Source: Eledone cirrhosa (lineage: Eukaryota). From it: 64,000 nt of DNA. The stretch spans positions 359,910,001-359,974,000 of the forward strand of contig OZ024743.1 of NCBI GenBank assembly GCA_964016885.1, in the 5' to 3' direction. The translations under genes and the position numbers were made by a program. Shown one piece after another: positions 1 through 64,000 of this stretch (positions within the stretch are counted from its first letter, which is position 1; the number at the start of each line of letters is the position of its first letter). The notes beneath the pieces were generated by a model. That model was not told where the DNA came from and ran no database searches. It worked only from the letters and a program-made list of their open reading frames with translations.

Positions 1-44
<44 letters not shown>

Positions 45-330
45 ATGTATATATGTGTATATGGATGTGTATGTATGTGTATGTGTGTACACATGGACTA
101 GAGTATGTATGTATATATGTGTGTGTCTATACGTGTGTATATAAAGATAAGTTGAGTATGAAAATGTATACACATGAGCGCGTATGTATGTACATGAATA
201 CATGTGTGTATATATATGTGTATGCATGTGTATATATATGTAAGTATGAATATGTGAATTGTGAGTATATGTATTTTGTAGAGGTGTGCAAATATATTTG
301 TTTGTGAATGCGTGGGTGAAAGGATACGTA
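1..330. repeat. (TA)n and (TATG/TG)-type low-complexity tract
   Basis: Visible directly. The ORFs here are YIYI/VCVC artefacts. Confidence 0.9.
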
Positions 331-334
331 CACT

Positions 335-882
335 TGAAAGAAAAATTTAAGTCTGAATGTTAATTAAGTGCAAACACAAAACCAACCACGCATATCTTTA
401 CTATCTCTACTATCTCTAATCCTTCTATAGATTTAGAAAAATAACCAATAATATATTCTATAAAAAATGTCAAAACAACAGATGGGAATCTAATTACTCA
501 CTGCCACCAAGAATTCTCACTGCTATCGAAAAACCACTCCTTCAACTATTCTTCTAACAACTTCACCCCTCCCTCCTAATATTCTCTATAAAAACTAAAT
601 AGGTCCTCAGTAATATTATTCTGATGAAATGGCAGTAAATAATAACATTGAAATATTGAATGTCTGCATAACTAAAAGTTTGTAGATAGCAGCTGTTTTA
701 GGTTATGTAACTGTTATAGAAACACGTGTCAATAAATTCCTTTCAACTAAACTGTATCCATTCAAATCTTTCTATTTTTCTCCGGATTACTTTTGGAACT
801 ACAACTGGAACCGTCGAGCAAACTCTACGTGAGCTGATAATCTACTGTGTGTAATATTTATATTACAACACATCGGAAAATA

Positions 883-886
<4 letters not shown>
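335..886 (+). mobile_element. Penelope-like element 3' pseudo-LTR fragment ending at (TA)n
   Basis: Contains a complete HHR followed by AATAAA and abuts (TA)n at 886-949. Confidence 0.6.
616..735 (+). ncRNA. Type-I hammerhead ribozyme with long stem II
   Basis: TTATT-CTGATGA(621-627)-A-ATGGCAGT...ACTGTTAT-A-GAAA(719-722)-CACGT-GTC^AATAA. Stem III is the palindrome ACACGTGT and stem I is TTATT/AATAA. Confidence 0.8.
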
Positions 887-949
<63 letters not shown>

Positions 950-952
<3 letters not shown>

Positions 953-2265
953 AATGAATAATGACAGGTAGACATCATAAAAAGGTAATTTATTCCGTGT
1001 CCTTACAAGTGTTTCCACGGTGGTACTACAGCCTAGTTATGCTATGTGCAAATTCACAGGTACTTGCAGAACTCAAATATCCAATGCTGTGAACACTGTT
1101 TCCTCAGAGCAGAATGGTAAAATGTACAATGTAAATACCATTAAGTGGGGTTGTTGGGGAAGATAGAGTAGAAAAGGAAGAGAGAAAAGTAGGGGAGAGG
1201 GAGAGAGAGAGAAAGATATGCAGGGATTGGAGAAGTAGGAGAGAGGGTTTGTAGATATCTTAATCAAAATGTTATGGTAGGGGTTTTATTATACTGGTTA
1301 CTTTTGGAGAGATGCGTTGATAGTTAAGGTCGGAATTATTTATTGCCCCAGAGGGCAGGTTCATAGATGTTGAGAGGGAAGTAGGCCAAAGGCGAGAGAG
1401 AGAGAGAGAGTGTAATGGATGTAGAGAGAGAGGTAGAGAGGGGACAGACGAAGTTTGGTGGTGAGTGAACTTTGGGTTTGTAGTAGTAATCTAGGAATTG
1501 CACTGAGTTACCATTTATAGTGATAAGCAGTGTATTGTCTTGTAGTGTGGGGGGAAGAGAAGGTGGTTAGCTAGAAAGCGGTGTTATAGTTACGGGTTCG
1601 AATGTTAAGTTATTTTATAGTGAGAGAATTTAGCTTTTAGTTTGTGGTTGCAGTATAATGATCGTTCAATTCTATCGTTAAGTAGTTTGTTTTTGGATTT
1701 TAATATGTAAAAGAGCTCAAGGTTACATAACCTGCAGTACTTCAATCCACACCGATATGCACTAGCGCTGGAAAGTATATCCCATTTTAAGGTGAACTGT
1801 TGGTTGTGTTCACGGAGTTGCCAGGTCTTGTTGGCGAGCGTGGTCACAAAACGGTGATTATGATGTTTGATTGAGAATCGATGACGGTACCAGCGAGATT
1901 TAAACGAGGTGGTGGTAGACCGCTATAATACCATTTCCGGTCGTTCGATTCAACCGTGCATTGGTAAACAATGTTGGACTTTAGGCATTCATTCTTCAAT
2001 GGACATCTTTCAGGTAGATGGCAGTTACATTCTTTGTTGTGGGTAGCGGGTATACCATGGATAGGTTGTGATAGCGGTACAGGTGGGTTGTGTAATACCC
2101 GTCTCCCATTTCGTGGTTGGGAGGCAGATATAGCGTTCAGCCCATCTGTTACTAAAATGTTTTGTTTTGTAGAGTTGTTTAATTGCCTTAAGTTAAGTTT
2201 TTTTATGTATGCTTCAAGGTTTGGTGCCGGGAGTATGATAGTCTAATAGTTTTAGAGTTCAATAT
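950..2265 (-). mobile_element. 5'-truncated PLE: GIY-YIG endonuclease C-terminus plus 3' pseudo-LTR, between (TA)n tracts
   Basis: ORF 1605-1847 has W.L....F.LKW.IL...Y.....CRLC.LE...LLN.R.E...CNH, a PLE endonuclease tail with CxxC...CxH. An HHR and AATAAA lie downstream. Confidence 0.8.
1000..1111 (-). ncRNA. Hammerhead ribozyme motif, stem I partly decayed
   Basis: Minus strand: CTGAGGA-A-ACAGTG...CACCGT-G-GAAA-CACTT-GTA^AGGA, then AATAAA. Confidence 0.6.
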
Positions 2266-2281
2266 AAATATATATATATAT

Positions 2282-2467
2282 AGGAACGAGTAGGACCCCA
2301 ACGGCTGAGCTCAAGCCGTTTCGACGGTTAATTCTGGACATAGCCGTCGAAACGGCTTGAGCTTAGCGGTCGGGGTCCTACTCGTTCATATTACCCACTC
2401 TACTACCCTAAGTCTAGAGTACTTTGGTGCATAACGTTCCACCTGGTTCCTTACCACATTTCCTTCG

Positions 2468-2469
<2 letters not shown>
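2282..2469. mobile_element. Fold-back PLE-end element carrying the 3' half of an HHR
   Basis: Inverted repeat 2284-2387 plus a unique tail, flanked by (TA)n. Relatives at 45231-45334 and 63140-63275. Confidence 0.6.
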
Positions 2470-2539
<70 letters not shown>

Positions 2540-3370
2540 TTATGGGAGAAAACAAATTATTAATATATATATATATATATTAATAATTTGTTTTCTCCCA
2601 TAAATAAATACTACAGTAGATTTGTACTATTTCTAGTTTTCTAATAAGCAACACACTTCTCTCTTTTTGCTTTATATAACACAGTTTGAGCCACATGACG
2701 TTAATATGTAACTAACTCTTTCAATGAATGGCATATCTTTTAATGAATCAGTATAAGGTTCTTTATCTAATAGTTTATAGTATTTTGTACTTAAAGCAAT
2801 ACTCTTTTATAGAGTAATTCATTATCAACCTACACGCATGACTAAAGTTAAAACCGGTTTCAGCATTATCGTTTTGGATATATTTTCATAGACACTGCAT
2901 GCATATCAGAATTAACGCCATACTGATCTTTCTTAAAGCGTTGTTTTCTCTATGATAGAAGCATAGTTAATAAGTAAGCGTGCATTTGATATTCCTATGT
3001 AATATAAATTATTTTTTTAGATCTGCTTTTATTTACAACTAATCGCTTGCTGTGGAAAACACAATGACCTTTATAAACAATTATTTAAATACCACGCATG
3101 TGCTTTTCCTGATAAAAGTGACATTCTTATTTTTTAAATCTCTTCAAACATTATTTCATTTCTTATTGCTGAACATTTTCAGGCTTATTTAACACAATTA
3201 AATAACTGCTTTGTATTTGCATCCCCTGAGATGAATTACATTTCTTTGTATTTGTTTAAAAAAAACTTTAAAAAAAACCTTTAAATGTTTTACTGTATTG
3301 TCTATGATTCTTGTGTTTCTTAGGGACACTTATATTCCGAATACTGGAGAAGCATTATTATTATATATTG

Positions 3371-3560
3371 AGGGCGGTGAATCGGCAGTATCGGTAGAGG
3401 GTTGGATTATGCTTTCCAGCATAGTTACGTCCCTTCACGATCTGAGTTCAATTCCCGCCGAGGTTAACTTTATCTTTCATCCTTACGGGGTCGATAAAAT
3501 AAAGTACCAGTAATGTACTGGGATAATTGCTGGCCTTGTGCCAAAAAGTAGAAACAATTA
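3371..3560 (+). mobile_element. tRNA-derived SINE (cephalopod-type)
   Basis: A-box-like CGGCAGTATCGG, B-box GAGTTCAATTCCC and body CCGAGGTTAACTTT..CTTTCATCCTT..GGGGTCGATAAAATAAAGTACCAGT. Several copies in the window. Confidence 0.85.
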
Positions 3561-3725
3561 TTATATATTAATATTGAAGTAGAAACGCGTGTAGACATTA
3601 TTAAAATGATTTGAAATACCTCTTTGGGTGTCAATTGATTTAAAAAAAATTATGCCCTGTATTTTTTTTAATTGGATAATATATCAAGATTTTTCTTCGC
3701 ATTTGGCAAGCAACTGGTATTATAT

Positions 3726-3838
3726 ATATTTATTAAAATAACAGATTAAAGTTTAAGCAAAGAATCGGTGAGTTTCAGAAGATCCCGTGAAAGCAGCGAT
3801 TCTTTGCTTAAAATTTAATCTGTTATTTTAATAAATAT
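3726..3838. repeat. Inverted repeat with ~42-bp arms; related sequence at 63061-63121
   Basis: ATATTTATTAAAATAACAGATTAAAGTTTAAGCAAAGAATCG and its near reverse complement. Confidence 0.8.
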
Positions 3839-3952
3839 TTGCTCTATGGTTTTTATATATTTGATATATATTTATCTCTATCGAGCCCTCTTTCGATTTT
3901 ATTCTTGACATTTATTATTATTATTATATATATATATAGTATATATATGATA

Positions 3953-5146
<1,194 letters not shown>

Positions 5147-5187
5147 ATATATATATGACTAGAACTGTTTCATTCGAATGAGACAGT

Positions 5188-5276
<89 letters not shown>

Positions 5277-5309
5277 ATATATATATATATATATATATAA
5301 ATATATATA

Positions 5310-6497
5310 TAATGAAAAATTGAACAGGGACAGAACAGAGAGGCAGTACGACAAATGTTTATTAAATTCACGCTCAGGAGAGTGGGGGGTAGGTGGAGGA
5401 CGACGTTTCGGGCATAAGCCCTTCTTCAGGTGAGAGTTCAAAAGGTGTGTAGGGGAGTGGTCGAGAGACATATAGCGAAAGGAAACGGTGCGAATGAAAA
5501 ATTAACAAATAAAGACAAAAATATAATAAATAATAAATAAAAATAAAGCATGATCAAAATACAAGGAATGAGAACATTTAAAAATAAAGGCATGATCAAA
5601 ATAAACTGAAATTAAAAGGGGCGTAAACAGGTGGTGGAAGGGTGTGGGGTGAGTAGAGGTGGAGGTGGGTGGAGTGGGGAGAGGGAGACGGGGTGTCCGA
5701 GCGGGGAGGGCTGAAGGTGGTGTGTGTGGTTAGGTGTGCGTGTGTGTGTGTGTGAAAGTGAGGGTTGGGGGAAGAACGGGGTTGCATGTTCAGGAAGTGT
5801 GTGTGGGGGGTGTTTTTGTGTGTCGGAGGGTCTGTGCGTGTGTGGATAGGGGGGTGGGGGAGAGGAATCAGGGGGCTGAGGGTGTAAATATGTGGTGGGA
5901 AGCACGTGTGTGTGGTTTAAGCGTGTTGTGGGTGTGGGTGGCGTGTGGATAAAAAAAATTGTTTTGGGATGTGTGTGTGGGTGAGTTATATAGGTGATGG
6001 TGTTAGAGGATGGTTGAAAGTGGTAAGTTACACGGATGTATGGAGATTTTGGTTGGAAGTCGAACGCGTGTGGGTAATCCAAGAATCGGTGGTCGGAAGA
6101 GGAGAGATGTGGGGTGCGCGCGCAACAGGAAGTGGTCAGCAGTGGAAGTGCTGTGGTCAGTTGGTGCTGAGACAGTGGTCGGAAGGGCATAGCAGCAGTC
6201 AGCGGAATGGTAGGGAGGCGAGGATGGGTAGGTGTGAGAGTTGGAGTGAGGAGGGTGTGTGTGTGTGTGTGTGTGTATTAGTAGGGGTGTTAGTGGGATG
6301 AGTGAGTGTGGAGTGGGGAGAGAAGGGTGTGTGTGGTTCTATGGAGGGAGTGTGGTGTACTTGTGTGTGTGTAGTTTGGTGAGGAGGTGTTAGTGGGTGT
6401 TAGTAGACGGGAGGTGGGGAGGGGTGGAATGCAGGTGTGAGTGGGGGTTAGTGGGGGTAGGGTGTGTAGAGTTGGTGGTGTGTAGAGTTGGTGGTGT
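5310..6497 (-). mobile_element. PLE 3' UTR/pseudo-LTR (C/A-rich on the sense strand) between (TA)n tracts
   Basis: Minus-strand HHR core followed by AATAAA, with strong strand asymmetry. Confidence 0.6.
5400..5432 (-). ncRNA. Minimal PLE-type hammerhead motif
   Basis: CTGAAGA-A-GGGC-TTAT-GCCC-GAAA-CGTC. Stem I is only about 2 bp. Confidence 0.65.
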
Positions 6498-6499
6498 AA

Positions 6500-6537
<38 letters not shown>

Positions 6538-6654
6538 ATAAATTGAAATAAAATGAAAACGAAATTTCATTTCTCACTCTTAGTATGGTACTTACTTAAA
6601 TGTAAGTATGCATGTATACGTACATACATATATGTATACAGACGTACAGTAGCA

Positions 6655-6703
<49 letters not shown>

Positions 6704-6857
6704 GCATACAGGTACACATACATATATGCCCGTATCAGTTTAGCGGACGCTTATTATAACGCCGCTTTGTTCGTTTGTAAACAAACTGAACAGCCTGAAT
6801 TTATGCCATACGGTGTTAAGGCAACCACGTCACCTTTTTGTTCAACACTGACACAGG

Positions 6858-6902
6858 AACGATGTACTAGTTTCAAGCTTGTTAGCTATCATCAGCACCG
6901 TT
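6858..6902 (-). ncRNA. Type-I hammerhead ribozyme, family 1
   Basis: Reverse complement of AACGGTG-CTGATGA-TAGCT-AACA-AGCTT-GAAA-CTA-GTA^CATCGTT. Confidence 0.85.
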
Positions 6903-7137
6903 TACCCATCTGCCAGATAGTTGAACGTTCGAAAGTATATACTTTCCTTATGAAAATTAACGGCTGAGCAGCCTAATTTGCATATTGAGTGAGTTAAATC
7001 GGTCAGGTATACCGAAAACGATAAATTGAAATAAAATGAAAACGAAATTTCATTTCTCACTCTTAGAATGGCACTTACTTAAATGTAAGTATGCATGTAT
7101 ACGTACATACACATATGTATACAGACGTACAGTAGCA

Positions 7138-7171
<34 letters not shown>

Positions 7172-7328
7172 TAAGCATACAGGTACAGATACATATATGC
7201 ACGTATCAGTTTAGCGGACGCTTATTATAACGCCGCTTTGTTCGTTTGTAAACAAACTGAACAGCCTGAATTTATGCCATACGGTGTTAAGGCAACCACG
7301 TCACCTTTTTGTTCAACACTGACACAGG

Positions 7329-7373
7329 ATCGATGAACTAGTTTCAAGCTTGCTAGCTATCATCAGCACCGTT
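7329..7373 (-). ncRNA. Type-I hammerhead ribozyme, family 1, GUU-triplet variant
   Basis: Same fold with substitutions at the cleavage site, loop II and the end of stem I. Confidence 0.7.
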
Positions 7374-7494
7374 TACCCATCTGCCAGATAGTTGAACGTT
7401 CGAAAGTATATACTTTCCTTATACGGCTGCTAGCCGTTAATTTTCATAAGGAAAGTATATAATTTCGAAAGTTCAACTATCTGGCAGATGGGTA

Positions 7495-7539
7495 AACGGT
7501 GCTGATGATAGCTAACAAGCTGGAAACTAGTACATCGTT
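7495..7539 (+). ncRNA. Type-I hammerhead ribozyme, family 1
   Basis: CTGATGA 7502-7508, GAAA 7523-7526, palindromic ACTAGT stem III, predicted cleavage after GUA at 7532. Confidence 0.85.
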
Positions 7540-7693
7540 CCTGTGTCAGTGTTGAACAAAAAGGTGACGTGGTTGGCTTAACACCGTATGGCATAAATTC
7601 AGGCTGTTCAGTTTGTTTACAAACGAACAAAGCGGCGTTATAATAAGCGTCCGCTAAACTGATACGTGCATATATGTATGTGTACCTGTATGC

Positions 7694-7801
<108 letters not shown>

Positions 7802-8039
7802 GCATGCTACTGTACGTCTGTATACATATATGTATGTACGTATACATGCATACTTACATTTAAGTAAGTGCCATACTAAGAGTGAGAAATGAAATTTCGT
7901 TTTCATTTTATTTCAATTTATCGTTTTCGGTATGCCTGACCGATTTAACTCACTCAATACGCAAATTAGGCTGCTCAGCCGTTAATTTTCATAAGGAAAG
8001 TATATACTTTCAAACGTTCAACTATCTGGCAGATGGGTA

Positions 8040-8084
8040 AACGGTGCTGATGATAGCTAACAAGCTTGAAACTAGTACATCGTT
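8040..8084 (+). ncRNA. Type-I hammerhead ribozyme, family 1
   Basis: AACGGTG CTGATGA TAGCT AACA AGCTT GAAA CTAGTA CATCGTT. Confidence 0.87.
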
Positions 8085-8238
8085 CCTGTGTCAGTGTTGA
8101 ACAAAAAGGTGACGTGGTTGCCTTAACACCGTATGGCATAAATTCAGGCTGTTCAGTTTGTTTACAAACGAACAAAGCGGCGTTATAATAAGCGTCCGCT
8201 AAACTGATACGTGCATATATGTATGTGTACCTGTATGC

Positions 8239-8309
<71 letters not shown>

Positions 8310-8463
8310 TGCTACTGTACGTCTGTATACATATATGTATGTACGTATACATGCATACTTACATTTAAGTAAGTGCCATACTAAGAGTGAGAAATGAAAT
8401 TTCGTTTTCATTTTATTTCAATTTATCGTTTTCGGTATGCCTGACCGATTTAACTCACTCAAT

Positions 8464-8512
8464 ATGCAAATTAGGCTGCTCAGCCGTTAATTTTCATAAG
8501 GAAAGTATATAC
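8464..8512 (+). promoter_or_regulatory. Octamer + PSE-like element + TATATA (candidate snRNA-type promoter), repeated in most monomers
   Basis: ATGCAAAT at 8464, 8991, 9496, 9983 and 6976 (minus), with a mutant at 7958. It is followed after 8 nt by TCAGCCGTTAATTTTCATAAGGAAAG and then TATATA. Confidence 0.5.
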
Positions 8513-8544
8513 TTTCGAACGTTCAACTATCTGGCAGATGGGTA

Positions 8545-8589
8545 AACGCTGCTGATGATAGCTAACAAGCTTGAAACTAGTACATCGTT
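8545..8589 (+). ncRNA. Type-I hammerhead ribozyme, family 1, one stem-I mismatch
   Basis: Core 8552-8558. The 5' strand of stem I is AACGCTG. Confidence 0.8.
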
Positions 8590-8743
8590 CCTGTGTCAGT
8601 GTTGAACAAAAAGGTGACGTGGTTGCCTTAACACCGTATGGCATAAATTCAGGCTGTTCAGTTTGTTTACAAAAGAACAAAGCGGCGTTATAATAAGCGT
8701 CCGCTAAACTGATACGTGCATATATGTATGTGTACCTGTATGC

Positions 8744-8836
<93 letters not shown>

Positions 8837-9071
8837 TGCTACTGTACGTCTGTATACACATATGTATGTACGTATACATGCATACTTACATTTAAGTAAG
8901 TGCCATACTAAGAGTGAGAAATGAAATTTCGTTTTCATTTTATTTCAATTTATCGTTTTCGGTATGCCGGACCGATTTAACTCACTCAATATGCAAATTA
9001 GGCTGCTGAGCCGTTAATTTTCATAAGGAAAGTATATACTTTCGAACGTTCAACTATCTAGCAGATGGGTA

Positions 9072-9116
9072 AACGGTGCTGATGATAGCTAACAAGCTGG
9101 AAACTAGTACATCGTT
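9072..9116 (+). ncRNA. Type-I hammerhead ribozyme, family 1
   Basis: Core 9079-9085, same fold. Confidence 0.85.
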
Positions 9117-9270
9117 CCTGTGTCAGTGTTGAACAAAAAGGTGACGTGGTTGCCTTAACACCGTATGGCATAAATTCATGCTGTTAAGTTTGTTTACAAA
9201 CGAACAAAGCGGCGTTATAATAAGCGTCCGCTAAACTGATACGTGCATATATGTATGTGTACCTGTATGC

Positions 9271-9341
<71 letters not shown>

Positions 9342-9576
9342 TGCTACTGTACGTCTGTATACATATATGTATGTACGTATACATGCATACTTACATTTAA
9401 GTAAGTGCCATACTAAGAGTGAGAAATGAAATTTCGTTTTCATTTTATTTCAATTTATCGTTTTCGGTATGCCTGACCGATTTAACTCACTCAATATGCA
9501 AATTAGGCTGCTCAGCCGTTAATTTTCATAAGGAAAGTATATACTTTCAAACGTTCAACTATCTGGCAGATGGGTA

Positions 9577-9621
9577 AACGGTGCTGATGATAGCTAACAA
9601 GCTTGAAACTAGTACATCGTT
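9577..9621 (+). ncRNA. Type-I hammerhead ribozyme, family 1
   Basis: Core 9584-9590, same fold. Confidence 0.85.
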
Positions 9622-9772
9622 CCTGTGTCAGTGTTGAACAAAAAGGTGACGTGGTTGCCTTAACACCGTATGGCATAAATTCAGGCTGTTCAGTTTGTTT
9701 ACAAACGAACAAAGCGGCGTTATAATAAGCGTCCGCTAAACTGATACGTGCATATATGTATGTGTACCTGTA

Positions 9773-9828
<56 letters not shown>

Positions 9829-10063
9829 TGCTACTGTACGTCTGTATACATATATGCATGTACGTATACATGCATACTTACATTTAAGTAAGTGCCATAC
9901 TAAGAGTGAGAAATGAAATTTCGTTTTCATTTTATTTCAATTTATCGTTTTCGGTATGCCTGACCGATTTAACTCACTCAATATGCAAATTAGGCTGCTC
10001 AGCCGTTAATTTTCATAAGGAAAGTATATACTTTCGAACGTTCAACTATCTGGCAGATGGGTA

Positions 10064-10108
10064 AACGGTGCTGATGATAGCTAACAAGCTTGAAACTAGT
10101 ACATCGTT
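10064..10108 (+). ncRNA. Type-I hammerhead ribozyme, family 1
   Basis: Core 10071-10077, same fold. Confidence 0.85.
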
Positions 10109-10262
10109 CCTGTGTCAGTGTTGAACAAAAAGGTGACGTGGTTGCCTTAACACCGTATGGCATAAATTCAGGCTGTTCAGTTTGTTTACAAATGAACAAA
10201 GCGGCGTTATAATAAGCGTCCGCTAAACTGATACGTGCATATATGTATGTGTACCTGTATGC

Positions 10263-10302
<40 letters not shown>

Positions 10303-10347
10303 GCTACTGTACGTCTGTATACATATATGTATGTACGTATACATGCA

Positions 10348-10390
<43 letters not shown>

Positions 10391-10393
<3 letters not shown>

Positions 10394-11825
10394 ACTGTTT
10401 CATTCGAATCAACATCACTGTTTCATTCCGAATCAACATCACGGAACAGGGAAGGATCCACTGCAACTTCTACCGAATGGCAGCCTGCAAGGACCTGTTC
10501 GTTCACTACAAGTCCGCCCTCCCTAACAGTGCCAAAAGAGGATGCATCACGAACGAGATCGCGCGAATCAAAAACAGATGCAGCGATCCCGCGAGTGATG
10601 TCACTCATACCAAGCGATTCCTCGAGGTGCTGGAGACGAACGGGTACTCTACCTCGATCACAGACAGAATAGGAGACACCAGACGCAAAAGACAGAGAGG
10701 CACCCAAGGCAAGTGCCTCCTTAAAATGTCACACCTGGGCGAGAATACCACCAACGCTATCCGCAAGGCTATACGGAGGGAGGGCCTCGACATCCACCTG
10801 GCCCACTCGGGCCCCTCCCTGCGAAGATGCCTCTCCAAGAAACCCGGGAAATCTACTGACGCATGCTCCCTCAGAGACTGCCCGATACGCCATGCGAACT
10901 GTTGCCTACGCACATACGTCGTGTATGAGATAGAATGTGACAAGTGCAACCAATACTACATAGGTAGCACAATCCGACCTTTGCACATCCTTATCAAGTA
11001 ACACACTAAAACCAGGGCCTCACCTTTCCGGAAAAACATAGACAAATGCGGAAACAAAGACGGAAGGCCCATTGTCACAATTCTAGCGACTGAAAGAAAC
11101 GTCGGCACGTTACGTATCAAGGAAGCCCTTTTTATCAAACGCCTGCAACCGCAAATAAACAACCGATCAGAGAGAAGCGAAATGAGATGGCTGGTTTAAG
11201 CTAACAAACGATGCAGCAACACACGCACACACACAAACAAACGAGACAACAACACACGCACACGCACACACACACAGTAGCATTCCACCATACGAACATA
11301 CTACACTGCCAATACAGAGGAACACGGCAACAACACACGCAAACACACACACACTCAAGCGAGACAACAATACACGCACACGCACACACAGTAACATTTA
11401 ACATTTAACAGAGACTGGACTGACAGCTAGCGCCACCCCACTGCCTCATTCGGCCGCTGACCTCTGCCCGACCGACCCCATTTCACTCTGCCGAATACCT
11501 CAGATATTCAAAACAACAAACAGCGGAGGACGCGTTTCGCACCTGTCCGACAGACTACATTTCCCCCACCCCAGAAAAACCCCCAGTTGATGGATGTGAA
11601 TCCGAAATATATAGGGACTATTAAATCTCTCCTAAGGTAACTCTCTCTCGTGTTGTTATTTTTATTTTATCCTTTATACTCTTTCCTTCATTCTTCTACA
11701 CATCTCATACACACCACACATCTCAACGTACACCCACTTACATCTCTCTCTCCACCACCTGATCTTGTTACCCGGAGATTTACCCATTTGCATTGTCGAG
11801 GCTTCCAAACGACTTAAAGATATTT
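10391..11825 (+). mobile_element. 5'-truncated PLE: RT thumb, GIY-YIG endonuclease (in-frame stop at 10999), 3' UTR and decayed HHR (11581-11616)
   Basis: [10 protein letters not shown]...[33 protein letters not shown]. The frame continues past the TAA to IKEALFIKRLQPQIN. HHR relic: CCC-CAGTTGA-TGGAT-GTGA-ATCC-GAAA-TATATA-GGG. Confidence 0.88.
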
Positions 11826-12611
11826 ATATATATATATATATGTGTGTGTATGTGTATGTGTATGTGTGTTTGTGCGTATGTGTGTGCGTGTATCTTTGTG
11901 TGGGTGGGTGTGTGTATGTGTGTGTAGGTGTGTAGGTGTGTGTCGGTGTATGTATGTATTATATTATACATCAAATACATATCAAATACATATACGATAA
12001 ATACATATCTGTACATATTCCGTGTGCAGAGTTAAGTAAGATAGCACGAAGTTATACATAAATATACACAACATGTGTTTAGACATGAAAAACATGTTAG
12101 ACACACGTATTTCCATGTATGTAGAATTCAAAAAAGGTTCTTAATACCGTTAATCGAATTCCGATTCTTATTCCGGTTTCATCGTAGTGTTCTGAAACAA
12201 CCCCAAAGAAACACGTATCTGACGGCATATCAAATGTAGCCGTAACTATGATATAAAGATACTAATTTCCATATTATTAGTGCTTATGTAGTAGATGTTG
12301 GTGTACTAAGTAGCTTAAAGATACGATATATACATATCTGTACATATACAGTACATGGTTACCCGACAGAGCATTAACTCATTGATTATATAAATATATA
12401 AATATATCAAATTTACATATCGTTTCGTAGATGTTCCACCTAGACAGGTTTTGAGATAGCATCAATATAATTTCATTCTTCTATTGTTTCATGTGATTAT
12501 GTTAAGACTGCATTTCTTTATTTATTGACAATATAAGGTCGGGATTTTTTGCATACTTTGTCCATCACAGACAGATCCAGCTGCACACGCATACATGACT
12601 TTTATATAAAT

Positions 12612-13720
12612 GTATTAGATTGGACAGAGGTTTCTCCCCGTTTCTTTAAATTGTATTGACTTTGGCCTTTTTAACATTAGAAATGTTTTACAAGTCAAAA
12701 TAATCGTCACCATTGGCGATTACCATCTGTTATCGTTTAGGAAGGCACATGATTCTATCCCTACAGAATTCTTCTGGCTTCGACTCAAGAATTCCGTCAG
12801 ACATTGGTTTAAATGGTCTGCATTTACAAAAGTCTTTGACTGCATTGAATAGCTCAATGAAAGAAAGATATGATAATCTGTAGGTATGAGGTTGGGAATA
12901 TACGGTGAATATGGCAAAACATCCCAATCTAGCTTCAGCAACTTCTCCTGGATCACCCTTAATGTATGAGGCCGAGCGCTATCCTGAAAGAGCATGGTGT
13001 AGGCGCGCCTCTGTGAATTTCACCGCTTTTCTGTCAAGTTGTCAATAGACGTAGGTGGGAGCAGCTCATAATGGATGACACCTTTCCAATCGCACCAGAT
13101 GCTCAGTATGGCATTGTGAGGGTGGAGGCCAGCTTTGCTTAGAATTGAGGCACACTCTCTTTATCAACCCACGATCGCTTGCGCTTGACATTAATCTAGA
13201 GACAACATTTTTCATGACTAGTGACAATGGAACATATCCAGTTGGTTGTGCGTTGGTAGGAGAAGAGAGAAGTCGCAGCTGTCACAGACATTCACGATTA
13301 CGACAAGTCAGTTTGTCAAACTGGGGTCCTTCCCTTATTGCATGCAAGCGATTAGAAATGGTTGTTAGCGATTCCCCAAGCACTTCGGAGAGTTGACGTG
13401 ATATTTATAGTGGGATCGATTTCACCAGCTCACGAAATTGCTCGTCATAGCAGTGACCCAAATGCATTGTTAATGTGATGATTCGATGCTGGTGCATTAG
13501 GCCAGATTTGAAGTCATAAAGTAAACAGCTGCGAATAAACGTTTTTGATAGGTTCATGCTGCTTCCCTGTGACGACATAACAGAAAATGAGAAATCCATA
13601 TAGTGCACCTCAACTTCACTTCTTATACATATGCGCATGCGTAGCAGTCAACGTTTCCAGAAAACTCTACCAAAATAGCTCCTTTTGAAAAATGGTGGGA
13701 TATTTCTATGTGGCCCAATA
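12612..13720 (-). mobile_element. Decayed mariner transposon
   Basis: QDSARPH..WDVLPYSPYIPNLIPTDYHIF matches mariner HDNARPH/YSPDLAPSDYHLF. N-terminal IRSCLLYDFKSG. TIRs are weak. Confidence 0.85.
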
Positions 13721-13873
13721 TTTTATTTTCACTACAATATTTTATCATTAATACTATTATTATTGTCATCGTGCTTCGTGTTACCTGTGTCTCTCTTCCT
13801 ACAATTGTCATTAACGTTGATGTTATTATTAAAACATGGGTTTCTGTTTTATAGTTAGGACTCCATTTGGTAG

Positions 13874-14070
13874 AAATATTGTTGTAGTTTCCTGTTTTAG
13901 CACAAGGCCAGCAATCATCCCAGTGCATTACTGGTACTTTATTTTATCGAGTCCGTAAGGATGAAAGGCAAAGTTAACCTCGGTGAGATTTGAACTCAGA
14001 CCGTAAACGGCCGTAACACTTTGCTGAAAAGTATGGCGTGCGACCCTCTACAGATACTGCCAATCCACCG
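13874..14070 (-). mobile_element. tRNA-derived SINE, same family as 3371
   Basis: Reverse complement of the same SINE body. Confidence 0.85.
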
Positions 14071-14785
14071 TAAATAATAAATACTCAAAGTATGGATAGT
14101 TTCTTTACTCGGTATAAATGTTATCAAACCATCGATTGTATCTACCATTCAACGCTTTGCAAACATAGTAGACATACTATTTTTGCGTTCTTATATTTGG
14201 GATAATCGTTATCATACTATGTACCCTATGCTATTTGCTACTCATAAGACAACGCATTGATTTCTTGTCATTTGCAAAGAGAACAGAAAGCATCGAGAAT
14301 ATTAACATCCTTCGTGTTTACACATACTTTTTCTCCACTCGATTTTCTCTAAGCAAATTAACTAAACTAGTGTTACGGGGTACAATAATTTAATTTCTAG
14401 AAAGCATCAACGTATATGTCGTATTCAGTATTAGTGAACGATAATAGTGTGTTTTAATTAACGTCGATATGAGGATCATGGAGTTGGCACGAAATCTAAT
14501 TCATTAGAGATTGTAAATTAGCAGAATATATGTCTTAAGATATCTAATTGTAGTTTAACTCCTAGCCAACTTTGATAAAGCAATCCAATGATCAAATACA
14601 GCGAGACTTGATCATCCCGTTTTTTATCCAGGTGTTTTAATTCAATATATCATTTTAAAACCGTTAGAATGTGATTAGATGAAGGTTTCGTTGTTATCTT
14701 TAGAAGTTTTAGCGATAATATAGCAATGAATTCCTGGCTGCATGTTCCTCGATTAAATATCTTTGAAGTCATCTTCATCTTTTAT

Positions 14786-15626
14786 ACGAGGGTAAGTTAA
14801 AAATTATTCCAACTTTCCACACAACATATGTTTAGGTTTGTCACACTGCCTTCTGTTCATGCGTGCTTACAGCAAGTACTATTGTGGTAACGTGGATGAG
14901 GTTTGTGCTTTTTCACGCCAGTTTTCCTGGTGCTGTTACAGCGTAAACATGGCAGCTCCGTTAGCAGTGTACACTTGGATGTTTCCATTCTATAGTCTGT
15001 CTTATGGATTTTACCTCATAGTGGTGAAACCACGTTTCATCTCCTATAACTATTCTACTAAAAAGTTCTTCGCCTTCATTGTTGTAACGGTCAAATAGAC
15101 CCCAGCACGTTTGCGCTTGTGCTCTGCGGTAATCTTGTTAGACACCTCTGGGACAGACTTTATGGAAGCCAAGCTCGTCGTGGATGATTTGGTAGGCAGA
15201 ACCATGAGTAATTTGCAGGGAACATGGTACCTCATCGATGTTAACTCACTGGTTCGCCATTACCATCTCTCAAGCTTGCTGAATCTTCTTGTTAGTAGTG
15301 GAGGTTGACGGGCGTTACGCTTGCCGGCCACTTTTAAAATTCTCGACCCACTCATATATACACAGCAGTGTATGTCACCATATTGTTTTAAAAGCCCCCG
15401 ATGAATTTCAGAGAAATCGGATCACTGCTCTTTGTTCCTCCTTGGTACAAATTGTTAGCGAAGCGGCCATTTTTACATTGTAACGGCAACAAGAAAACTG
15501 GCGCAATGAAGCTCAAATTGCGATCACGTGACCACAAAAGTACCACCTAAAAACATGCATGAGCAGTGTAATAAACCTAAAATCATGTTATGGGGAAAGT
15601 GCTGATAATTTTTGACTCGCCCTCGG
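14786..15626 (-). mobile_element. Internally deleted mariner with TIRs
   Basis: TIR ACGAGGGTAAGTTAAAAATTATTCCAACTTTCC pairs with GGAAAGTGCTGATAATTTTTGACTCGCCCTCG. The minus strand reads IVIGDETWFHHYE..S.RQ..EWKH. Confidence 0.85.
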
Positions 15627-17313
15627 AATTCGGTTTCAGTAAAATAACTTCAACTTGTCACTAGGTAAACGATATCATTTTTTAAACTTACTAAGCATGG
15701 GTAGCTTTTCATTCGAAATTGTTGTGTTTTAGCTCAGTTCATTCAGAAATCTTTCGATTAAATTAAGGTCATTCGAATTGTAACCATCTATCTCTTTTTT
15801 AATCAGACAGAGTACAATCTAGGATCACAATATCTCATACCTTATTACTTTCTAGAAACGGTTTTGTATTATTTGAGGGATATATGGTTTCGATTTCTAA
15901 CCGGTTGCATGAATACTGTTAAGCTTCCTCGGTAACTCGTTATTAAGAGGCTGAAGCACATTCCATTAACTTAAGAAAATATTGTAATTGGAAAATGTAT
16001 CTCCTCCCCGTCAAATATATACAGATAATTGCGAATTGTCATAAGGAACTAGTATAATACGCTAACAATTACTTGAATCCCATTTCCTGATATACAGTTT
16101 CTGAACGAAATTCCTTGTTCTTTTTCTTTATTCTATAAACATCATAAAAGGAAAATACTTCTTCAGTTTTTACATGTCACGAAAAAACAACATAAAGTTT
16201 TAAACGTGATTACTATTACAGTAGGGATATTACTCGATGTTACTGTAGCTTATATCAAAGTCAGCCATGATAGAGCAATGAAACTTAATGGTGTTAATAT
16301 TAGTCACCATTGTTTTCAATTCAAGTAGCAGATTCAAAGCCCGCTTGCGACCTTTCGTATACAAGGAATCAACATTATATTTAGCATTGCTGTTATATCT
16401 GAAACATTGTGCTATACATAAGGCACATTCATAACATGAGAAAATCAGAAAGATAAATCCATGTTTTATATCAATAGCAATAGACTAATTTGATTATGTA
16501 GTAGTCAACCTTTGTTGTATTTTTTTTCATAGATATATTATATTTTCGGAGAAATGTGTTAACCTCAGATCAGAAGAAACATGTTATGGAAAAACAACTA
16601 TAATTTCGATTGTGATCAAGATAGAATCTTCGCTATATTTGAAGTAAAACAGAGGTTGAACCAAAACTTACTAGGCATAGAAAAATGAAATTATTTCTGA
16701 AAATGATATCTATAATTAAATCATAGAGAATGATTTCATTCTTAAAAATTGGAATAATTTCAGAAAAAATAAAATTAAAAAAGAAAGATGAAATGAAATG
16801 CATTCCCAAATATACAACAATGTGATTTCTGCTAATATTTATTTTTATTATCTAAAGGCATATTTTATTATGTAGACGTTTACGATTCTTAATTTAATAA
16901 AAATGAAAATTTATATAGTCAGGCATGCACACTCATCCAATTATACACGCACACACATCAGGTCACAGTCACACACGCATATATATAGTGTGAAACGTGT
17001 GCACGCCAATCGCAGGCAGCAATTTGCTAAGACAAATTATTTCGCTGAAATACATAGAGGTCGGTTCGATTCTTTGCTAATGGTCTGCTGTAACCAGCAG
17101 TATTAAGTCTAGTTTATGGCTGTGCGATTAAGAAGATTGCTTCGTAATCACAAGGCTTCGGGTACGAACATACTGCATGATATTTTGAGCTAATGTATTA
17201 TACTACATCATCGTGTTGACCAAAGCCTTCTGGGTGAAATATGTATTGGGTAGAATATGTACAGAAAAATGCCACACACATACACACATACACACACATA
17301 CACCCTCCCCCCC

Positions 17314-17344
<31 letters not shown>

Positions 17345-17345
<1 letters not shown>

Positions 17346-17690
17346 AATTACAGAAAAATCAAAACTATGTTCAAAGCAATTTTTTTTATTGCTGACAATC
17401 GTTTCTTCCAAACATTCGTTTGGTTCCATCGGAGTATTTGCAAAGTGTATGCATATAATTAACCACCTATTGCACAGAACAATCGTAAAGATATGTAGAT
17501 GTTACTGTTGTTACACTAGTGTTATCAATTATATGTTACTTTTCAAATGCACCGATGATTCCAAACGAAGGTTTGGAAGAAACTATTGTCAGCAATAAAA
17601 TTCTTTGAACATAGTTTTGATTATTCTGTAATTTATATTTCTGCCTTGTATCTGTAAGACATCTGATGTATTTACATTGAGCTATTTTTC
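17345..17690 (+). mobile_element. PLE pseudo-LTR with inverted 5' copy and a variant HHR (17548-17594)
   Basis: Arms ~17345-17445 and ~17540-17637. CCGATGA-TTCCAAAC-GAAG-GTTTGGAA-GAAA-CTATT-GTC^AGC-AATAAA. Confidence 0.65.
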
Positions 17691-17842
17691 ATACTGGTAA
17701 TAATGTGGTAAAAAATAAAAAAATACTGACCTTTTCTGTTTATAATTATATATAGTGTATATATATATATAAGTATAGATAATATTATTATCATATATAG
17801 ACACACACACACACACACATTATATATATATATATAATTCCA

Positions 17843-18157
17843 CTCTACATGGCATAATACAATAAATGTATTCTGAGTTTTTCGAATATTAATAATAACA
17901 TCCGATTCGTTTGCAATTATGCAAAGAAGCCGCAATTTTATACCCATGTCAGTAGAATGAACCCTTCATTCTTGCTCTTGTGTGGGCATGTGAACAGAAC
18001 TGCAGCCACTAATGTTTCTGGGTATCACCCTTCATCAGTACAGCTCACTGTTCACCTGCCAAACTGTCAGAGCTAGTGAATATATATGCTATTTTCCAAA
18101 ATACACAGTGACGGATCGGTGAACAGTGAGCTGTACTGATGAAGGGTGATACCCAGA

Positions 18158-18161
<4 letters not shown>
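17843..18161 (-). mobile_element. Dispersed copy of HHR family 2 with an inverted terminal segment, between (TA)n tracts
   Basis: Homologous to 35957-36235. HHR at 17992-18053 has a mutated cleavage site. Inverted partial HHR at 18119-18160. Confidence 0.8.
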
Positions 18162-18195
<34 letters not shown>

Positions 18196-18200
<5 letters not shown>

Positions 18201-18310
18201 TGAGTGGTTAGAGAATTGGATTCACAATCTTGAGATTGTGAGTTCGATTCCTGGACCGGGCGATGCGTTATGTCCTTGAGCAAGACACTTTATTTCACGT
18301 TGCCCCTTCT
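18196..18310 (+). mobile_element. tRNA-derived SINE head, second family
   Basis: A box TGGCTGAGTGG, B box GAGTTCGATTCC, then GTCCTTGAGCAAGACACTT. Confidence 0.75.
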
Positions 18311-18402
18311 ACCTGGAGTTGCGACCGATAGATAGTATTAGCAACTGGAAAGACCGACGAAAACATTGTTTCCTCGGTCTGATTTGACGAAAGTCGATCG
18401 AT

Positions 18403-18456
<54 letters not shown>

Positions 18457-20454
18457 GTATGTATATATATAAGTTAAATCGTCATCGGTGGTCATAAAAC
18501 ATCAAGAGTCTATAAACGTTGATTGTCCGATCAACACTCAATGGTGTAGGGAAGGAATTGTTTCCTTCAGAGTGCCAATTACTAATTCAATCTTTAAAGG
18601 GCTTTGTATAGATTGCGCAACAATATGTAGACAGAGAACAGAGAATAACAACAACTGATACCCAGAAAGTTCCTGCCATACCTGGTTTTGAAAAGCTAAA
18701 AATAGCATCGACACATGACCGCTAACTTAGACGAGAATAAAAGTTTGAGGTGTGTACATTAGGAATTTACTTCTGTCATCATTGCCGAAATGCAACATGA
18801 GTCGATAAATCTGGATGGTCCCATAAATTCTCGACGATAAACGAACTGAATTTGCTGTCTCAGAGTAGCAATTATTAATTCGATTTTGACATGTAAAATT
18901 CAAACAGAGAATACAGCAACAAATACCAAAAACACGAGACCTCGCATTTGGTGAAAATCCGAACAATGTCATCATATAATCCACATTGCCTATTACTGAG
19001 TCCCGCTTTCCATTTCATGTGATTAGTCTTACACGTACCCGCTTACATCCGACTTGTACGCACACATACATGACCCACCACAATACAATTACATACACAC
19101 ATATGCATAAAAACGTAACCTCCTTTCATCATAAGCTCATACGACCACGTATTCAGACCACATTTTCACAAACCAATATGCCTGCGTCCATACACCTATC
19201 CTACATCTTCACTTACACAATACATTTTAAAGTAATGCTTCAATATTGATAATCTTTAAAGATATAGATATTTTATTTTCTGAGACCAATATGATTGCGG
19301 CAAAATAAAAACAAACCAAGAAAAAATGTAAATCAAGTTGTGGTATTTACTAATATCTAATAACAAATAAATGATGCTCTGAATCAGGCCCGTAAATGAA
19401 TTATATATATACTGCCAGCGATGTCTGAATATTTGAACCACGTAGATAAACAATGTGTATAATTGTATTATTTTTTATTTATATTATGTGTTTTCGCAAG
19501 TATTACACATAGATAGACGTTTTGGTCAAAATACTGGACGAATCACACACTGTAAGAATTATATACGCACCAAGACAGACGGTGTTGATTGTGCAACGGG
19601 AACAACCTGACTCGAATACATTGTCAACGTTGAATGGACAACAATATTTCTATTTCTAAGAAAAGGCTAAGAACGTGGCACATATTGAGTATGATTATGC
19701 ATAATTTTATAATCTTGATGTATCTTCTTCAACTGTTTTAAGTTTTTGAACTTGTGTAGTCGGTAATTCAAGGTATCGTCGTCGTTTGGTATTGTGTGGG
19801 TATCTTGTTGATTCTGATATTTCATATTTGACTTCGTCTACTTAGCATGAAAAAAAAAAAACGATCGTAAAATTGGTTGGTTCAGTATGACTTTGAGCCT
19901 GTCGATTTAGAGTTAGATTCCAGTTAAGAAAATGCGTGGGCAAATGAGTGCTAAAGGTAGTAATTTCTTGAACTTGCACAGTCTACGTGTTATAATTAAA
20001 TACCATATAGTTTTGGAGAATTGAGATATGACACTTTCGCCGACGTGTTGTATGGTACATATCTCTAGGTCAGTTTTAATGAAGAAGATCTTTATGACAT
20101 GGAATCAGTCAGTCAAACGACTAGATGCAAGACACAACTCTATTGTAGCAGATATGGCATATTATACACAAGCTATGGGTTATACTCCACATTCCGACAT
20201 GCGGTGATAAATCGGATACTATGCAAGTGCACGTTTATATGTATTCAGTCTATCCATACAGGATTTTACATTAGGTTGGGGGCAAGCAGTATGAACTTCG
20301 TCACAATATATCTTCACTTAATAGTGATGCGTATTTCAGCACACATTTAGTGCTAGTCACGTTATTGCTGTCATTATACTGCTCTTGTCTGACTGGTTTG
20401 GACTTGTGTTAGGAAAATTATGGATTCAGTAAGCTGTTATAGCAGTGCCCTTGG

Positions 20455-20524
<70 letters not shown>

Positions 20525-20826
20525 TCTCTATGTATATATATATATTTTTACGCGTGAGGGGGTATTGGACAATGAAAGTGAATCAGAATCCGACGATATG
20601 TGCTTAATTTGTTCGTTGTTTTACGATCGTTTCGGGGGGTTAATTCCACACGGTAGATCGATATATATATATTGAAACATAAAAAAACAAATTAAGAAAT
20701 TATGAACAAAACACGTCATAGAGAGGAAATCTTAACTATAATAAAGGGAGGAATGCCGGACAGTGTCCAGAATATATATTTTTAATCCCGTTAGTAAAAT
20801 AAGTTGGATTACTTTCAATAAATAAT

Positions 20827-21005
20827 TGTCTCTACACTTTGGCACAGGGCTAGCAATTAACCAGTACATTACTGGTACTTTATTTTATCGACCCAGTAAG
20901 GATGAAAGGCAAAGTTAACCTCGGCGGGATTTGAACTCAGAATAGCAAGGGTCGTAACTCTATGTGTCAAAGCATGGCGTCCGATACTGCCAATCCACCG
21001 CCCTT
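20827..21005 (-). mobile_element. tRNA-derived SINE with a 23-bp target-site duplication
   Basis: TTGGATTACTTTCAATAAATAAT at 20804-20826 and 21006-21028. An uninterrupted relative of the host repeat lies inverted at ~61245-61530. Confidence 0.88.
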
Positions 21006-21164
21006 TTGGATTACTTTCAATAAATAATGAATGAATATTGCATAATTTATGTACTAAATTTCATAACACATAATTAAACATAGATACTTTTATTGCATAT
21101 TTCAAGAGTCACTTCTTTCAAAAGATTCAAATTTCCATACTTCCGGTATATCGCCACCGGCACC

Positions 21165-21200
<36 letters not shown>

Positions 21201-22088
21201 TGTTATACTTTGGGAGACTCATGTTGCCAATAAGAAAGACACGTACCAGTGCTTTCACTCCAATTTATTATAAATTAAATTCCTAAATTTAAGAAATTTG
21301 TAAATGTCCTGTTGGATGGTTGGCTCCACAACCGGACGGTTGTTCATATATTGTCAAAGTTCTTTTGAAACACATTCTGTGACCTCTTCAGTGACTGGGG
21401 ATTCTTTTCTTTGTTTTGTTTTGTTTTGAGCCTCTCCTTTGTTCTGTCCTACGCCATATTGTTTTTTTGTGTGTGTTGTGTGCTTTGTTTGCGCATGTGT
21501 TACATCCGGGTGTCTGTGTGTGTTTTATTTGTTTATTTATTTGTTTATTTACATGTTACTAGTTGGTTGTTTGTTCTATGTGTGTGTGTTTTCATTTTGT
21601 CCTTTTCAAAGACGTCCCTGTATAGATAATAAATGCATAATCTGTAAACTAAGCCCCCATATTAACTGCAAAACTAGAAAGATAGTATATAGCATAAGAT
21701 GTACTGAGGGACAATGTCAAGATAAGAATATAATGTACCTAGGTGAGACAACTCGTAGTATAGGAGAACGATTAAATGAACACTGGCGAGTGCTTCAAGA
21801 TAGAAAAAAATGATCTGTACTCCACCAACATGCTAAAATAGAACATAAAGGCAAATTAGAGAACATAGAAATAAAAATAAAATCTACACACAGAAAAGAC
21901 AAAATTAAATAGAAAACATGATGGAATAGCAACATCACAACTTACAATTAAGGACAAACTGAAACCACACACACATAGAACAAACAACCAACTAGTGACA
22001 TGTAAAAAAACAAATAAAAAAACAGATAAAAACACACACAGGCACCCGGATGTAACACATACGCAAACTAAGCACACAACACACACAT
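21201..22088 (+). mobile_element. PLE endonuclease fragment with inverted 5' pseudo-LTR
   Basis: CIICK..HINCKTRKIVYSIRC...MYLGETTRSIGERLNEH. Arms ~21470-21603 and ~21950-22087. Decayed minus-strand HHR at 21352-21394. Confidence 0.82.
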
Positions 22089-22382
22089 ACTTTCCTTATG
22101 CATATTAACGGCTGGCAGAAAGGTATACGTTGCTGACGATAGCTAATAAGCTTGAAACTAGTACAGCGTTCCTTTGTCAGTGTTGAACAAATGAGCAACG
22201 ATGGTTGCTAGACACTGTACGGCTTAATTCGGGATCTTCGTTTACAAACACACCGAGCATTATAATAAATGTTCGGTGAATCCATACGTACATATATATA
22301 TGTATGCATGTATACATACATGCACACATATATATACATACTACTGTACGTCTGTATACATATATGTATGTACGTATACATA

Positions 22383-22385
<3 letters not shown>
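22089..22385 (+). mobile_element. Diverged solo copy of family-1 retrozyme-like repeat with intact HHR (22127-22169)
   Basis: ACGTTG-CTGACGA-TAGCT-AATA-AGCTT-GAAA-CTA-GTA^CAGCGT. The downstream body is homologous to the array monomer and ends at (TA)n. Confidence 0.85.
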
Positions 22386-22444
<59 letters not shown>

Positions 22445-22544
22445 TAAAGATTTACATATACACAAACTAAACAAAGTCACAGCAACCATTCACGATGTGG
22501 CTCAATGATGAATTAATCAATTAAATAATCAGAACAACATACTA

Positions 22545-23267
22545 TAAAGTATGTCCATAGAATCATTTGATAATATATATATACACCATTTCCTCTCCCA
22601 ATTAGCATAATCAACCACATAAAACATCAATTAGACCAGGCTATAAGATTAAAAGGCACCTATGAAGAAATATAAGATAAATAAACGACAGCAATCGCTT
22701 CGCGGCCGACCGCCATAAAATCTCGAGCTTCGAACTAGTCAGGAAACAAACTCATAGGACGAAGATTTTTCTTAAATGATCCCCGCCAGAAACAAATTCA
22801 ACATGGCTAAAAATCGTGACGTGGCAGTGATCAAGTCAGAAAGAATGTGATTGATTGCTGGCGGGGATCATTTTAGAAAATTACTTGTCCTACGAGTTTG
22901 TTTCCTGAAGAGTTCGAAGCTCGATATTTTATCCTTAATAGGATATCTCAAAATGCGAACGAACACGAGGGTAGAGACATAATCATGGTAAGTGTGTACG
23001 CATTTCTTCTAACTTTAATTTTATACCTAATTGTGTATGCTTGACGGTATATTTAGTCGATTTCCACGTGCTGTTGAAATGTTGGGTAAACATTCTATGG
23101 CGGTCGGCCGCGAAGAGATTGCTGTCGTTTATTTATCTTATATTTCTTCATAGGTGCCTTTTAATCTTATAGCCTGGTCTAATTGATTTTTTATGTGGTT
23201 GATTATGCTAATTGGGAGAGGAAATGGTGTAGATATTTTATCAAATGATTCTATGGACATACTTTAT
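22545..23267. repeat. Nested inverted repeats enclosing a variant HHR (22899-22979)
   Basis: Outer arms ~22545-22720 and ~23092-23267. Inner arms ~22717-22790 and ~22858-22930. Confidence 0.85.
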
Positions 23268-23284
23268 ATATATATATATATATA

Positions 23285-24060
23285 TTGAAATAAAATAACA
23301 AGGACGATTGGTTACTCCTTCATTAAGTTTATTGGCTGATGATACGCGTCTCGCCACTGACCAGCTCCAGGTTCCATCTGTCATGATCTGACCCGACTCT
23401 GTAGTCCGCAACTCGTCACACCCCGTGTAATGGTAATGGAAAAATGAGTATACATGCCGTATGATAAAGTCTGATGTTCCTATTGTGGTCAGTGAAGTTT
23501 GTTTTGATTGGTGGATTAATTCCTAGGAATGTTTTTGCCTGTAGTGTATGTGTTTGTGTGTGTCTGTGTGTGTGTGTGTGTACAAGTGGGGGGGGGGGTG
23601 ATAAGTTGGTGGTGCCGGTCGTATGTTGAAGTGGGTGGCGGCGTGGGGGTGCTGCTTGTCGGTAGACGTTTAAGGAGCGTTATTATAATCACAAAAATTC
23701 CTTCGAACACAGGCCCAAAAGCTCCCAAACAAGACTGGCTACTTGATCTGGGACCTCAAAGACAAGAACATGGAATACCAGATCAAATGGTCAGTTAAAA
23801 GACGCGTAGCCCAACTCTCCAACGACAGAAACCACTGCAGGTTATGCCTGGCCGAGGCGGCTGAGATCATTAAATTGAAATCGGCCATAAACTCAAGATC
23901 TGACATAATAATAAACTGCAGACACACGAGGATGAACACCTTCTCCGCACAAACATTCGGCCGAGGGCCAGCGACTAAACCTGACTCAACATAGGGATAA
24001 CGACTCTTGCCTTACCACACCGTCCCTCATCTCAGTACCTTTATCCTCTCCTACATGTAA
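23285..24060 (+). mobile_element. PLE endonuclease C-terminal fragment preceded by an inverted pseudo-LTR (decayed minus-strand HHR ~23335-23425)
   Basis: IWDLKDKNMEYQIKWSV...CRLCLAE...INSRSDI..CRH. Confidence 0.8.
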
Positions 24061-24132
24061 CCCATTGTAAGATCCGATCTTGTAAGTATCATGTCGACCG
24101 GGGATACAGAGGCGTAGTTGTTGGCAACGTCA

Positions 24133-25083
<951 letters not shown>

Positions 25084-25179
25084 CTAGATAGTGAAATAGA
25101 ACCGCTGTTTGTAAAGTAAGCTAATTTTCAAAACAACGCTAAGCTCTGTATCTTGATATATATATATATATATATATAT

Positions 25180-25624
25180 GGAAAGTTATATTTAAATTGT
25201 TGGGTTAACAAAGAGTAAATATTTATAACTGATATAAAAGCACTCAACAAGTATTTGGAGTATATTTATGATATTAAATAAATGGAAACTATATTTATAA
25301 AACCATATTTATTTCGTTATATATATTTCAGGGATATCATATTAACAATATGTTATGCCTTCTTCAGACAAAATACAATATAAACAGTCTTATAAATAAA
25401 TAGATACGACATACCTTTCAATCACCTTGCATTTGGGAGGTTGACTGCCAAATCAACCTCCCAAATGCAAGGTGATTGAAAGGTATGTCGTATCTATTTA
25501 TTTATAAGACTGTGTATATTGTATTTTGTCTGAAGAAGGCATAACATATTGTTAATATGATATCCCTGAAATATATATAACGAAATAAATATGGTTTTAT
25601 AAATATAGTTTCCATTTATTTAAT

Positions 25625-25628
<4 letters not shown>
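25180..25628. mobile_element. Hairpin element (inverted pseudo-LTR pair plus tail) with HHR at 25522-25587 and a mirror copy
   Basis: Palindrome centred near 25448. TATTTTGT-CTGAAGA-AGG...CCT-GAAA-TATATATA^ACGAAATA. Flanked by (TA)n. Confidence 0.8.
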
Positions 25629-25699
<71 letters not shown>

Positions 25700-25915
25700 G
25701 AAGAGATTGGGATATTTTTCAACACGCTGAAGGGTTTGTGTGTGCGTATGTGCATATATACATACATTTATATGTATGAGTATATAACTACTCGTGGAAA
25801 CAGACACACTTACAAAAATATACACTCACAGACTTACATTCATACAAATATACACATTTTCACACAAACACATTATTTGTTGCTACTTTGTAGAATAGAG
25901 TTAAAGCCCTTTATA

Positions 25916-26036
25916 ATCTGAGTTCAAATCCCGCCGAGGTTAACTTTGCCTTTCATCCTTACAGGGTCGATAAAATAAAGTAACAGTAATACACTGGGAT
26001 AATTGCTGGCCTTGTGCAAAAAGTAGAAACAATTAT
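25916..26036 (+). mobile_element. 5'-truncated SINE, same family as 3371
   Basis: CTGAGTTCAAATCCCGCCGAGGTTAACTTTGCC...AGTAGAAACAATTATT. Confidence 0.85.
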
Positions 26037-26161
26037 TTGATGTTACAGGTTTTATTAATAGTTGCATAAAAATATAATAATATAATGATTACAACGAAAA
26101 CACAAACAAATATAATATATACAAAGGAAAGGGAAACGAAAAAAAAAAGAGAAAAAACAGA

Positions 26162-26296
26162 AGCAGGTAATACACACATCTAGGACCACATACAACACAC
26201 CAGCAGGTACTACACACATCTAGGACCACATACAATACACCAGCAGGTAATACACACATCTAGGACCACATACAGCACGAAAGCAAGTAATACACA
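26162..26296. repeat. 40-bp minisatellite, left part (continues at 31842-32025)
   Basis: Unit GCAGGTAATACACACATCTAGGACCACATACAACACACCA. Confidence 0.9.
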
Positions 26297-27332
26297 TGTA
26301 GAAGATCACGCCACCTAGCTTTGACTTTAGAGCAGTCGATTAACTGCCATTAGTTCTGACGTCACGTTCTGACGTCAGTAGCTGAATACACTCTCTTTCA
26401 ACTTTGTGTCTTGATGCGAGCAGACGCATTTCACTGTGGCGAAACAGCGATATTGCACCATGCGGTCACGGAATATTTAAACACCGCCACTTAATGATAA
26501 TTACGAATTACCAATCGAGGAGCAAATGATATGATAACCTGTTTTGTTTATTGCTCTGATTAAAATGCTCATGTACATATAATCTCGATGTATGTTCTTT
26601 TTGCTTAATTGTTTACCTACACCTAACAACAAATAGAAGAGATGTCTATCAGCCAAGCTAGGGAAACGACCTCCCCTCTAAATCGCAAAACAACGCAGCC
26701 TTCTAAAATGGTGAGCATCGCTCCTAAAGTGGTTGACCCCGAACATCGAACACTATAAAATGGCAACCTTCCGATACAACATGTGGTTGAACATTTATAA
26801 GCGAAACACTTATATCTTCTATTATGCTATTCTCTGGGCAGTGAATATATAACAAACCCCCCCCCCCAAAAAAAAACAAAGAAAAAATGATTATCAACAT
26901 TTTTGAACATTTTTTTTAAAGCAGACAAACCAAAAGAAAAAGAAGAATTCTTATTTTTTGTAATGGCCGATCATTTTCCCGCCAATTTTCTTTCTTCTCC
27001 GAAATGCACCCATCTGATTGGCTGAGACACATCACGTGATGCCGTCTTTTCCCGACCTTAACTGAGCAGCGTGATATGCTGTCGATATATATTTTTCTGA
27101 GAGTTCCTGCCATGATGTGATTTGACTTGTCGACTTCGGATTGTTTTTTACTAATTCTCCGGATTATTTTCCCTGCTATGGACACTTGAGAACATTTATT
27201 TTTTTATGTTCTTCTGCCTTTATGGATGTTGAGGAAATTTGCTGTTTTCCCGTTGTTCTGAACATCTAAAGAAATTTCTGCATTCTTTTTCCGTGAATAT
27301 CACTTACTTTTATACGTCCAAGTTGATATAGA

Positions 27333-28111
27333 TTGACAACGAGTGGTCCTAATTTACCTGCGTTCTCAGGTGATCCCAAACTCTGGTTTGCACAATTCGA
27401 CGTATATTTAGCTGCAAACGGAGTGAAAACAGAGCAAAAGCTCATCGTTTTGATAAGCGGCATTCTTTCTTCACTCGCTACAACGGTGAAGGATTTAATA
27501 ACGGACGCGCCAAACGGTACGTCGTATGATTCTTTGAGGACGGAAATATTAAGGAGAAACTGCCGTTCTGCTGAGAGCAGGTTTCGTGCATTATTGGAGG
27601 ACGAGTGTTCAGGCGACAGGTCGCCGTCCGAATTTTTACGCTACATTCGGGACCTCAGCGAATCGCCCGATCAGGATAGTTCATTTATAAAAAAACTATT
27701 TTTCTCTCGCATGCCAAACAACGTCCAGATTATCTTGGCGAATATTGTAGATACCAGATCTTTGGAGCAGATGGCTGTCTCCGCTGATCGGAGCGTAGAA
27801 TTTTTTAGAAAGGCTACCGCCCCGGACCCGTGTGTTGCTTTTTCTTCAATTTCGAACCAGCCCGTCTCGACACGTTAAAGGCTATTGACGCTTTGAGGCA
27901 GCAAGTCGCTCGTTTATGCAGGGAGAATAGGCCGTATTCACAGCGGCCTAGGAGTCGTTCGGGTTCTTTCGCGACTCCACGTCAGCATACTACTTCGCCC
28001 GCCAGCAATCCATTATTTTGCTGGTATCATGCCACCTTCGCGGATAAGGCAAAACATTGCCGGACTCCATGTAAATATTCAGCTTCGGGAAATGCAGATC
28101 AGAGTCATTAA
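27333..28111 (+). pseudogene. gag: Gag, frameshifted near 27870
   Basis: LPAFSGDPKLWFAQF, GDRSPSEFLR and the CHCC motif CWYHATFADKAKHCRTPC. Confidence 0.9.
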
Positions 28112-30990
28112 AGGCGGCAAGTGAACTCTGCGAGACACAACAGAAACGCCATTTCTTCATAGAGGACATCCTGTCTGAAAGAGCCTTCCTCGTAGACATA
28201 GGAGCTTCGTGCATTATTTGGCCTGTTAATTGTATGACAGTAACTCCTCCCGAGTCGTCGATTGAATTGCAAGCTGTCAACCAGTCACCAATCCGAACTT
28301 TTGGACAGATCTCGCTTCCTCTTCAGTTTCGAAATCTTCGTCGTGATTTCAAATGGGTTTTCACGGTTGCCAACCTTCCATACCCGATTTTCGGGGCGGA
28401 CTTCCTGCACAATTTTTCTTTGACGGTGGACGTCCGTCACCAATACCTAGTCGACGATATGACTGGTTTTTCTCTTTGTGGCAGGACAGCAGAAGTTTCT
28501 ACAGTTAGCCCGACATTCTTCATCGCTAACTCCGGAAACCCATATCATGGAAATTTTAGAGTCACTGATCCAAACTACGCCACGGAGCATTTTATTACTA
28601 CTACTGGTGCTCCGGTTTTTTCGCGTCCCAGTCGATTGCCAGCGGACAAACTGAAAGCAGCACGGTCCGAGTTCGATCATATGCTACAGCTTGGAATTAT
28701 TCGTCCTTCCCCGAGCTCGTGGGCATCTCCATTACATATGGTGCCAAAATCTTCTGGCGATTGGAGACCCACAGGGGATTATAGACGATTGAACTCGATG
28801 ACCGTACCGGATCGGTATCCTCTCCCTCATCTGCAGGATTTTGCATCCTCGTTGCAAGGTTGTAACATTTTTTCGAAACTCGATTTGATACGAGCCTATA
28901 ACCAGATTCCTCTCAACAGAGACGACATCCCGAAAACGGCTATAACTACGCCATTTGGATCTTTTCAATTTCTCACCGTGCCTTTCGGGTTAAGAAATGC
29001 TGCTAGCACCTTCCAGCGATTTATGGATGAAGTCACTCGCTGCCTTGATTTTGTATACACATATATTGATGATCTTCTTTATGCTAGCTCTTCTCCAGAG
29101 CAACATCTGGACCTTCTATTTTGTTGTTTGAGGGATTACAATGTTCGGATTAATTCATCAAAATGTTATTTTGGTTCCGAATCTCTGAATTTTTGGGGCC
29201 ACGTCATTGACGCTGACGGTATTTGACCTATTCCTAGGAGAGTTAAAGCTATAGAGGATTTTCCTCCACCAACCTCACTCCGTCAGTTGCGCCAATTATT
29301 GGGGCTGATTAATTTTTATAGGCGGTTTGTGCTTAATTGTGCTAAGCTACTCTTCTCTTTGACGGACATTTTGAAATATTGCCGAAAGAAAAATGAAGAC
29401 ATTTCTTTGAATGAAACTCAGCTCGAGGATTTTGAGAATGCGAAAATTGCTCTAGCCAATGCATCTTTGCTGGCTCACCCAGTGTCCAATGCTAAGCTTT
29501 CGCTTTGTGTTGATGCGTCGGATACTGCCGTGGGCGCAGATTTACAACAAAGTAGGAATGATCAACAGCAAACGTTGGAATTTTTCTCCAGGAAGCTGAA
29601 ACCTGCCAAAACCCGCTACAGCACCTTGGGACGGGAGTTGTTAGCTATATACCTATCGGTGAAGCATTTTTCGCACATGCTTGAAGGAAGAACGTTCACC
29701 ATCTTCACGGACCACAAGTCATTGACATTCGCCTTGCAAGCAAAGGCCGACAAATACTCGCCCAGAGAAACTAGACATCTCGACCTCATCTCTCAATTTA
29801 CTAATGATATTCAACATATTCCGGGTTCTATGAATAGAGCGGCCGACGCCCTGTCTCGTTTGCCGATTGCTTCTATCTCGTCGTCCGATGACATAGATTT
29901 GAATCGCTTGGCAGCCGATCAGCCTACCCTCGAATCGTAGGATGTTACTTCGTCTGAATTTGTGAATTGCAGGATGAGCCACGCCCTTTTGTTCCGTTGA
30001 ACCATCGTCGAACTGTGTTTCTTGTTTACACGGCATTTCACATCCAGGATCTTCTGCCACATTAAAACTCATAACGGCTAGATTCTTCTGGCCAAATATG
30101 AGACGTGATATTACTGCTTGATGCCTTTCCTGGTTTGCTTGCCAGAAATCAAAAGTTCACAGGCCTGTTAAGACTCCTCTAGGTACTTTTAGTAACCCGG
30201 TTTCGCCACATTAATGTGGACATCGTGGGACCTCGGCAATCAGCGGTGGCCATAATTACATATTGACTGGTATCGATCGTTTTTCACGATGGCCTGAAGC
30301 CACCCCCTTGAAAGATATCACTGCTGAGACGACAGCGCGTGCCCTTGTGTCTGGATGGATCGCTCGATATGGAGTACCAACGTCAATTACCACGGACCGT
30401 GGAAGGCAGTTTGAATCGAATCTCTTCCATGAATTAACGAACATCATCGGCGCTAAACGCATCCGAACTACCACATATCATCCTGCCTCTAATGGAATGG
30501 TGGAGCGTTTCCACCGACAACTAAAAGCCGCTCTACGGACTTCTCCTGACTCTACGCGTTGGAGCGAGTACCTCCCTATTTTGTTGTTGAGGATTCGGTC
30601 AACAATAAAGGAGAACCTCGGGTTCTCCCCGGCCGAATTATTATATGGTGCTGCTCTAGCGTTACCTGGGCAAATGCTTGCCCCTGGCGATCTTGCTGCA
30701 CAAGATCCGCTTTCCTACGTATCCCGTCTGCGTTCTTATTTTCAGGACCTGCCGCCGATGGATACGAGGAAGCAAACTGTAAAATCTGCAGTCCCGAGGG
30801 ATTTTGCCTCGTGGACCCATGTGTTTGTGAGAAACGATGCTGTGAGACCACCTCTCACACAACCATACTCTGGACCCTACCGTGTATTAGCTCGTTCCGA
30901 GAAACATTTGACTGTAGACATTAAGGGTTCCAGAGAGACGGTTTCTATTGATCGACTCTAACGAGCATATTTGGACAGACGCTATCACAC
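28110..30990 (+). pseudogene. pol: Pol (protease, RT, RNase H, integrase) with stops and frameshifts
   Basis: FLVDIGAS; [21 protein letters not shown]; DASD, RELLAIY, TDHK; [37 protein letters not shown]. Confidence 0.93.
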
Positions 30991-31841
30991 CTGAGCCACA
31001 AACGCCCCCGTCTATTTCTTTCGCACACACACCTGCTTCTTCGCCCCCCCCCCCCCATCACCAATATATTACACTACGACGCGTTCCGGTCGGAGGGTTC
31101 ATTGGCCCCCAAAAAATGTGTAGCACTGTATATTTTTAAGCTGAAATTTTGCGGCGCTTTAATCCTGTATTTCCTATTTGAACTATTTGAACTTTTAAAA
31201 ATTGTATTTACATTTTTTTATCTTTCTCGTTCTTGCATGCTTGTTTCATATGTTCTTTTGAAATTTGTTGTGCCCTTCATGCTCGGTTGGGCTGATTGCT
31301 CCTTGGTTTGGAGTTTTTGCTAGTTGTTCATCGTTTTTCTACATACATGGTCCGATGAACCGATTTTTATTTCTTTTTCTAAAAATCTGGTGGGAGGCCA
31401 TATAGAAGATCACCCCATCTAGCTTTGACTTGGAGGCAGTCGATTAACTGCCGTTAGTTCTGACGTCACGTTCTGACGTCACGTTCTGACGTCAGTAGCT
31501 GAATACACTCTCTTTCGATTTTGTGTCTTGATGCGAGCAGACGCATTTCACTGTGGCGAAACAGCGATATTGCACCATGTGGTCACGGGATATTTGAACA
31601 CCGCCACTTAATGATAATTACGAATTACCAATCGAGGAGGAGCAAATGATATGATAACCTGTTTTGTTTATTGCTCTGATTAAAATGTTCATGTACATAT
31701 AATCTCGAGGTATGTTCTTTTTGTTTAATTATTTACCTACACCTAACAAAAAATAGAGGAGATGTCTAGCAGCCAAGCTAGGGAAACGAGCTCCCCTCTA
31801 AAACAACGCAGCCTTCTAAAATGGTGACCATCTCTCCTAAA

Positions 31842-32025
31842 CACACATCTAGGACCACATACAACACACCAGCAGGTAATACACACATCTAGGACCACAT
31901 ACAACACACAAGCAAGTAATATACACATCTAGGACCACATGCAACATACAAGCAGGTAATACATACATCTAGGACCATATACAACACCTAAGAAGATAAT
32001 ACACACATCCAGGACCACATACGAC
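31842..32025. repeat. 40-bp minisatellite, right part
   Basis: Same unit as 26162-26296. Confidence 0.9.
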
Positions 32026-32089
32026 AAAAGGCAGGCGAAAGGGGTGGACAAACGAGATACTACCAGAGCAAAAGATAACCATATCGCGG

Positions 32090-32640
32090 GGAGCACTAGG
32101 AAACCTCTCTAATAATTTTTGAGGCAAGCCAGCACACTCGCAGCGTTACCTCGGGTGAAGGCGTAGCTGAGGTAGTGTAACAAGCAAGCGCCCTCACGAG
32201 CTTCACCAGTTACCTCTGATAGGGGAGCCGAGATCAGAGAGTCACTTCTGGTAGAGCCGCTACTTCTCCGGATTGGGATATCACAGCTACGATCACAGCT
32301 ACGATACTATGGGAATTAGGCTTGAATGTCTCAGCCCGACTTCCCCAAACGTATTGAACGCTACAGGCTGGAAAATGTAGTTAGCCAACAGATCAGAGGA
32401 TCTTAGGATTTTGTTCTGTTCAGCTGCCGATGCTGTGGCTCTCGCCCTTACCGCTGCATGCAGGATGTGGGAAGAAACAAAAGAGTCACTATCTGTGATG
32501 TCCCAGACAAGGCATCTGCCTATTAACCAGGGGCACATGGTAAGATTGTCAGGTCTTTTTCCATCAATTCTGGACAACCCAGATGGTTTCACAATTGAGG
32601 GGATGTTTTTCCGGGCCAAAGCTTTTCAATGGTAATAGGA
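32090..32640 (-). mobile_element. CRE-like non-LTR retrotransposon restriction-like endonuclease remnant
   Basis: PSGLSRIDGKRPD.LT..PW..GRCLVWDIT..DSF...AAEQNK...YIFQPVAF.TFG. An RTE-like patch at ~32231-32312 matches 37034-37110. Confidence 0.75.
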
Positions 32641-32845
32641 CACTGTGTGTGTGTGCGCGCACGTGTGAGTTTGTCGGCACTCTTAAATTAGAGACGTGTG
32701 TGTGTGTGTATTATATATATGTGTGTGTTATATATATGTGTGTTTTATATATATATGTGTGTGTCATATATATATATATATATGCGTGTGTCTGTCATAT
32801 ATATTTATATATGAGCGTAAAATTAAACATTAAGCAATCTTTTAA

Positions 32846-34020
32846 ATAAATTAAAATACAATTTAAATATTTACCTCTTCTAGTGCTATGACCGACGGTT
32901 TCGCTTATCAAAAGATTGGAAATTCAAAGAATTTCCAACGGAAAGATATAGCTCTTCAGATACCTTTTCCAAACCTACTACATATAAATCCATGTAGATG
33001 TGGATGTATCGGTTTCTGCCCGGTGAATGAATCAAGACGTTAAAATGACCACCACACAAATGGGCCGTTAGAAAAAGCGGGAATAATAGACTCGTTGATA
33101 TTTCATGTTACTAGAAATAGCAGCATGATACAGCATTTTTTTCTCTACATTAAGGAGAATTCAGATAAATGATATAGATATTATTACCAGTAGGTACTAA
33201 GTACCCACAGAAATATATATGGTGTCTATAATAGTGGTTGTTCCATGGTACTAATTTGAGATACCAGATCTGTAAATATGAGCGGAACAAGAAAACATTA
33301 AACAATCTTTTAAATGGATTAAAATACGATTTAAATATTTACCTCTTCTACTGCCATGACCCACGGTTTCGCTTATCAACAGATTGGAAATTCTTGTATT
33401 TTAATTTATTTAAAAGATTGTTTAATGTTTACTTGTTCCGCTCATATTTACAGTTCTGGTATCTCAAATTAGTACCAGAGAACAACCACTATTATAAACA
33501 CCATATATATTTCTGTGGGTACTTAGTACCTACTGGAATAACTATATCATTTATGTGAATTCTCCTTAATGTTGTAAAAAAAATGTTGTATCATGCTGCT
33601 ATTTCTAGTAGCATGAAATATCAACGAGTCTATTATTCCCGCTTTTTCTAACGGCCCACTTGAGTAGTGGTCATTTTAACGTCTTGATTCATTCACCGGG
33701 CAGAAAGCGCCACATCGACATCTACGTGGATTTATATCTAGTAGGTTTGGAAAAGCTATCTAAAGAGCTATATCTTTCCGTTGGAAATTCTTTGAATTTC
33801 CAATCTTTTGATAAGCGAAACCGTCGGTAATGGCACTAGAAGAGGTAAATATTTAAATTGTATTTTAATTTATTTAAAAGATTGTTTAATGTTTACTTGT
33901 TCCGCTCATATTTACAGATCTGGTATCTCAAATTAGTACCATGGAACAACCACTATTATAGACACCATATATATTTCTGTGGGTACTTAGAACCTACTGG
34001 TTTATCTATATCATTTATAT
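32846..34020. repeat. HHR family 3: ~465-bp unit in partial tandems on both strands, head to head
   Basis: The unit start recurs at 32846/33312 and 33394/33858. HHRs at 32885-32964 (minus, CTGAAGA, GUC) and 33755-33834 (plus, core mutated to CTAAAGA). Confidence 0.88.
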
Positions 34021-34021
34021 A

Positions 34022-35511
34022 TAACCCGCGTGAATATTATTTTTTCTTTTCTCGTGTATTGGTTGTCTCCCCTTCCCGCTTCGTGACGCTATAATACTTC
34101 CTCAGTCAAAAACTGCTGGAATTTCAAATTTGGCGGTCATTCGATGCGTGAGGGAGAAACTTAGCAGACACGATGTTTAACTGCGGTAAGAATTTTTTCT
34201 TATATCAAAGTTTAATGGGCTTCCACTGATGTGCCCACCTAAATATATTCTTACATGAATATATGTTAGGCTTCTACATAAACTGGAAACAATCTCCTAA
34301 TTTGTAGAAAACTTATAATGAAACAATTGTTTGGAAAGAGAGATATAGTTTAACTTTAATTATATCTCATAAAATAATACAACTGACTTTCCACAAAATA
34401 CATATAGTTAGCACCCCAAACACTTAAATTGGGTTTATACTAACATATAACCTAATGTTTGTTGAGTGAGATGGTTACCAGTCAGAGTTTAGCTTTAAGC
34501 TATCTTTGTTATTGTATTAAATATTTTACTCTTGATTGGCCAGAGGTATTTATTTCCAGGTACCTTATAAATATGACTTTCCGTATTTATTACTGTTGTG
34601 CGATATGATGGTTTTTTGGTTGTCACTTCTCTGTTTTTAGCCTAAGAAAATATATATATGCCTGTGTAAATAATTACATGCATATTTTTATTTTTTTAAA
34701 TTAATTGAGTTCTTAACACGTGGAATTGATATTAGTTTTGAAATAACTAATTAACCCGCGTATATTTAATATTTTACTCTTAATTCGGCCAGAGATTTAC
34801 ATTCCCGATTGCCCTTTAAAGCGTAACTTTCCGTATTTACTACGGTTATGAGATGCAGTTTGTTATTCAGGTACGACTTCTGTTTTTAGCCTAAGAAAAT
34901 ATCTATATGCGTGTGTAATTAATACACGCATGCATTTATTTTTTTAACTTCAATTGAGTTCTTAAAACGTTGGATTGATAATGTTTTTGAAAAAACTAAT
35001 TAACCCGCGTGAATATTATTTTTTCTTTTCTCGTGTATTGGTTGTCTCCCCTTCCCGCTTCGTGACGCTATAATTCTTCCTCAGTCAAAAACTGCTGGAA
35101 TTTCAAATTTGGCGGTCATTCGATGCGTGAGGAAGCAGCTTAGCAGACACGATTTTTAACTGCGGTAAGAATTTTTTCTTATGTCAAAGTTTAATGGGCT
35201 TCCACTGATGATTTATAAGCACCCACCTAAATATATTCTTACATGAATATATGTTAGGCTTCTACATAAACTGGAAACAATCTCCTAATTTGTAGAAAAC
35301 TTATAATGAAACAATTGTTTGGAAAGAGAGATATATTTTAACTTTAATTATATGTCATAAAATAATACAACTGGCTTTCCACAAAATACATATAGTTAGC
35401 ACCCCAAACACTTAAATTGGGTTTATACTAACATATAACCTAATGTTTGTTAAGTGAGATGGTTACCAGTCAGAGTTTAGCTTTAAGCTATCTCTGTTAT
35501 TGTATTAAATA
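34022..35511. repeat. ~980-bp unit in ~1.5 tandem copies with an internal ~240-bp subrepeat, ending in (TA)n
   Basis: TAACCCGCGTGAATATTATTTT at 34022 and 35001. Segment 34516-34760 resembles 34765-35010. Confidence 0.88.
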
Positions 35512-35805
35512 TATATATATATATATCGATTGGTTATTGATTAGGCGATGCCCGCTGTTGAAGCCGCATTAGCCGATTGTGCATTGTTGCATAATATATG
35601 CAGACAGATGGTGCAGTGCACCTTACTGCTGCATTAGTGCGGCAGAAACTCGAGTCCGGGAACTTTATAGGCACCCGTTTTACGTGTGTTGTTTGGAGGC
35701 AAATAACTATGTGTATACTCTGGTATTGTATCTTACATTGCCCATTGAGTGCGCTGAGATACAACCGGTACTAGCATTGATAAATATGATGGGTCTGTCA
35801 ACCCT

Positions 35806-35862
<57 letters not shown>

Positions 35863-36107
35863 AATATATTACACAAATATAAGTGTGTTACACAGTGAGA
35901 TGTGTGTAAAGAATTATTGCAAGTGAGTTTTATACATATATATAAAAAGAAAATTTCCCTCTACATGGCTGAATACAATAAATGTAATCTGAGTTTTTCG
36001 AATATTAATAATAACATTCGATTCGTTTGCAATTATGCAAACAAGCCTCAATTTTATAGCCATGTCAGTAGAATGAACACTTCATTCTTGCTGTTATGTT
36101 GGCATGC

Positions 36108-36169
36108 GAACAGAACTGCATACACTAATGTTTCTGGGTATCACCCTTCATCAGTACAGCTCACTGTTC
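36108..36169 (-). ncRNA. Type-I hammerhead ribozyme with long bulged stem I, family 2
   Basis: GAACAG-TG-AGCTGTA-CTGATGA-A-GGGT-GAT-ACCC-A-GAAA-CATTAGT-GTA^TGCAGTT-CTGTTC. Confidence 0.85.
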
Positions 36170-36199
36170 ACCTGCCAAACTATCAGAGCTAGTGAAAAT

Positions 36200-36247
36200 A
36201 TATGCTATTTTCAAAAATACACAGTGACTGATCGGCCAGATTTGCAT
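36200..36247 (-). promoter_or_regulatory. Octamer + PSE-like element upstream of the family-2 HHR
   Basis: Minus strand: ATGCAAAT (36247-36240), 12 nt, TCACTGTGTATTTTTGAAAATAG, CATATAT. Confidence 0.5.
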
Positions 36248-36689
36248 ATTAGTAGACTGGCTGATCCGTCAGATGTGCATATCAGCAGACTCGCCAGTCA
36301 GTTTCCTGTATACGAGCGATAAATGGCCGGCTTTGCCATATTCAAGTAAAAAAAGAAAATTTCGCTCTACATGGCTGAATACAATAAATGTAATCTGAGT
36401 TTTTCGAATATTAATAATAATTGTTCGCATGCCAACATAAGAGCAAGAATGAAGTGTTTATTCTACTGACATGGCTATAAAATTGAGGTTTGTTTGCATA
36501 ATTGCATACAAATCGAATATTATTATTAATATTCGAAAAACTCAGATTACATTTATTATATATATATGTGTGTGTGTGTGTATGTGTTACCGTTAGTAAG
36601 TTAGATACATATATGTGTGTATACCCTTCCTTCCTTTTACACACACATACATTCACACAAATAGACATTTTGTTATGGACGGATGGACA

Positions 36690-37345
36690 GAAGTCGCTCA
36701 AATTTATATACATGTGAATGGAGTTCCACTGAAGCAGCTGGAGAAGTTCAAGTATCTCAGGGCCGTGTTCATTAATGATAGAAGGCAGGAGGCTGAATTA
36801 AGTGCAAGAATTGCAAAAGCTGATGCAGTAATTCGCCAGCTTCAGCATTAAAAAAAGGGAGGTAGGTGTAAAAGCCAAACTCACTCTCTTCCTGGTATTC
36901 CTGCCAACCCTTACCGAGGGTCATGCATCTTGGGAATGACCGAAATAATACAATTGCAAATACAAACGGCAGAAATGGGGTTCTTCAGAAGGGTCTTTGG
37001 AGTAACATTACTTGATGAAGGGTATAGCTCAGAGATCAGAGAGTCACTCCTGGTAGCCGGCACTTCTCCGGTTTGAGAGATCACAGCTCCAATACTATGG
37101 GCATATGGTTAGAATGTCTCAGGAAAGAATCGCTGGACAGATTTTACGGGCAAAACCAAACACCAAGAGACCCAGAGGTAGACCCCGAGCAAGATAGTGG
37201 GATAACATCCATGAGCTTGGATGGTAAAGCTTTGGGATCCAGCTGGATCAGTTACAGATGTTTGCTTCTGACAGATGCGCTGGAAAGAGTGTTTTAGAAG
37301 GACTCTTCCCCCACGACTTTCTCAGAAATCATTGGGTGAAGAAGT
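36690..37345 (+). mobile_element. RTE-like LINE 3' remnant
   Basis: IHVNGVPLKQLEKFKYL...ELSARIAKA, then AEMGFFRRV and RPRGRPR across frameshifts. Confidence 0.8.
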
Positions 37346-37854
37346 ACATATTGTCAATTTACTTTTCAATTTACATATCATATCTATAAGCATATATATA
37401 TTTGCGTATAAAACCAAGACGCACACTACATATGCTAGCAGAAAAATGCCCGAACCGCGGTTTTTCTTCTAGTAAAATTAAATCATTTGAAAATGCACCT
37501 AATGTGTTTTATATGTACATGCAAAACGGAATTAGTTCATTCTAAATACATTTAGTGCTGTAATATAAACCTTGGAGTGGGTTTGCAGAAAATAGTCATG
37601 ATTATCTAATTAGTTTTTTATGCGCATCGGTTTAAATATTAGTATCTTTTCGAAGTTACATTTCATGTTGTGCTGGTGTTGAATATATTATACACATGTT
37701 CCTGCGTGTCATGTTAATTACATTATACACGTGTTGCATGTGGGATTATAACACGAAAAATTACATGTTTTAATGCATATTAAATTGCATGAGTTACACG
37801 AGAATTCTTTTTTTTTAATTTTGAAAATAGATGGATATGAAAACTGAGGCTTTG

Positions 37855-38310
37855 CCTGGAGGCCGCCCATCATGAACATTGATCATCAAGTATAGATATA
37901 ATGTCTTTGAGAAAAAGCGAGTGGAACATGCTGTTATGAAGCGTTCAATCTGTAAGCCAAATCCAGGTGCAGTGCCTGCAAAAATCCAGCTAGAATTGAG
38001 GGGCGATTTATGTGGCAAATTTCTTCCATCAAGGGCTGGATTCATCGACCATCTGAAGTCACATGAGCCAGGGAGAAATCGATCCACTTGTGCTATGAGA
38101 TTATGTTAACGCCACGCCCTCCAAGGTAAATTTCAATGACTGTTGCTAATTTGGAAGTCAGCTGGTGGAATGACCAGACATGGTAGAATACAGAAAGACA
38201 CACCTCAGCCGGCAATGGTAGGATATAGACAGTTCAAGTGTCACATCTCTCAAAGTGCTTGGAAAGCAAAAGCTGGTCTGAACCGTCAACTGCGTACACA
38301 TCTTTGTGGA
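37855..38310 (+). mobile_element. LINE (RTE-like) C-terminal remnants with C2H2-like tail
   Basis: FEKKRVEH...CGKFLPSRAGFIDHLKSH and FKC...KAGLNRQLRTH. Confidence 0.5.
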
Positions 38311-38974
38311 ATTTTCAGTGAAGTTAGGGCACTCTTCTGGCAAGAATTAGGAATCAAGATGTATGTGTATGTTTCTAGGTGTGTGGAAGTTATTTTTCTA
38401 TTACTGACATGTACTATGAGGACTTTAATTTGCTATGATATAAACTGTGAATATCGCATATCCAAAATCTAAGTGGGCCTAACGTAGTCTAAAATGCCTC
38501 TAATAAGTTACTTATACAGTATTGTTGCTTGATATTTTGGACAATCGTGTTACATGTATGTTTCTAAATAATTTTATGAATATATTAAGGATATGTGGTT
38601 GAGTGTGATTGTTGGTCATATTTGATGTTCTTTGATATTATTGGCAAGAAGGTGTATTATAGATTTCGTAGATGCTATTTAAGTTTGTTATCTTGGCCTT
38701 TGATTTCTACGTAATTGATCTCAGGCTTGACTATTTCGGGTTATTTCTGTTGAAATAAAATTAAAATAAAACAACTCGTTTCTTTGTATTTACACTAAGT
38801 AGACTAATAAACACAATGTTGAAGAACATACCAATGCTCTTAGTTTAATGAATAACAGAAGAATTATGCAACAGATTGTATAATTTTGTGTATATTGTAA
38901 CATCAGACCATAATTAGTATCACTTCAAATTTGACATTTCTTTTATCGATAAAATGAATTTGATATTTAAATAT

Positions 38975-39150
38975 AAGTATGTATACGTACATACATATAT
39001 GTATACAGCCGTACAGTAGTATGTATATACATACATACATGCCACACACATATATATGTACGTATGGGTTTACCGAACATTTATTATAATGCTCGGTTTG
39101 TTTGTAAAGAAACAGCCCGAATTTTTAGCCGTACAGTGTTCGGCAACCAT
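38975..39150 (-). mobile_element. Fragment of family-1 repeat lacking the HHR
   Basis: Reverse-complement homologue of 22200-22385. Confidence 0.75.
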
Positions 39151-39169
39151 TTGATATAGTTTAGGCATA

Positions 39170-40200
39170 AAATAACCCTGATCCTGGAGACGTTAGCTCA
39201 AAATTGTCTCAATAATGACTACGTGGCATTACATGTTTAAAGAGGGAAGTAGAGATAGCAAAGGAAATCATTAAGATCAGAGAAATATTTGGACACATTC
39301 AGGTTAATAGGCAGGGACTGGGAGTAACAACATTGGAACAGTTTATCAGAGTCTAAGCAAAAGATGAGTGTACAGCAGGTGAAAAACGAAAAGGTTGGCA
39401 GAAGTTTCTGGAAGGCAGTATAGCGTAGCCAATGAGGCTAGTGGGTTACGTTGAAAGGTGCACACCAGAAGTTTCTCAACTTGAATGTCTTGTGGCATAT
39501 AGCGCCTCACAGAATCAGTTTTATCCTCAGATCTGTCTATGATCTCCTGCCCTCAAGTACGAACATATAGAAGTGAGGCAAATCAGATTAGCTTCAGTGC
39601 CCACTCTGCCAGTGTGGATACATAGTGGAACACATTCTAAGCTCATGCAGAATAGCACTAGCTCAAGGAAGATACACGTGGAGGCACAATCGGCTACTTG
39701 AGTTTATCGTTCATGTGGCATGTACTGCAAAAGCAAAGTCCGTAGCACCGGTATTATCTCCAACAACATTCTACAATGTAGGAGGCAGCAACTCATGATG
39801 AAGAACAGCTATACTATACAGGCAACGGAAGTGGAGTCTTTTGGATAGTGCGGCTGACCAAGAGTGCAAAGCGGACTTCCTAGGGTCAGCAAAAGAACCA
39901 GAATTCATAAAAAAGAGTGGCTTGAGGTTGGATAACGTATTCCATTCTAGTTGATCAAAAGAGGTGATTTTGATTCAACTTATTTCGATTGCTATTTGTA
40001 AGTAGAGAAAAAGAAGCACACGTCCCAGACCGAAAGATCCGCCAGTTTGGTCAATAGCCTGTCGCAAGCTAACTTCAGAATCAAAGTTCTTGTCATAAAG
40101 GTTGGTGCCAGAGGCTTTGTGGGAAATCTGCCTACAATCTCATGAATCAACTCTCAGACTCTGGGAAGAGGAGGACCAAGGCCGGAAGATAATAACTAGG
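39170..40200 (+). mobile_element. HERO-like RLE non-LTR retrotransposon 3' remnant
   Basis: LWHIAPHRISFILRSVYDLLPS, CPLC, VEHILSSCRIALAQGRYTWRHN, with many stops. Confidence 0.75.
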
Positions 40201-41296
40201 AAGCTGATATGTCTGGGGGTAATAGGTTTGTATTTTAGCGTACGCTAAAGGAAGAAACTCTGACTAATTCATGGTTGAAGTGTTGGCAGTGATAATGACA
40301 CTCTTGTGATGTCACCGCTTCCATGACTACTAATGTTATTTTTTCAAACTCAAGAAAGAGTTTAAATATAGATGTGAAATCAGAGACAGCGGAAAGAAGT
40401 TCCAGCTAGACCCTGTCAACAAAATATCCATGCGGTTTAAATGCATAAAGACTCTCCAACATTCAACTGATTAAAATATATCAACAGAAGGGCGCACATG
40501 AGTCATGACGTGGATACAACCCAACAGATTTAGAATGTACGAGAGTAATGGCCGAAGCAATTGCATGAAGGGTGGTTTTTTTTCTCTGAAGACCTTCTAA
40601 TGTTCAGCTTTTCCGAGAGGTTCTTACTACTTAAGCCTGTATTATATTGATTGGAGGGAAATATGGTTGCTAATTCTAGCTAGTCATCTAAAATTGTTGA
40701 TGCTACTTTGCTGGTTGCATTTATCACAGCCTATCTTTTATCTATCAGAGATATGTTCAAAGACGTTCCGGCCAAAATCATCACTCTTGCTACAGGCAAC
40801 ACGACCTAATATCTCATTCCTTTTTCAAGATAAAATGATCTGATTTAGGAGATATTTGGCCGATACTTATAGCGAGTCGATCAAACGTCTAAAGGCTCTT
40901 TAGTTTAATCTGTTGAAATAAATTGACGAGGGAACTATTCATGTGGTATTGTACCGGAGGTAAAAGTTATGTAAATAAAAACAATAAATTAAATCTGTGA
41001 AGGTAAGATACTGGAGATTCCAGATCTTGGTATAAATATGTAGGACGAATCTGCATTTATACATAAACATATATAGGCAAACGCGCGCGCACGCACACAC
41101 ACACATATATAAATATATGTATATGGTAATATCATATAGACGCAGCTGCAATCTCGACGACTATAGTGTTTTATTGTACTAAATATTTGCTAGAATTCAA
41201 GACATTCTATTCTAATTCTCAACAGAATTCTAATTCAACATTTGCTATAAATATTCTCTGTATAAACACCGACATACAAGCACACTCACCGATATA

Positions 41297-41351
<55 letters not shown>

Positions 41352-41354
41352 ATA

Positions 41355-41439
<85 letters not shown>

Positions 41440-41477
41440 TATATATATATAAATGTATATATGCATGTTTACATATA

Positions 41478-41558
<81 letters not shown>

Positions 41559-41560
<2 letters not shown>

Positions 41561-42838
41561 TGGCTGCCAACTCGTTTTCGAGTACGGCCATTACTTTATA
41601 TCCATGTAGGAGAACCCCTAAAGATGCGCTGAACAAGTGTGATGTTTAGTCCAGCCAGCGACTTGAAAACCCTGGTACAAACACTACACTTGTGACAATT
41701 ATTGACACATAGTGCTGGGCCCATGGTACCATGTGATGTCAAGTGCAGAGAGATCTCCTGATATAAAGCAATGCCTGTGCCGTGAAGCTTTTATAGTGAG
41801 CAAAGGCACTGCACAAAGCCAGTCCCACTCTCTTAACTAAGATGATATTTACCAAAAAGAAGAACAAGTCAACATCATTGGATACCATCAGGGTTGCAGG
41901 TGTTATATCAGAGTTTTCCATCTCCTAGAATTCTGCCTTGACAAAGGCTAAGGGGTCATCTCTCCGTGTGATTTTGGATGGCCATTGACACTTAAGAGCT
42001 CCTTTGCCTTTTGATAGGTTTTGTTTTTAGTCCTGCAGGATGTCCAAAGTCACCCTCCTCACCCAGGAACCTTGGTAGGGTTACCAGTTTAGTCGCCAAC
42101 AACCCGACCATGGGACAGGATGTACAGGGATACTGGTTACCAGTAGCACCAACTGGTGATCTGACATATATGTATATATATATATATACATAAAAACACA
42201 CACATATATATATATTTATATATATATATATGGTGGCTGCCAACTCGTTTTCGAGTACGGCCACTACTTTATATCCATGTAGGAGAACCCCCTACGGATG
42301 CGCTGAACGAGTGTGACTTTTCAGTCCAGCCAGCGATCTGAAAACTCTTGTACAAACACTACACTTTTGACAATTATTGACACATAGTGCTGGGCCCATG
42401 ATACCATCTGACGACAAGTGCAGAGAGATCTCCAGATATAAAGCAATGCCTGTGCCGTGAAGCTTTTATAGTGAGCAAAGGCACTGCACAAAGCCAGTCC
42501 CACTCTCTTAACCAAGATGATATGTACCAAAAAGAAGAACAAGTCAACATCATTGGATACCATCAGGGTTGCAGGTGTTATAGCAGAGTTTTTCCTTATC
42601 CTAGAATTCTGCCTTGACAAAGGCTAAGGGGTCATCTCTCCCGGTGATTTTGGATGGTCATTGACTCTTAAGAGCTCCTTTGCCCTTTGACAGGTTTTGT
42701 TTTTAGTCCTGCAGGATGTCCAAAGTAACCCTCCTCACCAAGAAACCTTGGTGGGGTTGGCAGTTTAGTCGCCAACGACCCGACCATGAGACAGGTTGTA
42801 CTGGGATACATGTTACCGGTAGCACCAACTGGTAACCA
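41559..42838 (-). repeat. Two tandem ~605-bp copies separated by (TA)-rich spacers, resembling a LINE (RTE-type) 5' region
   Basis: GGTGGCTGCCAACTCGTTTTCGAGTACGG at 41559 and 42232. The minus strand has GCGACTAAACTGG and GGAGATGGAAAACTCTG. Confidence 0.75.
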
Positions 42839-42874
42839 TACATACATACATATATATACATATATATATACATA

Positions 42875-43018
<144 letters not shown>

Positions 43019-44192
43019 TATGCATATATACATTTATATACATAACGCACATGCATATATTTACTATAGCAACAAATGTTATAAGGAAAGAAACAAAATC
43101 TGAATCAAAATTGACCAGATAACATGATTTGTAAAGCTGAATTATCACTAGAGAGCACATCTGTTATATAATTCCGTTTACTATTTTCCTATATTATTTT
43201 ATTTGTATATTTAATTATTTATTTATTTATCGATTGAGGCAGTCTATGATTGGCGGTTAGTTATTTTCTGCGCTAAAGTTAATTTTTCTCAGTGAAATGT
43301 GTGTCTCCGTAGGTTATATTTCTATAGCTATTATTTACATACAAATAGCGCTCTGGCTATAATATATTTCAACCATATTAACTGCATGTATACGCAATCG
43401 ATTCCATCGGCAAGAGATGACATAATGCAAATGTTGCGATAATTATATATATAGATATATATATAGAGTGTCCAACAAAATGTATACATACGTCAACATC
43501 TTTCTAATAAATAGGTGTTACATTTTTTTTTTGGGGGGGGGGGGTCACACTGTATACATGCGTTATAAATATGTATATATAAAGTTTATAGGAGGACGAA
43601 TATAACAAAACAAAGTGATGTTTCTTTACCTGGTATATTGGTATATTTCACCATATTATTTCAAATTCAAAAACCCCTTTATTCAAATGAAAAGACGATG
43701 TTTCCTCCTGTAACGGATCTATCCTGTGTTGGCCATAAACACATACATCTCTCTCTCTCCCTCTCTGTATATATATATATCTATATATATCTCGACTGGC
43801 CACTTCCACTCACTCACTCTCTGTTTCTCTCCTTCTCACTTCCTCCCGTTTGGCCTGTGTGCGTTCTCTTCTTGCTCACATGTCACTCACGTCGGATGGT
43901 CTGTATCCCGCTCGCTCATAAAATCCACCCAGCTAAAGCTGACCGGATAACCATGTTGCATGTTTTTTCCTATCTTTGCGTTGCTATCAATCCTTCTCTG
44001 TTTGTTTACTTGTCTCGCCCGCTTTACGCGATTTACTTGTCCCAATAGCTTTATTTAGCTATTGCTCGCACCAACCGGAGGTATATGATTTTTTAAAGCG
44101 ATGAAATACCAATGAAGGTTGGAAAATCACTGACGAAGGACTATTTTTATCATATGTAACCCATCTGCAACCACGCAGTATTCTTTCTTCTC

Positions 44193-44266
<74 letters not shown>

Positions 44267-44268
<2 letters not shown>

Positions 44269-44684
44269 AAAGTTCTATTTAAAATTGTTGGGATACAACA
44301 AGTAAATATTTTTATAACTGATATAAAGCAATCGACAAGTATTTGGTGTAGATATACGATATTAATAAATGGAAACTATATTTATAAAACCATATTTATT
44401 TCATTATACATATTTCAGGGATACCAAATTAAGGTATGCCTTCATCAGACAAAATACAATATATAACAGTTTTACAAATAAGCTTTGACGTACCCTTTTA
44501 AAATGCAACCATTATTTTTGGAAAATAATGGTTGCATTTTAAAAGGGTACGTCAAAGCTTATTTGTAAAACTGTTATATATTGTATTTTGTCTGATGAAG
44601 GCATACCTTAATTTGGTATCCCTGAAATATGTATAATGAAATAAATATGGTTTTATAAATATAGTTTCCATTTATTAATATCGT
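44267..44684. mobile_element. Second copy of the 25180 hairpin family, with HHR at 44584-44643 and a mirror copy
   Basis: Palindrome centred near 44520. TATTTTGT-CTGATGA-AGGCATACC-TTAATTT-GGTATCCCT-GAAA-TATGTATA^ATGAAATA. Confidence 0.82.
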
Positions 44685-45193
44685 ATATATATATATATAT
44701 TAATGTGTTAGCTCTAACATAGCTGTATACATACAAGTAGTCGATAACTGTATATGCAAATGAGGCTAATCGGCCCATATGCATAGGTGTTAAACATATA
44801 CAAGATACGCTGTATACATGCATGTATACAATTATATTAGAACTCATACATTAATTCTATTTTCCAGACGAGCTATCCGATACGTCTATATGCAAATGAA
44901 GCTAATCAACCCATGTACAATAGTATCAAAATTATGTTTTCGCCTATATTGAGTCTCAGCAGAGAACAGGGTAAAGGAATACCAGCTTGAGAATAACCAG
45001 AGTTAGAAACAATGACGTCTTCGTCGTCAGCTACCCAGCATTTGCTTTTGCCTTCCTGATGATTTCTTTGGAATGAAGCTGTCCTACTCCTGTAGAAGTC
45101 AATTCTATATTAAATTTGATGTTTACACTGTACTAAAATATTGAGGACCTTACTGTAGTTTCCACCGGTTGAACCCACGACTCACGTTTATAA

Positions 45194-48735
<3,542 letters not shown>

Positions 48736-48751
48736 CTTTCAGCTTGGCACA

Positions 48752-48761
<10 letters not shown>

Positions 48762-48786
<25 letters not shown>

Positions 48787-50529
48787 CAAATAGTAGAAAG
48801 GAAAAATATTTTTCCTGTAGAAAATGTTGAAGAGATATTTGTGGTGAAATTTCAAAGCATTAATTTATTTACAATACCGGTTTCAGCATTAAAGGCATTA
48901 TCAATTGCGGATATGCAGAATATTGTTAGGTTGCATATTTGTACAAATAGTGAAAATAATGATAAGAATAAAAAAAATATAGAGAGGGGAAGAAAAGTTC
49001 ATTTTCACATACGTCATCCTTCAGAGAAGAAAGTCATTTTGTCTGTCCATCCTTCTCTGCTAATGGCTTTGTTGTGACTGGAGTGGGTAGAAGCAGGAGG
49101 GGAGAGGAGAAGAAGAAGGAGCGGGAGGAGGTAGGGGATGGTTGAATAGTGGCTACAAGGTTTGGCTGGATTGCTTTGAAAGGCTGCGTGACCTTAGAGT
49201 TGACTGTGGGAGCTTGCTTCTAAAATTATCTATCTTGGTATGTCTTAGAAGAAATCATCAATATTGACTTTGTTTTTTTGCCACAAAGATGTTTTAGAGT
49301 TATTGAAATATTAATTCCATCTCTAGCAGGAATTTTAGATTTAGTGGGATGGAGAAAATATTGCTACAAAGCCACTGGAATACCAATTCTATATTCAGCA
49401 GAAACTTCCAGATTCAGGGGAATGTAAAGCATTTAGTTTGGCACCTGAATGTTTCCATTTATCTGATTATCTTCGTGGAGGTCCTCCAGGACTTGTTGAT
49501 GTGGGTGTTACTATTTGGGTGCTTGGTCTGCATTATATAGTTGTCAGAGGTGCTGGAAGTTCCACTTCAAACAAGGACAATACTTCACAGTTAAGTGCAA
49601 TTTCACATGTGAATCAGAAAATCTGATATATGTGTTGACCTGCTCAGGTTGTTGAGAGCACTACATAGGACGGACTAAAAACAGCATCCGACAACGTGTG
49701 ACCGTCCATAGATCCTAAATCAAAATACGGGAATACAGAAAGATAGCACTAAGTGAACACATCGCGACCCAAGCATCTGATGAACAACCCAATTTTAGAA
49801 TTTTTCCCATCTTCAAATTCAAAGACAACGGTTCCTACATCCAACGCATTAGCAAGGAATCACAATTTTTCGCCACATACGAACCCCTTCTAAATGCTTC
49901 CATTTCGGACTAAAACAAAGCTGGCACACTTTAAAATCAACACCCTAGACAAATTAACACTTTAGCAATGTATGCTTCTCCAAGATTCCAGCAAACTCTG
50001 ACAACTATATAATGCAGACCAAGCAACCACATTATAACACCCACATCAGCAGGTCCTGGAGGACCTTCACGAAGATAATAAAATAAATGAAAACATTCAG
50101 GTGCCAAACTAAATGCTTTACATTCCCCTGAATCTGGAAGCTTCTACTGAAGATAGAATGGGTATTCCAGTAGCCCTAAACCCTGTAGCAAACATTTTTT
50201 TCATCCACCTAAATCTAAAGTTCCTGCTAAGGATGGAAATAATATTTCAATAACTCTAAAACTTCTTTGTGGCAAAATAAACAAGGTCAATGTTGATGAT
50301 TTCTTCTAAGACATACCAAGATAGATATTTTTAGAAGCAACCCCCACCCCCGGTCAAATCGAAGGTCACCCAGCCTTTCAAACCAATCCCAGCCAAACCT
50401 TGTAGCCACCCTGGGTCCCACATAGCAGTCTGCAGCCACAACAACCATCCCCTAACTCCTCCTCCTTCTTCTACTCTCGCCTCCTGCTTCTCCCCAGTCC
50501 AGTCACAACTAAGCCATTAGCAGAGAAGA
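48762..50529 (+). mobile_element. PLE GIY-YIG fragment bracketed by ~500-bp inverted pseudo-LTR arms
   Basis: 49565-49910 reads FTVKCNFTCESENLIYVLTCSGC*EHYIGRT...QRVTVHR...RISKESQF..YEPLLN. Arms ~49051-49548 and ~49996-50529. Decayed minus-strand HHR at 48871-48908. Confidence 0.85.
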
Positions 50530-52815
50530 ATTTGTATCCCTCTTCAGTGTCAATTTTCTTTATCATCTCACCTGTTGGTACCTGGATTCCGTAGCTTCTG
50601 CTCAATTTACCCCTCTTCTTCACTAGGACTCCACACTTATTAATACCAAATTCCATACATATATCATTGCTGAAAATACGGACAGTGTCAACAAGTACAT
50701 CAAACTCCTTCTCACTCTTGCCAAAGAGTTTAAGATCGTCCATGAAGATGAGGTGGTTGATGGTAAGCTCTCCTCTTCCCAACTTGTATCCTCTTCTCAC
50801 GTTTCGCAATATAACGGACAGGGGTATCTGGGCAAGGACAAACTGCAGAGGGGACAAACTATCTCCCTGAAAGATACCTCTCTTGATTTTCACGCCTCCC
50901 AAGGAATCTCCACCTGATGTTAACTCTGTTTCCCAGGAATTGATACTTTTGCTCAACAACTGTCTGATGTTATCTGCCACCTTGAAGATCTCTAGGCTTT
51001 TGGTTATCAAAGAATGTGGTACCATGTCGAATGCCTTTTTGTAATCTATCCATCCCATGGTAAGACCAGTGTGCCTCTTCTTACAATTCCTCATTACCAT
51101 CTTATCAATAAGTAACTGGTATTTGGTACCACGGGACTTCTTTCGGCATCCTTTCTGTTCGTCCGGTAACAAGTTGTTTATGTGGAGGTGATGGTAGATT
51201 TCCTCAGATACAATGCTTGTTAACAGTTTCCAAATTACGGACAGACATGTGATAGGCCTATAGTTGATAACATTCATTACCAGAACTGTGGTACCTCTTG
51301 TCAACCACTCTGGTACCTCACCCGACATCAAGCAGTCATTGAACATGGTTGTCAGTTTCGGGAGGAGGGATGTTATATTTTTAATCCAATACCCCTACAC
51401 ACCATCTGGGCCTGGTGATTTCCAGTTGGTTAGTTTTTTGGCCTGCCATTTAAGAGTTTCAACTGTGATACTTAAATCAGTTTGTTGGTGTGCTTGTTCA
51501 CTAATCTCCTTTTGTACTGTTTCAATCCACACTGCCTGATCATTTTGTTCAACATCCTGCTCCCATATTCCTCTCCAGAATGTCTTAGTTTGTTCCGCCT
51601 CAGGGATCATGTCGTTGCCTCTTTCTTTCCCTTCAAGCTGTCCAAACAACATCTTCTGGTTCTGTCTATACTGTCTATACTGACTGACTCTGCTCTCGTA
51701 TCGCCTAATCTTTGCACTCTTTGCTACAATGCGTTGCTTCAGTTCCTCTATGATAATATTAAGCTTGTTCCTCCTAGTGTTGTACTTTATTTCCAGTCTA
51801 TTTTTAGTGTCTATGTTTTGTAGTGTCCCATTCAGTAGGGACTCAAGCTTTTCAATGTCATTTCTCATTTCCCTCATTTGACAATTCAGTCGTTTCTTCC
51901 ACCAAGGTTCTAATATTTCTTGTTTGTTGTTTCCTCTCATTTTTACGCAAAGTAATTTCCTCACCGCATTTGCTGTTGCTTTGAGGATATTGTTGCATTG
52001 GTGAAGGCTCCTCGCCTCAAGGTATGGGATGCATTTGTTTACCTTAGCTGTTGTTTCTTTTAACATTTTCCTGTCTACAAATCTTAGGTTCAAAGGTTTT
52101 CCACTATCATTGTTCATTTCATCTACCACTAAGTTTAGGATATCAACCAGATCTTGTCCTAGCCTGTCTGCATTATTCCCTCAATGGCCGCATCTTTGTT
52201 CCAGATGTTATTTATGTCAGCATTCAGATCATTGTCTGCTTCGGATGCTTCCTCCGGTCTCTCAACCTCTTCACCTTCATTTCCCACTAGCTCGTTTGCC
52301 TGGCATACTCCACTCTCCATTTCCAACCTAATCTATCTGCTCAGTTCCTCCAGTTCCAACTCGCTTATCCATCCATTAATTCTTATTACCCGGGCCTGCC
52401 CGGCCAATTTTTGTTCATCTAATTTAAATAGACCAATCTCGTTCCAGATGTTATGCATCCGTTTCCTATAGCCTTTTCCCTTGGGGTTACTCTTCAGGTA
52501 ACATTGCATAACAGTTCTATTCAATTCTTTCGTCCTGTTGGTTCTTGCCCCTCTCCTTCTTCTTCTTCCTCCAACACCAGCAGTATTTAGATGACAGCCA
52601 AGTCGCTGCTGCTGGGCCAGGGTGCACTCGCTGAGTGACAGTCTGTCACATAACGTTCCAGTCTCCTCTTCACCGTTATTCGAACTGTTTAAGTTCGACA
52701 TTTAAGCACTCATATCGAGGATTGGTGAATTACATAACCTCCCTTGATTTCATCACCCCCAGTGATTTCATCACCCTCGATGATTTTAGCGTGGCACTAT
52801 CAGGCTGTAGACGAA
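50530..52815 (-). mobile_element. R4/Dong-like non-LTR retrotransposon, 3'-truncated and frameshifted
   Basis: WKSPGPDG, YRPITCL, EQKGCRK, IDYKKAFDMVPH, GIFQGDSLSPL, FMDDLKLF. Confidence 0.9.
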
Positions 52816-53593
52816 CATAAATAAACAAACAAACAAATAGGTAAAAAAAAAAAAAATAAGCATAAGTTTCATTGTAATGTAATGTTTGAATGTCTGACTT
52901 AGTTTTTCTGCTTGTCTGACTGTTTGTTTTTCTTTTCTTTTTTCTTTTCTTTACGTTTTTCGTTGCTGCTGTGCTGTTTTGATTTTGATCTTTGGTTTTT
53001 TGATTTTTTGACCGGGTCATCAAAACAGTCTATTTTGATGCCTTCCTCATTTGGTGGGAATATTATGATGCCTGTCTTAGTAGGAGAGAATAGTGGCGGT
53101 AGCGATAATGAGGCAGTGGTGGTGGTGGTGATGTGTTAGTAGTACTTAGCAGGAGGTAGTGGGAGAGAATAGCGGCAGTAGCGATAATGAGGCAGCGGTG
53201 GTGGTGATGTGATCGTAGTAGTGTAGTGATGGTGTTGAAGTTGAAGTAGAAATAGAAGTTGAGGTAACTTGACTAGAGTTATTGGCGTGGTAGTGGTGAT
53301 GGTGGCAGTGGTGGTGTTGGTGGCGAAATTATTTGCCTGTCTGTCCACTTAGCCATTTTGGCCTTTTCCTCTTTTTCGACTATAACATTTCTGATCCAAA
53401 ATTAAATATTAAATATTGGGGCCCTATGCCGTAAAGTGATGCGTTGTGGCTTGCTGAGCGTTAAAAATGTAATCTTATACTTCATTTGTAATAAGAATTA
53501 TTCTATCACAGTTGTTTTAAATAAGTAAAAATCAAAAACTTACGGGAGCGATTCCATAACGATATATATCCACCATGTGCGTTTTCTTCCCTC

Positions 53594-53596
<3 letters not shown>

Positions 53597-53630
<34 letters not shown>

Positions 53631-56600
53631 AGTTGCAGTTATCTTGCTTTATGTTCATACGAGTTATCACCAAGTCACAACCAGTGACCTCAAGAGAAAA
53701 CAAGGTCCGCCATGTTCAAGAAAGAACATACATATTCACACATGCATCTTTAGTGTTTAGACTTGTGATGTACTTATATTGACAGAATCTTCCTTAGTAT
53801 ATGGGCAGTTCCCATTAGTACTATCTTTTGTATTTCTCCTATACGCGGGTTTCCTGGGATTTGAGATAAGTAATCATTAGACCCGTTAGGTATCATTCCC
53901 AGAGCGCCTACAACCACTGGTATTGTTTTAGTTCTCAATTTCCACATTTTTTCAATTTCTATCTCCAGGTCCTTATACTTGCTCAATTTTTCAAATGTTT
54001 TTATAGATACATTCTTGTCTATTGGAACAGACATATCAATTAGCAGGCATACCCTCTTTTGAAAGTCTTTCAATATTATATCAGGTCTGTTTGCATCTAT
54101 TTTTCGGTCTGTTTGGATGCTAAAGTTCCACAAGATTGAGATGTGATCTTTTTCAAGTATGGGAGGTGGTTGATACTCCCACCAATTCTTTTGATGGGGC
54201 AGGTCAAAATGCTTACACATTATCCAATGTATGTATTGTGCAGCTCTGTCATGCCTGTTTAGGTATTCGGTTGGAGCTATAGGACTGCACATTGAAATTA
54301 TATGGTCAATGGTCCCTGGTTGTTTTTTGCATACACGGCATAATGGGCTGCACCCATTTTTTATTATGTTGGCTTGGTTAATTTTTGTTGGCAGACACTG
54401 ATCTTGTGCCGATATAATCAGTCCTCCAGTCTCCGATTTCAGTCCAGAGGATGCCAACCACTGATGGGTTAAAGTTTTGTCAACATCAGGATTGTTAGCT
54501 CGCTCTGGGTATTTTCCATACAGAGGCTTTTCTTGCCATTTCATAGCCAGTTTCTGTAGCAGTTCTTTCTTTGCAGTTACTTTTACCTGCTTTGCTTTTT
54601 CTGTGTTTTCCATTTCAGCAGTAAATGGGACTTCTGAAATTTGTAGTCCATTACTGTATCTTTGTGCATCTTTTGTAATGGAATATGATCTTTTGATGCT
54701 TTCGTGTTTCAAAACGAGTTTGATCATCCAATCATGTGATTCCCTTAGATATGTAGATAATCCAATTGTTGCAGTTTTCAACGCAATGTCTAACTGGATT
54801 AACCCACGCCCTCCTTCTTTCCTAGGGAGATATATTCTATCTATATCTGCCTTAGGGTGATGCATTCTGTGCATAGTTAAGAATTTTCGAATATTTGTAT
54901 CGAGCCTACGGATCTCTGTGCTTGACCAGTTGATGACATTGTAACTGTAGGTTACTACTGGTATGGCAAGCGTGTTTATGGCATCGATCCTATTCCTTGC
55001 ATTCAATTCCGTTCTTAAGATTGCTCTTACTCTGCGGTAACATTCCTTCCTTATCCTTTCCCTCATTGTTGAGTGCTTGATTCCGTCTCCTTCACAAACA
55101 CCTAGATATTTGTACGTTTTTTTCTTGATCAAGTTCTCTTATCACGTTCCCCCGATCAAGATTAATGTCTGAACTCTTCAGCAGCGTTCCGCTGGTGAAC
55201 GTTGCTTTGGCGCATTTATCTAGTCCAAACTCTATTTTAATGTCATCACTGAACTGCTTCACAGTGGATAATAGCCCTTGCAATTGTTCATCATTTTTTG
55301 CAAATAGTTTCAGGTCATCCATGTAGAACAAATGATTAATGGTTTTGTCATAGACTTTATATACATGTTTTGTTTCATTGAGCATTTTACTTAATGGTAT
55401 AAGTGCGATGCAGAATAAAAGCGGTGATAAAGAGTCACCCTGAAAATTTCCACAATTAATATTAACTTCTCCAGCTTCCAGTGATTTTGTTTCACTATTC
55501 AAAAGGAGTGTCGTTTTCCATGTCTTCATACTGAATGACAAAAACCTCCTGACAACGGGGGATATTTTGAAAATCTCTAAACATTTTTCAATCCAACTGT
55601 GTGGCAAACTATCGAATGATTTTTTATAATCTATCCAAGCAATCGATAGATTTTTCTGTCTATTATGACAATCTTCCAGTATCATTTTGTTAACCAGAAG
55701 CTGATCCTTACAGCCATATGAGCCTCGTTTACACCCTTTCTGCTCAATGGGAAATAGGTCATTTGTTATCAGGTGGTCATATGTGTATTCAGTTAGGACT
55801 GATGTTAAAATTTTATACATTGTGGTCAAGCAAGTTATCGGTCTGTAATTTTTGGGATTGTTTGTCTCATCATTCTTCGGAAGCAGGAATGTAATGCCGT
55901 TAACTAGCCATGAAGGTATCTTTTCTGGCTCCTTAACTATTTCATTGTAAAGTTGGGCTAACAGCTCATGAGACTCTGTGAAGGCATTTATCCAAAAGTT
56001 TTGTATTTTGTCTTTTCCTGGGGATTTCCATTTGCTGGTTTTTCTTAGAGCCAAGCGCAACTGTTCAACTGTTATATTTTCCCATGTTTGTTCCTCAAGG
56101 TGAGCTGTGTCTTTCATTTGTCTGTCTATCCATGGGGCATGTATGTTATGAACTTTTTCTTCGGCCCAGATCTTTTCCCAGAATTCTTGCACTTCCTCCT
56201 TGGGTGGTATTGATTTAGCAGTTATTGTTGACTTACCAATTTTTCTGTAGAAGTTTCTTTGGTTGTTTTTGAACATATTATTGTCCTTATAGAATCTAGA
56301 TCGTTTTTCAAAGCGCCTTATACGAGCAGCTTTGGCCGACACGTTTTGCTTGATTATTTCTATCAGCATGTCTATGTCACTTGTTGATTTTATACTGTAC
56401 TTTCTTTTAAATTTTCTAAGTTTAGTTTGTTTAACATGTTCACCTACTTTATAGATTGTTAAAATTTCTATGTCAGATTGGAGAAGGTTTATTTGGCGAT
56501 TGATGTTCTCGTGCCAAGTAGATTTCTTGTGGGAATTCCTTTGTTTTTTCATCTTCGCTCCACATAAGTGAGTGGTGACTTTAGCCGATGCATAATAGAG

Positions 56601-57600
56601 ATGAGTTAAATCAGTAATGTTTAGTTTGTTTGTGATGATAATGTTTTTGAGAATTATGTTAGTCTTGTGTATTATCTTTTGGTTCTGTTTGGAATTCTGG
56701 ATCTTAGGGAGGGTGTCTCGTTTCCCCATGTCAGATTCTTTCATTTTCATCCATTCGATCATAATTTCATTCTTCAAGTTGGCAGTTCATTCTCATTCAT
56801 TTCTTTATCATTTACGATCTCATTATTTTCATTTGGAGTTTCATCCTGAGCATGCACTCCCTCCACTTTTTCGATCCTTTCTTTAATTTGTTCTGTTGCC
56901 AGTGATTCCGCCCCAACCCTGGGATTCGAAGTGTTACAGTTTACCTCGTTTTCACTGACACATGTTTCATTTTCCCTTCGCTGACTTTGTGCTAATAGCT
57001 TGATCTGATCAATTTCTGTATCAGTTAGTAACTTTTTTCTTACAATATTTCTTCGTATATTGGCTAGTTTGTTACTGTCAATATAGCCTCTGTTTTCGGG
57101 ATGTTTCTTTTTCCAGTTGATATATGTCTGTTCTGTATTCGATGTATTTGATGGGTAGTACATGGCAGTGTAGAAAGCCTCAAGGACTTCTTTATTATCT
57201 TCCCTTGACCATTTTTCTCTCTTTTTCTTTGGATTTCTTGGTGGTGAGCATGGAGAGCCAACAGTAGGAGTATTCCGGTTATGGGAGGTCTCCAGCTCCG
57301 AAGTGATGGGAAGGTTTGAACCATTAGCTGATTTTTCGACCCCAGTCTGGTTCCTCTCTGAGGGACGCGGCCCTTTTTTACCCGGGTGACGGCCGATCCG
57401 GTATGAGGTTTTATCATTAGACATTTACTTTATTTTGTCGCGTTTTATCCTTATCCGCCAAGGGGTAATCATTTCGTGTTACCACTTCTAGAACGAGTGT
57501 CAACCAAGACTAGAGGGGTCGTTCTCCCCTAGAGACACGGCTATTCCCCGCCGGCCGCCATCCAGGTATTTCTTGGTCACGGGCTTTTCTTTTTGTTGTT
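53597..57600 (-). mobile_element. Near-intact R4/Dong-like element with an (AAT)n 3' flank
   Basis: Single long ORF broken into three pieces (RT, CCHC knuckle, RLE). (TAA)n at 53597-53628 fits Dong target preference. Confidence 0.93.
53774..57424 (-). pseudogene. RT / restriction-like endonuclease polyprotein with two frameshifts (~56775, ~55120)
   Basis: QGDSLSPL, YMDDLKLF, CRVCKKQPGTIDHIISMC, RHD, RPDI..LIDMSVP..KLSKYKDL. Confidence 0.92.
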
Positions 57601-57975
57601 TATTTAAATTGTTATTATCATGAGTGGTTCCTTAATGGGAGCATTGCGTGGCTTAAGAATGAAATTATTAATAATTGTCTCCACTCCAGGCACAAGGCCA
57701 GCAATCACCCAGTGCATTACAATAATATAATATACTTTTTGTTGTAGTTGGCTGTTATTGTTGTTGGCTATGTCGGTGGTGGTGCCGGGGCTTTTTATAT
57801 TGTTGGTGAGGAAGGGGTGAGCCAGCAGTCCCATAGTGGTTGATGTTGACGTTCGGCCGGCGGCCAGGTCACTAAGTCAATCTATTTATATCTTTTGCTA
57901 GCCTCTCCCTTGTCTAGTGATACCGCCACCTTCCCCTTTCTCTCTCAAGTTAACAGGGGAATAGTGGTGGTAGCA

Positions 57976-57977
<2 letters not shown>

Positions 57978-58058
<81 letters not shown>
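57978..58058. repeat. (TTA)n microsatellite
   Basis: Visible directly. Confidence 0.95.
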
Positions 58059-58059
<1 letters not shown>

Positions 58060-58119
58060 ATGTGTGAAGAACAAACAGTCAAACTTTACCTAACTTTCCC
58101 TCGTAGCTTAGTGGTATTA

Positions 58120-59084
58120 ATTAAATAAATATTCAATTATTCCGAGCTAAATACAATTATAATTGTGACGAAGAAATAGTCAAATATTAACCCAATTATT
58201 CCCCGTAGTCCTGACTGCTGCAGTTCCGCTCGTGCTTTGTGGCATATGTAATTCCATAGCAATTGAACTTTAGTTATCAAGTTAGAAGCTTTTCAAGAGA
58301 CTCTCATTAGGACTATATTTGTTTTTAGGTGATCCCCACTGTTTACTTTTAAACGGGGTAATCATCACGTGGCTTACAGTCAAGACCGAAAAGTACTGAA
58401 GGGGAGACTGATGATGAGTAATAGCATTGATAGAAGAAGCAGTCAATTAAAACTAATTGTTACTCAACCTTACGAGAGTTAGAACAAAATTATAGAGGAT
58501 ACACATACATATTTATATATATGAGTTGTGACCACCTTCAACTTGTTTTTCCTTGATGAATGAATTAAATAAATAATCAAATGACCAGAGCTATATAAAA
58601 TTATAGGTGTGATGAACAAATAGACACATTTTACCTTTTTTTTTCATAGCACAGAGGAATTAATTAAATAAATAATCAATTAATCCGCGCTAAACATAAT
58701 TGTGAAGAAAAAATAGACAAATATTTACCCAATTATTCCTCGTTGTCCCGACTGCAGTTTCGTTTGTGATTTGTAGTATGTGCAATTTCATTGCAATTAC
58801 ACTTTGGCTATGAGATTACAAGCTTTTCAAGAGACTCCCTCATTACGAATAGTTTTCTTTTGAAGTGACTGCCACCAGTAATGATTTTAAATGTTATTAC
58901 TCACCACCAGTCTAACATTCACTACATTTCTGTCTTGACTGTAAGCCACGTAATTATTTCGCATTTTAAAATTATTACTGGTGGCGGCCACTTCAGAAAA
59001 ATGATAGTACTAATGAGGGAGTTTCTTGAAAAGCGTAACCTCAAAGCTAAAGTGCAATTGCATTGAAATTTCACATGCTACAAA
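58120..59084. mobile_element. MITE/fold-back-like repeat: two direct copies plus an inverted arm that ends at a LINE junction
   Basis: 58190-58320 resembles 58728-58855, and 58770-58893 is inverted at 58962-59084. Confidence 0.6.
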
Positions 59085-61150
59085 TTCCCTTCGCGGCCCA
59101 AAGAAGACAGCGCAGCGAACTTCACTCTGAATTCGGGCGATAGATGGATCCATCCCACACACGATAACAGTTGTTCGACATAACTCGACAAGTCAGTAAT
59201 GCAGGAACCCTGGAGGAGCGCCTGCAGAACGGTTTCGTCTTTCCGTACGCGTCTAGGACAGTTCCGTCTGACCACAATTCCATGCCTGTAGAATTTATTT
59301 AGGAAATGGCAGTGCTCTCCCATAGCACTGCCAAACGAGAGTTTTCTGGAAGTTATTCATAGGCCCCAGCTCGAAAGTTCTACGGAATAAACGGGTCACT
59401 TTGATTTCGTCGACGCCAAGAGCCTCGTCGAGAGCGTCGTTGCACTTGCCAAACACTAAACATCTACAGAACACTAGAGTGGAATTTCTACTGACCCTAT
59501 TGCCCATCTGGCAGAAGGCAGTGATCGCCTGGAAATATTCGAGATTCCTGGCGCAAAGTCTCAGTCTATTCTTGACTAAGGAGTGAAACTCCGTCAAAGA
59601 GACGGGCTTCAGAAAGCCCTGTCTCACAAACAGTGACCACACCAGTTCATTGTTTAAGAATATTTGAAGATGCCGTAAGCTCATCGCAAGTTTGTGCATC
59701 ATCTGTCACGTCATGTCCAACCATCTGCGTAGAATGTGGTAGCAGCAGATGGACCGCTTACCAGTGACACATGTCCCTTAAACAAAAGGTTGAAGGGCAG
59801 GCTTTCCAATTTGGTGGGGTGCGGACGGGGGAAGGGAGCGACAGTCAGGCGGTAATAGATGACGGACGTGATGTACGCATTCGCCACCTTAGACCGACCT
59901 TTCAGGGATAGCTTCCCTTCGGCATATTTCTAGATGAGAGTGGCCACCTTGCTCATTATTCCGTCCATGTTCTTAACCACCAGATTCCGAGTAACTTCAC
60001 CAAGCTGCAAACCCATCGACTTTTCCGGGTTCAGTAATGCTCGCTTCAGCTTCTCCTATTCGTCTCAGAAGGTGCTGACCACCTCGATTTCCCAGGTGTT
60101 TAACATCACCACGTTGATGTCGTCCGCATATACCAACACAGCGCCTGCTCAACCCGGTTCGTGCAGAATGCCCTTCAACAGCCTCAGCTTTCGCAATAAA
60201 GACTCGAAATTCAATACATACCGAAGGGAGGAGAGACGGCATCTTTGACAGACCAAGCGCGTGATCTGAAACGGCTCCGATCAGATGCTGCTGTGCATTG
60301 CAGCAAGCCAGACGCTAAAGACGGGACTGAAACCAGTTGCCTCCACTAACAAAACATCGACGACAACTGCGAACCGCTTCGTTAACACTTTCGCCAAAAT
60401 CTCAAACTGAATTTTAAAGAGTTATGGGCCTGCAATTGTCTAAAGTATCCCTTATGTTCTCGTCTTTTCTGATCACCATTATTACGCCCGGCTCCGGCTC
60501 ACAGAACCGGGAATACTCCCGTTCCGTTGACAGTTGCAGTAGACCGCTTCGAGGAGATCTGACAACACGTATAGCATATTTAATTACAATTCGTAGAGCA
60601 GACCACCACTGTCTTCGAACGAAGACCAGCAAAGTGCTACCGAAAGGCTGCACATATCTGCCTGGAATCGTTCAAAAAGACCGATTCGGGATTGTGTTAC
60701 TACGCTGTGCCTCCGTCCCACGGGTCCACCGAACAGATTTTGTTCCCTCATTTCATAGAACACTCACTGTAACACTGACAATGCAACCTTCGTGTTTCGC
60801 ATTGAAGAAATGGTTTAGTGCCATTCTTGCAGCTAGCACGTCAGTTTCGATGCCACTTCTAATCGCCTTGTCTAATTTATCTACCAGTTCCCCATCCTTT
60901 CTATTTTTTCTAATGCTATATCTTTACTTAACACTATTGAAATAACTCTAATCTCGTTCTTGAGAGCGCCCATGCTCAATTTACACTTTACCAAAATGGT
61001 GACCCGGTCCTTGCAGGCTTTAAGCGTCAGGAATGCCACCTTAAACTTCCAGTAACCAGGTCCTAGACTTCATGCTCTATCAAATTTGTGATCTGAATAG
61101 GTGACCGTTCGGAAAGGTGGACAACGTATACTAACCTTATCTCAGACCTA
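59085..61150 (-). mobile_element. L1/Tx1-like LINE ORF2 remnant
   Basis: Minus strand: SDH, GPGYWK (end of APE endonuclease), NCRPITL, VYADDINV. Confidence 0.75.
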
Positions 61151-61898
61151 ACAACATACACACACGCACACGCATCAGATGTTAAAAAATATCCAACTCG
61201 CTTCATCTTTCTCTTTCACTCTCTCTCTCTCTATATATATAGTATAGATATACCGGAAGTACTGAAATTTGAATTTTTTAAAAGAAGTAAGTCTTGAATA
61301 TGCAATAATATTTTAAATATATGTTTAATAATTTATTATGAAATTTAGTAGATAAATTATGTAATATTCATTCATTTATTCAAAGTAATCCAACTTAATT
61401 TACAAATTGGTTAAAAGATTATATTCTGGATGCAGTCCCGCACTTCTTTTTTTATTATAGTTAAGATTGACCAACAGTTAAAAATATAGATATAAATATA
61501 GTTTTTCAGAGTTCTTTCCTCACACACCCGTGACATCATCAGGGATGTTATTATGTTTTCTCTCGCTGTATTGCTGTAACGTTTTCTTATTGAGAAATTT
61601 TGTCCCTTTAACATGGGGGATAGATTTGTCTAATACACGTCATTTGATGGAAAAAGTTATGCTGTTCTTTTTAAGATGTGCTCAGGCAATTGAGATGGAG
61701 GGCACTGGCCTTTGATAGAATGCTATCAAGTTCAGCCAATATTCTCAACCTTAAGTCTAGAAAGTACCCACCTAATGTAAATGAACTCGCTAGCTTTAAA
61801 GCTCAGAAATCGTGAAACGTATTATATTACTATATATTACTATATATTTATGGCAATATAATAACTATTTCAATCTTACACCCTAACAATCAGCTCAA

Positions 61899-61965
61899 AT
61901 ATGCGTTATGCAGGCTAAAGTCTGTGATATATATATATATATATCACAGACTTTAGCCTGCATAA

Positions 61966-61972
<7 letters not shown>
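61899..61972. repeat. Perfect palindrome centred on (TA)n
   Basis: ATATGCGTTATGCAGGCTAAAGTCTGTGA-(TA)n-TCACAGACTTTAGCCTGCATAACGCATAT. Confidence 0.92.
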
Positions 61973-62010
<38 letters not shown>

Positions 62011-62971
62011 CTGTATGTGTGTGTGTGTGTGTATATAAATATATATGTATATGCAGCGTTTATGTATTTGAAGCAGCATGTTTTTTTATTCAATAAGGTA
62101 AGGACAGAGCTGTTGACAGGGGTGTGTTTGAGAGTTAAGGTTAAGGAACTACACACAATTTCAGCAACTACACAACCCATTACAAAGTAGCAACCTAAGG
62201 TAAATGAATTCGCTAACTTTGAAGCTAAGAAATCGTGAAACGTATATACAATTCTGTATATGCAGACGCTGAAATAGTTCTGATATGACGACAATTTAAA
62301 ATACTCACAGCAAGACTATTATGTATATTTATTGTACATAAATATATTGTATAGGGGTCCACATACGCCTTTACTCATATAGTATTTGATATTTGTTAGT
62401 CGAATAGATAGAACATTATAGAAACTTTGAATTTATATGCTTGTGAGAGAAAAAGTACAAGATCCAGGCATCATTTATTATAAAAAGAATGCCTGAACGT
62501 ATATATGCGCAGCGAATTTAATCATTACTGTTATGCCACCAGTAATGACTCTGAATTTTAAATAGACATGCTGGAAAGTGTTTTCAATGAATGCAAATGG
62601 TGGGTTATAGCATTGGTGAACTTTAGCTAACCTAATTAGTTCCTTTAGCATACAGAAATATATGCATATTAATTGTACTATCCTACAAAGAAAGCAAATC
62701 ACAATAAGCTGCCTTCTCCCTTGAAGCTACGAGAGCTGATCGATGTATTGTCAGCAATCCAGCGTGTTCTGATATATTCACCAAAGTTTATAATCACGAG
62801 TGTATAGATATTGGTAGATAGATGAGATTATTTTGATTCATAGTTTTAATCTTATATGCATAAAGATATCTTACAAAAACGTAATAACACTTCATAAACA
62901 CATACAGAAATAGCGCACAGACAGTCAGTTACAATAGTATGAACCGACACAAGTATTGAGAATTCCAGCTT

Positions 62972-63040
<69 letters not shown>

Positions 63041-63139
63041 ATAATAATAAATTTGAAGACTAAAATCCAAAGAGGGCTCGATAAGGATTCTTTGCTTAAA
63101 CTTTAATCTGTTATTTTAATATATATATATATCTATATA

Positions 63140-64000
63140 TATAAGGATAGGGCCAGCTTAAAATTAGTTAGACCATTACTCAAATAGAGTACTCGATACT
63201 TGGGTTGGCAGAGTATGGCTATATTATAAAGAGTCGGGACACGTCGGCTGAGCTCTTGTCGTTTCAACAGCTAGTTCGAGACTGTTCGCCAAAAGTGCTC
63301 ACGGTTAACTGGCCATATTGGAGTACTTTGTCCAAGGCCAAACCTTGTATAGAATGACGCCACCCGTGATGTTCATGGTCCAAGGATATTATCCACATTT
63401 GATCGCCAAGGAACAATTATTAACTGAAAAGGATGAATTTGTGACTTCGTGTATTTACAAAACATACCTCAAAATTAAGAATTTCTTACGATCCAGCAAT
63501 TTAAAACTATTTTCCTAACATCCATTTTGCACATCCACACCGGCACATACAGCATTAGGTAAACACTGAACAGTTGCACATCGACAGATACACATCTGGA
63601 TCCACACAGTACACACGCATTGACGAGCACGTCTCAACAAAATCATAACACAACTTAAAATTCACCAAAGACCCCATAAAACTACAACCCAGAAAAGCAA
63701 CATATCTAGCTCTTACATAAGAACCTGCTCTGACGTTGCCATGTTTACATACACATAGCATTACTCGACACCACAGGAATAACTGTATATGTCGTCGGTG
63801 CATAAGCAGCTCAATGTACACCAACGCAGGCTGGACATCCAACTCTTAAGCCATACATGATTATTATTAAATAGGTTCGCACCACAACACCTTTCCTATA
63901 GCGGCTTTACAATGACAATACTCCTCTAGGCACTTTATTATAGAACTATTAATATCTAATTGAACTCAAGCAGCCCCCGCACCACCCCCGAACACACACA
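63140..64000 (+). mobile_element. Decayed PLE 3' end with inverted half-HHR segment, running off the window
   Basis: 63140-63275 resembles the 2282 family. WSTLSKAKP...LLTEKDEFVTSC resembles the endonuclease tails at 1605 and 23743. Confidence 0.5.

Follow-up and report, generated by a model that had tools for sequence, protein, structure and literature searches.

According to published reports, animal retrozymes are strongly expressed in all tissues tested. Newt satellite 2 is reported to carry an internal promoter of the snRNA type that is used by Pol II, as described in the available portions of two papers (PMC2220036 and PMC6765202) that cite Coats, Zhang and Epstein 1994. In the canonical clades of Penelope-like elements, hammerheads lie in the pLTR (excerpts of bioRxiv 10.1101/2021.04.23.441226). 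As far as it was available, the main text of Cervera and de la Pena 2020 (PMC7229834) names no endogenous promoter and uses the word "promoter" twice, both times for T7; the word is absent from the available main text of Li, Clavereau and Pollet 2026 (bioRxiv 10.64898/2026.07.22.740005). The main texts searched, mostly from outside the subscription journals, contained no snRNA-type promoter in an invertebrate retrozyme, and its only snRNA-type precedent was in newts, in the 1994 study.

The window analyzed here is a 64,000-nucleotide stretch (G000:C4:359910001-359974000) of a 3.0-Gb genome with 36% GC (64% AT) in sampled DNA. In two families of hammerhead repeats within it, F1 and F2, the ribozyme is preceded by an octamer, then a PSE-like element, then a TATA-like box (together called the cassette here). 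Judging from sequence comparisons, we consider it likely, at a probability of about 0.62, that the cassette of each retrozyme unit is its own snRNA-type promoter, probably one for Pol II.

Hammerhead repeats in the window and across the genome

By their anatomy, F1 and F2 are tandem or dispersed type I hammerhead repeats of the non-LTR retrozyme class: the tandem units are short and non-coding, and each has a single type I hammerhead. Unit lengths are 487 bp in F1, 430 bp in its subfamily F1b, 406 bp in F2, and 466 bp in F3. Length variation among F1 units stems from an internal (TA)n tract, and F2 occurs mostly as single copies (same-strand tandem at 1 of 30 loci). The window contains the following repeats and associated features:

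7425-10351, plus strand: F1 tandem array with six hammerheads in units of 487-545 bp, 5'-truncated, 3' end into (TA)n
6538-7422, minus strand: inverted F1 copies with two hammerheads, head-to-head with the plus-strand array
8545-8589, plus strand: F1 type I hammerhead; stem I 8545-8551/8583-8589, core 8552-8582
22112-22392, plus strand: copy of the F1b subfamily, truncated at the 5' end and with an inversion inside the cassette
35944-36561, minus strand: complete F2 insertion, running into (TA)n at its 3' end (35944), inverted piece at 36423-36561
36113-36162, minus strand: F2 type I hammerhead with an 8-bp stem I; core 36154-36121, cut predicted to follow 36121
17843-18164, no strand assigned: another F2 insertion, consisting of an inverted pair cut short within the cassette
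44349-44691: inverted pair of an abundant octamer-less hammerhead family, with no octamer or PSE match
44754-45020, plus strand: two older cassettes (octamer, +8, PSE-like), at 44754 and 44890
10394-11199: presumed Penelope-like fragment, 5'-truncated, abutting the F1 array through a (TA)n tract

The ribozymes of F1 and of the F2 copy at 36154 have the CUGANGA/GAAA/NUH core and three helices and are open at stem I; in the F2 copy at 18038, the NUH triplet is no longer present. An Rfam scan of the window gave no match at the gathering score. Its hammerhead models returned only weak HH9 matches for F1 (E = 0.11 and 0.32; 17-18.5 bits, cut-off 52) and no hammerhead match for F2. The hammerhead assignment is based on the core and the stems and not on these Rfam matches; stem sequences differ across F1, F2, F3, F5, and F7, yet the pairing is kept. 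Stem III of F1 is the palindrome ACUAGU, and the predicted cut follows GUA at 8582. A 2-bp stem III of this kind (the newt type) may need dimers to cleave. The F1 stem extends to about 8531-8600, with a private mismatch in stem I of the 8552 copy, and when extended it folds no better than shuffles; the extended stem of F2 folds with a z score of -5.0. The word TGGCAG, which the initial annotation had noticed shortly before stem I in both families, is indeed present in each as part of the 5' arm of extended stem I.

Genome-wide, an octamer followed 65-95 nt later by a hammerhead core was matched 33,076 times (repeat copies, so non-independent events) versus 0 times for the reversed pattern, and a pattern variant for rarer families was matched 708 versus 5 times. 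In the window alone, octamer enrichment is weak (12 versus 6.75 expected; 5/100 shuffles). Within an 800-kb sample drawn regardless of the octamer, 10 of the 12 F1 ribozymes have the exact octamer (one more has a single mismatch and one is truncated), as do the sole full F2 copy and three of the five F3 copies, the other two being truncated. Another abundant hammerhead family has the octamer in none of its 14 copies in this sample, and no PSE match was detected in the four copies scored; the cassette is therefore specific to certain lineages.

Alignment between F1 and F2 monomers is limited to the cassette (72% over 58 nt, E = 0.012), and the F1-F3 alignment reaches 67% identity. Past the core, F1 and F2 are both similar to F5 (p = 0.005 for either family). 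Because F5 bridges both families, the simplest reading of these alignments is that F1 and F2 are probably distant relatives within one diverged superfamily with a conserved cassette. Independent capture of the cassette by F1 and F2 was also considered and is unsupported, given this intermediate family.

Other retroelements were recognized by eye: we take 27327-30961 to be a broken Ty3/gypsy-like retrotransposon (gag-, RT-, RNase H-, and integrase-like frames), and 50471-52180 and 53774-57424 (minus) are presumably two non-LTR retrotransposon-like RT remnants. A minimal Penelope-type hammerhead-like motif was also observed at 5400-5429 (minus).

The cassette compared with host snRNA promoters

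Host genes for U1, U2, U4, U5, U6, U6atac, and RNase MRP were retrieved, which defined the snRNA promoter layout of this species as a by-product. For Pol II, 17 distinct promoters (U1/U2/U4/U5) were chosen from 100 loci, roughly one per cluster or variant; one motif-less U4 locus (L184) was excluded. In these promoters, the PSE begins with YCAG or TCAA at -56 to -58 and has T at +8 (17/17), a TATA-like word lies near -30, and a AATTAAAT-like block lies near -90 (PSE-33). An octamer near -75 is absent from all 17. Among the Pol III genes, five loci selected after inspection (three U6, one U6atac, and MRP; L091, L092, L093, L351, and L359) have an octamer at -76 to -78, exact in three and with one mismatch in two, and a TATA box at -30. 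Seven other U6 and eight other U6atac matches lack an octamer at that position and are retrocopy-like, and one variant U6-array unit has a TATA-like word without an octamer. The TATA element is located at PSE+23 to +29 in 14 of the 17 Pol II genes and at PSE+30 to +32 in the five Pol III loci. In fly snRNA promoters, the Pol III spacing is 4 bp longer, and the difference measured in this genome is similar. Further observations on the host genes are that those for U2, U1, U6, U5, and U4 occur in long tandem arrays (contigs C3, C2, C19, C9, and C1, respectively), that a 3' box resembling AAAATCAGAC is found in Pol II snRNA genes, and that at one locus (L355) an inverted F2 fragment including the cassette directly abuts a U6atac copy, possibly through a template switch in reverse transcription.

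The cassettes of the two families in the window consist of the following elements:

8464-8471, plus strand: F1 octamer ATGCAAAT, in the extended context TATGCAAATTAG, like that of host U6/U6atac/MRP promoters
8480-8513, plus strand: F1 PSE-like block (TCAGCCGTT from 8480; 34-nt matrix window), 1.1 bits
8536-8538, plus strand: predicted F1 transcription start, PSE+56 to +58
36240-36247, minus strand: F2 octamer, with the core at 36154, 85 nt past it
36198-36231, minus strand: F2 PSE and TATA-like block, beginning at octamer+8 (TCAGTCACTG); 17.7 bits, a strong match to the host matrix
36175-36173, minus strand: predicted F2 transcription start, 54 nt ahead of the cut

In F1, the octamer-to-PSE gap is 8 nt, TATATA occupies 8506-8511, and the core CTGATGA begins at 8552, 80 nt past the octamer; the predicted start would lie about 46 nt ahead of the cleavage site. 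The motifs were found where the initial annotation had placed them in both families, including the cores 80 and 85 nt past the octamer, with one exception: it had set the F2 PSE 12 nt past the octamer, a register that scores 0.4 against 17.7 at +8. The starts that it expected near 8540 and 36168 shift to the predictions listed above. The near-equal octamer-to-core distance that it had stressed is true of these two copies and does not extend to the clusters described below (65-92 nt), in which the octamer-to-PSE distance is constant at 8 nt.

Among the eight F1 copies in the window, five have the exact octamer, one has a single mismatch, and two are cut by inversion; in one of the five exact-octamer copies, TGAG replaces TCAG. 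F2 has an octamer-like duplicate, ATGCACAT, at 36273-36280, 33 nt upstream. It belongs to a 33-bp duplication of the octamer unit (36228-36291), and many F2 copies contain two exact octamers about three helical turns apart. An octamer-like word was also observed on the opposite strand within the PSE region of F1 and F3 (ATGAAAAT, at 8490-8497; ATGCATAT in F1b); these are the families with the worst host PSE fit.

The host PSE matrix comprises 34 columns built from the 17 Pol II promoters, and the background comprises 1,593,322 positions in the 800-kb sample. At octamer+8, F2 (17.7) scores above every background position, and F1 falls in the top 0.48%; F1c scores -6.0 and F3 scores -14.1 (top 16%). 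When their own family is left out, the host genes score -0.8 to 21.8, with U1 and U4 promoters as low as -0.8 to 2.6, which places F1 at the low end of this range. Relative to sites already bearing YCAGYNNNT, F2 has p = 0.001 and F1 has p = 0.12 in the other columns. Of 64 sampled octamers, the 14 with a hammerhead-like motif downstream score 4.2 to -20.6 (one is probably a chance match), and the 50 without a downstream ribozyme all score ≤0.1. Scoring against the species' own PSE, as suggested with the initial annotation, therefore gave a strong Pol II snRNA-type match for F2 and the cluster set, a weak one for F1, and a failure for F3.

To cover the diverged copies, 223 units from fetched loci were grouped into 24 clusters at 75% identity, three of which were judged by eye to be chance matches and set aside. 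Of the 21 remaining cluster representatives, 17 score best at octamer+8 out of 17 registers compared (10 of 21 without the anchor columns). Column information across clusters correlates with the host PSE profile (rho = 0.66; 0.51 without the anchor, p = 0.004), although the 21 clusters are mutually related and the p-values overstate their independence. T at +8 is retained in 18 of 21 clusters, and a TATA-like word lies at PSE+23 to +28 in 16 of 21, as in host Pol II genes. The bases following the octamer ([GT]AG..T) are common to the repeats and host Pol III genes. At PSE-33, the repeats lack the AATTAAAT block (F1, p = 0.13; F2, p = 0.92) and have the octamer instead. No downstream 3' box exceeded chance in the monomers (best F2 match, p of about 0.24); the repeats are therefore not classed as snRNA genes, and the absence fits read-through. 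Compared with host U1/U2/U4/U5/U6/U6atac/MRP promoters, the cassette is, at the sequence level, a hybrid of a Pol III-type octamer with a Pol II-type PSE and PSE-TATA spacing. The initial annotation took octamer plus PSE to define snRNA-type promoters; in this genome the proximal octamer occurs in Pol III genes and is absent from the Pol II snRNA genes.

Several relatives vary the arrangement. The older cassette at 44890 scores 5.4 bits and is followed by a decayed hammerhead-like sequence, as judged by eye. F1c (L195 and L243) has an 8-nt deletion between TATA and ribozyme and still forms arrays; a de novo transcript would keep only about 6 nt of stem I. A PSE-anchored pattern, with 49,545 genome-wide matches versus 371, exposed two octamer-less families, F7 (311-bp tandem units) and F8 (L401-L415, L417, L424, and L428), with a PSE-like element, TATA at PSE+27, and AATT at PSE-33. 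F7 scores 9.5-10.9 on the host matrix (remaining columns, p = 0.007-0.03) and F8 is weak, so that their PSE resemblance is suggestive only.

Contigs of four runs were compared with F1: one run covers it deeply, two match by low-complexity ends only, and one contributes a single low-depth contig, so that no run was counted as evidence for F1 in other species. The deep run shows 19 variable places on F1, none of them in the octamer, a number that by rough estimate is too small to be meaningful.

Insertion anatomy and alternative explanations

F1 and F2 insertions bear the marks of Penelope mobilization, i.e., 5' truncation, an inverted 5' copy, and microsatellite targets. The 5' ends are variable, with head-to-head inversion at 32 of 55 loci, and of the 161 terminal copies, 133 have their end at (TA)n, compared with a background of 14.7%. 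The 3' ends group at two or three T/A-rich sites per family, and six F1 3' ends fall within the unit's own (TA)n tract. These preferred ends lie upstream of the next putative promoter, though the copies hold one ahead of the ribozyme; the template would thus have to cover a complete unit, being either a circle or a read-through multimer. Penelope coding fragments numbered 6 in 497 kb of repeat loci (flanks mostly ≤1.5 kb) versus 23 in the 800 kb sampled, and no autonomous Penelope partner was found near the repeat loci. The fragment at 10394-11199, which we take by eye to be Penelope-like (RT end and GIY-YIG-like motif), was considered as an F1 partner and rejected, as it has no Pfam match, no longer homolog was found, and such fragments are not enriched around the repeats. 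We regard it as a neighbor in a shared (TA)n tract.

In the cycle that we propose, the octamer would be bound by a POU factor and the PSE by SNAPc, and transcription would begin 56-58 nt past the PSE start, within the 5' arm of extended stem I. From there the polymerase would cross T-runs and the next unit's promoter up to the next hammerhead, and two cuts would free a monomer with the promoter near its 3' end, which may circularize. A Penelope-like reverse transcriptase would prime at U-rich sites on (TA)n targets, and copying more than one unit length would restore a promoter upstream of a ribozyme. Copying beyond one unit is how an upstream promoter, normally lost in snRNA retrocopies, could survive retrotransposition. 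Pol II is favored because of the PSE sequence and spacing and because the T4-T6 runs contained in the monomers would have to be crossed; no 3' box interrupts the unit.

Certain findings count against this reading: the weakly matching F1 and the low-scoring F1c and F3 belong to the most abundant families, the octamer is missing at this position from host Pol II snRNA genes, F1c forms arrays despite its deletion, and the search around the repeat loci yielded no autonomous Penelope partner. The first of these would suit a cassette derived from a captured snRNA promoter or a Penelope pseudo-LTR that has decayed or lost its role in the young, abundant families F1 and F3, the RNA being host read-through or mainly POU-driven. 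The second octamer-like word on the opposite strand within the PSE region of F1 and F3 points the same way, as does the abundant hammerhead family without octamer and PSE, which implies that spread needs no cassette. Nevertheless, the octamer, the 8-nt gap, YCA, and the TATA position persist in F1 and F3 while their flanks are at 67-74% identity, and the host's own U1 and U4 promoters also score as low as -0.8 to 2.6 with their family left out; we rate such decay as unlikely. That the resemblance arose by chance in AT-rich repeats is highly improbable: the window octamer count is marginal, the genome is 64% AT, and the copy counts are non-independent, but 17 of the 21 clusters share one best register out of 17, the information profiles are correlated, and no background position scores as high as F2.

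Another alternative is that the cassette is a functional type 3 Pol III (U6-like) promoter, with rare read-through of T-runs yielding the promoter-bearing template. In its favor are the octamer at -76 to -78 and TATA at -30 seen in three U6 loci, U6atac, and RNase MRP, the post-octamer bases shared by these loci and the repeats, and the major 3' ends of F1b, F2, and F3 at or just past T5-T6 runs; schistosome hammerhead repeats are Pol III-driven (available text of PMC6765202). Against this, the octamer-to-TATA distance is 38-40 nt in the five Pol III loci versus 34 nt in F1 and 35-37 nt in F2, the repeat PSE has a Pol II-type sequence (on the Pol II matrix, scores of the three U6 loci are -9.8 to -23.1), and each family has at least two preferred 3' ends, with the F1 end near 272 being away from a T-run. 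We regard Pol III transcription as quite unlikely. An snRNA-type promoter for Pol II in each unit, which we prefer, leads to specific predictions: a start at PSE+56 to +58, a requirement for two short motifs, and Pol II over Pol III. The F1c spacing variants and the cassette-free hammerhead family provide natural controls. Separately, the compact octamer-TATA U6 promoter could serve guide-RNA expression.

Relation to known systems

The widest version of the proposal is that host snRNA promoters drive animal non-LTR retrozymes in general, with the octamer/PSE superfamily and the unrelated F7 and F8 as instances and newts and invertebrates joined by deep homology or convergence. This generalization is tentative and, on balance, doubtful. 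If it were true, tens of thousands of SNAPc/POU cassettes would have been spread via circular ribozyme RNAs, and the constitutive expression reported for retrozymes would be accounted for.

The metazoan non-LTR retrozymes, in the available texts of PMC7229834 and bioRxiv 10.64898/2026.07.22.740005, are like F1 and F2 in consisting of short tandem units that are non-coding and contain a single type I hammerhead, and a circular RNA intermediate and Penelope-like mobilization have been proposed for them, as is proposed here. Penelope-like elements themselves (excerpts of bioRxiv 10.1101/2021.04.23.441226) share 5' truncation, partial tandems, an inverted 5' copy, and a (TA)n bias with the repeats, which, unlike those elements, have no ORF and no linked autonomous element that we could find. 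Schistosoma Sm-alpha, according to the consulted part of PMC6765202, has its promoter at the 3' end of cleaved monomers, such that tandem copies are needed, and the same would apply here; Sm-alpha is Pol III-driven, whereas the PSE sequence and spacing of the present repeats point to Pol II. The Drosophila PSEA/PSEB and PSEA/TATA promoters have a similar layout, with one SNAPc site plus a downstream element and polymerase choice tied to the PSE (available text of PMC1761439); the octamer present in the repeats is without mention in that text.

Newt satellite 2 is comparable in that it is described as combining a tandem hammerhead repeat with an internal snRNA-type promoter, and in its weak palindromic stem III, which resembles that of F1 (available text of PMC7229834). 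In the present repeats the octamer lies 8 nt from the PSE, and satellite 2 was compared on features other than its promoter spacing. Unlike the newt case, the host here appears, from the character of its genome, to be an invertebrate, and several diverged families share the cassette. What appears to be new, on these comparisons, is a hybrid cassette conserved over several families and matched to the host's own promoters.
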